Assembly (NCBI RefSeq): GCF_964194155.1
Contig: NC_135880.1
Location: 91,388,001-91,452,000 of the forward strand
Source: Cetorhinus maximus
Lineage: Eukaryota
Length of the DNA: 64,000 nucleotides
Reading direction: 5' to 3'
Shown here in pieces: positions 1 to 64,000 of this stretch; the first letter of the stretch is position 1; each line of letters starts with the position of its first letter. Under the pieces are notes generated by a model that did no database searches, was not told the DNA's origin, and saw only the letters and a program-made list of their open reading frames with translations. Made by a program: the position numbers and the translations under genes.

Positions 1-90
1 AGCCTCTGCCCTTCTCTTGTAGCCACAGTATTTATGTGGCTGGTCCAGTTAAGATTCTGGTCAATGGTAACCCCAGGATGTTGATGGTAA
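1..90 (-). mobile_element. Fragment of CR1-group (Zenon/Crack-like) LINE RT region
   Basis: Reverse complement matches 49495-49580 and 39950-40025 (cctggggttaccattgaccagaa...aactggac...ataaatactgtggctacaagag). Confidence 0.8.
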
Positions 91-811
91 TTACCCAAAC
101 TGGAGCCCCGTTACGTCCGTAGGTCATTGATCCAGTTTTAGCCAGGGCTGAGCAGGGAAGCTGTTGTAACATTACTGTTAGACAGAAGCAGGTTTGTAGC
201 TGGTCTGCAGATTGAAAAGATCCTTCAGATAATTCTAAAACCTTACTTTGAGGGTCCACACAGTGCACAAGTGCTCTTTTGGGCTCCAATCAGGAAAACC
301 ATGTCCTCCCAGCTCCCAGATTCCACTTATCTCAGAGAAGCCCTGGGCCACATACCTGACCTTGCACTGCTGGAATCACTCTGCCCTCTTCCTGACCTTT
401 CTAGGCTGCAGGACAACTGGCGGCATTGAGGCCCTGAGGTTAAAATAGGTTTGGACTCCTCCCGCCTCTGCTGGGTGGAACCATTAACCCCGTAGAACAG
501 AATCCCGCCAGAAGACTACACCAACTTAAAATCCATCCCATTACAAATTAGGAAAAATGTAGATTCCAACCACACATTAAATAAATCCCATTTTATTGTC
601 ACAGACACTGAGCAAAAGTGGCGCTTCAATAAGAATCATCCACATGAGTACATTTATAGAATGTAAAAAACATTTGGATTTAAAGGATGTTTTTCATTTA
701 CAGTGACCAACTAGCATTTTTGGTTGTATTGTGTAACTTAGAGACAGTCCGCTATACAAAACAACAACTTTAATACAAATCTGTATTTATTTATTCGAAG
801 TATGGGGCTAT

Positions 812-1166
812 GGGTGGCACGGTGGCGCAGGGATTAGCACTGCTGCCTCATAGCTCCAGCGGACCCGCGTTTGACCCTGACCTCAGGTCCCTGTCTGTGT
901 GGAGTTTGTACATTCTCCCTGTGTCTGCGTGGGTTTTCGCCGGGTGCTCCGGTTTCCTCCCACCGTCCAAAGATGTGTTGGTTAGGTGGATTGGCTACAG
1001 TAAATTGTCCCCCAGTGTGTGTGAGTGTCTGTGTGTGTGTGAGTGTGTGCCCTGTGATGGGACTGACGTCCCGTCCTGGGTGTACCCTGCCTAGCGCCCA
1101 TTGCCTGTCGGGATAGGCTCCGAATTCCTGCAACCCTGAATTGGATGAAGCAGCTCTGGAGGAGTG
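812..1166 (+). mobile_element. tRNA-derived V-SINE (HE1/DANA superfamily)
   Basis: tRNA-like head with A box (TGGCGCAGGG) and decayed B box; V-domain GGAGTTTGTACATTCTCCCTGTGTCTGCGTGGGTTT...TCCGGTTTCCTCCCA; (TG)n; imperfect 13-bp TSD agtatggggctat (799-811) / agtattgggttat (1167-1179). Confidence 0.9.
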
Positions 1167-2682
1167 AGTATTGGGTTATACTTAACGGAACTCAATACAT
1201 TTTATGAAGATATTTATTCCCATCAAAGAAATACAAATGTTGCCAAATTTTCTAAATATCTATGTTTAAAAGAATATAATTCTGCAGTCTCTCACATTTC
1301 CGACACTGTCTGTTTTAAGGTCTATGATTGTATAAATTTTTAAGCTTTTTCTTTGCAAAATACTGTGAGCCCTGAGGAGGTTTATGTGTGAATTTGACAC
1401 TGTTCATCCACATTTGACAACACCTTAAAAGGATTTAAGGGAATAAGATCTGACAAAAGCTTTTATGAATTCATCACTGAATATTTGTTAATCCTGCTCT
1501 CAGCGATAGCTCAAGGAGAAAGAACACCCTTCAAATAGAAATAAATTATGATCTTTCAAAAGATTACCACCAACTATAAACGAGTTTGTCCTACAGCTAA
1601 ACAGCCTTTGACCAGGTTACTTGTGTGTGATACTGGTTAAGCTCAGGGGAAAGGGGAAATATGTGGTTCTTCCACTAATGTAGACTCTCTCTGTGGATTC
1701 TAGAAGGGTTCTGTTCAACATCTGTTGCAGTTTTAACCTTAGACGAACATAACTCCAGAAATGGTTGACTGAGGCATATCGTGTTGCAATAATTTAAAAT
1801 GGCAGATATTAACTTTTGTGGAAAACCAAAGCAGGATGACAGATTGCTACTTGAAGCCACTGTGTTCGAAGGACTGAATGCCTGCAGAGGGCCACTTCCA
1901 ACTCATATTTTAAACAGCTGATGCTTTTAGGCATAAAACCGTCTGAATTGAACTTTTTCACTTGGGCTCGACACTGAAGACCAAAGCAAGTTTTTGCATC
2001 TCAGCCAGTATTTAATTTTAATACTCACCCCTCACTCTGATTCTACTAAGTGTTATTTTTTCAAACAACTTATTTTCTTGAGTTTACTTTCCCAATCATT
2101 TTCTAACTATGCCAGGGCACATGTCAGTTCAACCACAGCAAGTACTCTATAGACTGTAATAATCCATTACTCATGTATCTTAAAGCTTCGTTGTTTGAAC
2201 TGAAGGGAGATAATTTGGTTCATATTGCATTAGAATGTATCATGTTACCTTTGAGCACAAGGTCAGTAACTTGCTTCCTTCCCTAGTTTCTTCCAGAGAT
2301 ATCAGGATTCATAAGGAAAATATTATAATCTCTATTGACAACAGAAATTCCATACTGACATTCTTCATAAATGCACCAACGGTGAGACAGAATGGTTTCT
2401 GTTAATATGTTAAATTAAATAACATGGAATGAGATTGGTTTGATTTGGTAGCTACAAATGTTGCTGGTACAACAACAAAGGCTTGCATTTATATTGCGAC
2501 TTTATCAGTAAAGCAAGATGCTTCACAGGAGCATTACAAAACACATTTTGATAGTGTGAGTGCAGATAGTATTGTGTAAGATCCAAAAATAAATTCCAGT
2601 TGTGATCCGCATTATATAATCATTACAGAAGGGACTTGGGTTAATTGTGTGTCACGTAAAAGACCATGAGAAAAATAACAAA

Positions 2683-3720
2683 AGCTTGCATTTATGTAGC
2701 ACTTTTAACAAAATGAAACATTCCAAGTTGCTTCACAAAATCATTATCAAACAAAATTTGACACCAAGCCACATAACGTGGTATTAAGACAGATGGTCAA
2801 AAGCTTGATCAAAGACATAGGGCAGGGTTTTTAGGTTGTTGAGCGGGCGCGGTGGGCAGGCCAAGAAGCAGCCGGGAAATGGGCTGCCACCTGTGATCTG
2901 CCCTCGACTGTGATTTCACACTGGCTGGCCAATTAACACCCAGCCAGCGTGAAAGGCGCACTGAGAACCTCCGCGCTGCCAGGGTTGGGGCAGGAAGAGG
3001 GCAGGCGCTGACCTCTGCGTGGGCAATGAAAGCTCCCTGAAGGCAGAGAGCTGCCTCAGGGAGCTGAAGAATTTTAAAAACAAAAATAAAGATTCTGAAA
3101 AAAATGTCCCCACACAGTACTCACTCACCTGAACATATAGATAATAAAAATTCTGTCCAAACACTTTTTAAAAATTAATATCAGAAACCTCATCCCGTCC
3201 TTGGATTAGGTTTACTCAAAACGCAAAGGCCGCCTGACCGATTTGCCCGCCCGCCAACCGTACCGTTGGACAGGCAGCAAAAAATCCACGTTAATTGAAA
3301 CTTTAATGGCCTTAATAGGTCTCCTAATTGTCGGCGGGCGTGCTGCCGACTCTCGCACGTGCCCGCCAACCAAAATATCATCCGAGTGCGCGATGACATC
3401 GGGTCGGTCACCCGACATCATCGTGCAGTATTTTACCCCTGATTGTACCGGGCACCCACCCACCCGCCCGCAGGAAGTAAAATTCTGCCCATAGGTTTTA
3501 AGCAGTATAATAAAGGAGGAGGGGCAGGGAAAAAGGCAGAAAGGTTTAGGTTGGGAATTCCAGAGCTTATATGCTCGGCATTTGAAATCACGACTGACAA
3601 TGGTGGAGGGATAAAATTCTGGACTGCCCAAGAGGCCAGCAATGGCGGAATGCAAATATCTTGGAGGGTTATAGATCAGGAGCAGGTTACGGAGTTAGGG
3701 AGGGAATGAGTCCATATAGC
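2683..3720 (-). mobile_element. L2 LINE 3' fragment, interrupted by a MITE
   Basis: L2-type 3' tail (cttgcatttatgtagcactttt...cttcaca); sequence resumes as gttttaag...gggaattccagagctt after 3493; homologous to 26212-26590 and 54095-54785. Confidence 0.75.
2820..3490. mobile_element. Non-autonomous PIF/Harbinger element (MITE)
   Basis: TIRs gggcagggtttt / aaaattctgccc; 3-bp TSD ATA (2817-2819, 3491-3493); internal palindromes shared with the other copies. Confidence 0.9.
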
Positions 3721-4152
3721 AACAAATTTCTGTAAAAAAAAAAGCCTCAGCATATCTGTAATGCATTTCTCAAAGTTTGGTCTGCTGATCAATGGGAAAA
3801 TATTTTTGTCAATAATGTCAGCACAATCAATATAACATTTCGACAAAACTTTCAAATCAATTCAAATGGCTTCAGCTACATTTTACATTAATACCGCACA
3901 CAAAAGCATTTAAAGCAATCAGAACAGTTACTGGGCCTAAGAAGATGAATTTCCGATAGTATTTTTGATCATGGGAATGTTTCTAATTATTAATTTTCAA
4001 GCCAATGAAGTGAACAACTTGCTGTACAGGTTGAACATAGTGGTGATCAAACTTTGGGACTGTAAAATAAAGAAATTGCTGAATAACATTTAGAAATGAT
4101 TACAAGCCAGAGAATAGCTGGGAAACAAATTAATTGGAACCTAGAAAATATA

Positions 4153-4852
4153 GGGCAGAATTTTCCCCCCGTCAGGGGGGGTTGTGTGGGGGCGGGCAGG
4201 AGCGAGTGCCAACCCGATCGGTGCCCCTGATCGGGTCCGCACCGCCATTTTACGTGGGCAGGCCAATTGAGGCCCGCCCAGCATGATGCTCGCCCGGAAG
4301 CACTGCGTGCTCCCTGTGCAGGCTGGGGGGAGATTCCCTGAGTCGGGGCCTGCGCTGTTTCGCACATGCGTGTGAAAGAACGCAGAAATCTCCCTGAGGC
4401 ATGGAGGTGCCTCAGGGAGATTGGTTTAAGTTTTAAACATCTAAATAAAGAAATTAAAAACGTTTAAAACATGTGACAGTGTCACATGAGCTGGGACACG
4501 TCAATGAATTAAAAAAAAAATTTTTTTTGAATTTATAAACCTTTCATGAAACCTCATCCAGCCCGTGGATGAGGTTCCATGAAAAATGTGAAGGCCGCCT
4601 GGGCTCTTCGCCTGCCCGCCAACCTTAAGGTTGAACGGGCAGCTTATTTTATTCATTCAATTAGTTTTTAGCAGGCTTTAATAGGCCTTTGACAGTTCGG
4701 CGGGCACGCAGCTGAGTCAGCTGTGATCCCACCGCACTGGAAATCTAAATGACGCGCGGTGACATCTGGACGCCCGCTTGACATCATCGCGCGTCATTTT
4801 ATGCGTCGGCGAGTGGGCCCCGCCTCCGCTCGCCGACCCGAAAATTCTTCCC
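4153..4852. mobile_element. Non-autonomous PIF/Harbinger element (MITE), 700 bp
   Basis: TIRs gggcagaatttt / aaaattcttccc; TSD ATA (4150-4152, 4853-4855). Confidence 0.92.
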
Positions 4853-5806
4853 ATAATATACACAAGTATGTATGAACAATTGAAATACTTAATGATGCTA
4901 GGGGCTGGACTTAATGCAGCCCAGCACGGCGGGAACCATGGCAGCTGGGCCCATCTAATTGCGGGAGAGGCTCTACACCAGTCTACTAGCAGCAGCAAAA
5001 CCTCCTCTGAATAAGTCGAAGGGCGGAAGGATGGGATTCCTAGCCACTGGCGGTGAGATGTCAATTAGGCTCAATAAATGATTCAATTGACACCCATTAT
5101 CCCTGAACTCACTGCAATTTAGTGCTGGCTTAGCAATTAAATGGAGGCCACGTGGCTTGTCTGTGCCCTCGGAAGGCTGGGTGCCCCTCATAGTCAGGCA
5201 CTTTGTGTCTGATTGAGGGATAAGGCATTGGGAAGTGGGGGCTGCCAAAAGCCACACCTCTTCCTTCACCTCCAACCTCCATGCCCCCCACCACCCCCAA
5301 TCCACCACCCTCACCGTAACCCCCATTCCACTGTCACCTTGGTCGGCAGTCCAAGAGTGATCCTGGACCTCTGGTTGGTACATTAATGCTGAATGCCACC
5401 ACGCCCACAGGTGCTGGTGACAATGAGGAGCTGCCGGCCTTTTATTGGCTGGGAGCTCTCAGCAGGTGGGGCCTCCGTTACGGGAAATTTCAAGCGTGGA
5501 AAGGCTGGATGGTAGCCACTTAAGTGCCTGAAAGGCACTTGATTACATTGGGCTTCCCTCTTGGAATTAATGGGGGTTCCCTGCTGGTTCTCCAACCAGT
5601 GGGAGAGACCTCCATCAGCCTGGCAGCATCCCGACCTAGATTATTTAGTGATATCAGATATTTCCAGATGACCTCTGTTCATCAGCAATCCATCACTATG
5701 TCATGGAGACCGTGTTCAGGTATCCCTCCAAGTTCATTCATTTCAAAACAAAAACAGAATTACCTAGAAAAACTCAGCAGGTCTGGCAGCATCGGTGGAG
5801 AAGAAA

Positions 5807-5849
5807 TCAGTTAACGTTTCGAGTCTTCATGACCCTTCGGCAGAACTGA
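5807..5849 (-). ncRNA. Minimal type I hammerhead ribozyme motif in PLE pLTR (A6C core)
   Basis: Minus strand: UCAGUU-CUGCCGA-A-GGGUC-AUGAA-GACUC-GAAAC-GUU-AACUGA; stem I UCAGUU/AACUGA, 5-bp stem II, palindromic ACGU stem III. Confidence 0.75.
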
Positions 5850-6218
5850 GTATAGTTAGGAGAAAAGTGAAATATAAGCTGGTCTAAGGTGGGGGGGCGG
5901 GGGGGAGAGAGAAGTTGAGGGTGGGATGATTGTGGAGATAAGCAAGCAGTGATAGGAGCAGATAATCAAAAGATGTCACAGACAAAAGGATCAAAGAGGT
6001 GTTGAAGGTGGTGATATTGTCTAAGAAAAGTGCTAATTAAGAATGGAAGACAGGATACTCAAGGTACAGCTCTAGTGGGGGTGGGGTGGAAAGACTAACA
6101 AAGTTTTAGTTTTAGATTTAAAAACAATGGAAATAGGTGGGAAAAGAAGAATCTATATAAATTATTGAAAAAAAAGGGGAGGGGGGAGAAACGGGGTGGG
6201 GATGGGGGGAGGGGGAGT

Positions 6219-7613
6219 TTAAGATCTAAAGTCGTTGAATTCAATATTCAGCCCGGAAGGCTGTAAAGTGCCTAGTCGGAAGATGAGGTGCTGTTCCTCC
6301 AGTTTGCGTTGGGCTTCACTGGAACAATGCAGCAAGCCAAGGACAGACATGTGGGCAAGAGAACAGGGTGGAGTGTTAAAATGGCAAGCGACAGGGAGGT
6401 TTGGGTCTTTCTTGCGGACAGACCGCAGGTGTTCTGCAAAGCGGTCGCCCAGTTTGCGTTTGGTCTCTCCAATGTAGAGGAGACCGCATTGGGAGCAACG
6501 AATGCAGTAGACTAAGTTAGGGGAAATGCAAGTGAAATGCTGCTTCACTTGAAAGGAGTGTTTGGGCCCTTGGACGGTGAGGAGAGAGGAAGTGAAGGGG
6601 CAGGTGTTGCATCTTCTGCGTGGGCATGGGGAGGTGCCATAGGTGGGGGTTGAGGAGTAGGGGGTGATGGAGGAGTGGACCAGGGTGTCCCGGAGGGAAC
6701 GATCCCTACGGAATGCCGTCATGGGGGGTGAATGGAAGATGTGTTTGGTGGTGGCATCATGCTGGAGTTGGCGGAAATGGCGGAGGATGATCCTTTGAAT
6801 GCGGAGGCTGGTGGGGTGATAAGTGAGGACAAGGGGGACCCTATCATGTTTCTGGGAAGGAGGAGAAGGCGTGAGGGAGGATGCGCGGGATATGGGCCGG
6901 ACACGGTTGAGGGCCCTGTCAACGACCGTGGGTGGAAAACCTCGGTTAAGGAAGAAGGAGGACATGTCAGAGGAGCTGTTTTTGAAGGTAGCGTCATCAG
7001 AACAGATGCGACGGAGGCGAAGGAACTGAGAGAATGGGATGGAGTCCTTACAGGAAGTGGGGTGTGAGGAGCTGTAGTCGAGGTAGCTGTGGGAGTCGGT
7101 AGGCTTGTAATGGATATTGGTGGACAGTCTATCATCAGAAATTGAGACAGAGAGGTCAAGGAAGGGAAGAGAAGTGTCAGAGATGGACCATGTGAAAATG
7201 ATGGAGGGGTGGAGATTGGAAGCAAAATTAATAAATTTTTCCTGGTCCCGACGAGAGCATGAAGCAGCACTGAAGTAATCATCGATGTACCGGAGAAAGA
7301 GTTATGGGAGGGGGCCGGAGTAGGACTGGAACAAGGAATGTTCCACATACCCCATAAAGAGACAGGCATAGCTGGGGCCCATGCGGGTACGCATAGCCAC
7401 ACCTTTTATTTGGAGGAAGTGAGAGGAGTTAAAGGAGAAATTGTTCAGTGTGAGAACAAGTTCAGCCAGACGGAGGAGAGTAGTGGTGGATGGGGATTGT
7501 TGGGGCCTCTGTTCAAGGAAGAAGCTAAGGGCCCTCAGACCATCCTGGTGGGGGATGGAGGTGTAGAGGGATTGGACATCCATGGTGAAGAGGAAGCGGT
7601 TGGGGCCGGGGAA
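6219..7613 (-). pseudogene. Truncated PLE RT/GIY-YIG ORF with in-frame stop at 7302-7304
   Basis: MDVQSLYTSIPH, G-AM-TRMGPSYA, RYIDD, NLVYCIRC...YIGET motifs; CAA>TAA relative to the full-length copy. Confidence 0.9.
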
Positions 7614-7616
7614 GCT

Positions 7617-10121
7617 AAAATTTGCCCCTTTAAATGTGTCATGGAGGACAAGATGGTCAAACACTATAAAAATGCATTTAAAGGCAGAAGACTAATCAAC
7701 TAATTAGTATACAGATTTAAATGCTATAAGCAGAGGTACCTATATACCCATTACAGCTTTCTCTAGGTTCTTCTTTATTCCTGTCCTTTATGCTTTCAAG
7801 CTGCAGACACCCCTCCAGTAGAATTCTCTCTTCAGTAACATCAGAAAACTTTCTGGCGACATCATAAACTGACTGTGCTTTCCACAACTGGCTCTGCTCG
7901 TAATTCTATCAGAGAAGAGGAAGTACATAAAGGATGGAATCTTCCTATCATTGTCAATATATTATTTATTGGGGCTCTTGTTCTCTGCATGATTCCCAGT
8001 ATTTGCCTGCATTTTCCTTGCAGGAGTCAGCAGTGGGGGGACTTCATTTTTGATATGCTGGGTGGAATTTCAGTGAGAATTTCTGAGCTCTCAGCCAAGA
8101 GAGCATAATGAGGCTCAGTTGAGAGCCCAGAAATCCATTAGAGTACTTAAACAGCTGCACCTTAGGGATGACATTGCTTGATTGACAGCCCTGGCTCTCT
8201 GATTGCTTCTATCAATTCTAAAATGTTTATTTGTACAAAGTAAAGATGTTTCAAGTGCTTGGAGTTTCTGCTATTGACACTTTAAAGGGTCTAAATGATT
8301 GATACTTCTTTGGCCTGTAGTAAAAATAAGTTTTTTTTTGAAGAAAGTGGAAAGTTATCAATGAATTGATTTAATGAATTGATTTCAAAGTGTTTTAGCT
8401 TTTTGTTTTCATTCATTTCAACATGGAGTTAGCAAAATAGAGAGGGAAAGTTACCAACTTCTTCAGAGTGACTGGATTCCCACAAGTGCCATTGCTTCCA
8501 TTTAAGTGGTTATCGAGGCTCCATCTGAAAGCCCAACCAACTTCACAAGCAGGAAGGGAGTTCATTCCCTGAATGTCCCCCAGTGAGCGTTGCTAGATAC
8601 CTCATTATGTATGTCAGCATCTGCTACCCATGATCTGTTTATTCTCAGGCAACGTAGATGCCTGCACTGCTCTACCAGAACTGTATGATAGGGTAGCTGA
8701 TAGGAGGCCAGAGGTACAAATTCAGCCCTGGCAAGAAACCAAGGATAGAGGTTAAAAACATGTTCAGTGAGGTTGAGGTCTTGAGCACCACCAGCTTCAT
8801 TGTGGACACACCATTGGCCTTTTCAAGTCCTATTTCAGAGGGACCCCATCAGTGCAGCAAGGATTTACAGATTTATAGAGCTGGATTTTCATGGAATTGG
8901 GGAGACCCCATGGAGGGGTGAAAATGGCAACCAGGACCTAGTTCCAGAATTTCCAAACCTATTTCTGAGGTTTCCAATTTTCAGGAGTGCCTTTTAAGGG
9001 TGTGGCTGGTTCAGATCGTAAGCCCGCACCCGGCAATCCTGACCTGGCTGGCTCCATTGCAGGGGTATCAAGTCCTAGTTCTCCACAACTTTCATGGAGC
9101 TGGGCCAGCTTTTCAAAGAGTTGTGATTCATGGCACCTCAGAGGTGTGTGAACCATAGCCTGCATGAGGGGATCTTTTGTAAGGTAAGTTCAAAAGGCCC
9201 TTCTTGTGCCCCCGCAAGGCAATACATGACCCCACCCACTCCCTATTGCCCCTCATGTCCCCTGCCAAGCTATGGTGCTTCCATGCTCATTCACCCATTA
9301 TACTCTGTATAGAACCAATGAACCCTATAGTGATAATAGGATGTGTAAAATATGCTTTTTTGAAAAAAGTAATTCATTGATAACTTTCCACTTTCTTCAA
9401 AAAAAAACTTATTTTTACTACAGGCCAAAGAAGTATCAATCATTTAGACCCTTTAAAGTGTCAATAGCAGAAACTCCAAGCACTTGAAACATCTTTACTT
9501 TGTACAAATAAACATTTTAGAATTGATAGAAGCAATCAGAGAGCCAGGGCTGTCAATCAAGCAATGTCATCCCTAAGGTGCAGCTGTTTAAGTACTCTAA
9601 TGGATTTCTGGGCTCTCAGCTGAGCCTCATTATGTTCTCTTGGCTGAGAGCTCAGAAATTCTCACTGAAATTCCACCCAGCATATCAAAAATGAAGTCCC
9701 CCCACTGCTGACTCCTGCAAGGAAAATGCAGGCAAATACTGGGAATCATGCAGAGAACAAGAGCCCCAATAAATAATATATTGACAATGATAGGAAGATT
9801 CCATCCTTTATGTACTTCCTCTTCTCTGATAGAATTACGAGCAGAGCCAGTTGTGGAAAGCACAGTCAGTTTATGATGTCGCCAGAAAGTTTTCTGATGT
9901 TACTGAAGAGAGAATTCTACTGGAGGGGTGTTTGCAGCTTGAAAGCACAAAGGACAGGAATAAAGAAGAACCTAGAGAAAGTTGTAATGGGTATATAGGT
10001 ACTTCTGCTTATAGCATTTAAATCTGTATACTAATTAGTTGATTAGTCTTCTGCCTTTAAATGCATTTTTATAGTGTTTGACCATCTTGTCCTCAATGAC
10101 ACATTTAAAGGGGCAAATTTT
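7617..10121. repeat. 751-bp inverted duplication: arms 7617-8367 and 9371-10121, ~1 kb spacer
   Basis: Arms are reverse complements with about 7 substitutions counted by eye; the ORF track shows the same 77-aa ORF on both strands (7875-8108 +, 9630-9863 -). Confidence 0.97.
8879..9733. mobile_element. Decayed non-autonomous DNA transposon (Harbinger-like ends)
   Basis: Ends agctggattttc / gaaaatgcaggc resemble the family TIR; interior resembles 19731-22779. Confidence 0.45.
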
Positions 10122-11442
10122 CCAATTGTGCGTTCCCAACATGGCCATTGGAAATGCAAATGAGGCATTAAAATGAGTTTTGTGGGTCAGGAACAGCTGT
10201 CAGAGGTCAAGCAAAACATGGAGCTATTTATTATTGACACTCTATTGAGCCATACAATCACCAGCAGAATACTAATAAAGTAAACTGAAAAAATGGCACT
10301 TAAGGATCAAAGGTTTCTGCTTGAATGTCAGTAATATTAAAATGTCTTTTGAAACTACCTGGCCGAACGAAAACACTGTGATCTGTAGAGTCTACAATGC
10401 TGCATGTTTGACACCTGATAGGCTTGTTCCTACAAGTGTCAAGTCTGTCTAAGGCAGACGTTGATAGGAAAGATTTACACAGAAAAATTCAGAGCTAGTT
10501 TTGAAGGACTGCCTTGCAGGCAAATGTCTCCACAGATCTGAGTTCCCTGATGCGCTGCTAGTGAAAGTGCAGGAAAATGAGCTGCATCAAGAATGGAACA
10601 CATAAAAGAAAAGAGTTTGGATAATATGTTAAAATAATATTTATTACTTTTTATTTATTATGCGAAGGCAGTTTACATGTTTCATGCACATCAAAGCACA
10701 TGTTAAATTGTGAGAAATCCATACCCCTGACAGCTTATCCAATAACCAATCATGTTCAGGCTGAAATGAAGCAAAGGGTTAGGTTAATAATTAATATACC
10801 ATACTCTGTGTTTGTTGTCTGCTTTGTTTATTATGAGTACTGGGGAGCTCAGTTGGCTGAGTGCTAAAACATGTGAGATGGAACTGTTGTGGGGTGTGGT
10901 GGAGGAGGGGAGGGGTTTGCCAGTGTTTGGTTTGATTCAGATTTGAATCTCAGAAACTTATACACAGTGTTTCACAGAATCACAGGCCAGGATTTTACCT
11001 TCGATGTGCGGGCGCTCGCCTGACATGCCAGAACATAAAATGACGCGCGATGACATCAGGCGTGCGCCCTGACGTCACCATGCACCATCACGATATTTCA
11101 CCTCCGTTTTCATCGCGCACCCACCTTTAATTAATGGGCCAGTTAAGGTCCTTGAGGCACAATTGTCTGTGATTTTACATAGCCCGTGCGATTTTCAGGG
11201 CATCTCATGGGCGCAACGGGCAGGCGGGTAGGCCACATTTTCAAAAACCTCATCCACAGGCGGGATAAGAAGGGTGAGTGGCCTTGCTAATGTGAATTGT
11301 TTGTACTTTAGCTTATAAGTTGCTTCTGTTTGCTTGTGTGAACAGGGCAACTTCATTTTGCTTCAGAGCTGCTTTGATAGAAATAAGAGGCTTCAGTTCA
11401 GGACTCTGGAGGAGTATCAGCCAGCTTTCCCTTACCTTGGGA

Positions 11443-12672
11443 ATGGGGATTGTGGTCTCTGCTGGAGGCACTTCCTCTGAGGAGGAAGAGAGGGGCAGAA
11501 GGGGGAGGAAGCCAGGTGTCCCTTTTCAGCCTCCAGGGGAGCGATCTGTGGGAGGACTGGCGCAGGCACAAGGGGTGCAGGGCCAGCAGGAAGTCCAGGG
11601 CAGAAGGGGCCGCAGAAGACGCGACTATCCTGCTGCCAGGGTTTACAGGTGGTGATGCAGCTCCCTCAATATGTCCAAGGTGTAATGCTGAAGGAGGCTC
11701 CGCTCTCAAGGGAGACAGTGACCTCCATCTGTCAGATCATCGGCCCTGAGATCAGCTCCGACTGTGTGGATGGACACCCCATGCCAGTGGCGCTGAAGGT
11801 CACGGTGGCCCTCAACTTCTATGCCTCTGGCTCTTTCCAGGGTCTATGGGTGATTTTTGTGGAGTCTCCCTATCAGCTGTCCTCAGTTGCATCAAGCTCG
11901 TGACAGACGCTCTGTTCAGGCGTGCATTGACGTTCATTTACTACTGCATGGACGATGCCAGCCAGGCAGAGTAAGCCAGAGGCTTTGCAGCCATTGCTGG
12001 CTTCCCCCGCATCCAGGGTGCAATAGACTGTACACAAGTGGCCATCAAGTCACCAGCAGGTGAGCCCGGTGCCTTCGTCAACAGGAAGGGCTTCCACTCC
12101 ATGAACGTGCAGATAGTGCGTGACCACAGGATGCAGATTCTGCAAATCTGTGCAAGGTACCTAGGCAGCTCCCCCGATGCCTACATCCTCAGACACTCCC
12201 AGGTGCCGGGGCTCTTCAGTGCTCCAGCCCAGCTGGATGGATGGCTGCTGGGTGACAAGGGCTATCCCCTCAAAAGATGGCTCATGACATCTCTCCGCCA
12301 CCCAAGAACAGAGGCCGAGTAGCGGTACAATAGGAGCCACACCTCCACAAGGGCTGTGGTAGAGAGAACCATCAGTCTTCTCAAGATGCGCTTCTGATGC
12401 CTGGACCATTCAGGGGGCGCACACTGCAATACCCCCCAGATCGTGTGTCACAGATAGTGGCTGCATGCTGCGCTCTGCACAATCTGGCACTGGAAAGGGG
12501 GGATGCAGTGGAGGAAGAAGCTGTTGACGCAGCTGCTCAGGCAACAGGCGATGAGTCCAGTAGTGAGGACGAGCACGGTCAGGAGAACGCTGAAGGGATA
12601 GATGCTGACCTGGGAAACCTCCAGGGAGGCAGGAACACCCGGGACGCTTTGATCCAACGCTCCTTCAGCTAG
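11443..12672 (+). pseudogene. Harbinger (HARBI1-like) DDE transposase, frameshifted
   Basis: Motifs [60 protein letters not shown]; putative 5'-UTR intron 11274-11366 (gtgagt...ttcag). Confidence 0.93.
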
Positions 12673-12988
12673 CCAACCAAATAAGAACCACCAGCACATG
12701 CCAGGGCTGGAGGCTCCATACTCGACACCTGACAGGAACAATTGCTTGGTGAACAACATGCACAATAAAGCTCGATGACAAACAAGTCACTCATAACATC
12801 ATGGGTTACTCTTCAACTGCAGGACTAGTGAAGCACCCAGAGGCTTGTTGAGAACCAAAACATTTAATGCTGTGGTGCTTGGCATACATAAAACAAATTA
12901 AATTGAAAGATGTTATCAATCACACCAAATAATAATTAATGTAAAAGTGGGGGAAAAACATATCACCAGTGATAAGCCCATGTTGTGC

Positions 12989-14855
12989 TTAAGGTGCTTT
13001 AAGTTTTCGTTTGCAGGTGCTAAGTCTAGGTGCTCCCCCCTCACTAGCACCGGCATTGGAGACAGCCTGCTCACTCTGCTGTCCTGTTGGCCTTGATGAC
13101 CTTGGCAGGTATAGTCTGGCCTGTGGAGCCTGTGCTGGCCCCGCCTGGGAGGGAGCGGCCAGTTAACACAGCTGGCATCTCCCCAGTCGCCGCAGCCTCA
13201 TTGGATGCCACGGTCACTGGCAGAGGGGCGGAGGAGCTGTTGCTGTCATCCAAATTGCCCTGAGAGGAGCCCGCAGAGACAACAAGCAGCTCGTGTGCCA
13301 ACATCAGGTTGTTGTGGACCTCCCTGCTCACCATTGATGGATGGGCACCGAACTGGGATACTGGGTGCCCAATCCATCTCCCACACTGACACTGACCACC
13401 TGAAGTCATTGCCGGTGTGAGGATTTGCAGGTCCGATCGCATCCCCAGGAAGCCCTGATTCAGCTCCTGGAGGAGCCTCTCCATGAGAATCACCACTCTT
13501 TCCATGGAGGCAGTGCGCTCGGCCATGAGGGTCATTGCATTGCTCATGATCCACATGGACTCCTCCACAATGGAGACCATGGCACGCATTCCTTCATGTA
13601 TCTCCGCCAGATCCCCCCGCACACCCTGCTGGACTTCCAGCATCTGTTGCCTCAGGGACGACTCCAGAGGCCCATCATCAGCCACCGAATGAGCATGTTC
13701 CTGGTCCCCTGCAGTCCTCCGATTGCTGGTGCCCTGGGCACTCTCTGCCTCCACCTGCACCTCAAGCGAGTGTGAAGTGATCCTCACCGCTGTGCACTGA
13801 GATACTACCCGTCGATCTAATGCCCACCGAGGTGCTGGTATCTGCTCTGATGACTGCTTGGCTGAGAGGGTGTGACGCAGGTGCGTTGTGATGGTTGCTG
13901 TCCTCTGAGGTCAGTGATGGGACTTCAGGCTCCTCACTCCGATGGGCTCCTGGTGAGTCTGAAAGGAAGAACAAGGACATGTCATTAGTTGAAGTCATTG
14001 CACTGTTACTATGCATGCCTGGCACCTGGATCAGGGTGCCCTCATCTTTCCATTATCAATGGGGATTCCATGTTCAAGGCTCACATCAATATAGAGACAA
14101 CAGTGGAATGGTTGCTCTTACAGACATCCTGACCTCAGTGCACAGCACTCTTACCTCCCTATGGCACTGCAACCTCACCGCGGCCAGTTGACCAAGGTGC
14201 ATGGCGCTTCTCCAGTTCCAGGGCCTCCTGCTCATATTTACTTTGGATTAGAAGGTGGGGTGGTCCTCTGCCAGTCCGCAACCTCTCTGCATTGTTATGG
14301 GATATCTTCTCCTGAAAGGACAGAGGAGCATTGATTAGTCCACCCTGTACCTGCAGTGCCATTGCAACCTGGCCAATCCCACCTGAGGAACACCTCACAG
14401 GGCTCAGCCGATTCGTGACGCTGGGGCCGCAAGACACTCAGTCCAAGCAGCCAGGGCTCACCCCCTTGCCCAGATGCTGCCTCATTGACATTTGCCACTC
14501 ACACTCTAAGAACTCTGAGGTCCGGGGCAGGGGGGGCCTCTCCTAACTGCTGTGCTAAGTGACTTATGCCAACACAGTACTCACCCTTCCCGATCACAGG
14601 AGGTCATTGAAGCGCTTGCGGCACTGCACCCTTGTGCGCCACACCACATCATGCGAATTCACCCTGGATGCCACCTCCTCCCAGGCATTTTTGGTGAGGT
14701 GGGAGGGCCTCCTCCTCCCATCCCTGGGGACAAGGATCTCTCTGCGCTGCCACCTCCACCAGAAGGGCAGCAAGACGCTCATCGGAAAAACACAAGGCTG
14801 ACTACCCCACCTACCTGCCCTCCTGCCTGCAATGTTCAGCACTTAAGAGCTCCAT
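12989..14855 (-). pseudogene. Harbinger Myb/SANT-like DNA-binding protein gene, 3 exons (14585-14855, 14155-14311, 12989-13958)
   Basis: AWEEVASRVNS...RTRVQCRKRFNDLL trihelix motif; GT-AG introns (AGG/gtgagt, tttcag/GAGAAG, GAG/gtaaga, tttcag/ACTC); coiled-coil-like exon 3; basic C-terminus. Confidence 0.88.
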
Positions 14856-15136
14856 GACGAAGTGCATCTGCTTCACTGGCAGCCGTTGCATGGCTGCTGC
14901 GGCCGCTTTTGAATCGGCCACCGAGTCGCCATTGGACCCAGCGGACATTGAGCTCCCACCCCTGTCTGCCCCTTTTCCCTGTTGTTGCTGTTGTGTCTTA
15001 TGCTGGGCGGGCCTTAATTGGCCCACCTGCATAAAATGGCGGCATGGAGCCGATTGCGGGCATCAGTCAGCAGCTGGCTTCCCGACAGCCCTCGCTGCTC
15101 CCACCGAGCCTGCACGCCGACCGTAAAACTCTGGCC

Positions 15137-15352
15137 ACAGAATTGTTATGGTACAGAAGGAGGTCATTCGGCCCATTGTGTCTGCACAGGCTCTCCAAAT
15201 GAAGCAATTCATCCCGTGCCATTCCCCTGCCTTCTGCCTGTAACCCTGCATATTCTACCTTTTCAAATAACAATCTCATTCCTTTTTGAATGCCTTGATT
15301 GAACCTCCCTCCATCACACTCTCAGGCAGTGCATTCCAGATGCTAACCTCTC
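15137..15352 (-). mobile_element. CR1 (HER1-like) LINE 3' end
   Basis: acagaaggaggtcattcggcccat 3' hairpin region; tail continues at 10972-10984 on the other side of Harbinger element 1. Confidence 0.8.
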
Positions 15353-16799
15353 ACATGCTTTGAAAGCTTTCAGCTATAGGGACCACAAGCAGTTCCTGAC
15401 CCCAGTGGTGTCAGCTGGCTGTCATGAACTTAGGGGAGCTGGTCAATTAAGAGGCTGCCTCTGAGTTCACATCCAATTAAGGATGGTGGTAAGGTTCCTG
15501 ATGTGGGAGGCCCAATCAGGGCGCCTGCAGCACCTGTTGGCCGGCAGCCTCATTGGGGGAGGTGTGAGCTGCTAAGGCAGGGAGAAGATCGTGAGGGCAT
15601 CTCAAAAATGGAGGCATCCTCTGAAACTTTCTGAAGTTGAAAATAAAGAATGGCCGCATTGATCATGTTATCATTGTGGAAGGGAACTCCTCCACAGGAT
15701 TGCTTATGGCCATGGCTGACTTCCACATTCCAGTGGCTCCAAGATAGAAAGAGAAAGTGTTCACAACCTCCAGCCTGCCACTAGCAGGTTCCTCCAGGTA
15801 CCTGTTGTGCTCTCCTCAGCAAGGGGCCCATCCTATGTCAAGAAGATCCTGGCAGCATCAGCAGCCTTCCCCCTTAATGGGTCTAATTAGTTTTTTGCCA
15901 CTGCTTGGTGGGTGGCTGCTACTGTATTGGCCCTGCCTGAGACAAGATCGCTCAGAGGCGGGAACGCATCAGAAAGCCAACCTGATGCCCCAGCTTCAAC
16001 ATTTGCTCCCATTGCACCTCCAACTCTGCCTCTGTGGAGTTGGTAAAGTTCTGTCGGTGTGTCTCTCGATCTGTCACTATGTCTGTCTCTCTTACATTAA
16101 CTACCTGGGTGGATTATAATGCTGTGAACCCATCATTACACTGCCAGAGATGCAGGTAGTGAATTCCACCAGATTCTCCATCAAATACTGAGTTTTCTGG
16201 GAGGTCACTGCCACTGTTTGCATGTGCATCTGATGTTCTGCAAGGGTCCTTCTTTTATAAGCAGGACAGTTGAGATCTGGACCCCAAGGCTCATCTGTCT
16301 ATGGCGAGCATCTCCTGACATTATAATCATTGTGCACTCCCCAGCTCCTCCAGCCTACTTCACCATTTGCTCTGCTCTTGTTTGCTGCCTAATGTGGCTC
16401 AGGTGGTTAGGCAGGTTGAGGGTGATGATAAATCATCTTACATGACAATAATGACTGTACTTTGAAAAGTACTTAATTGGCCTTAGAGCACTTTGGGATG
16501 TCCTAAGGTCATGAAAGGCTCAGTATGAATGAAAATTCTATTTTTCTCTTTTATGTGATTTTGTTCCTCCTCCTCTGTAACCTCTTGCTGTATAATGGTG
16601 CTGAGCTGGCCTCCTGGTGACGCCAATGAGTAAAAGATGGTTGCAGTGTATTCTTGGAAGGTTCTGATAAATCTATTTACCTTGCCTGTCCAGTAAGATC
16701 ATTGATTTTTAGTAGCCATATGGGGGAATTGTACAAGTGGGCCTTACTGTTGTGGTAACTTCCTTCCATCATTTCCGTTTCCTTGAATAACCTTTTTTT

Positions 16800-17165
16800 A
16801 CTTTATTGGGATGTTGGCATCTCTTGCAAGGCCAGCATTTGTTGTCTATCTTTAATTGTTCTGAACTGAGTGACTTTGCTAGGCAATTTCAGAGGGCATT
16901 TAAGTGTCAATAATATTGCAGTGGGTCTGGAATCTTATGTAAGCCAGAGGTTTTCTTCCCCTTCCCTCAAAGACATTAATGAACCAGATGGGTTTTTACA
17001 ACAATTGATGATAGTTGTCATAGTCATCATTACTGAGACTAGATTTATAATTAAAGATTTATTAATTGAACTCAAATTCCACCAGCTGCCATGGTGGGAT
17101 TTGAAACCATGTCCCCAGACAATGGATTACTAGTCCTGTGACATTACAACTACACCACCATCCCC
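16800..17165 (-). mobile_element. tRNA-derived SINE with 3' tail shared with the Zenon/Crack-like LINE
   Basis: Head tggtggtgtagttgtaatgtc...ggtttcaaatccc; tail aaatgctggccttgcaagagatgccaacatccca resembles LINE end 50110-50160; second copy at 47428-47635. Confidence 0.75.
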
Positions 17166-20100
17166 TTCTCTGCATCACAAATACATCCTCCACAATTTAA
17201 TTTGTGCTACTTCTATTGATGCGTCAAGAAATCTGGAGACCCTGCGCTCTCAGATCTTTTACATTTGTTAATCTTTCAACAAAATACATGGTGGCCTATT
17301 AGGTTGCAGTAGCTGTTTAAATCCTCCAGCAGTATACCATTTCCCAGACGGCGATCAGGCAGAAATTCCACTAACAGCATGTCTTCATTATTCAAATTAG
17401 TCTGACCCCAGAAAATTCAGCGGGGCCAGTGCTGTTCATTTGGGCACTGAAGGTCCCAGCCGACACCGTTTCTGTTGTTTACTGCACCAGAGATGGAAGT
17501 CTAGTCTGATAGGCTTTCACTGCTTAAAACAGTATTCCTCAGATCTGATCCAATCAATATGGAAGTGGGACAGACAATATCAAAGATCTTGGATAATTTA
17601 AAAAGGGCTGAGACCATTAAACTGCAAAATTAGCTACTCTGTGGTACTGTTGGTTGAATGATCTTATTAAGCACCATAGCAAAAATGAGAACTGACATCA
17701 AACATTCCTGGCATGAAACTTTGGATGAAAACCAGGTGAATTGCCTCGGAAAATAAGACAGAATGGCAGCAGTCATAAACCACTGAAATTACATATTAGA
17801 GTGAAAAATTGTATAGCTAAATTCAAAATAGACATCATCATGTTTGTAGATCAAAATATTGGACACATGTTTCCAACTATCTGACACTCTTCTGTCTTGT
17901 GTGTTTGGATGGGGGAAGGGTTATACTTTCAGCAATGTTTATTATTTGTACCAAGGATGATTAGCTGGGGACTTCAAGCAACAGCTCTGTAATGTAATTT
18001 TATTTTCTTCACTCAAGTGCCGCAGGGGCAATAGGGCTGTAGACCCTTAAGGAAACTTCTTGTACAATAATACAAACTGAATAGCTCTTTTCCTCTAATT
18101 TTATGACAGAAACAAAACTCAATATAACAATACTGGATGTGTGATGTTTTAATCCAATGACACTATTATCTGTATTACCCCATCACTTAAATCTCAAACC
18201 ATGTTCACTGCTTAAAAGACAATATATTGTATTGAAGTATTATAAACTCTCACTAGTGAGTTTTTAAAGAGCTTATTCTCTCATCAATTGATATGTTGCC
18301 AATATTTCTCCCCTCTTTCTCTTCTCCTGAATGCACAACTCTCTGAGTTGTCAAAGAAAGCTTGTTGGTGCTACAGAATTTCCTAATATGGGCCCCAGTG
18401 AACAACTGGAGTGCTGAAACAGAAAATCTTTAAGAGGTGTGTTTTCATAAAGAATGTTTACTTCTTACTAAAGAAAGCTCACTTAAAAATATTGCAACCA
18501 ATTTTTATGTTCTAATTGTTTTATTTCCCCATGACACAGCAAGGCTATATTGTGAACCATATAAAGTCCCATGTTTCATTCCTGGTTTGGACTGTGTTAG
18601 CTAACCACAACCATACAGCAGCAACAAGAGCACAATAATTAAATCTGAGCAACTGTGGGTTATAGGGAGAGATGCGTCAAGTTCCTGTTAGATATCCAGC
18701 AACCCCACCAGGAAGGGCAAATATGTGGGTAATGGGTGAGGAGAGAAAGTTACGATGTTCCTGCAGTGTAATAGCCTGCCAAATTTGCAATCAAAGTTTA
18801 CATGTGAATAATGATGAATTAGGCGATGTACGATGAGTAAACGAGTGCCCCCGTGGAATCCGGCCTGAACCAGAATTGAAGGTCTCATTGGAGAGGAGAT
18901 GTGATGAGGGAAGAATATTTGCATGAGCAAGGAAAGGAAATAGCCATTTGGGTGGGAAGTGAAGCTGAAGAATGACTTAGAAAATGGCAAAATATCACGG
19001 ATACATGCATTTGGGCACACATACACTTCCCAGCAAATGTCACAGAATTGCAGTCTGAATTGAAAATCTGTGACACTTGCTAGGAAAAAATAGTGTGTGT
19101 TTGTATATGGACATCAAATTTCCCTTGAGGGAGTGTAATTGACAATCGATTATACTCCTTCTGTCTGAGAATTACGAAAATGATAACAAATCTTCAGCTG
19201 TCCTGGAAGCAGCCAGCCATGCTCTGCTGGTGCAGGTGCCTGGGGCCTGCAGCATCAATTTATCACCTTCAGGTAGACATCACGAATCCCACCAAGAGCT
19301 GATCCAAATTATTTAATAAAGGCTGCCCCTCAGAAATCAGCCAGTGTAAAATGGAAGGGTAAACACAGCCAGGCTACCAAAAAGGCAAATTTTTAAAAAA
19401 CTTACCTGAACATGGAACTGGAAAGTGCTGAAGTGCTCCTCCTGGCTCCACTGCAGTCCAACAGATCATTGCCAGCCTTCAGTTGTGTCCCCCCATCACT
19501 TTTGTCCCAGTTACCCCACAATTCCCATTGTCCCCTTCCGAGTTGCCTCCATTTTCACTGGCCCAACCACCACCCACCAACACCCCACACTTGGTAACGC
19601 TAATTCCCAGTCCTCACCCTCTGCAAATCACCATCCCTTCCCCTTTAAACAGGTTTTGAGCAACAGTCTGAAATTTCAATCATCTTTCCCTGGCAGCTCA
19701 TTAGTCTCTTTAAATAAGGTGTGAGATGTAGGCCTAAATTTTCGCTCCTGGGTCAGGAGTGCGGACACAGGGTATTTCCTGGCTCTGCAAACCTGACCCA
19801 AGAGAAAGTGTCCCGGAAGTTGGGATTTTTGTTCCAGGATGGTGTGGTTCCCTGGAAGTTGGGCCCAGTGACCCCAGAATGAGTGCAGGGCCTGCCAGGT
19901 GTGGAGGCGGGTTGGGCTGAAGACATGCCTCAGTGCACCAGCATTTTAATAAAGATTTTTTAAATAGCATTAAAACATAAAACCCAGCCCTCACACCCCC
20001 TCACTGCCCACACACTCCCCATGCCCCATCCATGCCATTTCATTCTCTCTATCTACTCCCCATGACCCCGCATACCGTCCATGCCAATCTATGCCCCTCT

Positions 20101-20267
20101 ACCCACCCCAATGACCCTTTATAGCCCCGTGCCAACTTAGTGCTAACACATGCCAATCCATGCCCCCAACTAACCATCTTTTGCCCTTAGAGCTACCATG
20201 CCTACTCAGTATCCACCATGAACAGACCTCAGGAGCCATGCTGAGATGAAATAAAATAAAGTACTAA

Positions 20268-20985
20268 GGGCAGGATTTTGCCATCGGTGAGCGGGGGCGG
20301 GGCCTGCTCGCCGACGCATAAACTGACGCGGGATGACATCGGGCGGAACCCCCGGCGTCACCACGCCCCATTTAAATTTTCAGGAAGGCAGGGGCGCAGC
20401 AAAATCAGCTGCAGGCCCGCCGACCTGTCAATGGCCAATTGAGGCCATTGACAGGATCGTTTAAACAATTAAAAGACCTGCCCAACCAACCTTAATGTTG
20501 GCAGGCAGGCCAGGAGCCCCGGCGGCAAATAGAAAAAACATGAAACCTCATCCACCGGCGGGATGAGGTTTCATGCATGGTTTAAAAAACTTTAATAAAG
20601 TTTTAGTGAAATTTATTAACATGGCCCATCTCGTGTGACATTGACACATGAGGGGGACATGTTAAGGATTTTTTTTATTTTTCTATTTTTAATCTTTGTA
20701 CAACTTTCAGCGATCTCCCTGAGGCTGCACTTAGCCTCAGGGAGATGCACGCTCTTTCGTGCACATGCGTGAAAGAGCGCACTTTCGCATTTGGGGAATT
20801 CCCCCCCCCCCCCCCCCATCGCACAGGGAGCGCATAGCGCTTCCCGCCGGGCATCACGCTGGGTGGGCCTTAATTGGCCCGCCCACTTAAAATGGCGGCG
20901 GGGCCCGCTTCTCCAGCGGGGATTGGCTCCCCACCCGTCGGAGATTGGGTCGGGCCCACCCACCGGTGGGCAGAAAATTCTGCCC
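20268..20985. mobile_element. Harbinger MITE (opposite orientation to the 4153 copy)
   Basis: TIRs gggcaggatttt / aaaattctgccc; flanks TAA/TTA. Confidence 0.9.
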
Positions 20986-21048
20986 TTAGTGTTTATTGCA
21001 GATTTTAATAAAGCACTCTCGTTCATAAAAACACATTTACTACATTTA

Positions 21049-21714
21049 GGGGAGAATTTTCTCTCCGATGGAGGTGTTGTGCGGGGGCAGGCCTGGGCGG
21101 ACGTGCAGCCAATCAGCGCCCACGATCAGCTGGGCGTTGCCATTTTACATGGGCGAGTCCATTAAGGCCCACCCAGTGTGACACGTGCCCAGAAGCGCTG
21201 AGCACTCCCTGTGCAGGCGGGGTGGAGTAGGCTGAGTTGGGGCTTGCGCTCTTTCGCGCATGCCCGTGAATGAGTGCAGAAATCCCCCTGAGGCACAGAG
21301 CTGCCTCAGGGAGATTAGTTTCACATGTAAAACATTGAATAAAGGGAGAAAATATTTTAAGGACATGTCCCCTCATGTGCAACTGTCACATGAGCTTGGA
21401 CATGTCCATTAATGTTAATAAAAATGTTTCCAACACTTTAAAAACGTTCATGAAATCTCATCCTGCCCATGGATGAGGTTCCATCATAAATGCAAAGGCC
21501 GGCAAATTTAAGGTTGGGCGGGCAGCTCAGGTCAATGTTTTAATTGATTGTTAAATGGCCTTAATGGGCCTTTGACAGTTCTGTTGTGCGCCCGCTGAAC
21601 TGAAAATCTGAATGACACACGGTGATGTCGGGATGCACGCCCAACGTCACTCCGCGTCATTTTACACCTCGGTGAGCGGCCCCGCCCCCGCTCGCTGAGC
21701 CGAAGATTCTGCCC
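21049..21714. mobile_element. Harbinger MITE
   Basis: TIRs ggggagaatttt / aagattctgccc; TSD TTA (21046-21048, 21715-21717). Confidence 0.9.
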
Positions 21715-22292
21715 TTACATTCCTTAAATTACATAATTGCTTATAAAAACAAACATTTCAGTCAAGTGCTTAATCCCTCATAAAACCAAGCATTAGAATT
21801 CATTGTCCTACTTCAAAGAGTCTATAACAATTTGGAGCTGCCAAGCTGTGAAATGGAAGGCACCCAACTGTGAAATTAGTCATGCAGCACAATACAGCAA
21901 TGATAACCCTCAGGTTTATGTCAATAGACAAAGTGAAATGACAAGCAATGATTTCTTTTAATTCTCCACTCAGTTCTTTTCAAAGATTTAAAGGGCAGGA
22001 ATTTTAAATGCCTTGCCAGCTTTTGATAGTTGATTTTGGCACTTTTGACAGTTCCTCTTGACAGCTCTCTTGACAGTTCCAATGAGTTTATGCACATTTT
22101 ATGCACATTCATGTCCACTTTTAACAATCCCATGGCGGCACTTTACTTCTCCCAAAGGGCATCTGACCTCCCACAGAGGTGCCCCGGACCATATCCAAAG
22201 TGGCACCCTACCTCTCCAAAAGGGTAACCCATCTCACCAAAGGACTCTGCAAAGATTAGACCTGCTCTTACCTTGTCTCATCTGCACGCATT

Positions 22293-22594
22293 GGGCAGAA
22301 TTTTGCCATTGGCGTGCGGGATCGGCAGGGGTGGACCCGCCCTTGGATGAGGTTTCCAAAAAAACGCAAAGGCCGCTTGGCCTTTTCGCCTGCCTGTCAA
22401 CTGTTAGGTTGAATGGGCAGTGAAAAATTAACGACAATTGACAACTTAATGGCCTTAATAGGTAGCGCGCCCGCCAACCGAGCTATCACGCAACTGCGCA
22501 ATGACATCGGCAAGCTTGGCCAACGTCATCGCGCGTCATTTCACACTCGGTCGGGTCGGGCGCATGCTCACCCGCTGAGCTAAAAATTCTGGCC
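22293..22594. mobile_element. Internally deleted Harbinger MITE, 302 bp
   Basis: TIRs gggcagaatttt / aaaattctggcc; TSD ATT. Confidence 0.88.
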
Positions 22595-25409
22595 ATTGTG
22601 TTTTCTACTTCTGGCTGACGAAAATCAGATACGACTGGAGAATCAAATTCCCACCTGGTCCCATTCCCGCCCCAATGAAAATGGTAGGTACTGTGTTCGG
22701 GGGTGTACTTCCGTATTTCGGCCTCTTCTGCCATTTTCACAATAACAGAGAGGCTCTTTGTTGTTGCAAAATTCAGGCGCCAATATCAGGTGTATCGCAG
22801 GCCCACCTACTCTATTACAGGGATTGTTCCAGCTTGTTGCCAACATGATCAAATTTCTAGGACAAAGTACCATACACATACAAGCTCAACAATGTCAGAT
22901 TTGTTTTTGGTGGTACTGGAGTACATTACTATAGGTAGTAATATATAAGAAAATAACTCAATTTCTGGATATTACTGACATTCTAGTTGCATTCTTATGT
23001 TTTACAATGTCACCAGAACCATTCAATTGAATTACTGTCTTGTGACTAACTGCCAGGCATCTATTACCCTCTATGTATTTCATTATTATTTTATGGACTA
23101 AGTGGAAAAAGTGTTATAAATGTTTCAGGGAAACAGTACTAAATCTAACTTTGCCCACTGACATACAGCCAATCCACATATTTGCAAACCTGTGAGAGCT
23201 GGCAAAGTAAATCCCCTCGTCAGTGATTTATCTTATTAAGATTAAAATTCCTATCCAGTGCTTTAATACAGCTTTGGGTGTAGAGGAGCTCATTTCAAAG
23301 ATTTTTATAACAGGAGTTCAGGAGGTTGTTTTCTTCCAGGAGTGAAAATACACCTGCAGGATACCATCATCAGTGTCTCTGATTGTCATCCCTGAATTCT
23401 CCAGATGCAGAACGGACAATGGCATATAATGACATAATGCTAAATTCATGCCTGTTCACGTGCAGAAAATATGTACATTGCTTGGCACTATTGTGATGAA
23501 TGCAATATCTATTCTAGTGTACCGCATTGCTATTTTCACCCTCTGTTTTATTTTCCTTCATTTTTCTGAGAGAAAATGTAAAATATAATTTTTCTTTTGA
23601 CACCAACCTCACCCCTCTCCCCACGTTTCCCCCGATGCCCCCACCACCCCAACCACAATCTCCTCCTTCACTGGATCTGAGTAAGAGTTACACTGGTTTA
23701 TTATTGCAGGAATGAAAGGCACTCCGACCTTGTCTACTGTACGTGTCGGTTGTTTCAATGTTGCCCATTATGCTGAATTCATAGAGACAGGAATCTACAT
23801 GATCTGCTCTCCAGGCAGTCTGCCAGCTCGGGGTAAAGCACGCTAGGACTTCATCATCATCCTCATCAATCTAGCCATGGCCAAAGCTGCCCAGCTGCCT
23901 AGTCAGCTAATAGGCAGTGGGGGTAGGGGGCAGGGGGACTGCAGTTATGTGGATACACTGTAAACTATATCCAAACACTGTCAGAATGAAAATACACCAG
24001 CTAAAATTGTTGAACACATTTTCAAGAGTCATACTGCTGCATTGTGGAAACTTTGCCAAATAATAAAAGCCTTTTCTGAGATACAATCAGCAATGTGTGG
24101 ATATTTCAGCCATTACACATTGGCCTGATGAACCATCCACAATTTGTTGAAGAATCTCAAGATAGCTTTACGTCCTGGCTTGCTAATAAGATTTCAAACA
24201 AAGATTCCCTCACCCGCCCTCTGCCTGAAGGCAGGTCTGACCCACAGTGCCGTGATCTCCACCACATGTAGAGCAAGGCGGCAGGTCTTGCATGGCTCAA
24301 ATGGGGATCAAGCCCTGAGCTGTTGCCACCAATCTGATACATAATGGCCATCCAGCCAATGAGCCAACCAGCCTCTCAAAGAGTCCGAGTTGCCGTGGCA
24401 ACCTGCACTTTTTCATGCATGTTGTTGCCTAGAGTTATGGACAAGATGGTAGAGGCCCACCCCTGCACACCAACCAGAAGATTCAGGCCCTGGAGTGGAC
24501 ATGAACCCGGTTCTGGCCCAAAGACAGGGACTCACTACACCACAAGACCTCCACTCACCCCTTCCAGGGGTAATTAAAATATAAATACTTACTCAATATT
24601 TATAGCACAAACATAAACCTATCGATTATCTACTGTTAGCTCATGCCATTTGGTTCATTATAAAAAGGCTGCCTCTTCCTTGCTTTCTTGCAGCATGAAT
24701 AAGACACACCTGCTGAGAGACAAGTGTTTAACCGATGAATTAGAATTTTGGTTGCCTTTAATAATCACTAATCAAAATGACAGTTACTCCTGATTTTATT
24801 CTTGCTCATTTAGCACAACCTAAATTTGACAATAGGAACAACAGAAAACCTGATGCACTTAGAATAATGTCCATTTCGCTTCACAGACAGCTAAATGGGT
24901 ATGTAACCACAATAAATGGTGTCCGTCTGTAAATTGCACAAAGCTTAGGTAAAATGGCCCAACTGAAAATCTTAGGAACTTTTTTAATAAATCAGGATAT
25001 AATTTTTTGTGGGATATACCAGTGGTTAGTGCTCTTGCCCAAATACTGGCCACAGCCCTGTCATAAACCTTGCTGCCAATCCCAGCCAAAATGGATTCCT
25101 ACTGGCAGCTCTAACCTGACTCAGCTCCTGCTGAGTCCTAACTCTAACTCCTAATTCAAATCAGCTCTGCCAGCACTCATAATTTCCTGGCTGCCTGCTG
25201 TACCCTAACCCAAACCAACTTGTACAGACAGCTTTGATCCAACCTGATGGCAACAGGTTCCCTTAGCCCTACCTAATTTGCATTGCTAGCCCTTTACACA
25301 ACCTGACTAGCACAGAAAAACTCAATATAATCTGACTGGTAGCCACTAGTAACTTTGACCCAACTTGACTTGTGTTGCCAGCCACAACCTGACTTCCTCC
25401 TATAGGTTT

Positions 25410-26090
25410 CTCTGTTAGGCTCAATTGGAAACGCTTGTGCCTTTGAGCCAGGTTGTGAGTGCAAAATTTAAACATATAATCTAGGCAGTACTGAGGGAAC
25501 ATTGTAGAATTGTCCTTCAGATGTGACAATAGCCTGATGTCCTAACTCTCAGTTCTGATTTTACAGGTTGACTGACCCTAACTGAAAAAGAGCAGGGAAT
25601 CCTTTTGATGTCCTGGGCATCATTGTTCATTCAATCCAAGCGAACAAAATTCCATTTTTATAGAAACCCAAAACATCTCAATGTGCTTTTCAGCCGACCA
25701 AGTACCTTTTTTGCAGTGCAATCACTGTTGTAATGTAGAAACATGGCATCCAATTTCTGTTCAGCAATGAGATAAACGAGAAGATAATCTGTTATAGTGT
25801 TGTTAGTTGAGGGATAAGCATCAGCCAGCACACCAGGGAGAACTCCCTGTTCATTTTCAAAATAGTGTCATGGAATCTTCATGAAATCTGAAAGGAGTGA
25901 CATGGTCTTGAACTCCACAAAAAACGAATTCGCTGGTCATTGTTGTTTGTAGGACATTGCTGTGTACAATATGGTTGCTACTTCCATCTACAAAACAGAC
26001 GCTGCATTGCAAAAAAAACTGTACCAAGCATTTTGGAACACTTTTGATACTAGATAGGGTAGCACTTCTTATAAATACAAATTATTATTA
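25410..26090. mobile_element. Two nested DeuSINE (SacSINE1-like) copies: plus copy interrupted by a minus copy at ~25650-25915
   Basis: Deu-domain-like cagtactgaggga...ttcagatg...aagagcaggga...tgtcctgg on plus; its reverse complement (ttgagggata...accagggagaactccctg) inside; L2-type tail resumes after 25920. Confidence 0.65.
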
Positions 26091-26211
26091 TTATATGGAC
26101 AAAATTGGGCAAAACTGTCAACTTCGATAGGGTGTAAAATAAGTGGTCATGAATCATCCATCATCTACACCACCTGACTTTCTTTTCCATTGACTTCAAT
26201 TCTGATGTATA

Positions 26212-26590
26212 ACAACCACAATTTGCATTTATATAGCACTTAAATGTTGCAAAAAGTTTCAATGCATTTCACAAGGGTTTTATCAATAAAAACATTTTTC
26301 ATACCCAGCCACATTGGGAGCTATCTGAATGAATGACCAAAAGCTTAGTCAAAGAGGTAGGTTTTAAGGAGCACCTTAAATGAGAAAAGAGAGATAGAGA
26401 AGCAGAGAGGTTTAGGGAAGGAAATCCAGAGCTTAAGGTCTTGGCAGCTGAAGGCATGGCCGCCAATGGTGGAGTGATTAATATTGGATGTACAAAAGGC
26501 CAAAATTGAAGGAATGCAGGGATCTGGAAGGCTTGTAGGGCTGGAGGTGGGCTGTAAAGCTAGGAAGAGGGCGAGGCCAAAGAATGGTCA
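26212..26590 (-). mobile_element. L2 LINE 3' fragment
   Basis: ttgcatttatatagcac tail; aaagaggtaggttttaagg; ggcagctgaaggcatggccgccaatggtgg. Confidence 0.8.
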
Positions 26591-27809
26591 GTCATTCAGT
26601 GACCCATTTTATCACCTGACAAAGTAGACTGTTTCATGTTAGTTTTTTTTCACAGATAAGTTAAATACATAAAAATATGATAAAAATTAAATAAATCTAT
26701 TAAGCACTCTGAGCTTTAATTGTACTTTTTTCCCCCAAGAAGGAACATTTTTTACCTTTCAAGGGCACAGGAAAACATGAAAGGCAAAAGCACACGACAC
26801 ATAGACCCGTTAGCATCTGAAAAGGGAGAATGAAGGTTAACTGTTCAGGCGTAGACCCTTGTCTGAACTGTGTAAAATATTTCCTGACCTGAATACATTC
26901 TCTCACTGAGAAAAAAAGACAATTTGTTCAATAGTATTTGCTTTTATAGGTCTCAGCGACATTAGCTGCAAGCCATTTGTCATTAGATTTTTTTCCCTCC
27001 CCATGACCTTTTATTCATTTGCAGGCAAGTTAATTTGTCGCTGCATAATCAGTTAGGAGTGGAATGGAATTGCTATGGGGGGATGGGACTTGCTGCAGAT
27101 TTCTGTTTCTCAGCTCAATAGAACAAGTACTCAATTAAAGGATCCTCAGGAGCCACCAGTTCAAAAACAAGCTTCATTCTCCTGGCGTGCAAAAGACTAA
27201 ATGAAATTTACTAAAACTTGCAAAAAGAATACTACTTACTGAAAATAAACAGCAGGTTTTTAAAAGATTGGTGCTGTAAAAAAATATACCGCGCCAGTTA
27301 AAATGGATTTGCCAGATTGTTTGAAAGTGAGGATTTAAATCTGGGGATCAATAACTATCACTTTTATAAGCAACAAAGATGTTGGAAGACTCTTGCCTGC
27401 ATTATCCCTAGCTTTGTTGCCTGCTAATGGTTTATTTTTTATTGCACATTTGGTTTATGATGTGTCATGTGCCTGAGAATATTTTGACATTTGTATGTGT
27501 ATGGGGGAGGGTTGGACACATGCAGCATGTGCTGCTTGTAACCTTCTGTGAAAGCAGTAAGATTTCTGATTGAACTTCAAGATAAGTGTAAAATGTTTTG
27601 AGCACGGCCAATGTCAGGCATTGTGATTCTTAGTTTCCCCAGGTTCATAAGGTTCATTCTTTTACAATTAAATGCAGTCAGAATTAATTAAAACACCCTG
27701 GCTGGCTAAATGAATAGATGACACTTGTGAGCATATGAGTTGTTCAATGGGAATTATTGAAAGAGGCAAATTTTACAGGTCTGAGAGGAAAAAGTTTATT
27801 TTCAACCTT

Positions 27810-30300
27810 ACAACAGCATGCATGTTATTAGCAACTTTAACCTAGAAAAGCACCCCCAGGTGGGGTAAATAAAAGTTTGGCCAAAGGCATGGAGATGTGG
27901 GGTGTGTGGTAGGGACAGTCTTACAGGAGGTAAGGTGGAAAGGTATAGGGAGAGACTTCTAGGGTTTAGTGCCTTAGATGGCTAAAGGAACTGCCATTAA
28001 CAGTGGTGCAAAAGGATTTCAGGATGCATTAAGAGGCCAGAGCTGAAGGAACCCAGAGTTCTTGAACTGTTGTAGGGTTTGAGTAGATTGCAGAAATTGG
28101 GAACAGCAAGGCCATAAAGGGATTTGAATTTGAAGATGAGCTTTTTAAATTTATGGTAATGGGGACTAGGTAGTAATTTAGGTCACTGAACAAAGGGATG
28201 ACGGGTGTGCAGGATTTGGTATGGGATAAGATATGGGCACCTGAGTTTTAGGTGAGCGTAAGCTTATAAAAGGTGGAGGATGGGAGCTCAGCCAGGAAAC
28301 CATTGGAATAGTCATCTCTGGAGGTAACAAAGATGTGGGTTTTAGCAGAAGATGGGCTGAGACAGGTGGAGACTGGCAATGTTATGAAAGTTGAAATAGG
28401 CATTCTTTGTAATGGAAAGGATATAAGGTTCGGAAACTCAGCTTATGGTCAAATAAGATTGTGAACAGTACTACGCGGCTCGACACAGTGACCTGGATCA
28501 GGAATCCAATCAGTGAAAAGTCTACGGAATTTGTAGTTACTGGCTGACGTTCAACGAGAGGAAATTGTGGCTCATTTAGGACTGAATGTCAGATGAGCAG
28601 AGTCTCAGTGGATGGTCAAGAAGGGGGTTTAGAGACATAGAGCTGAATGTCATTAGTATACTTGTGAAATCTGCATTATGTCTCTGGATGATGTTACCAA
28701 GGGCAGCATGTAGATGAGGAGCTGAAGAAGCCAAGAATAGATCTTTGGGGTAATCTAGAGGCAACAGTCAGGTTAGAAAGAGAAACAGTTGCTGGAGATG
28801 CTCTGGCTATGGTTCAATAAATAAAATTGGAACCATGTGAGACAAGCTTAAATGTGGATGTTATGTCTTTTGTGCATTAAGTTTCATTGAGAGTAATTTT
28901 CTTAAAATAAATTGAATTAATCCTAAAACATGAAATTTAATTTTGATCTTATTCTATTTCTGAGCTGGATCCAATATAAGTCAACAAGCACAGGGGTGAT
29001 GGGAATTGGTGTGATTAAGAATACAGGCAACAGAGTCTTGGATAAGCAGAAATTTATGGAAGATGAAAGGTGGGAGGCCAGCCAGGAGAGCATTGGAATA
29101 GTTGTGCCTGGTGGCAACAAAGCCTCATAAATGTCAATGCATATTTTCCATGGAGAAATATCCTGTGATACACATCATAGCAAGATTGCATTGGCTTGAA
29201 ATTTCTTAGAAATACAAATGCATCAGTTATGCATTACAGAGAACTGAATTTGAATTTTATTACATATTAACATATTAACAATTTTCTTATATAGGTAGAA
29301 ATTGTTTCAAATTACAATTGTCTTTTTATATGTTCAGAATGATCTAACCTACTGCCATTATAGTAATTATAAAGGAAGAAGGAAGAATGTACGTGCACTT
29401 GGAGTTCTTTTCATGACCTCAGGATGCCCCAATATGCATTATAGTCAATGAAGTTCTTTGCAATATCGTCAGTATCATAATGGAGGGAATTATCATATTT
29501 TGTTTTGATTATATTGATGAACTAACAGGTGGCTTAATTATTCTTGGAATACATGTCCTGATATGAAATCCAGCAATTTGCATCTATATCATGCCAATGA
29601 GGTAAACAAATGTTTTGTATACTTTCCAGGTGGATGAGGACCCAAGTGAAGGTGGGAAGGAATTTTGGAGGAGGGAACATGGAAGGCACAGTTAAACAAA
29701 TATATTTTAAGGAAGCTTTTAAAGGAGTTGTGAAAGGTAGGAAAGCAAAGTGGGTTTGAGAGAAAATTTCAGAGCATGTACTTTGTGGTTGAAAGATCAG
29801 CCTCTGATGGTGGAATAGAGGGAGGAAAGGACAAGCAGTCATCCAGTTTCTGAGAAGCAGAGAGTGCAGGCTGGGACATATAGGCAGATAAATCCTCTAA
29901 AGTGAGGCTACAGAGAAATTTATAAATGAGGGTGAGGATTTTGAAATCGATCAGCCAGATGATGGGGAGTCAATGCATGATAGGTATGTGGGAATTTATG
30001 TGAAAGATAAAATAGGCCACAGAGTTGTCTATTAACTCTGAATTATTTAGGAGATGGAGGAGGGGAGGCAACAGTAAAAGATTTTCAGAAAGCCAATCTT
30101 TTAGATCGTGAATGCGCTAGGGTATTAAGCAGTGGAGTAAGAGAGGCAAGAGTGCAAGAAGGCAACATTGTGGCACATTGAATACTGTTCACTTAGCACT
30201 TAATCAGATGTGGGGAAGAAGTAGCATGCTGAGGTTGCGAAGCATATGGTTTGAAGGGGATGGATAACAAGAAGAGTTAATGAAACCGAGCTAGAGGTAC
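27810..30300 (-). mobile_element. Cluster of old L2 LINE fragments
   Basis: L2 tail at ~27815; RT-region remnants (gagctgaatgtcattagtatac..., ggaatagtcatctctggaggtaacaaag); further pieces at 28970-29130 and 29640-30300. Confidence 0.65.
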
Positions 30301-30369
30301 ACAGGTGGTGCCATGAACCAAAGCACACATATGATGTAACAGGATCTTCCACAGATAATTTTATTGAGA

Positions 30370-30750
30370 TGCTCATAAATAATCTGAGCAGCAGAACGGG
30401 AAGGTCTGTGGTTCCATCCCTGATCTGTGGTTAAGTTAGCTCCTGTCAGATGAACAGTGATGCAGACACTAAATTGGCCTGAGCAGCCCTGGACTAGGGA
30501 GTGGAAAAGTTACATCAGGGTTTCAGCTCTTGATCAATGTCCTTCTGAACCCTGCTGGAAAATTATGCATGTACAGACATCGGGCTCAGCTGTGACCTTC
30601 TCTAGGGTCAAGTAGCCTTCTGACACTCACTGTCTTGGCACATGAAGAATGACCATTTGGAAGAGATATCAATGGATGTCCTGTGCTTGTAGAATAATAC
30701 TCTAACAACAGTCAACACTTTAGAAAAGAGGGGAAAAATGAAGAGAAAAT
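30370..30750 (+). mobile_element. Old tRNA-derived SINE (related copy at ~18530-18785)
   Basis: B-box-like ggttccatccc; mutual similarity of the two copies. Confidence 0.45.
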
Positions 30751-30989
30751 TAAAGCAATTCTGAGCTATTTTCTGTAGAAACAATATTAAGAGTATGCAC
30801 TGCCAGTAGGTAGGTCATAAAATAGCAACCAGTGCATAGCTGAATTTCTGATATGTGCTGCCAGCAGGTGAGGGTGGACACATAACATTTATGTGTCAAA
30901 GGGATAAAAATCCATTGGAACCTAATGATCACTGCCTGATATTGGGCCTCAAGCATCATTATCATCAAACTGGGAGCTGTGGACACCTA

Positions 30990-33063
30990 GGCCACAAAAT
31001 TGGGCTCTATAGCACTAGAGTGCCAGCACTATGAAAGGCCTTAACTCAAATAATGTCAGCTAGAACAGTTCCGGCCACTTCTAGCACAGCTCACTTGGAG
31101 CGCCCTGACTGACAGTGCTATCCGTGTGCCAGTAGCATGTAGAGTGAGTGGATTTGTTATGCCAATCTGTCTCTAACGCTGATTTGGCAGATAATCTGCC
31201 ATTTTAGACTGCACAGATCCGGTTAATGCACTCTCACAATCACTTCCAGCTGGTCATGACTTCAGCTGCATGAGGGACTCACCATTAGCGCTATTTAAAG
31301 AGCTAATCATTCAACTTCCAGGTGAGATGCTTTTGACTCAGAAAACCTGCTTCACTGGTGGGAGCTATAGTGAGAGTCCCTCTTGGGCTGCAGCATTACT
31401 TGAAAATGGAGCTCAAACAGCAGAGAGGGGAATTAATGTGAGGAGGGGAAGTCTCTCAATAGAAGTTCCTACCCAGCAAGGGTCTTTAGGGAACACTCCT
31501 CCTATCTACATTTCAGTGAGGAGCAGTGTGTAAGGTGCTTGCATTTCACCAAGGAGATGATTACTGGACTGTGCCACATTCTACAACCTGAATTGCTGCC
31601 TCACAAAAGCGTGATGATGACACTGCCAATAACTGTTAAGGCCACCATCACCCTCAATTTTGATGCCAATTGATCCTCCCAGGTGGGACCAGACGACATT
31701 AGCAACATTTCACAGTTTGCTGTCTGTTGCTACATCATGGAGGCGACAGAGGCCCTGTATAGAAGGAGAGGGGATTTCATTGTCTTCTCACTGACCAGAG
31801 AGAAGCAGGCGGGGAGAGCATGTGGATTTGCCAGGCTGGTGGGAGTTCCAGTGGTATGGGATGCATACGTAGCTGTACAACATATAAAGAAGGAGACGTA
31901 CCGTAAACACAAGGGTTATGACACCAGAAATATCCAGTTGGTGTGCGACCATGCCCAGAGGATTCTCTTGGTGAATGCTTGCTATCATGGCAGCAACCAT
32001 AGCACCTTCATCCTGTGGCAGTCAGCAGTACCCACCATCTTTGGCCTACCACATAGAACCAGAGGCTGGCTGCTCGGTAACAAGGAGTGCTCACTTTACA
32101 CCTGGTTAATGACTCCTGTCCACCAATGGACCATTTGAGGAGAATGTGCAGCAATTAGGATTTTCTTGGAGCAAACCATCAGCATGCTAAGGTATCAATC
32201 TCACCGCCTGCACCACTTGAGAGGAGTATGTTTCCAAGTCCTTGGTGGTCTGCTGTATCATCCATAACATTGTTATCATGAGGGTACAGCCTTTGCCACC
32301 AGGCCTTTGGAGGCTACCTGGAGAGGAGGAAGAGGAGGATCCTCAGTGACCAGTGGTTTTGAGCACTTCAGGAGCACTGGGGCTGACTGGATTGCAGTAG
32401 CCCCTCTGCCTGCAGCTGATTGTCAATGCTAGACCCTGCACTGCACTCTGCCCTCCTTCTCCAGGCCTTCCCTTGTGCTAATGCTTACTTCTGGCATCGC
32501 TTTAACTCGCCTGCCAGCAGCTGCTTCTACCTGTACGCCTGCCCCCTTCGCCACCTCCCAGCACACTCTGCTGCGGAACATGTCTGGGCAGGAGTGGGCG
32601 AGGAACCTGCTTCTGCTTCAGCCAAAATCACCCACTCGCGCAATGTAAAATTCTGCCCTGTGTCTCTTCTCCTTTCCACCTCCATCACTGAGGCCTCCAG
32701 CACCATATCTGAAAACCAGGGAGCCCTCTCTCTGGTCTGTTGCTCCATTTTCTCTCCTCTTCATTTCTGCAAAGCCTTCAAGCCATTACTACTATGCAGC
32801 TCATGTAGCCAGGGTACAACTGCCCTTTCAGATGGACAGCTGTCTTTAAGAAGTGCAGGTTTGCTGTATTTTGTGATAGCCACACACAGACCTGAGCCCC
32901 TTGCTGAGCACGTAACCAATCAGCAGCATGTTTTGCACTGGGGTGCACGCTGCAGTCATGTTGATGAGCTGTCAGGCTGAAGTTTACAGGCTGCCTGTTC
33001 CAAAATTCCCAGGGTAATTGTGTGCCTGGCCATGCCCAATATCTGGTTTAATCCAATTTTCCC
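30990..33063 (+). mobile_element. Decayed, internally deleted Harbinger (element 3): transposase + at ~31400-32350, Myb 5' part - at ~32500-32748
   Basis: HKGYDTRNIQLVCDH, GWLLGNKEC...WLMTP transposase motifs; MEQQTRERAPWFSDMVLE Myb start; ends aaaattgg / ccaattttccc. Confidence 0.75.
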
Positions 33064-33064
33064 A

Positions 33065-33740
33065 TACAGTCTCAGTCTTCCTGATGAAAAATTCCATCAG
33101 CTTTTCACATTTGCTGTTAGAGGTGAGGATGGAGGAGCAAAGATAAAGGGTTTAAGGAAGTAGTGAAGGAAACAGAGGAGAAAAGGTGTTTGGGGTTAAT
33201 TTAGCCCTCCATAGAGATCCTAGAGAATGAAGTAGTTTGCTGAAGGAGCGTACAGTGCAGTGGAACTTGATGTAGTCCAACCAGATGCGGTGATGGATGG
33301 CCAAGCCTGTTATGTCCTGGGTACACTGAAGCTTGAGGGAATGGAAATTGGTACCATACATGGGGAAACAACAGGATGTGGGACAGTGTCAGTATTGTTG
33401 GGGACAAGATATTTGAAAGTAGAGATGAGCAAGCGGCTGAACAAATTGCAGCTGCAGAGTTATAATAACAAAGGAGGCTCAAAGGTTTTGCACTTGGAAG
33501 TTTGAAAGTGAATTTGGAAGTAACTGAAGATGAGTTGTTTCCATGGGGACATTCTGAAAGAAGTGGGATTGAAGTCAGGTTGGGGGGGCGGTGGTTGCTC
33601 TGCATGCTGAGATACATAGGAGTGGCCTGCGATAGTCTTCATGGAATTGCATGGCCACAGGAGATGTTAATGTCATGGGGTGGCTATGACTATGGGTAGG
33701 AGGTTTAATATGGAGGCAGAAGTTCCTTTGATGTTTTCAA
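33065..33740 (-). mobile_element. Old L2-like LINE RT fragment
   Basis: Purine-rich L2 antisense character; continuous with L2-like pieces upstream. Confidence 0.45.
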
Positions 33741-34800
33741 TATAATTTACATAATTGCATCAAGTTTAGAAACAAGCAATGAACTTTTTTTCTCCTGAAC
33801 ATTATCCATTTTTGAAGTTTATTAGGCTCTTTAACTCAGCGCTTATCAAAAATTAATAAATTGATGAGGTTATGATTTTTTTTGGTCATAGTTCTCCCCC
33901 TCATGATCTATGACTATTGTATCTGCTTCAAATCCGTCTTTTCCAGTTTACTGGAAGAGTATAAAACAAAATTATTGACATTTTAATCTAACAAGCATAT
34001 GGAGTGGGATAAAATCATACTTCAATGAAGCACGAAATGCCAGTGCACTGGAGAGAATCCCAGATTGAAGTGAAAAGCTACTTATACTTTATAAGGATTC
34101 ACGTATATAATAATTTAATTATATTCTGCTGTTCCAACCACAAAATGAGGAGTAACTTGCAGATGTGTTCTATTAAGCATATATTTAAGAATAGCTCTTA
34201 ACCAGAAAAATAATCAGGGGATTCAAGAAGACTTTTGTAAGACTACTGACGTATGAAGAGTTGTTAAAGCTGGTTGTTCTGTACCATTTATCTCAATAAA
34301 AAAAATGAGCAATTAATAAAACTTGAGTCAGGACAAACAAGCATTAACCACAGCCTGGTGAGCAAAAAATGGAACACTTTAGGTTAAATTTTACACAGCA
34401 ACAGCGCTTCCAACAATCTGACAAGTCTTGACAGGTTTTATGTGTATTCTGTTTTTGGACAAGATAATACCCGTTACAAATTTCTCTTCAGGTTAAAGTG
34501 TTGAATAATTATTACTATCTTTGAAATTACAGAAGCGTGCATAACTTTTTAAAATTATATTCATTCAAAGCGAAACAACCAAACAGAATGAAAGCATTTC
34601 AATATTTTTCTCTCTCAACTTATTAAGTGAAGAACTGCCGGCAGTATTGTTATATTTGAGGCATTTTATGAACGCGAACTCCTTCTGCATCAAAGCTGCA
34701 ACTGGATTTGTGTTAAAGGCATGACCCAAATTGCCACAAGACACCATCCACCAAACCAAGAGAGACAGAATGCTCAGGTTGACCTAGGCAACCAATCATA

Positions 34801-35150
34801 AACAAAAATAAAAATACCTGGAAAAACTCAGCAGGTCTGGCAGCATCGGCGGAGAGGAACACAGTTAATGTTTCGAGTCCGTATGACTCTTCAGAACTAA
34901 GTAAAAATAGAAAAGGTGAAATATAAGCTGGTTTAAGGGGTGGGGGTGGGGGGGGTGGTGGTGTGGAACAGGTAGAGCTGGATAGAGGGCCAATGATAGG
35001 TGGAGATAGCCAAAAGATGTCATAGACAAAAGAACAAAGAGGTGTTGAAGGTGGTGACATTATCTAAGGAATGTGCTAATTAAGGGTAGAAAGCAGGACA
35101 AGCAAGGTACAGATAGCCCTAGTGGGGGTGGGGTGGGGTGAAGGGAAGGG
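34801..35150 (-). mobile_element. PLE 3'-end fragment (related subfamily) with degenerate hammerhead at 34863-34898
   Basis: aacaaaaataaaaatacctggaaaaactcagcaggtctggcagcatcgg; minus AGUU-CUGAA-GAGUC-AUACG-GACUC-GAAAC-AUU-AACU; short TSD tcataa. Confidence 0.88.
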
Positions 35151-35594
35151 TCATAATGTACATGATTTTATCCCACAACAGTGATTGGCCCAAAATCGTG
35201 GAACATTTGATCAACTGGCAGCAGTGGCTCTGTTTGGGATTAAGGACAAAGAGAGTCATACAGCACCATCAGCAAGGCCGGCAATAGTAGGTTTGCTAAC
35301 CCTCCCCAGAATTGTCCTGGACTCTTCATGAGTTAAAGATTAAGCTCCTGGACATGGATGTGGAAGAAAACCCATAGGAACGATTTAAAACATTCTGTTC
35401 ATCATTTTCTATGAATACTTTTTGTTTATTAGTCATAAAAATAGTTGAGATGGGTGAGGTGGTTTGACTGAATGGGGTGGTTGGAGGAATGTGCCCAACT
35501 GGGGTTGGCAAAAAAAAAATGACTATTGAGATCCATACCGAAGATCTGCACAGGGTCTCCAGAAGGCAAATGAATGGGCAACATTCCACTAGAA

Positions 35595-35920
35595 CAGTGT
35601 TTCCCAAACTATTTTCCAATGTCACTCCATTTTAATACTTGAAAATTAACATGACGCCAGACGCCAACAAAAACAAAACAGCAATCAAGCAGCAAAGTAA
35701 CATTCGGTATATAATTATTAAAGTTGTGTATTATAGATCAACATACAGTCAATACATCATATAGGTATGAAAATCGGTGTTTTTAAAGTATTATTATAAG
35801 TTATAGTGTAAGTTATAAGTATACAGTATAAGTTATTATATGTACTCATATAGGTTTCAGCCAGCTCTCCATATTCCCATGGTTACAGAACATGCAGTGA
35901 AGCCTGTCTCCTTCACCCCT
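35595..35920. mobile_element. One end of an hAT-Charlie-like DNA transposon
   Basis: cagtgtttcccaaact TIR preceded by cactagaa (Charlie-type CTAG-centred target); second TIR not found. Confidence 0.5.
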
Positions 35921-36192
35921 ACACTGTAATCAAGCCCCTTTCTCCCATACACAATGTAATCAGCCCCTCCCCACACACACACACACATTTATCAGCCCCT
36001 CCGCCCACCCCACCCCACCCCACAGACACTGTAATCAGCCCCCTTTCTCCCACCCAAACCATAATCAGCCCTTCCCCTCCCCCAACACACACACACACAC
36101 ACACACACACATTAATCAGCCCCTCCGCCCACCCCACCCCACACACACTGTAATCAGCCCCTCTCTCCCTTCCCCAAACACACACACACATC
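35920..36192. repeat. Minisatellite of 7 units anchored on TAATCAGCCCC with C-rich and (CA)n spacers
   Basis: Motif at ~35927, 35957, 35990, 36032, 36062, 36113, 36151. Confidence 0.85.
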
Positions 36193-36830
36193 TCGGGAAA
36201 TGATGGACTGTAGCTGGAGTCGTTGTCACTTCTGGACTGGACCACGTCTGTTGTGGCTGTAGAAGCCAGTTTGTGAGTGGCAGTCCCTTCCACAGCTGGC
36301 ACAGATGAAAGGCATTGGCCTAAGGTTGGCTGATGTTTTTTCCTTCCGGCAGTCTCCCTTTTCTGCCGTCTGGTCATTTCTTTTGTCCTTTGCTTTTTCC
36401 ATGCTCTTCCTGACCGCTTTTCTCCAGGCACTCCGGTCAGCAGCGAGGACTTCCCTTGCACTGACTCCGATCCCGGTCAACTTGAAGTCTCGCTTGCAGA
36501 CATCCTTTTATCACAGGTATAGGTGACCTGTTAGTCTAGTGCCAATAGCAAGCTTGTGCCAATACAGCATGTCTTTGGGGATGTAGCCGTCATCCAATTG
36601 GCTCACAGCCAATGGACTCAACAGAGTAAACATGCTGGACCGCTCCACATGCTGGCGTACTTCCATATTCAGCACTCTGTCCTGCCAGGAGATGCCCAAA
36701 ATTCATCTGAGGCAGCAGAGGTGGAAGCTGTTCCGCCACTTTTCTTGGCTTGCATAAGTTGTCCATGCCAACTGTCAAGGCTGGTGCTGAGAACGCAAGC
36801 CTTCTACATGTAGAACTTTGTATTTTCAGC
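36193..36830 (-). mobile_element. RTE-clade LINE 3' fragment
   Basis: GISWQDRVLNMEV, DGYIPKDMLY, AADRSAWR and C-terminal CASCGRDCHSQTGFYSH zinc finger. Confidence 0.88.
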
Positions 36831-38002
36831 TAGTTTGCTGTTGGCCCACACTCAACCTCTCAACTTTGACATTGCAGCTACAGCCTTGCAAACCTGGTGC
36901 TGATTTCAGTATTAAGGGACAAGTTGCTGGTAATTGTTGATCTAAGGTATGCGAAGCTGTCGCTGACCTCCAGAATAAGGGACAATTCATCCTACAATTC
37001 AAAAGAAGCATTTCATAGCGGCAAAAAAAGGGGTGAGTTTTTGCTTTGCTTGCAGCAGGGGCAGGTCAGAACCCTCATTAGGTTTCCTAAAGGCACTGCC
37101 GAAAGGGATGAAGCACAAAAGAGTTACCTTATTTCACACTCAGGGAACCCATTCCAAAAGAGAGAAGTCCACAATGCTTGAGAGAGTATGGCATGACAAG
37201 CTGTGCTATCGCCTGGTTCCATAGGGAGAATACTTTGCAGATTTGACAAGATAAGATATGTTAAGGCTTACGCCAAGTAGATGGTCAAAAATATCCATGC
37301 CACAAAGTCTTTCCTCAGATCAGATGCTTGTCAGGCATGTCCATTCTGCAACATAGCACAAAAGTGTCTTAAAATAAGTAGTTGCAGATGGATGCATTGA
37401 TACCTTCCAAAAGCCTCTAGATTCTGGAAAGTCCTGGTGGATTGAAAACTGCAAATATAACACCTCTATTCAAGAAAGGAAGGAGACAGAAAGCAGGAAA
37501 CTATAGGCCAGTTAGCCTAACATCTGCCATTGGGAAAATGCTGGAATCCATTATTAAGGAACTAGTAGCAGGACATTAAGAAAATCATAATACAATCAGC
37601 CAGAGTCAACATGGTTTTATGAAAGGGAAATCATATTTGACCAATTTATTAGCATTCTTTGAGGATGTAATGAGCAGGGTGGATAAAGGGGAACCAGTAG
37701 ATCTAGTGTATTTGGATTTCCAAAAAGCATTTGATTAAGGTGCCACATAAAAGCTTACTACACATGATAAGAACTCATGTATGGATAGAGCATTGGCTAA
37801 CCAACAGGAAACCGAGTTGTAACAAAGGGATCATTTTCAGGTTGGCAAACTGTAACTAGAGGTGAGCTGCAGGGATCAGTGCTGGGGCCTAAACTATTTA
37901 CAATCTATATGAATGACTCAGATGAAGGGACCCAGTGTATTGTAGCCAAATTTACTGACAATAGAAAAATAGATCAGAAAGCAAGTTGTGAAGAGGACAC
38001 AA

Positions 38003-38628
38003 AATGTTGAAAGTCAGGGGTGAGCCCATGTCCATCAGGCCAGGAAGCCAGGGCTGGATTTAACAGTCATATAGGCAAATAGTTGCCTGAAGTTGTGGCT
38101 TCAGGTCTCACGTGGCCAATCAGATGACCGGCAGATCTCCAGTCCAAGCAGTGACACTTGGGAACAGTGGCCACCACTAGGATTGCAACCAGTTCCTGAT
38201 GAGGATCCACGGAGGAGGTCAGACTACAAGGTAAGTAGGGCAGCATCACTAGGGCTAGTTAGGCAAGTCCTGGTGAGGTGGGGGTCTGGTGGTGGTGATT
38301 GGGAAGCCAGAGTGTGGACATCAAGTGGGGTTGGTCTTTTCTGCTGGTTGGGACCCTCCATTGGACACAGGGACACCCTGAGTCCCCCTTGCCACACGGG
38401 GTGGTCGACTCCTGCGGCTTTTAAAATACCAGTGGCAGTGGGAAGAGGCCCTTAAGTGGCTATTAATTGGCCACTTAAGGGCCTCATTGTCCCACGGACG
38501 GGCATGCGGCCCAACACCTAACCCGAAGCTGGTACAAACCAGTGGAAGTGGATATGTGATGGGCACATCTGATTTGATGCCCCTCCAATCTATCAGCATA
38601 GTCCCCAAGGGGTTGTAAAATTCCAGCC
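38003..38628. mobile_element. Decayed non-autonomous Harbinger-like insertion in CR1
   Basis: Interrupts gaggacacaaa/gagtctg; right end gtaaaattccagcc. Confidence 0.6.
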
Positions 38629-38979
38629 AAAGAGTCTGGAAAATGATATAGCTATGTTAAGGCAGTGAGCAAAAATTTAGCTGATGGAGTATGAAGTAGG
38701 AAAATGTGAGGTTATCCACTTTGGCAGGAAGAATGGTGTGAAGAATGAAAAAGCAAAATAGTATTTAAATGGAGAGAGACTAAAGAAAGCGGTCGAGAAG
38801 GACCTGGGTCTTGTACATGAAACGCAAAAGGTTAGCATGCAGGTACAGCAAGCAATTAGGAAGGCAAATGGAACGTTAACCTTTATGGCAAGGGGACTGG
38901 AGTATAAAAATTGGGAAGTCTTGCTATAAATGTACAGAGCATGGGTGAGACCACATCTAGAACCCCGTGTACAGTTTTG

Positions 38980-39625
38980 GACTGGGATTTTCTCGGTAGG
39001 GAGTAAGTCCAAACATCAGGACCATGCAAGGATTCCAAGCCTGTACAGGTGGGCACTGCAGCAACGTGCTCCCTAGAGGTGGCAACTCTATTGGCTGCCA
39101 CTGATTCTACTGTCCAATTAACGATAGTGGGTGGCTTCCACGCTGCCAGTCCAATCAAGGACCAGCATCGCAGGGGTGTTGGAAAAGCCATTGAGAGAGG
39201 TGGTCGCTAGTGAGGCAGTAAGGATAATGAGAGGGCTGCTCCATCAAGAGGCACTCTCGCAGCAGAGGGCGACACTTCATTTTTCTGCCGGGCCAAGTGG
39301 GCAAGCCCTGGAATGCAGAAGGGGCCCCCACCAGTGGCACATGGAGGCCACAGGGGCAGCCAGTGCTGCCAGAGGTCCACTCATTGGGCCTTGGAGCCTC
39401 CAGTGACTTAAGAAGATGCCCCTCAATTGTACCTTTAATTGGTTAAAATGGCTGTCTACCTTTGGTCAGCAGTTGGCCAAGCCAATGCCATTAACGCCAC
39501 TAGGCAACTTTCTTGGCAGTAGGATTGTGTTGGGGAGCTGTCATAATGCTGTCATAAGTTCCCTGGCACTTTATCGTCCCCCACTCCTCCTAGCCCATAA
39601 CCTGGTAGCTGGTGAAATCTCACCC
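38980..39625. mobile_element. Decayed non-autonomous Harbinger-like insertion in CR1
   Basis: Ends gactgggattttc / gaaatctcaccc; TSD TTG within CR1 cagttttggtctcc. Confidence 0.7.
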
Positions 39626-39945
39626 TTGGTCTCCTTATTTAGGAAGAGATATACTTGCATTGGAGGCAATTCAGAGAAGGTTCACCAGGTTGATTCCTAG
39701 GACGAAGGGGTTGTCTTATGAGGAAAGGTTGAGCAAGTTGGGTCCATACCGGAGTTTAGGAGATTGAGAGGCGATCTTATTGAAACATATAAGATTATGA
39801 GAGGGTTTGACAGGGCAGATGCTGAGAGGATGTGCAGAATCATCCCAGATTTGCAGTAAATACAGTAGCAGACATGAAAAAAGTCATGTTACCCGCCAGC
39901 TGCAATGGCAGATTTTTGCATCGTATCATGCTCTTCCCAGTGCCT

Positions 39946-40606
39946 CCTGCATCCTGGGGGTTACCATTGACCAGGAACTGAACTGGACTAGCCAAATAAA
40001 TGCTACAAGACCAGGTCAGAGGCTAGGAATCCTGCCGCAAATAATTCACCTCCTGACTCCCCAAAGCCTGTCCACCATCTACAAGGCACAAGTCAGGAGT
40101 GTGATGGAATACTCCCCACTTGCCTGGATGAGTACAGCTCCAACAACACTCAAGAAGCTTGACACCATCCAGGACAAAACAGCCCACTTTATTGGCATCC
40201 TATCCACAAACATTCACTCCCTCCACCACCAACTCACAGTAGCAGCAGTGTGTACCATCTACAAGGTGCACTGTAGAAACTCACCAAGGCTCCTTAGACA
40301 GCACCTTCCAAACCCAAAACAGCTACCATCTAGGAAGACAAGGGCAGCACGTGGGAACATCACAACCTGGAAGTTCCCCTCCAAGCAAGTCACCATTGTG
40401 ACTTCGAAATATATCGCCACTTCTTCACTGTCACTGGGTCAAAATCCTGGAACTCCCTCTCTAACATCACTGTGGGTGTACCTGCACCACAGCGACTGCA
40501 GCAGTTCAAGGAGACAGCTCACCACCTTCTCAAGGGCAATTAGGGATGGGCAATAAATGCTGGCCCAGCCAGCGAAGCCCACATCCAGTAAAATGAATTT
40601 TTTTTT
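39946..40606 (+). mobile_element. 3' fragment of Zenon/Crack-like LINE nested in Harbinger element 2
   Basis: ILGVTIDQELNW...IYKAQVRSVMEYS; homologous to 49495-50165. Confidence 0.9.
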
Positions 40607-40759
40607 TAATTCACGGGAAACGCACAAGATCGCTGGTGGGGTGGTGTCTGACTTGCCTGCTCCGCCGTCACCTCAGGCCAGTAACCTGGGCACCATATTT
40701 AAAGGCTGCCTCTGCACAGAGCTAGCTCTCTCTAAGGGATCGAAAGCTGCTGGAAAGTC

Positions 40760-42464
40760 GTGGCTGCCAAAGGGAGGAAACATACTGCCCCCAAATTTAG
40801 TGACACCTCCCTCGAGCACCTACTGGGCACAGTGGAGGCCCGCCATGAAGTCCTCTACCCCTACTCCGGGGAAGAACAGCAAGCAAGGTCACCAATCCAG
40901 CATGGGTGGTGATGGCAGCGGTGGTCAGTGCCAATGCCCTGCAAAAGAGGACAACCACCCAATGCCGAAAGAGGATGAACGATCTCCTCCATTCCACCAG
41001 GTTAAGTCACTCGTATCATCATTATCAACTCACACACTCACAAGCCCATCACACATCCACAGGGATCTCACTCACTGCCAGTGCAAGGGACATCACCATT
41101 CACTCTCTCACACAGACCTTCATCTGCCCTGTGGATCGTGTCTTCATCCCATCCATGGCATCACTCACCACCCACACATGCAGGCATCCTTCTTATCTGG
41201 CCTGGCAGGCTGTCCAGCCTCTACTCTCTCCATCTGTGTTCATGCTGGACAAGCTGGCACACAACAAAAGGGAGAGGTCGCTGACTGGCGGAGGAATGTC
41301 TGAAATCAAGGTCCTCACGGACTTTGAGAACAGAGTCATCCAGCTGGTTGACGACGATCTGGACCGTTCCTGTGCTGATGGTGAGGTCGGCGGTGCTCAA
41401 CCAAGTGCAACATCCATCAGACAACCATGCTGCGAGTAAGTTCCCCTGTCCGCGGTCCCCTGACATGCACTAATTATCGCTCCTTGCTTTCACAGACACA
41501 TTTGAGAGGCAGCTGAGGGGGTCCTCGAGCCAGGTCCTTGACTCAAGCCCTGAAGACGCCTTGGAAAAAGAATTTGATGACACCCTAATTGAAGACCCAT
41601 CACAGCGCTCACCCACACCCTCCACCTGCGCAAAGACACACACCTCGGTGGGACCTAGTTAGAGAGTAGCCTCAGGCTCACAATCTGGTGAGCACATCGC
41701 ACTTTCTGATCCACAGCAGGTGGAGGTAGGGATTTTCCAGGATTCCATCACTCTGGAGGCCAGAAATCTGCTGAGTCCGAGTCAGATGATGAGCCTCTGG
41801 ACTCGGTCATGTCACAGTTGCTGGAGCTGCAAAGGCAAGCTCGGGAACATCAGGAAGGGATGTCCACTGCACTCCTCAGATTGCAAGGCACGATGGAGGA
41901 GTCCATCCATCTTCAATCTGACAATCAATGTCGGCATGCCAACACACCGAGATCAACACTGGTAGGATGGCAACCACCAGGGAGACCTTGGTCCAGGGCA
42001 TCAGTCCTGAACTGCTGCGTGGGCTGAACTCCATTGCTGATGACAGAGCTGGCCTCCAACATTGTCAATGCGAGAGGGGTTGGGGGGGTCAGCTCAATCT
42101 CACTCCAGCTTCCCCTTCTCCTTAAGGAGTTATCCAGGGGCCACCGGGCACCCATAATGAGGAGGATCAGCAGGTGCACACCCCAGGGTCATCCACCCAG
42201 GTGACTCTGGGAATGTCCAGGCCATCCGAATCCCCTCTTCCTGTGACCTCCGCAGTTGCAATTCAACAGGCTGAGGAGGTTGCTGCTGGCCCACAAGAGG
42301 ACACCCAAAGCAGGCCGGGGACCTCCAGGTCTTGGCCCTTCAAAGGACACCCGCCAAGGTCATCACAGGGCATAGCAGTCTGCACGCTCCCCCGACCCCC
42401 TACTGTGGAGGTCGGGGGAGCACCAAGATGTAGCGGCAAGGTTAGGAATATTAAGAAGATGTAG
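40760..42464 (+). pseudogene. Harbinger Myb/SANT-like gene, 3 exons (~40760-41000, ~41247-41435, ~41496-42464)
   Basis: APKFSDTSLEHLL, RTTTQCRKRMNDLL, KLAHNKRERSLTGGG motifs; intron positions match element 1. Confidence 0.85.
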
Positions 42465-43184
42465 TTACAGAGCCTGGGCACGGGTGTTAGTCACTTGTAC
42501 ATAATATTCACTATTGTAAATAAACTCCCAAGAACGCCTCCCTGCCGATGGCTCCTTGTTCTGATGAGCAGTGTTCTTGTCGCTCAGGTGTGAAACATTG
42601 GTTCCTGCACAAGATAAAGACAGGTGCCTCAGTCCAGAGCCTCTTCCCTTGCAGAGAAAACCTTCAGAGCAAAGTAATGGTCCGGCTTCACACTCACTGG
42701 ATACATTACTGATGCCTGCACCTCGATGGTGCTGGTCATTGCTGCCATAATGTTGTGGGCAGGTGTCACAGAGTTCCATCATTCTCTCTGTGTGTTCTCA
42801 GCACCTTTAAGGTGGGGCTGGCCCCCCATCTCTTCAGCATCTGTGACCGGTGATGCTGTGCTCCTGAAGGGCTCAGGTGCTGAAGGCAGACAAAGGATCA
42901 GGTGCATTTAAAGTTTCACAGCTGCATCTCCATGATATCACCCTGATCACAGAGTGCAAGTGAACTGCCCTCGGTCAGACAGGAGTCAAGACATTCACAG
43001 AGTCAATGTGAAGATCTATGGAGTGTCCTCATTGCATGTCATAATCATCCTCCTCCTGGAATTTTGCAACTATTCAGACCTCTGTTGCATCTCCATGGCA
43101 TGAGCCTGAGCACTGAGGGTACGTGTGCTGCCATCAGCCACGCAGGAGTCAAATGTTCACAGATGTAAGGTGAGGATCTCATCA

Positions 43185-44352
43185 TTAACCTCCATGAATC
43201 TTGCAGCTATGAGGGCCTCTCGAGTGCACCTGCCTCATCTGACCAGTGCAATGGCCTCATCACCAGCATCCTCACTTTTGAGGGCCTATCATCATCATCC
43301 CCTTTAACGTCCTCCTCATCGGAGGAGACGTGCAGCTCCTCCATCTCCTCTTCAGCTAGGTCCTCCCCTAGTTGCAGTGCCAGGTTGCGTAGAGCAAACA
43401 AGCTGCAATGGTGCGTGACATCCTCTGGGGACTGTATTACAGTGCTCCACTGGACCTGTCCAAGCACCGGAACTTCATTTTCAAAATGCCTATCATTTGC
43501 TCCACCAAAGTCCGGATCACAGAATGAGCCGTCGCTCTGCTGCAGTCTGAGGCCGCCGCACAGGTGTCATTAGCCATGTCCTCTGCGGGTAGTCCTTGTC
43601 CCTGAGGAGCCAGCCCTGCAGCCTCTCTGGATCCTGGAAGATGTCAGGGATCTGAGACCTGCTAAGGGTGTAGGAGGCATGGACGCTCCCTGGGAATAGT
43701 TCGCAGAATTGTAGGATGTGTTTGTAGTGGTCGCAGACCAGCTGAACATTCAGCGATTGGAGGTCCTTGGTGATTGATGTAGTTGACTGCTTTCTGCCAC
43801 GGAGATCTAAGCATCTGAATGCAGTCGATGGCACCCTGCACCTGTGGGAAAGCTGAGATCTGCGCAAATCCCAGCGCTCTTGCTTCCTGGCTTTCCTGAT
43901 TCCAGGCAAAATGCACAAATTTTTGTGCCTTTGAGAAGATGGCATCCGTGATCTCCTGGATATATTTTTGCGTGGAGGCTTGTGAGATCCCACACAGGTC
44001 ACTTGTGGAGTCCTGGAAGGAGCCACTAGCGTAAAAATTGAGCGGCGTGGTCACTTTCACGGCCACTGGCAGTGGATGCTCTCCATGGCCCCATGGAACC
44101 AAATCCTGCAGCAGGTGGCATATGTGACTGACCAGTTCCCCGGACATGCGCAGTCTTTGGCGACAATGGTTCACGAGTCGCCTATGATCGATGGCTCGCT
44201 GTGGATCTTCAGCTGCGTGCACAGCAGGTCCTGTTGCCCCTTCATCTTGAGGGAGGTTCTCCTCCCTTTGCCGAGTCAGGGGCCTCCGCTGCTCTCTTCT
44301 TCTTCCTCCTTGCTCCCTGTAAGCCATGAGGCATACTGTTACCAGGCTCCAT
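43185..44352 (-). pseudogene. Harbinger DDE transposase, frameshifted
   Basis: LPVAVKVTTPLNFYASGSFQ, FPQVQGAIDC, SLNVQLVCDH, WLLRDKDYP; putative 5'-UTR intron 44365-45236. Confidence 0.9.
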
Positions 44353-45409
44353 GCTGTTCTCCTCCTACAGGATCAAAAAGAGAGACACGTGGGTTAGCAT
44401 ATGTGTCCTAAGAACCTCTCTTGATAAGTCTGAAAATTCCTTCAGACATGTCGGGGAGTGCCGGCCACCACTTGGATGGCCAGTGTGTAGTGTGCTCATT
44501 GGTGTCTGAAACCTCACCCACCTCCGCCCCACTCCACTTGACCGATTAGCGGCAGCTTTGCCCACTGGACTGCATGCTGTGCTCTCAGCTCAGGCATTCT
44601 CCTAACCCACATTGCAAGGCTGTACTGTTAGCTTGAACCATGAGGGATACTGGTCCAAACCTTAATAAAGACATTGCAAGGGGCTGTGAGTGCCTCCACC
44701 AGTGACTGCGCCATGGCCACCTTTCGCAAGGGGACTGTACAACTTGTCCAGTTGACCAATTGTTCTGCTGCCCCCAAAACTCACGTTAATTTGCAGTCTG
44801 TGCCCGAGAGGTGAAAGGGTCTGGAGTATTTGGTGCACTTTCATGCTTTTACGTTGCTTGAGTGGACAGAAAAGCTTCAGAGGCCCAACTCCAAGCATGT
44901 CAATGGAGCTGCAGCTGAAGGGTCTCAGCTGTGCAAGAATGCTCACTTTTGACAAGCTTTTCCAGGTGCGTGGCCGCTTCCTTCAACCCCTGCCTCCCCA
45001 GCCCCTCTGGCATGTGCTTGAGTATTTCTTTCAATCTGTGCTGCATTGACCCACACTGGAGCCCTTGCCCCAACACTGCACTGAAAGCCAGCTGGGACAA
45101 AGCGACTTGCCATGACTCCCCGGAATGCCCGGCACCTCTTCCTTGATGTCCTACGGGCGATGCTCGCGAGCGCTGCGCAAGGCTCTGTGCTCTCACCCCC
45201 GAGTTCCCCCCGAAGTGCAGGTTGCCAGGTGCATACCTTTTCAAGGCAGCTGTGAACGCATTGTTCTGAAGCCACACCGACGTGGGCGGGAAATTTGACA
45301 TGGGGGGCTGATTCCAGTGAGATGCTAAAGTATTGAAATTATGTTCTCAACGTGCGGCGGTGGGAAATGCGTCTTGCCATTGACGGGTGGAGCCGACAAT
45401 TGTCAATTG

Positions 45410-46116
45410 GGCCAGGATTTTTCCTAAGGCGGGCAGGCTGGGCGGGAGCAGGCTGGGGCAGGCACAGAGCTGATCGCCGCCCGCGATCGGCTCCGCACTG
45501 CCATTTTACAGGGGCAGGCCAGTTAAGGCCCACCCAGCGTAATACACGGTCGGTAGCGCTCAGCACTACCTGTGCAGGTTGGGGGAGGAGGGAGAGTTGG
45601 AGCCAGCGCTCTTTCAGGTGTATGTGTACGAAAGAGCACTTCAATCACCCTGAGGCACGGAGCTGCCTCAGGGAGATGGAACGGATGTTAAAATAATTAA
45701 AGAATTGATTAAAAAATTTATTTCAACATGCCCCCTCATGTGACTGTGTCATGAGTGGGGACTTGTTTTTATATTTATGAAAATTTATTTATTTATTTAA
45801 TAAAAGCTTCAGGAAATCTCTTCCCACTCGCGGATGAGACTTCCTGAAAAACGGAAGGCCACTTGGGCTTTCTGCCTGCCTGCCAACCTTATGGTTGGAC
45901 GGGCAGTGTTCACAAGTGGTTCAATCAATTTCTTAATGGCCTTAATAGGCTGTTTACATTTTGTCGGATGTGCAGCCGACTATGGCACGTGCCCACTGAA
46001 CAAAATATCGCGATGGCGCACAATGATATCAGGACGCACACCCGACGTCATCGCGTGTCATTTTAAGCATTGGCGTATCAGGCCCGCCCCCGCACGCCGA
46101 CCGGAAAATTCTGCCC
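45410..46116. mobile_element. Harbinger MITE nested in the subterminal region of element 2
   Basis: TIRs ggccaggatttt / aaaattctgccc; flanks TTG/CTG. Confidence 0.9.
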
Positions 46117-47427
46117 CTGGTTTCGTGACGGCGTTAAACCGATTTTTGGCCTTCCCGCCATATTGTTCCCCCCGGCCCTCCCCCCGCCACCAACACGACC
46201 GGATGATTCCACCTGATGTTTCCCCTCATTGGGAGGAACTTCTCCTCTCAGAGTATCGTGAATCTTCGGAATTCTGTACCCCAGAGAAATGTGGAAGCTG
46301 AGTCACTGATTATATTCAAGGTTTAGATAGACAGATTCTTGAACCATAGGGGAGTCAAGGCTCTGGGACAATAGGCAGGAAAGTAGAATTACGGGCAAGA
46401 CCAGATCAGCTATGATTTTATTGAATGGTGGAGCAGGCTAAAGGGACTTTATGGCCTACTCTTGCTCCTATTTCTTATGTTCTTACTTACAGCAACAACC
46501 CTACCTGAAGCCTTTAATGCACTGACAAAAGGAGTTCATCCAAGAAGCCGATCTAGCAAAATGTGGCATAATGCATCCTGATGTACTCATGTCTGTAACG
46601 AGCTGCAGAATCAGCTAGTGGGCATCCCATTATGTGCTCCTGATACTTCCAGTATTGCTTCTCTGCCTGGCGTTGAAAATGGTACAGCACAGAAAAGAGC
46701 AGATTTATATGAGGGTCCTGTAACCTCAATATTATGTTTGAAATGCTGCACTGGAACTAATTGTCTCAAAATGCATAGAAGTGGGGAGAGGTGAAACTGA
46801 CAGTTTTATATAAGGTCAGAGTTAATACCACTTTTTCATGTTTTGCTTCTCCCTCTACTCATTCACTCATTGCCTCCCGATGCAACAACATCCAAGCACT
46901 CCACCATATTATGCTATACACGCTCTTGATTCTCTTCCCATGCCCCAAGGCACATGAGGCAGACGAAGCACACGCTTACATCTGTTTCCATAGCTTATTT
47001 TTTCCTGGAACAGATTACTAGGATTTGCAGGTTGATAATCAGACTGTTCAGCTTTGCTACGAAGGCATTTTCTGTGACCACCAAGTCCTGAAGTAGGACT
47101 TGAACCTGGAGCTTCTGGCTCAGGGCAGGGATGCTACCCACTGTGCCACAAGATCTCCCATTATGCTGCATTGCTATGTAACTAATGTTCGACAGTCGTG
47201 ATGCATGTCCAGTAAAAATTGGCAGCCTGCCTGTGGGCTGGGGATATGTCCTCCTGTTCAGACACTCTTTTGGTCCACAGAGAGCCATGTTGGAGGCAAG
47301 GCCACACCCATCCCCTGCAGGAAGACCCCCCATACCCTCCACACTGACCCCCCTTACCTCTCCTCTGGTACATCCATCACTGTTCTTTATCCAGGGCCTC
47401 CTGCAGTCCCAGCAAGGCCACTGTTTC

Positions 47428-47635
47428 TTTTTTCATGGATGTGAGCATCATGCCAGCATTTATTACCCATCCCTAATTGCCCTTGTTCATAAGGCAATTA
47501 AGAGTCAACAACATTGCTGTGGGGAGGACATCACATGTAGGCCAGACCAGGTAAGGACGGCAGATTTCTAAAGGGCATTGGTAAATCAAGTGCATTTTTG
47601 CAACAATCGGCAATGGTTTCATGGTCATCATCAGA
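47428..47635 (-). mobile_element. 5'-truncated SINE of the same family as 16800-17165
   Basis: gccagcatttattacccatccctaattgccctt tail plus central ccagaccaggtaaggacggcagattt. Confidence 0.7.
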
Positions 47636-50165
47636 ATCACTGTGGCAGGTAGTGAGTGAACCAACAAGAGGGAAAAGCACACTTGACCTCAACCTCATCA
47701 ACCTGCCTGCCACAGATGCAACTGTCCATGACAGTATTGGTAGGAGTGATCACCTCACAGTCGTGGAGACAAAATCCCACCTTCACATTGAAGATACCCT
47801 CCATCGTGTTGTGTGGCACCACCACCGTGCTAAATGGGATAGATTTTGAACACCTCTAACAGCTCAAGACTGGGCATCCATGAGGTGCTGTGGGCCATCA
47901 GCAGCAGCAGAATTGTACTCGAACACAATCTCATGGCCCGGCATATCTCCCACTCTACCATTACCATCAAGCCAGGGGATCAACACTAGTTCAATTAAGA
48001 GTGCAGGGAGCAGGAGTAGCACCAGGCATACTTAAAAATTATGTGTCAACCTGGTGAAGCTATAACAAAGGACTACTTGCATGCCAAACAGCATAAGCAG
48101 CAAGTGATAGCCAGAGCTTAGCGATCCCACAACCAATGGGTCAGACCCAAGATCACCAGTCCTGCCACATCCAGTCATGAATGGTGATGGACAATTAAAC
48201 AACTCACTGAAGGAGGAGGCTCCACAAACATTCCCACCCTCAATGATGGGGGAGCCCAGCAGTGCAAAAGATAAGGCTGAAGCATTTGCTACAATCTTCA
48301 GCCTTAAGTGCCGAGCGGATGATCCTTCTCAGCCTCCTCCATAAGTCCCCAACATCACAGATGCCAGTCTTCAGCCAATGTGATTCCATGTGATATCAAG
48401 AAACGGCTGAAGGCACTGGATACTGCAAAAGCTATGGGTCCTGACAATATTCCAGCAATAATACTGAAGACTTGTGCTCCAGAACTTGCCACGCCCCTAG
48501 TCAAGCTGTTCCAGTGCAGCTACAATGCTGGCATCTATCCGGCTATGTGGAAAATTGCCCAGGTATGTCCTGCACACAAAAAGCAGGACAAATCCAACCT
48601 GGCCAATTACTGCCCCATCAGTCTACCCTCGATCATCAGCAAGTGATGCAAGCAGTCATCAACAGTGCTATCAGGCAGCACTTGCTTAGCAATAACCTGC
48701 TCACTGATGCCCAGCTTGGGTCCTGCCAGGGCCACTCAGCTCCTGACCTCATTACAGCCTTGGTTCAAACATGGACAAAAGAGCCGAACTCCCGAGGTGA
48801 GGTGAGAGTGGCTGCCCTTGACATCAAGGCTGCATTTGACCGAGTGTGGCATCAAGGAGCCCTAGCAAAACTGGAGTCAATGGGTTAAAAGCAAAATACT
48901 GCAGATGCTGGAAATCTGAAACAAAAACAGAAAATGCTGAAAAAACTCAGCAGGTTTAACAGCATCTGTAGAGAGAGAAAAACCAGAGTTAACATTTCGA
49001 CTCGGTATGACTCTTCTATAGCTGCTGTTAGACCTGCTGAGTTTTTCCAGCATTTTCTGTTTTTGTTGGAGTCAATAGGAATCAGGGAGAAAACACTCCA
49101 CTGGTTACACTCATACCTAGCAAAAAGGAAGTTGGTTGTGGTTGTTGGAGGTCAGTCAGCTCAGCTCCAAGACATCGCTGCAGGAGTTCCTCAGGGTAGT
49201 GTCCTCGGCCCAACATTTTCGGCTACTTCATCAATGACCTTCCTTCCATCATAAGGTCAGAGTTCGCTGATGATTTTACAATGTTCAGCACCATTCGTGG
49301 CTTCTCAGATACTGAGGCAGTCCATGTCCAAATGTAACAAGACCTGGACAATATCCAGGCTTGGACTGACAAGTGGCAAGTAACATTCACACCACACAAG
49401 TGCCAGGCAATGACCATTTCCAACAAGAGAGAATCTAACCGTCGCACCCCCCTCCTTGATGTTCTTTGGCATTACTATCACTGAGTCCCCCACTATCAAT
49501 ACCCTGGGGATTACCATTGACCAGAAGCAGAACTGGACTGGCCATATAAATACTGTAGCTACAAGAGCAGGTCAGAGGCTAGGAATCCTGCGACGTGTAA
49601 CTCACGTCCTGACTCCCCAAAGCCTGTTCACCATCTACAAAGCACAAGTCAGAACTGTGATGAAATACTCTCCACTTCCCTGGATGAATGCAGCTCCCAC
49701 AGCACTTGAGAAGCTTGACATTGTCCAGGACAAAGCAGCCCACTTGATTGGCACCACATCCACAAATGTTAACTCCCTCCATCACCAACGCACAATAGCA
49801 GCAGTGTGTACCATCTACAAGATACACTGCAGGAATTCATCAAGGCTCCTTCGACAGCACCTTCTAAACCCACGACCACTACCATCTAGAAGGACAAGGA
49901 CAGCAGGTAGATGGGAACACCACCACCTGGAAGTCCCCCTCCAAGTCATTCACCATCCTGACTTGAAAATATATCGCCGTTCCTTCACTGTCACTGGGTC
50001 AAAATCCTGAAACTCCCTTCCTAACAGCACTGTGGGTGTACCTATACCACATGGACTGCAGCGGTTCAAGAAGGCAGCTCACCACCACCTTCTCAGGGCA
50101 ACTAGGGATGGGCAATAAATACTGGCCCAGTCAGCGAAGCCCACACCCCAAGAATCAATAAATTT
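47636..50165 (+). mobile_element. 5'-truncated CR1-group (Zenon/Crack-like) LINE, decayed APE C-terminus plus RT
   Basis: PTRGKSTLDL...SDH (APE), KAMGPDNIP, ALDIKAAFDRVWH, GVPQGSVLGP, FADD; 3' end gggcaataaatactggcccag. Confidence 0.9.
48885..49066. mobile_element. Miniature fold-back PLE insertion (inverted pLTR ends) inside the LINE
   Basis: TSD tggagtcaat(g/a)gg at 48872-48884 and 49067-49079; inverted arms acaaaaacagaaaatgctg...cagca; hammerhead remnant between them. Confidence 0.88.
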
Positions 50166-50303
50166 TTAAAAATACTGTTCACGCCAGTCAAAATCCAAGT
50201 AAAAACAAAAAGCTAAAAGCTACTGCGGATGCTGGAAATCCAAAACAAAAACAGAATTACCTGGAAAAACTCAGTAGGTCTGGCAGCATCGGCGGAGAAG
50301 AAA

Positions 50304-50346
50304 TCAGTTAACGTTTCGAGCCTTCATGGCCCTTCGGCAGAACTGA
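50304..50346 (-). ncRNA. Minimal type I hammerhead ribozyme motif in PLE pLTR (A6C core)
   Basis: Minus strand: UCAGUU-CUGCCGA-A-GGGCC-AUGAA-GGCUC-GAAAC-GUU-AACUGA. Confidence 0.75.
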
Positions 50347-50751
50347 AGCATAGTTAGGAGAAGGGAGAAATATAAACTGGTTTAAGGTGGGGGGGGGGGG
50401 GGTGGCGGGGGGGGGGGGGGGGGGGGGGGGGTGGCGGGGGGGGCGGGGTGGGAGAGAGATGTTGAGGGTGTGGTGATCGTGGAGATGAGCAGATAATCAA
50501 AAGATGTCACAGACAAAAGGGTCAAAGAGGTGTTGAAGGTGGTGATATTTGTCTAAGAAAAGTGCTAATTAAGAATGGAAGACAGGATATTCAAAGTACA
50601 GCTCTAGTGGGGGTGGGGTGGACAGACTAACAAGGTTTTAGTTTTAGATTTAAAAATAATGGAAATAGGTGGGAAAAGAAGAATCTATATAAATTATTGA
50701 AAAAAAAGGGAGGGGGGGGAGAAACGGGGTGGGGATGGGGGGAGGGGGAGT

Positions 50752-53505
50752 TTAAGATCTAAAGTTGTTGAATTCAATATTCAGCCCGGAAGGCTGTAAA
50801 GTGCCTAGTCGGAAGATGAGGTGCTGTTCCTCCAGTTTGCGTTGGGCTTCACTGGAACAATGCAGCAGGCCAAGGACAGACATGTGGGCAAGAGAACAGG
50901 ATGGAGTGTTAAAATGGCAAGCGACAGGGAGGTTTGGGTCTTTCTTGAGGACAGACCGCAGGTGTTCCGCAAAACCGTCGCCCAGTTTGCGTTTGGTCTC
51001 TCCAATGTAGAGGAGACCGCATTGGGAGCAACGAATGCAGTAGACTAAGTTAGGGGAAATGCAAGTGAAATGCTGCTTCACTTGAAAGGAGTGTTTGGGC
51101 CCTTGGACGGTGAGGAGAGGGGAAGTGAAGGGGCAGGTGTTGCATCTTCTGCGTGGGCATGGGGAGGTGCCATAAGTGGGGGTTGAGGAGTAGGGGGTGA
51201 TGGAGGAGTGGACCAGGGTGTCCCGGAGGGAACGATCCCTACGGAATGCCGTCAGGGGGGGTGAAGGGAAGATGTGTTTGGTGGTGGCATCATGCTGGAG
51301 TTGGCGGAAATGGCGGAGGATGATCCTTTGAATGCGGAGGCTGGTGGGGTGATAGGTGAGGACAAGGGGGACCCTATCATGTTTCTGGGAAGGAGGAGAA
51401 GGCGTGAGGGAGGATGCGCGGGATATGGGCTGGACACAGTTGAGGGCCCTGTCAACGACCGTGGATGGAAAACCTCGGTTAAGGAAGAAGGAGGACATGT
51501 CAGAGGAGCTGTTTTTGAAGGTAGCGTCATCAGAACAGATGCGACGGAGGCGAAGGAACTGAGAGAATGGGATGGAGTCTTTACAAGAAGCGGGGTGTGA
51601 GGAGCTGTAGTCGAGGTAGCTGTGGGAGTCGGTAGGCTTGTAATGGATATTGGTGGACAGTCTATCATCAGAAATTGAGACAGAGAGGTCAAGGAAGGGA
51701 AGAGAAGTGTCAGAGATGGACCATGTGAAAATGATGGAGGGGTGGAGATTGGAAGCAAAATTAATAAATTTTTCCAGGTCCCGACGAGAGCATGAAGCAG
51801 CACCGAAATAATCATCGATGTACCAGAGAAAGAGTTGTGGGAGGGGGCCGGAGTAGGACTGGAACAAGGAATGTTCCACATACCCCATAAAGAGACAGGC
51901 ATAGCTGGGGCCCATGCGGGTACCCATAGCCACACCTTTTATTTGGAGGAAGTGAGAGGAGTTAAAGGAGAAATTGTTCAGTGTGAGAACAAGTTCAGCC
52001 AGACGGAGGAGAGTAGTGGTGGATGGGGATTGTTCGGGCCTCTGTTCAAGGAAGAAGCTAAGGGCCCTCAGACCATCCTGGTGGGGGATGGAGGTGTAGA
52101 GGGATTGGACGTCCATGGTGAAGAGGAAGCGGTTGGGGCCAGGGAACTGGAAATTGTTGATGTGACGTAAGGTGTCAGAGGAATCACGGATGTAGGTGGG
52201 AAGGGACTGGACAAGGGGAGAGAGAAGGGAGTCAAGATAACGAGAAATGAGTTCCATGGGGCAGGAACAGGCTGACACGATCGGTCTGCCAGGACAGTTC
52301 TGTTTGTGGATTTTGGGTAGGAGGTAGAAGCGGGCCGTCCGAGGTTGGGCGACTATCAAGTTGGAAGCTGTGGGAGGAAGATCTCCAGAGGAGATGAGGT
52401 CAGTGACAGTCCTGGAAACAATGGCTTGATGTTCTGTGGGGGGGTCATGGTCCAGGGAGAGGTAGGAGGAAGTGTCTGCGAGTTGACGCTCAGCCTCCGC
52501 GAGGTAGAGGTCAATGCGCCAGACAACAACAGTACCACCCTTGTCAGCGGGTTTGATGACAATGTTGGGGTTGGACCTGAGAGAACGGAGTGCAGTGAGT
52601 TCAGAGAGAGACAGATTAGAATGGGTGAGAGGAGCAGAGAAATTGAGACGGCTAATGTCACGCCGACAGTTCTCAATGAAAAGATCAAGAGAAGGTAAGA
52701 ATCCAGAGGGAGGGGTCCAAGTGGAGGGAGAATATTGGAGGTGGGTAAAAGGATCCGTTGAACGGGGAGAGGACTCCTGCCCAAAGAAGTGAGCACGGAG
52801 ATGAAGACGGCGGAAGAAGAGTTCAGCATCATGCCGAGCCCGAAATTCATTGAGATGAGGGTGTAAGGGTATGAAACTAAGTCCTTTGCTGAGCACTGAA
52901 CGTTCAGCATCGGAGAGGGGAAGGTCAGGGGGTATAGTGAATACGCGGCTGGGGCTGGGATTGGAAGATGGGGTGAGGACAGAGGGACAAGCAGGGGTGG
53001 AGGGTCCCAGATGGGTGTTGGTGTCGATGAGTTGTTGGAGCTTGCGTTCCTTAGCACTTGAGAGAAAGAGAAAAAGTTTCTTGTTGAGGCGACGGATGAG
53101 GCGAAGAATAAAATGAAACTGGGGGCACGTGCAGCTTTGAAAAAGGGTGCGGCGGTGCTGCTGGAGGGAGAGGTCGAGTGTGTTCATATGGCGGCACATG
53201 GCACTGAGTGTGGATCTCAGAATGTGACGGGAACAGCAGTCCGAGAAACGTTTTATGTCCCGAAGATACCTGTAATCCTGGGTGGGTTTGAAACAAGAGG
53301 GATGGAATTTCAGTTGAAATCCACGTGGGGTGAGTCGGAGACGGAGACAGTCACTGAGAAAGGAGATATGGCTGTGAAAGCGGGTTTTAGTAAACACCTT
53401 GTCAAACACCAGGAGAGAAATGGAAAGCAATGAAGGTGAGCAGGGCGGAAGAGACAGTCGGAAATCCTGTCGGAGGACAGAACCGTACTTCTTCAAAGAG
53501 GGCAT
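50752..53505 (-). CDS. PLE polyprotein: N-terminal domain, reverse transcriptase, Cys-rich linker, GIY-YIG endonuclease (917 aa from first ATG; Neptune-like)
   Basis: Uninterrupted ORF; LSKGLSF, IKPADKGG, YLLPKIHK, GRPIVS, MDVQSLYTSIPH, GVAMGTRMGP, YIDD, FLD, CPRRRCNTC linker, NLVYCIRCSQCGLLYIGET, EH...HF, GLN. Confidence 0.95.
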   Translation of the reverse strand: MPSLKKYGSVLRQDFRLSLPPCSPSLLSISLLVFDKVFTKTRFHSHISFLSDCLRLRLTPRGFQLKFHPSCFKPTQDYRYLRDIKRFSDCCSRHILRSTLSAMCRHMNTLDLSLQQHRRTLFQSCTCPQFHFILRLIRRLNKKLFLFLSSAKERKLQQLIDTNTHLGPSTPACPSVLTPSSNPSPSRVFTIPPDLPLSDAERSVLSKGLSFIPLHPHLNEFRARHDAELFFRRLHLRAHFFGQESSPRSTDPFTHLQYSPSTWTPPSGFLPSLDLFIENCRRDISRLNFSAPLTHSNLSLSELTALRSLRSNPNIVIKPADKGGTVVVWRIDLYLAEAERQLADTSSYLSLDHDPPTEHQAIVSRTVTDLISSGDLPPTASNLIVAQPRTARFYLLPKIHKQNCPGRPIVSACSCPMELISRYLDSLLSPLVQSLPTYIRDSSDTLRHINNFQFPGPNRFLFTMDVQSLYTSIPHQDGLRALSFFLEQRPEQSPSTTTLLRLAELVLTLNNFSFNSSHFLQIKGVAMGTRMGPSYACLFMGYVEHSLFQSYSGPLPQLFLWYIDDYFGAASCSRRDLEKFINFASNLHPSIIFTWSISDTSLPFLDLSVSISDDRLSTNIHYKPTDSHSYLDYSSSHPASCKDSIPFSQFLRLRRICSDDATFKNSSSDMSSFFLNRGFPSTVVDRALNCVQPISRASSLTPSPPSQKHDRVPLVLTYHPTSLRIQRIILRHFRQLQHDATTKHIFPSPPLTAFRRDRSLRDTLVHSSITPYSSTPTYGTSPCPRRRCNTCPFTSPLLTVQGPKHSFQVKQHFTCISPNLVYCIRCSQCGLLYIGETKRKLGDGFAEHLRSVLKKDPNLPVACHFNTPSCSLAHMSVLGLLHCSSEAQRKLEEQHLIFRLGTLQPSGLNIEFNNFRS

Positions 53506-54094
53506 TTCTTGAAGAGAGGTGGCAGTCAATTAAACACAGAGATAAAAACAAAAAGCTAAAAGCTACTGCGGATGCTAGAAATCCAAAACAAAAACAGAAT
53601 TACCTGGAAAAACTCAGCAGGTCTGGCAGCATCGGCAACATCCAAGTAATACTTTTTATCTGCTAATAGTTGGAGTGCTCACACATAAGTGGATCCTGCT
53701 CAGTTGGGACAGTTCTATTTACTGCTTATATTGCTATTGGAAGGTGAGATGGATGAGGGTTACTACTGCTCCACATATTTTAGAGAATGTTATAATCAGG
53801 ACCTCTGGTGCTCTACAATTCCACTGCCAGAATTTTTCTGTGGAGGTTAGCACACACTGCAGATGTTTTTCCCTGCTTTATTTTCTTTCCCCAATTCAGT
53901 TTCCAATTGTAATTGCATTTGAACCAATAACTGGCCTATTAATTCATGGCATTCTAAATCCAAATGTTTTTATGCGACATCAATCTTCTTATCCCCACTG
54001 ATGTGCAGCTGCTTAATTAATCCCCATGCATTTCACATCTTGTGCAATTCCCCTGCGCATGACGTTTTTCTACCTTAAAGGTGCTGCATAAAAC

Positions 54095-54785
54095 AAGTAT
54101 TTATATTGCCTTTTTAATGTGACAAAACATCCCTAAGCACTTCACAGGAACATTATAAAACAGATTTAAAGTGATTGGTAGAAGGATGAGAGGGGATATG
54201 AGGGAAAACTTTTTTATCCAGAGGGTGGTGGGTGTTTGGAATTCGCTGCCTGGTTTGGTGGTGGAGGCAGAAACCCTCAACTCATTTAAAAGGTACCTGG
54301 ATCTGCACCTGAAGTGCTGTAACCTGCAAGGCTACAGACTGGGTGCTGGAAAGTGATTAGAAAGGGCAGCTAGTTTTTTATTTTTTGGTCAACACAGACA
54401 CAATGGGTTGAATGGCCTCCTTCTGTGCTGTAACTTTTCTATAGTTCTATGGTTCTAAAATCTGACACCGAGTCACATAAGGAAATAATAGGGCAGATGG
54501 TCAAAAGCTTGGCCAAAGATGTAGGTTTTAAGGAGTGTCTTAAAGGGGGAAAGAGAGGTAAAGAGGTGGGGAGATTTATGGAGGGAATTTCAGAATTTAG
54601 GGCCAAGATGGCTGAAGGCATGGCAATTATGGTGTAGTGATTAAAATTGGGATGCTCAAGAGGTCAGAGTTAGAGGAGCACAGATATCTCTTATGGTTGT
54701 GGCTAGAAGGGGGTAAGGTCACAGAGGGATTTGAAACCAGGATGATAATTTTAAAATCGAGGCATTTCTTAACCAGGAGCCAATG
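54095..54785 (-). mobile_element. L2 3' fragment interrupted by a plus-strand CR1 3' end (~54164-54457)
   Basis: L2 tail atttatattgcctt...cacttcacagg resumes at aaatctgacaccgagtcacataagg; CR1 tail aatggcctccttctgtgctgt...ttctatagttctatggttcta. Confidence 0.8.
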
Positions 54786-54787
54786 TA

Positions 54788-55176
54788 CTCCTTCCAAAGT
54801 GTATCACCTCACACTTTACAGTGTTAACTTCCATCTGCCACTTATCTGCCCATTTGACCATCCCATCTATATCTTCCTGTAGCCCAAGACACTCAACCTC
54901 ACTGTTAACCACCCGGCCAATCTTTGTGTCATCCGTAAACTTACTAATCCTACCTCTCACATATTCATCTATGTCGTTTATATAAATGACAAATAATAGG
55001 GGGCCCAGCACAGGTCCCTGTGGTACGCCACTGGACACTGGCTTCCAGTCACTAAAGCAGCCTTCTGTCATCACCCTCTGTCGCCTACAACTAAGCCAAT
55101 TTTCAATCCACCTTATCAAATTACCCTGTATCCCATATGCATTTGCCTTCTTTATAAGTCTCCCATGTGGGACCTC
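54788..55176 (-). mobile_element. CR1 RT fragment
   Basis: VPHGRL...SGVPQGPVLGPLLFVIYINDID...SKFTDDTK. Confidence 0.88.
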
Positions 55177-55470
55177 ATTCATTGAGGCGATGGCATACGA
55201 GTATGAAACTGAGTCCTTTGCTGAGCACTGAACGTTCAGCATCAGAGAGGGGAAGGTTAGGGGATATGATGAATACACGGCAAGGGCTGGGATTAGAAGA
55301 TGGGATGGGGTCAGAGGGACGAGCAGGGGTGGAGGGTCCTGGATGGGCGTTGGTGTCGATGAGTTGTTGGAGCTTGCGTTCCTTAGCACCTGAAAGAAAG
55401 AGACAAAGTTTCTTATTAAGGCGTCGGATGAGCCGAAGAATAAAATGAAACTGGGGGCCAGGACAGCCTT
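55177..55470 (-). mobile_element. Internal PLE fragment (N-terminal domain)
   Basis: Diverged match to 52845-53135. Confidence 0.85.
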
Positions 55471-56329
55471 GAGTTTAATCTGCTTTGCAGTTTTTAACTG
55501 TGCTTTAATGGTTGGGATTCCCAGGCCTTGAGAAATCCAGCAGTTGAAGCAAGGTGAGGACAGCATTGGGAAGCTTCCTCCTGACCCCCATGTTCCCCAC
55601 CACCCTCCTCACAGTAAAGCACCGTGATTGAGACAGGCCTCAGTTCTAGGTTCAGATCCCCCCTCACCCGAGGATCTGACACCCTGCCTGGGGCGAGGAA
55701 ACGGACCGCCCCTCTCCAGGATCAGGGTTTGGACCTCCCTCCCTGGAGGATCAGGAATCGGACACTTGGGAATGGAGAGGTCATGAATTAGACCCGTCTG
55801 GGAATCATCCCCACTTTGGTATGTACCCCTTGCCCAGCTCCCCTCATCCACTGCTAGGGTAGACATTGGACATATCTGGCCCTGCTGCCTGTTCTCCAAT
55901 GTTTCCCACGTGACTGGAAGCCAAGCCTATCAACTGGGCTGTCTTCTTGTGGGAGCGGGGCTTGTAAGTGATATATGGCACATGTTGCGGAGTTAAAACT
56001 TCACAGCATGCAGGGAAACCCAGATTTCTAGCTTTGTCATTGCTACCAGCCTCATGGTGGTTCAAAGAGTTAAATGTCCCCCCACCTCTGAGTCAAGTTT
56101 AGCAAGTATAATGTGCAAGATTTGAAAAGTATGGGGACTGAAGAGCTCTAAATAAATCTGATTAGAAGATTCATGTCAGATGACATTGTTTGGTATCGGT
56201 TACTTACTGCTTAGCATTTAGCTACCACATGACAACTAGCTATCACACCCGCCGAGTGAAAAAGTAAGACAATTAGGATTTAATAATTAATGGGAAAAAA
56301 TTGATCATTTTCTCCAGTTTAACATTGAC

Positions 56330-57040
56330 AAAATAGAAGCAATCATGTTTGGTTCCTTAGACATTGATCCCATTTCTCCTTCCTGATTGCTTCTCAGGCT
56401 GAACCTGTTGGTGCACAAACTTGATGTCCTCAGTTCGACCATGAGCAGAGCTTAAAACTGCACTTTTGGTCTCTCATCAAGACAGCAGAACTTTGAACTT
56501 TATTTTCAAAACATCAGCGGCCTTCATCCTCTTTGCATATTCATCGTCACTGAAGTGCCCATCCATGTCTTCATCATTCCAGGACTTGATTTCCCTCACT
56601 GGCTTTCCAAATTCTGCCCTACTTAATCTTCATCTCATCTGGAACACTGATGCGCATTTTGTCCTGCACTAAATCCAGCTCACTTATCCTTGGATTTCCT
56701 CTCCCAATTATATTGTCTTAAAATCCCTGTCTCTAATTGCAAATCCTACAACAGTCTAGCTCCAACCTACATTTGCATTTCTCTTCATCCCTGTGTTCCA
56801 TTATGCATCCTCTGCTCTTCTGACTCTTCACCAATGCCTCCAGGCACCATCCTCTGCACATTGAAACTCTTCTTCCTAAACCTCCCCAGCTCAAAGCCTC
56901 CTCAAAACCTACCTCGCAACGATATATTCTGTCATCTCGCTATGTCCGCTCCCATTTTCTAATTTGTGTCTCCTGGTCTCCTGTAAAATTCCTTGGAATA
57001 TTCATCATATGAAAGGTTCTATATCAGTGTAAGTTATTGC
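56330..57040 (+). mobile_element. Old L2 LINE 3' fragment
   Basis: Pyrimidine-rich L2 sense sequence ending gaaaggttctatatcagtgtaagttattg. Confidence 0.6.
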
Positions 57041-57704
57041 TCCACCTCTAGCTTTACGAATTAATGGAGATTAAGTAATAGTTTGGGGTTACCATGATGT
57101 CTTTGGATTTCTGCAATCTATATTTGAATCCAGCTCAGATTGGTGAGATAAAAATCTATGTTTGTCCAATGAGGAAAGAGCTTGGTCACTTGGAAGCTGA
57201 TTTCTAGTGGGTACAACCCTACAATACAAGCTGGTCACAATTCAAGACAAATTGACATTGAAATGCCAATCTTAACCAGAAAAATCATAAAATATGAGTG
57301 ATACGGAAAATCAAAAAGTTCGCATGGGTAAAGCAGAGGTGATTTCCTATGATTGGGTCAAAGTATTATTGGGACAAAGTAAAGTCAGCTTTATTCTGCA
57401 ATCACTTGCATTAAAGTGTAACTGGACTTGTTGAATGCTGATACCTGGAACAAAAAATATCGAAATGGAAAGTTTAGGTAAGAAAAGAATATCTGGTTTA
57501 TTGTGCCATGTGGCATGTCACTGAGTTGAGATAGCACTGGTGGGGCAATATGCATTTTCAATTCAATATATGGTTGGAGCTATACAGATGCAGGATTCAA
57601 ATATGATTTACACTGCATTGCTTCAAATCAATTTGCATCAAAGCCTGTAAAAGTAGCCTCAAGATGTGCAAGGTCTTCCTCAAAATTGAAATTTGAATAA
57701 GACT

Positions 57705-58690
57705 TTCATATACTCACAGACGTCTACAGCACAGAAGAAGGCCATTCGGCCCATCGTGTCCATGCTGGTAAACAAAGATCTGACTACACCAATCCCATTT
57801 TCCATTGCTTGGCCATAGCCCTGGAGGCTAGGGCAATGCAAGTGAATGTCTAAATACTTCTTAAATGTTACGAAAGTTTCTGACTCAACTATCCTTTCAG
57901 CCAGTGAGTTCCAGACTCCCTCCACCCTCTGGGTGAAAAAATTTCTCCTCAACTCTCCTCTTAGCCTTCTACCTCTTTCCTTAAAGCTATGGCCCCTGGC
58001 TATTGACCTCTTTACTTCCTATCCACCCTATCTATGCCCCTCATAATCTTATACACCTCCATCAGGTTCCCTCTCAATCTTTGTGGCGCCAAGGAAAACA
58101 ACCACAGCCTACCCAATCTTTCCTCATAGCGCAGACCCTCCAGCCCAGGCAGTATCCTGGTAAATCTCCTCTGCACCCTCTCCAGTGCAATCACATCCTT
58201 CCTATAATGTGGTGACCAGAACTGCACGCAGTACTCCAGTTGTGGCCTAACCAGCGTTTTATGCAGTTCCAGCATAACCTCCCTGCTCTTGTATTCTATG
58301 CCTCTGCTAATAAAGGCAAGCATCCCATATGCCTTCTTAACCACCTTATCTACCTGCCCTGCTACCTTCAGGGATCTATGGATATGCACACCAAGGCCCC
58401 TCTGATCTTCAGTACTTTCCAGGGTCCTACCAGTCATAGTGCAATCCCTTGCTTTGTTAGCTCTCCCCAAGTGCATTACCTCACACTTTTACGGGTTGAA
58501 TTCCATTTGCCACTGCTCTGTCCACCTGACCAGTCCATTGATATTCTCCTGCAGTTTACGGCTATCCTCCTCACCATTTACCAACCTACCAACATTCGTA
58601 TCATCCGCGAACTTCTTGACCATACCCCCTACATTTAAGTCCAAATCATTTATGTACACCACAAACAGCAAGGGCCCCAGCACTGAGCAA
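57705..58690 (-). mobile_element. CR1 (HER1-like) LINE 3' ~1 kb
   Basis: LGPLLFVVYINDLD, FADDT, LVRPQLEYCVQFWSP, RRNFFTQRV; 3' gaaggccattcggcccatcg. Confidence 0.92.
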
Positions 58691-61600
58691 TAAGCTTATT
58701 GTCACTTCTTCCAGTATCCATTGTAATCTAAAGAGATAAATATAAAATAAAACATTAATTTTTAACTGAATTTTAAAAATACACAATCAATTAAATAGGA
58801 CAGAAAAAAAACAAGTTAACAAAAACCTCAAAGCGATGCAATATTTCCCTCATGATTATGCTATTCTAGAATGATGCATTTAAAGCTGATATGGAAAAAA
58901 GTAACACTTGAAAATAGAGAAGTTATAATTTATTCACAGGTTCAGAAGACAGTGCCATGTAATCAAAATATCTCTGGCAATGTTAGTCAACTGCAGTTTA
59001 TGAGTACTGAGTGGAATTTTTGTTTCAATTACGTTGAACCAATTGACAGAGCTGGCAAGAAATTAATTGTTTCCCAAGGTGCACTCAATTGAATGTTGCT
59101 GGGGCATTAGATTACCGAGTCACTCCTCTGATGCATAGATCTGGTTGTTGAACTTGATCCAGTGCATTAACTTAGAAATTCAACCACAGTAAGAAGAAAA
59201 GGACAGATGTGCAATTCAGTATTTGGGTATGAATCAGAAAATAAATAACATTTGGGCCTGAAGCCAGTTTATGTTAGTTTGGACACTTTGGTTCATAGGC
59301 TAAAGCCCCAGAGCAACTTTGCTAGCACAATGAACTTAACCTCATAGGATGGGGCAGGGAGCCAGGATCTCAGGGGTTGTTTCTGTAGGTGTTGTGGAAC
59401 TCACTCAAATCCAGCAGACAGGCAAATGGGAGCTGATAACGTGATGTACTACAAGGAAGATTAGAAACTAAATTCTTTGCACAGTGGGTGGTTAGAATGT
59501 GGAATTGTCTGGCACAAACTATTGTGGAAACAATATTCACAAATTAAGCTGCTTGAGAAGGGAAATAATATTAAATGAAGTGGGGAATGAGTAAATCAGA
59601 ATTGACATTAGACCTGGTGACTCATATAGAGTAGAATACTGGTGTGGATTTGATGGATGGAATGGCATGTATTACACTACACTATTACCCTCTATGATTC
59701 TATTATTTCATAATATTGAAATATACTTTTACATCATATTTAATTTAAATACATACAGCTACAGAAGTAAAACCACAAAACAACATTTGTGGCGCATAAA
59801 TTATCCTGCAAAGACATAAAGGTCAAATGGGAAACTATTACCTTTCAAGAATCAATACTATTAAGACTCAGCGTGTGAAAAGTTAAACAAAAAAAATCAG
59901 TAATATGTTCCTGTACTTGTATAAAATCGTATTATTTTAAAAGCTATATATAGACATAATATTTGAAAAATATTGTAATGGCTGATTGGCAAATATCATA
60001 GCAAACTGTATCTGTTTTTATTTTGGAGAGAAAATTAAGCTGTGTTGATAAGAATGTTACAAATTCTGATTTATTGTTTTATTTTTGTATTACAAAGCAG
60101 GTCAACGAAAGGGATTTGTGTCTAATTAAACCGTGAGCCTAAGCCTTTCCCTTACATCGTTATTGTCTGTTTATAATCTGATAGAAAATAAAGATTTACT
60201 ACGTATGATAACGTGCCTCCTCAGCATGCTCATGGTGTACATCATAGATTGCTATTCATTGGCTAGCCAAATATTAAACTTTCATTTTATCATTTTTAAA
60301 GGGTGAAACCTCTTGAAAGGATTTTGTTGTAGCAAGCAAGATATATAAACGAATCAGTGCAAACGGGAATGATTCATTAATAGAACACTGCAGTGGCCCA
60401 GCGTTAAAACATGTTTTGGATGTGGCTTTCCAGACGCCAGTGAGGTTATTGTGAGAGCTTTGCTGTTCCCCATCCCCCACTCAGTCGCCTTTGTCGAAAC
60501 ACTCAGTGGAAGGATGAGGAAATGATCGCTGCTTAATGCATTGCCACGGGCTCAAAATAAAACACGCTCAACATGTCCAAACAGAAACATTGTTATCAAC
60601 CACACACACACAACGAAAAGAAGCTATTGCGAAACAGCGACTACGACCTCTGCAGAATGTGTTTAGTACAATGTGAGTGAAGCATGAAGGTTGCACTTCA
60701 GCTAAACTGGCGTTCGGCTGCAAACATCCAGGGTGATCGCTGCGAATACGACATCATATTTTAACATCCTGCCCCTATATATATATATATAGAGAGAGAG
60801 AGAGAATGAGGACATTGATTGTCGGGCATTCGGATTGAGCAGCTTCTTATTGCATGTTCTGTACTCGAGCAAACGTTTGCTCTGCAAATATTGTCTCTGA
60901 TATGTTATCTAACAAATCGAGTGGGGGAGGGCGCACTAAGGGCAAGGGCAAATAGCAAAGAGGAATAAATACACAGGCAGTCGTCAGAGAAACACCATTC
61001 GCCATATGCTTCACTTGCCACACATGCATGCACACACCGATTGCACACGGCAGAGAAGCGTACAACACACAGACTGCACAAAACCAGGCACACACAGAAC
61101 ACATGGCTCAGCTGATCAAACTGGGAGTTGCCGAGGCGTACAAACCAGGATAATTCCAGATTTGATTCCCGGCTGGGTGGAATTCAGCCAGACTGGCCTT
61201 TATGCTGTTGAAGAAAAAATGCTTAGGCGTGGTATCGAAAGGCGATACATGGATGTGCCCAATGGCAGAAATAAATGGGAAAAATATATTAAAAATGAGA
61301 AACCGACTCGCATACATCAACAAACGCATTCACAACAGACACACATGTAGAGACGCGCACAAACACCACATAGAAAAGCAAACGCATCCAAGTCACATTG
61401 TCAAGACAAACGCACATAAACAATGCAAGTCTCCCACCAGAGAAAAACAGCAGACACCATATACTACAGTCAAACCATACACCACAGAAACATATGCACC
61501 AAGACAATATACACATAGTAATCCAATGCATATATACAACACGCACAGATATAAACGCTGCAAGTACAAGAATAAACACCACACACAGCTCATAAATATC

Positions 61601-61854
61601 ACTCAGAGATAACAGACAATCATTCTCTGGACATACGAATACACAAGGGACACGTGCAGGAACCTCACCAATGTAAACAGGCATACTCGCCGTGCATACT
61701 TTGAACATAAATACTTGCGCACAAGAAGAAATGAGATATTGCAAAGAGACAGGGGAAAACTTTATTTTAAGAAGTGCTACAAATTGTTTCTAACATTTTT
61801 TTTCTCAGCACTGCAGAATATCCATCTCATTTGGCCTGTGGTAATGAAACAAGA

Positions 61855-62054
61855 CAAAAACAGAATTACCTGGAAAAACTCAGCAGGTCTGGCAGCATCG
61901 GTGGAGAAGAAAAGAGTCGACGTTTCGGGTCCACATGACCCTTCAACAGATGGGTCTTCTCCACCGATGCTGCCAGACCTGCTGAGTTTTTCCAGGTAAT
62001 TCTGTTTTTGTTTTGGATTTCCAGCATCCGCAGTAGTTTTTTGTTTTTATTTAT
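61855..62054. mobile_element. Miniature fold-back PLE insertion, 200 bp, hammerhead core in the loop
   Basis: Perfect 14-bp TSD gtaatgaaacaaga (61841-61854, 62055-62068); perfect 56-bp inverted arms 61855-61910 / 61955-62010; loop (minus) CUGUUGA-A-GGGUC-AUGUG-GACCC-GAAAC-GUC. Confidence 0.93.
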
Positions 62055-62979
62055 GTAATGAAACAAGAGTCCGTGTACCTTAAAAATGGCAATGTTTTCA
62101 ATCTGTTTTTAATTCAATGTCTCTCCGCTCTTCAATGGTTGGCTAAAAGGACACGGATCAAGGATACACTCCACCCCGCCCCGTAGTTCCCTTGTAATTG
62201 TTGCCTTCTCCCAACTATTGAACAATTAAAATACATTGGAAGAGTAAAAATTCTTACATATTTAATTTAGGAGCAACACATGCATATAGAGGGAAATGAT
62301 TCCTTTACAGAGCAAAGTGAATGTTTCCAGTTGTCATGCATTTAAAAATGTTCTGGATAACGACATCTTTTTCGAAATGTGTTTAGTTATTTACATGGAA
62401 TAGTGATCCCCTTTCCGATTTGAATGCTCAATGTAAAATTGTGTGAGGTATCGTTTTGGTTGAGGTGTTAAACAAAAGGACTGTTAATCTAAATATTGTC
62501 TGTAATCAGTATTTCCTGGATGAGCAGGAAAGTAATTTGTGGGTGAAGGATAGGTTACTTTAACTGTAAATAGGCGCGATATAAATTATCTGGATGGTGG
62601 ATGCACTTTATTGTAAATCCAAATCCCATGACCTAAGCGTTCTGGATGAGGGCTGAAGAAAATCTAAATGTGTGCTTTCCGTAGTAAAATGTTCTGGATG
62701 AAGTAGAAAGTCAATGGAACCATTTGTTTTAGGCACTGGGTGCTGCGAGCTAAACACTTGGAGCTGGGTGCTTGGTTCAGGCTGTGACGAGACAAGGGTG
62801 AAAGTAGCTGAATTTGCTGGCTATGCTAGCTAAACGCTCCACTGCTGGGAGTTGAATGCTCCAGTGCTGGCTCTGCTGGAAGCTCCTTTGACACACAGGA
62901 ACTGACTTGACTCTTGTGCTGGAAGCTTAGCTCCCCTCGCTCTCTCTCTCTCTCACACACACACAGATGGGAAAACGCG

Positions 62980-63219
62980 CAGCCAATGGTTGGGCTGAGT
63001 TTCATAAAAGCTGCGCTCTGAGTGGCTGTAGGGCGAATGGCTGTGAAACAAAGGAGAGGAGCCCGGTCTGGAGCAGAGAGAGAGAGACAGAGAAATGTGC
63101 ACCCAGCAAAAAAACACACACAGTGAAGACAAGCCAATACAACCAGCAAAACACATCGACACTGAGAACAAGCTAATGCACCCAGCAAAACACACCGATA
63201 CATAGGCAGAGAGGTAAAG
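62980..63219 (+). promoter_or_regulatory. Putative Pol II core promoter and non-coding first exon of an unidentified gene
   Basis: AGCCAATG (CCAAT 62983-62987), TATA variant CATAAAAG (63003-63010), splice donor GAG/gtaaag at 63213/63214; TE-poor, CpG-retaining surroundings from ~60.2 kb to the window end. Confidence 0.5.
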
Positions 63220-64000
63220 GACAGGTAGTCACGCTAGCACAAGGTCTGATTTAAAACAAAGCAAAAAAAAATGCATTTCATATCACAAGAAGACCAGGGC
63301 AAAACCGAGCCAGTACTGATCGTAAGTATATTGTGCAATAATCTGAGTGTAAAGTTTTATCAATCACACCAGAGATCGTATCTTTTGGCAAGAGAAGTGA
63401 GCGCTTTACAAAGTTCCTTTTTTTTAACTTTACTGCCCGTCCCGAGTTTTGGATAAAATCGGGCTATTATTGAATATGATATAGTTTTGATTCATCTTTC
63501 TGATTTGAAAATTGTATCCGGTGCCGTTTCCTTATTTATTTTACTTCCACGATTTTTTAAAAGAGGAAACAAATTTGGCGATTAGTCCCTCGTGACACTT
63601 AGAGTGCTAACTTAAGCTTGTAAATAGCTGTAAGTTTTCGCTGAAGTTGACTTTAATAAGCATTTACAACTGTCGATCACGAATGCTTCCCCTCCCCTGC
63701 TTTTATTGCTGATATGAAAAGAACAAGCAGCGTGTTCTAAAGATTTGCGTTTAATCTCACCCAGGCGATAGCAGCTCCCTAAGAGATTTCCCTACATTAA
63801 AATTGCAGATTTCAAGTTCTCCCCTATCTTTTTTTCCTCACTAAGGAAAGATCGGTTTTCTGATACGCTTGTCACCGATTTTTGTTCTCACGTCAAGCTA
63901 CAGGGAATCTTGGATTCACGTGATTGAAGCTCGAAATGTAACAAAATAGCTGCTTTTAGGTGGTTGGTTGTTGCAACCTCCCCCTTCAAATCCATCAACA

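What the first reader, a model, noticed from the sequence alone, without database searches (positions are those of the whole stretch)
50304..50346. PLE hammerhead ribozymes with a non-canonical core (position 6 = C or U) but covarying stem II
Established: PLE pLTRs carry minimal hammerheads with a palindromic stem III thought to cleave as dimers, and the core consensus is CUGANGA...GAAA. Seen: both young copies (5807-5849, 50304-50346) read CUGCCGA (A6C) and the 61.9-kb copy reads CUGUUGA (A6U), each with an extra A before stem II. Stem II pairing is preserved across copies: GGGUC/GACUC (5.8 kb), GGGCC/GGCUC (50.3 kb, a U-A to C-G double change between near-identical elements), GAGUC/GACUC (34.9 kb), GGGUC/GACCC (61.9 kb), with a variable 5-nt loop. 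Inference: the fold is maintained in a recently active family despite loss of the conserved A6, so it may be an attenuated or differently metal-dependent ribozyme, or a structure repurposed for RT binding.
Basis: partly seen in the sequence, partly recalled or inferred. Interest (0 to 1): 0.7.

Follow-up and report, generated by a model that had tools for sequence, protein, structure and literature searches.

The report
Retrotransposon hammerhead that lost core adenine
A jumping-gene family with tens of thousands of copies in what is likely a shark genome replaced a normally fixed adenine in its small hammerhead RNA motif, first by U and then by C, while keeping the rest of the core, so the motif is likely a slowed self-cutter sitting at the likely start of the element's RNA, though cutting is untested.

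Summary
Real, and not a private mutation. The motif at 50304-50346 (minus strand) is a minimal type I hammerhead in the 3' end repeat of an intact 925-aa Neptune-type Penelope-like element. Of 31,460 genomic matches, position 6 is A in 28%, U 38%, C 32%, G 2%. A tree built without the motif gives one ladder, A6 to U6 to C6, youngest C6. Along it 0 of 10 other core positions shifted, against 5 of 7 free positions and 28% of 3' UTR columns (modest significance). Stem II covariation rests on one double change. The extra A is standard for these motifs. Copy 5' ends pile up 4 nt before the core, 30 nt after a TATA-like box (likely transcription start), not at the cut site, in A6 and C6 copies alike; core-dead A-to-G-edited copies were also inserted. 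Best reading: a slowed, probably protein-assisted ribozyme, not needed for each insertion. A6C is known from a phage ribozyme; I found no paper on it in these elements. This scan noted the same variant before in this genome and in other shark- and ray-like genomes.

The parts
50304..50346 (-). Minimal type I hammerhead motif with C6: stem I 5' arm 50346-50341, core C3-A9 50340-50334 (C6 at 50337), extra A 50333, stem II 50332-50318, GAAA 50317-50314, palindromic ACGU 50314-50311, predicted cut between 50310 and 50309, stem I 3' arm 50309-50304
50344..50344 (-). Likely transcription start (A, 4 nt before C3, first base of the invariant 4-bp stem I, in an initiator-like TCAGTTC); inferred
   Evidence: 5' ends of copies peak here; initiator consensus is recalled
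50368..50374 (-). TATA-like box (TATATTT) 30 nt before the likely start
   Evidence: 29-30 nt spacing in 138 of 148 copies with such a box
50200..50303 (-). pLTR linker and conserved tail, the likely reverse-transcription start region (by analogy with PMC11167929)
   Evidence: tail anchor found 113,164 times; 1 of 22 columns shifted along the lineage
50375..50751 (-). 3' UTR / upstream part of the pLTR
50752..53529 (-). Intact ORF, 925 aa stop to stop (917 from the first ATG): RT with DKG motif, CX4CxxC linker, C-terminal GIY-YIG with CCHH; Neptune/Nematis-type Penelope-like element
53543..53636 (-). 5'-truncated upstream pLTR; begins about 17 nt after the predicted cut site, so it has no hammerhead
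5807..5849 (-). Second C6 hammerhead (stem II GGGUC/GACUC) in a 5'-truncated element (5744-7613) of the preceding subfamily
61850..62052 (.). Inverted pair of pLTR ends around one U6 core (C3 at 61949, minus strand; GUC site); stem I 5' arm missing
34794..35136 (-). Older decayed pLTR; 3-nt core deletion, stem III ACAU

Best explanation
This is the minimal hammerhead motif of a Neptune-type Penelope-like retrotransposon whose source lineage replaced core A6 by U and later by C and kept spreading; it likely still folds and likely cuts slowly, probably only as a dimer and with help from the element's protein, and cutting is likely not needed for a given insertion. Shown: the fixed change, its order, the unchanged rest of the core, intact young ORFs, and that most copies run through the cut site. 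Inferred: the RNA starts 4 nt before the core, so the upstream motif lies at the capped end of the mRNA, where fast cutting would remove the cap; a slow cutter would be tolerated there, while some residual cutting (for example to trim or circularise tandem transcripts) would keep the other core bases under selection.
For: Position 6 counts A 8,784, U 11,964, G 536, C 10,176 by subtraction, of 31,460. With the core left free (69,934 matches) the 100 listed have A6 in 21, while C3, U4, G5, G8, A9 deviate in 1, 0, 1, 2, 2 (counted by eye). Trees without the motif give a ladder A6A7, A6U7, U6U7, C6U7, C6C7; nearest-neighbour distances fall from 0.134 to 0.022-0.025. Between groups of copies from U6 to youngest, 0 of 10 core and 0 of 15 core-plus-closing columns shifted, against 5 of 7 free columns (P 0.003) and 79 of 284 UTR columns (P 0.04 and 0.009). 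Position 17 changed twice and stayed within U/C. ORF third positions shifted more than first and second (12 of 72 vs 5 of 143, P 0.002). A14/A15.1 are hit by clustered A-to-G changes in single copies yet never became fixed in a group, whereas A-to-G changes in loop II and stem I did. Published: A6C cuts at under 0.1 per min but detectably (PMC3088659; PMC7151607); the Anolis element's hammerhead cuts only with its protein and is not needed for insertion in vitro (PMC11167929).
Against: No cleavage was measured. The constraint signal fades on shorter paths: from the GUC stage on P is 0.10 (10 columns) and 0.03 (15), within the C6 stage 0.23 and 0.11; groups are small (3-19 copies). The conserved tail is as invariant as the core (1 of 22), so other uses can explain invariance. 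Three sampled U6 copies share a C16.2 change that breaks the stem III palindrome (3 of 100 listed). No clear pile-up of 5' ends at the cut site (0 of 103 C6, 2 of 82 U6, 3 of 64 A6A7). The hammerhead fold is rarely the dominant predicted fold in longer context, and the double-hammerhead fold lies 6-14 kcal/mol above the dimer minimum. In a full mutant scan of another hammerhead no second mutation rescued this motif (PMC9901934). A weak ribozyme with a 4-bp stem I plus A6C may be fully dead.
Confidence: 0.5

Rival explanations
1. The ribozyme is dead since A6 was lost; the remaining bases are kept for other jobs at the 5' end of the RNA (initiator and downstream promoter sequence, protein binding, or a hairpin between the core and the tail) or simply have not yet drifted.
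For: Uncut templates dominate; copies with A14G and A15.1G were inserted; Naiad and most Chlamys elements spread with no hammerhead (bioRxiv 2021.04.23.441226); a predicted hairpin pairs the first 8-10 bases with the tail in older stages; the seven 3' core columns alone give P 0.20.
Against: Changes fall on exactly the positions that a hammerhead leaves free (7, 17, loop II) and keep both stems paired; the alternative hairpin is lost in C6C7 stages (probability 0-0.09) and position 6 mismatches its partner in all 11 C6C7 GGGUC copies.
Confidence: 0.3
2. The motif is fully active in the cell because the element's protein supplies what A6 supplied; cut RNAs are religated or degraded and so leave little trace in DNA.
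For: Protein dependence in Anolis; cut-site starts are no rarer relative to the -4 edge in C6 (59 vs 270) than in A6A7 copies (150 vs 2,157); religation would restore the same sequence.
Against: Of 20 such C6 loci read, 4 are stem I fold-backs and 12 other inverted joints, only 4 have unique flanks; neighbours +27 to +29 are as frequent as +31 among 100 listed (14 each, by eye) and the cut site is the centre of a palindrome, which makes such joints ambiguous; no rRNA match among the 150 of 188 Rfam hits shown for those 20 loci.
Confidence: 0.15
3. C6 makes the ribozyme a manganese-dependent switch that matters in the animal.
For: A6C keeps activity in Mn2+ and loses it in Mg2+ in two other hammerheads (PMC7151607).
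Against: The lineage thrived longer with U6, for which I found no metal data; the authors doubt biological relevance; nothing in the sequence points to Mn2+.
Confidence: 0.05

Closest known systems
Minimal hammerheads of metazoan Penelope-like elements (Cervera and de la Pena 2014, PMC4209133; parts 1-2 of 4 read, supplements not read)
   Same: In the pLTR; type I; short stem I; extra base between 9 and 10.1; G10.1-C11.1; palindromic 15.2-16.2 with no loop; truncated single and opposite-strand pairs.
   Different: Position 6 is U or C in about 70% of matches; the only core change named in the parts read is U3-A8; their descriptor fixed the catalytic boxes and would miss these.
Bcep176 phage hammerhead with A6C (PMC3088659, passages; PMC7151607, parts 1-2 of 4)
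   Same: Same natural core change; low but detectable cutting, better in Mn2+.
   Different: A single rare phage example with full stems; here more than 10,000 copies of a dimer-type motif, reached by way of U6.
Anolis Poseidon element PAc hammerhead (PMC11167929; passages and second half of main text)
   Same: Vertebrate Penelope-like element; motif just upstream of the tail where reverse transcription starts; uncut RNA is the main template.
   Different: No position-6 change is mentioned; its ORF starts inside the motif, whereas here the first ATG lies about 165 nt after the likely RNA start; Poseidon, not Neptune type.
Drosophila virilis Penelope 5' end (PMC2377424, passages; PMC4209133)
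   Same: Promoter and RNA start in the pLTR near the hammerhead.
   Different: There a TATA-less internal promoter and an intron ending at stem I; here a TATA-like box 30 nt upstream and no shared spliced exon seen.

Membership tests
Hammerhead ribozyme (consensus of PMC3088659) | Core C3 U4 G5 A6 N7 G8 A9 / G12 A13 A14 | tested here: not met
   C6 at 50337; all other positions match
Hammerhead ribozyme (consensus of PMC3088659) | A15.1-U16.1, H17, paired 10.1-11.1 and 1.1-2.1 | tested here: met
Hammerhead ribozyme (consensus of PMC3088659) | Site-specific self-cleavage after H17 | not testable with these tools
   only assembled contigs were available; genomic 5' ends inconclusive
Rfam hammerhead families | Match to an Rfam covariance model | tested here: not met
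   0 hammerhead hits among 11 matches at E up to 5
Minimal hammerhead of Penelope-like elements | Located in the pLTR of a Penelope-like element | tested here: met
Minimal hammerhead of Penelope-like elements | Extra base between 9 and 10.1; G10.1-C11.1; short stem I; palindromic stem III without loop | tested here: met
   against PMC4209133
Minimal hammerhead of Penelope-like elements | Stem covariation among families | tested here: inconclusive
   98.9% of 177 cells paired, but only 1 of 9 pairs with a change on both sides
Minimal hammerhead of Penelope-like elements | Cleavage as a dimer | not testable with these tools
   dimer fold can be drawn but is not the predicted minimum
Neptune/Nematis-type EN+ Penelope-like element | Single ORF with RT (DKG motif) and C-terminal GIY-YIG with CCHH | tested here: met
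   (RVT_1 E 2e-6 and GIY-YIG E 0.05, both under Pfam's cut-offs; motifs read from the translation), definitions
Neptune/Nematis-type EN+ Penelope-like element | CX2-5CxxC linker between RT and endonuclease (absent in Penelope/Poseidon) | tested here: met
   CPRRRCNTC in the translation
Neptune/Nematis-type EN+ Penelope-like element | Placement in Neptune rather than Nematis on an RT tree | not tested
   no named reference proteins were at hand
Mn2+-preferring A6C hammerheads | Faster cutting in Mn2+ than Mg2+ | not testable with these tools
   bench assay needed

The most novel reading that the evidence does not exclude
Losing A6 was selected: it turned down a ribozyme that sits on the capped end of the element's own mRNA, which raised the share of long, promoter-carrying insertions from 11% (7 of 64 A6A7 copies) to 50-60% (41 of 82 U6, 62 of 103 C6), and position 6 has served as such a dimmer more than once in sharks and rays.
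Probability: 0.15. Interest if true: 0.75.

Novelty: new variant of a known kind. Interest (0 to 1): 0.47.

Why it matters
What hammerheads do in Penelope-like elements is an open question (stated's paper). This family offers a dated natural series, A6, U6, C6, in one lineage with intact young ORFs, so one can test directly whether cutting is needed and how much. It also shows that standard searches, which require A6, miss most such motifs in this genome. If the likely RNA start at stem I is right, the motif controls the capped end of the mRNA, a role not described in the papers I read.

Tried and rejected
Private mutation: rejected. Extra A as a novelty: rejected (PMC4209133). Poseidon label: dropped for Neptune/Nematis type after the linker check. 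Splice acceptor at stem I as the cause of the 5' edge: the pyrimidine tract and AG fit, but copies ending there share no upstream exon; not excluded for RNAs that are not copied. Cap-derived extra G at the edge: not seen (3 of 24). Position 6 tracking a partner base in an alternative hairpin: fits U6 and C6U7 stages, fails in the C6C7 GGGUC stage. Cut-site 5' ends as proof of cutting: ambiguous. Single clean loss of A6: too simple; A6U7 and U6U7 copies mix in the middle of the tree, and the G6 copies there may come from A6 sources; A6 is absent from all 54 copies of the later clade. General excess of private A-to-G changes in C6 copies: not found (2 vs 3 T-to-C in 85 copies). RNA runs: only assembled contigs, which cannot show ends or strand. 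Ancestral states were not reconstructed, so lineage changes are column differences between groups of real copies. Lunse et al. 2017 (PMC5785218) is not held and may list core variants; supplements of PMC4209133 and of the bioRxiv papers were not seen and may too.

Full report
What is there. On the minus strand, 50304-50346 reads UCAGUU CUGCCGA A GGGCC AUGAA GGCUC GAAA C GUU, then AACUGA: a type I hammerhead layout with a 6-bp stem I, a 5-bp stem II, no loop in stem III (palindromic ACGU) and C in place of A6. [quoted passage not shown] The best named relative is 68% identical over 600 aa and comes from a shark, so the host is likely a shark.

The change is a family trait. In the 4.0-Gb genome a pattern with positions 6 and 7 free matches 31,460 times, control 0: A6 8,784, U6 11,964, G6 536, C6 10,176 by subtraction. 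With the whole 5' core free there are 69,934 matches; among the 100 listed, position 6 is U 42, C 35, A 21, G 2, and the other five core letters deviate in 0-2 (counted by eye; the listing is the start of one contig). In the window's own subfamily (7,384 matches) 99 of 100 listed have C6 and none A6. Contigs from three other coded organisms show U as the main letter at this position with A at 10-18% of summed depth and no C row at 2% (depth is not copy number, and C6 copies may fall under the likeness cut), so A6U is probably older than this species.

History. Trees of real copies built without the motif (56, 80 and 102 copies) form one ladder: A6A7, A6U7, a mixed A6/U6 zone, U6U7 with GUC, C6U7, C6C7 with U-A in stem II, C6C7 with C-G, and a youngest twig with C6U7 again. 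The root is set by tip lengths: nearest-neighbour distances are 0.134 (A6A7, 3 copies), 0.104, 0.067-0.077 (U6), 0.056 and 0.022-0.025 (youngest). The window's two young copies sit on successive rungs. Intact 924-aa ORFs occur in the youngest twig (2 of 8 loci checked).

Constraint after A6 was lost. Comparing letter frequencies between groups of copies from U6 to youngest, 0 of 10 core columns and 0 of 15 with closing pairs shifted, against 5 of 7 free columns, 79 of 284 UTR columns, 10 of 72 third and 5 of 143 first or second codon positions (P 0.04, 0.009, 0.003). On the shorter paths the test weakens (P 0.10 and 0.03 from the GUC stage; 0.23 and 0.11 within C6), and the tail is equally fixed (1 of 22). 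Stem pairing is kept in 98.9% of 177 cells, but only one pair changed on both sides; U-G intermediates for it exist (3 of 186 copies). So the fold was kept; that this reflects catalysis is inferred.

Where copies begin. Of 403 end repeats found in the loci, 300 came from loci anchored downstream of the cut site; 46 of a second family were dropped and 254 used. 5' ends fall at -7 to 0 relative to C3 in 54 (mode -4), at -44 to -8 in 13, and at the cut site (+29 to +33) in 5. Genome-wide two-letter mismatch patterns for C6 give 270 at -4, 59 at the cut site and 9 at -17 (the patterns differ in chance pass rate, about 0.39, 0.36, 0.25); for A6A7, 2,157 and 150. A TATA-like box lies 29-30 nt before the -4 A in 138 of 148 copies that have one, and the invariant part of stem I ends exactly at -4. 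I infer a transcription start there; short copies would be full reverse transcripts of uncut RNA primed at the first tail. Cut-site starts are mostly inverted joints (16 of 20 read), the site is the centre of a palindrome, and neighbours +27 to +29 are as common, so low-level cutting is neither shown nor excluded; religation would also hide it. The share of copies that keep the promoter side rises from 7 of 64 (A6A7) to 41 of 82 (U6) and 62 of 103 (C6) (P 4e-7 and 9e-11); age or build-up of short parasites could equally cause this.

Core-dead templates. Fourteen of 100 listed rows carry G at A14 and A15.1. In 9 of 11 such loci fetched (two were junctions and were dropped), 34 of 35 differences from the nearest C6 copy are A-to-G, 18 of them at the two selected positions. 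This likely records A-to-I editing of the RNA before copying and shows that an intact core is not needed in cis for one insertion; no group fixed these changes.

Mechanism. Published A6C ribozymes cut slowly in Mg2+ and better in Mn2+ (PMC3088659, passages; PMC7151607, parts 1-2); Penelope-element motifs are weak even as dimers (PMC4209133, parts 1-2); the Anolis motif needs its protein and is dispensable for insertion in vitro (PMC11167929; its supplements gave no text hits); a mutant scan found no rescue within this motif (PMC9901934, passages). Folding predictions put the hammerhead form below competing folds in most contexts, A6 stages included. I therefore favour a slowed, protein-assisted ribozyme under relaxed but continuing selection (0.5) over a dead motif kept for other uses (0.3), full rescue by protein (0.15) or a manganese switch (0.05).

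Novelty. Searches for hammerhead with Penelope, A6C, A6U, core variant, shark or transcription start listed no paper on position-6 variants in these elements; Lunse et al. 2017 is not held, and unseen supplements may bear on this. Also seen as passages only: PMC6765202, bioRxiv 2026.07.22.740005, PMC2377424. The scan's own notes report the same variant repeatedly in this genome and U6 or C6 variants in other shark- and ray-like genomes; these are unchecked leads, not support. Verdict: a new variant of a known kind, real and directly testable, with function unproven; interest 0.47.

Noticed in passing
L356-L366 (for example G000:C3:203290520-203290740): C6 copies with clustered A-to-G changes on the sense strand (A14, A15.1, stem I, tail), mirrored in both arms of inverted pairs; likely RNA editing copied into DNA. 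Some subfamily-marking changes in loop II and stem I fall on the same sites.
   Followed up: partly
L318, L320, L324, L332: Inverted insertions whose joint is exactly a stem I fold-back: the copy reaches the 5' arm and turns back on its own 3' arm.
   Followed up: partly
L144, L151, L166, L170, L184, L189: A second, older family sharing the tail has a different stem II and keeps A6 (5 of 6 matched copies).
   Followed up: partly
L163, L298, L303, L304 (G000:C1:1251178, 1611147, 1613705): Three U6 copies share C at 16.2, which breaks the stem III palindrome; possibly a small sub-lineage.
   Followed up: no
L258:5283-8461 and L285: Complete tandem arrangement: promoter-bearing upstream pLTR, 924-aa ORF and downstream pLTR, both motifs C6U7.
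   Followed up: partly
run X16, 154-base contig, depth 6269: An abundant contig holds a U6 motif that starts exactly at -4, preceded by a second partial core-like stretch; source not traced.
   Followed up: no
window 48886-49067: Old inverted pair of pLTR ends with a truncated, decayed motif.
   Followed up: no
window 7617-8367 and 9371-10121: A 751-base inverted repeat, 99% identical, next to the 5' end of the 5.8-kb element.
   Followed up: no
window 39801-40602 and 49414-50167: Two related LINE-like 3' fragments (84% identical); the 50.3-kb element's tail abuts one of them.
   Followed up: no
window 31674-32138 (+), 43517-44372 (-): ORF pieces that read like Harbinger-type transposase fragments (label recalled, not tested).
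   Followed up: no
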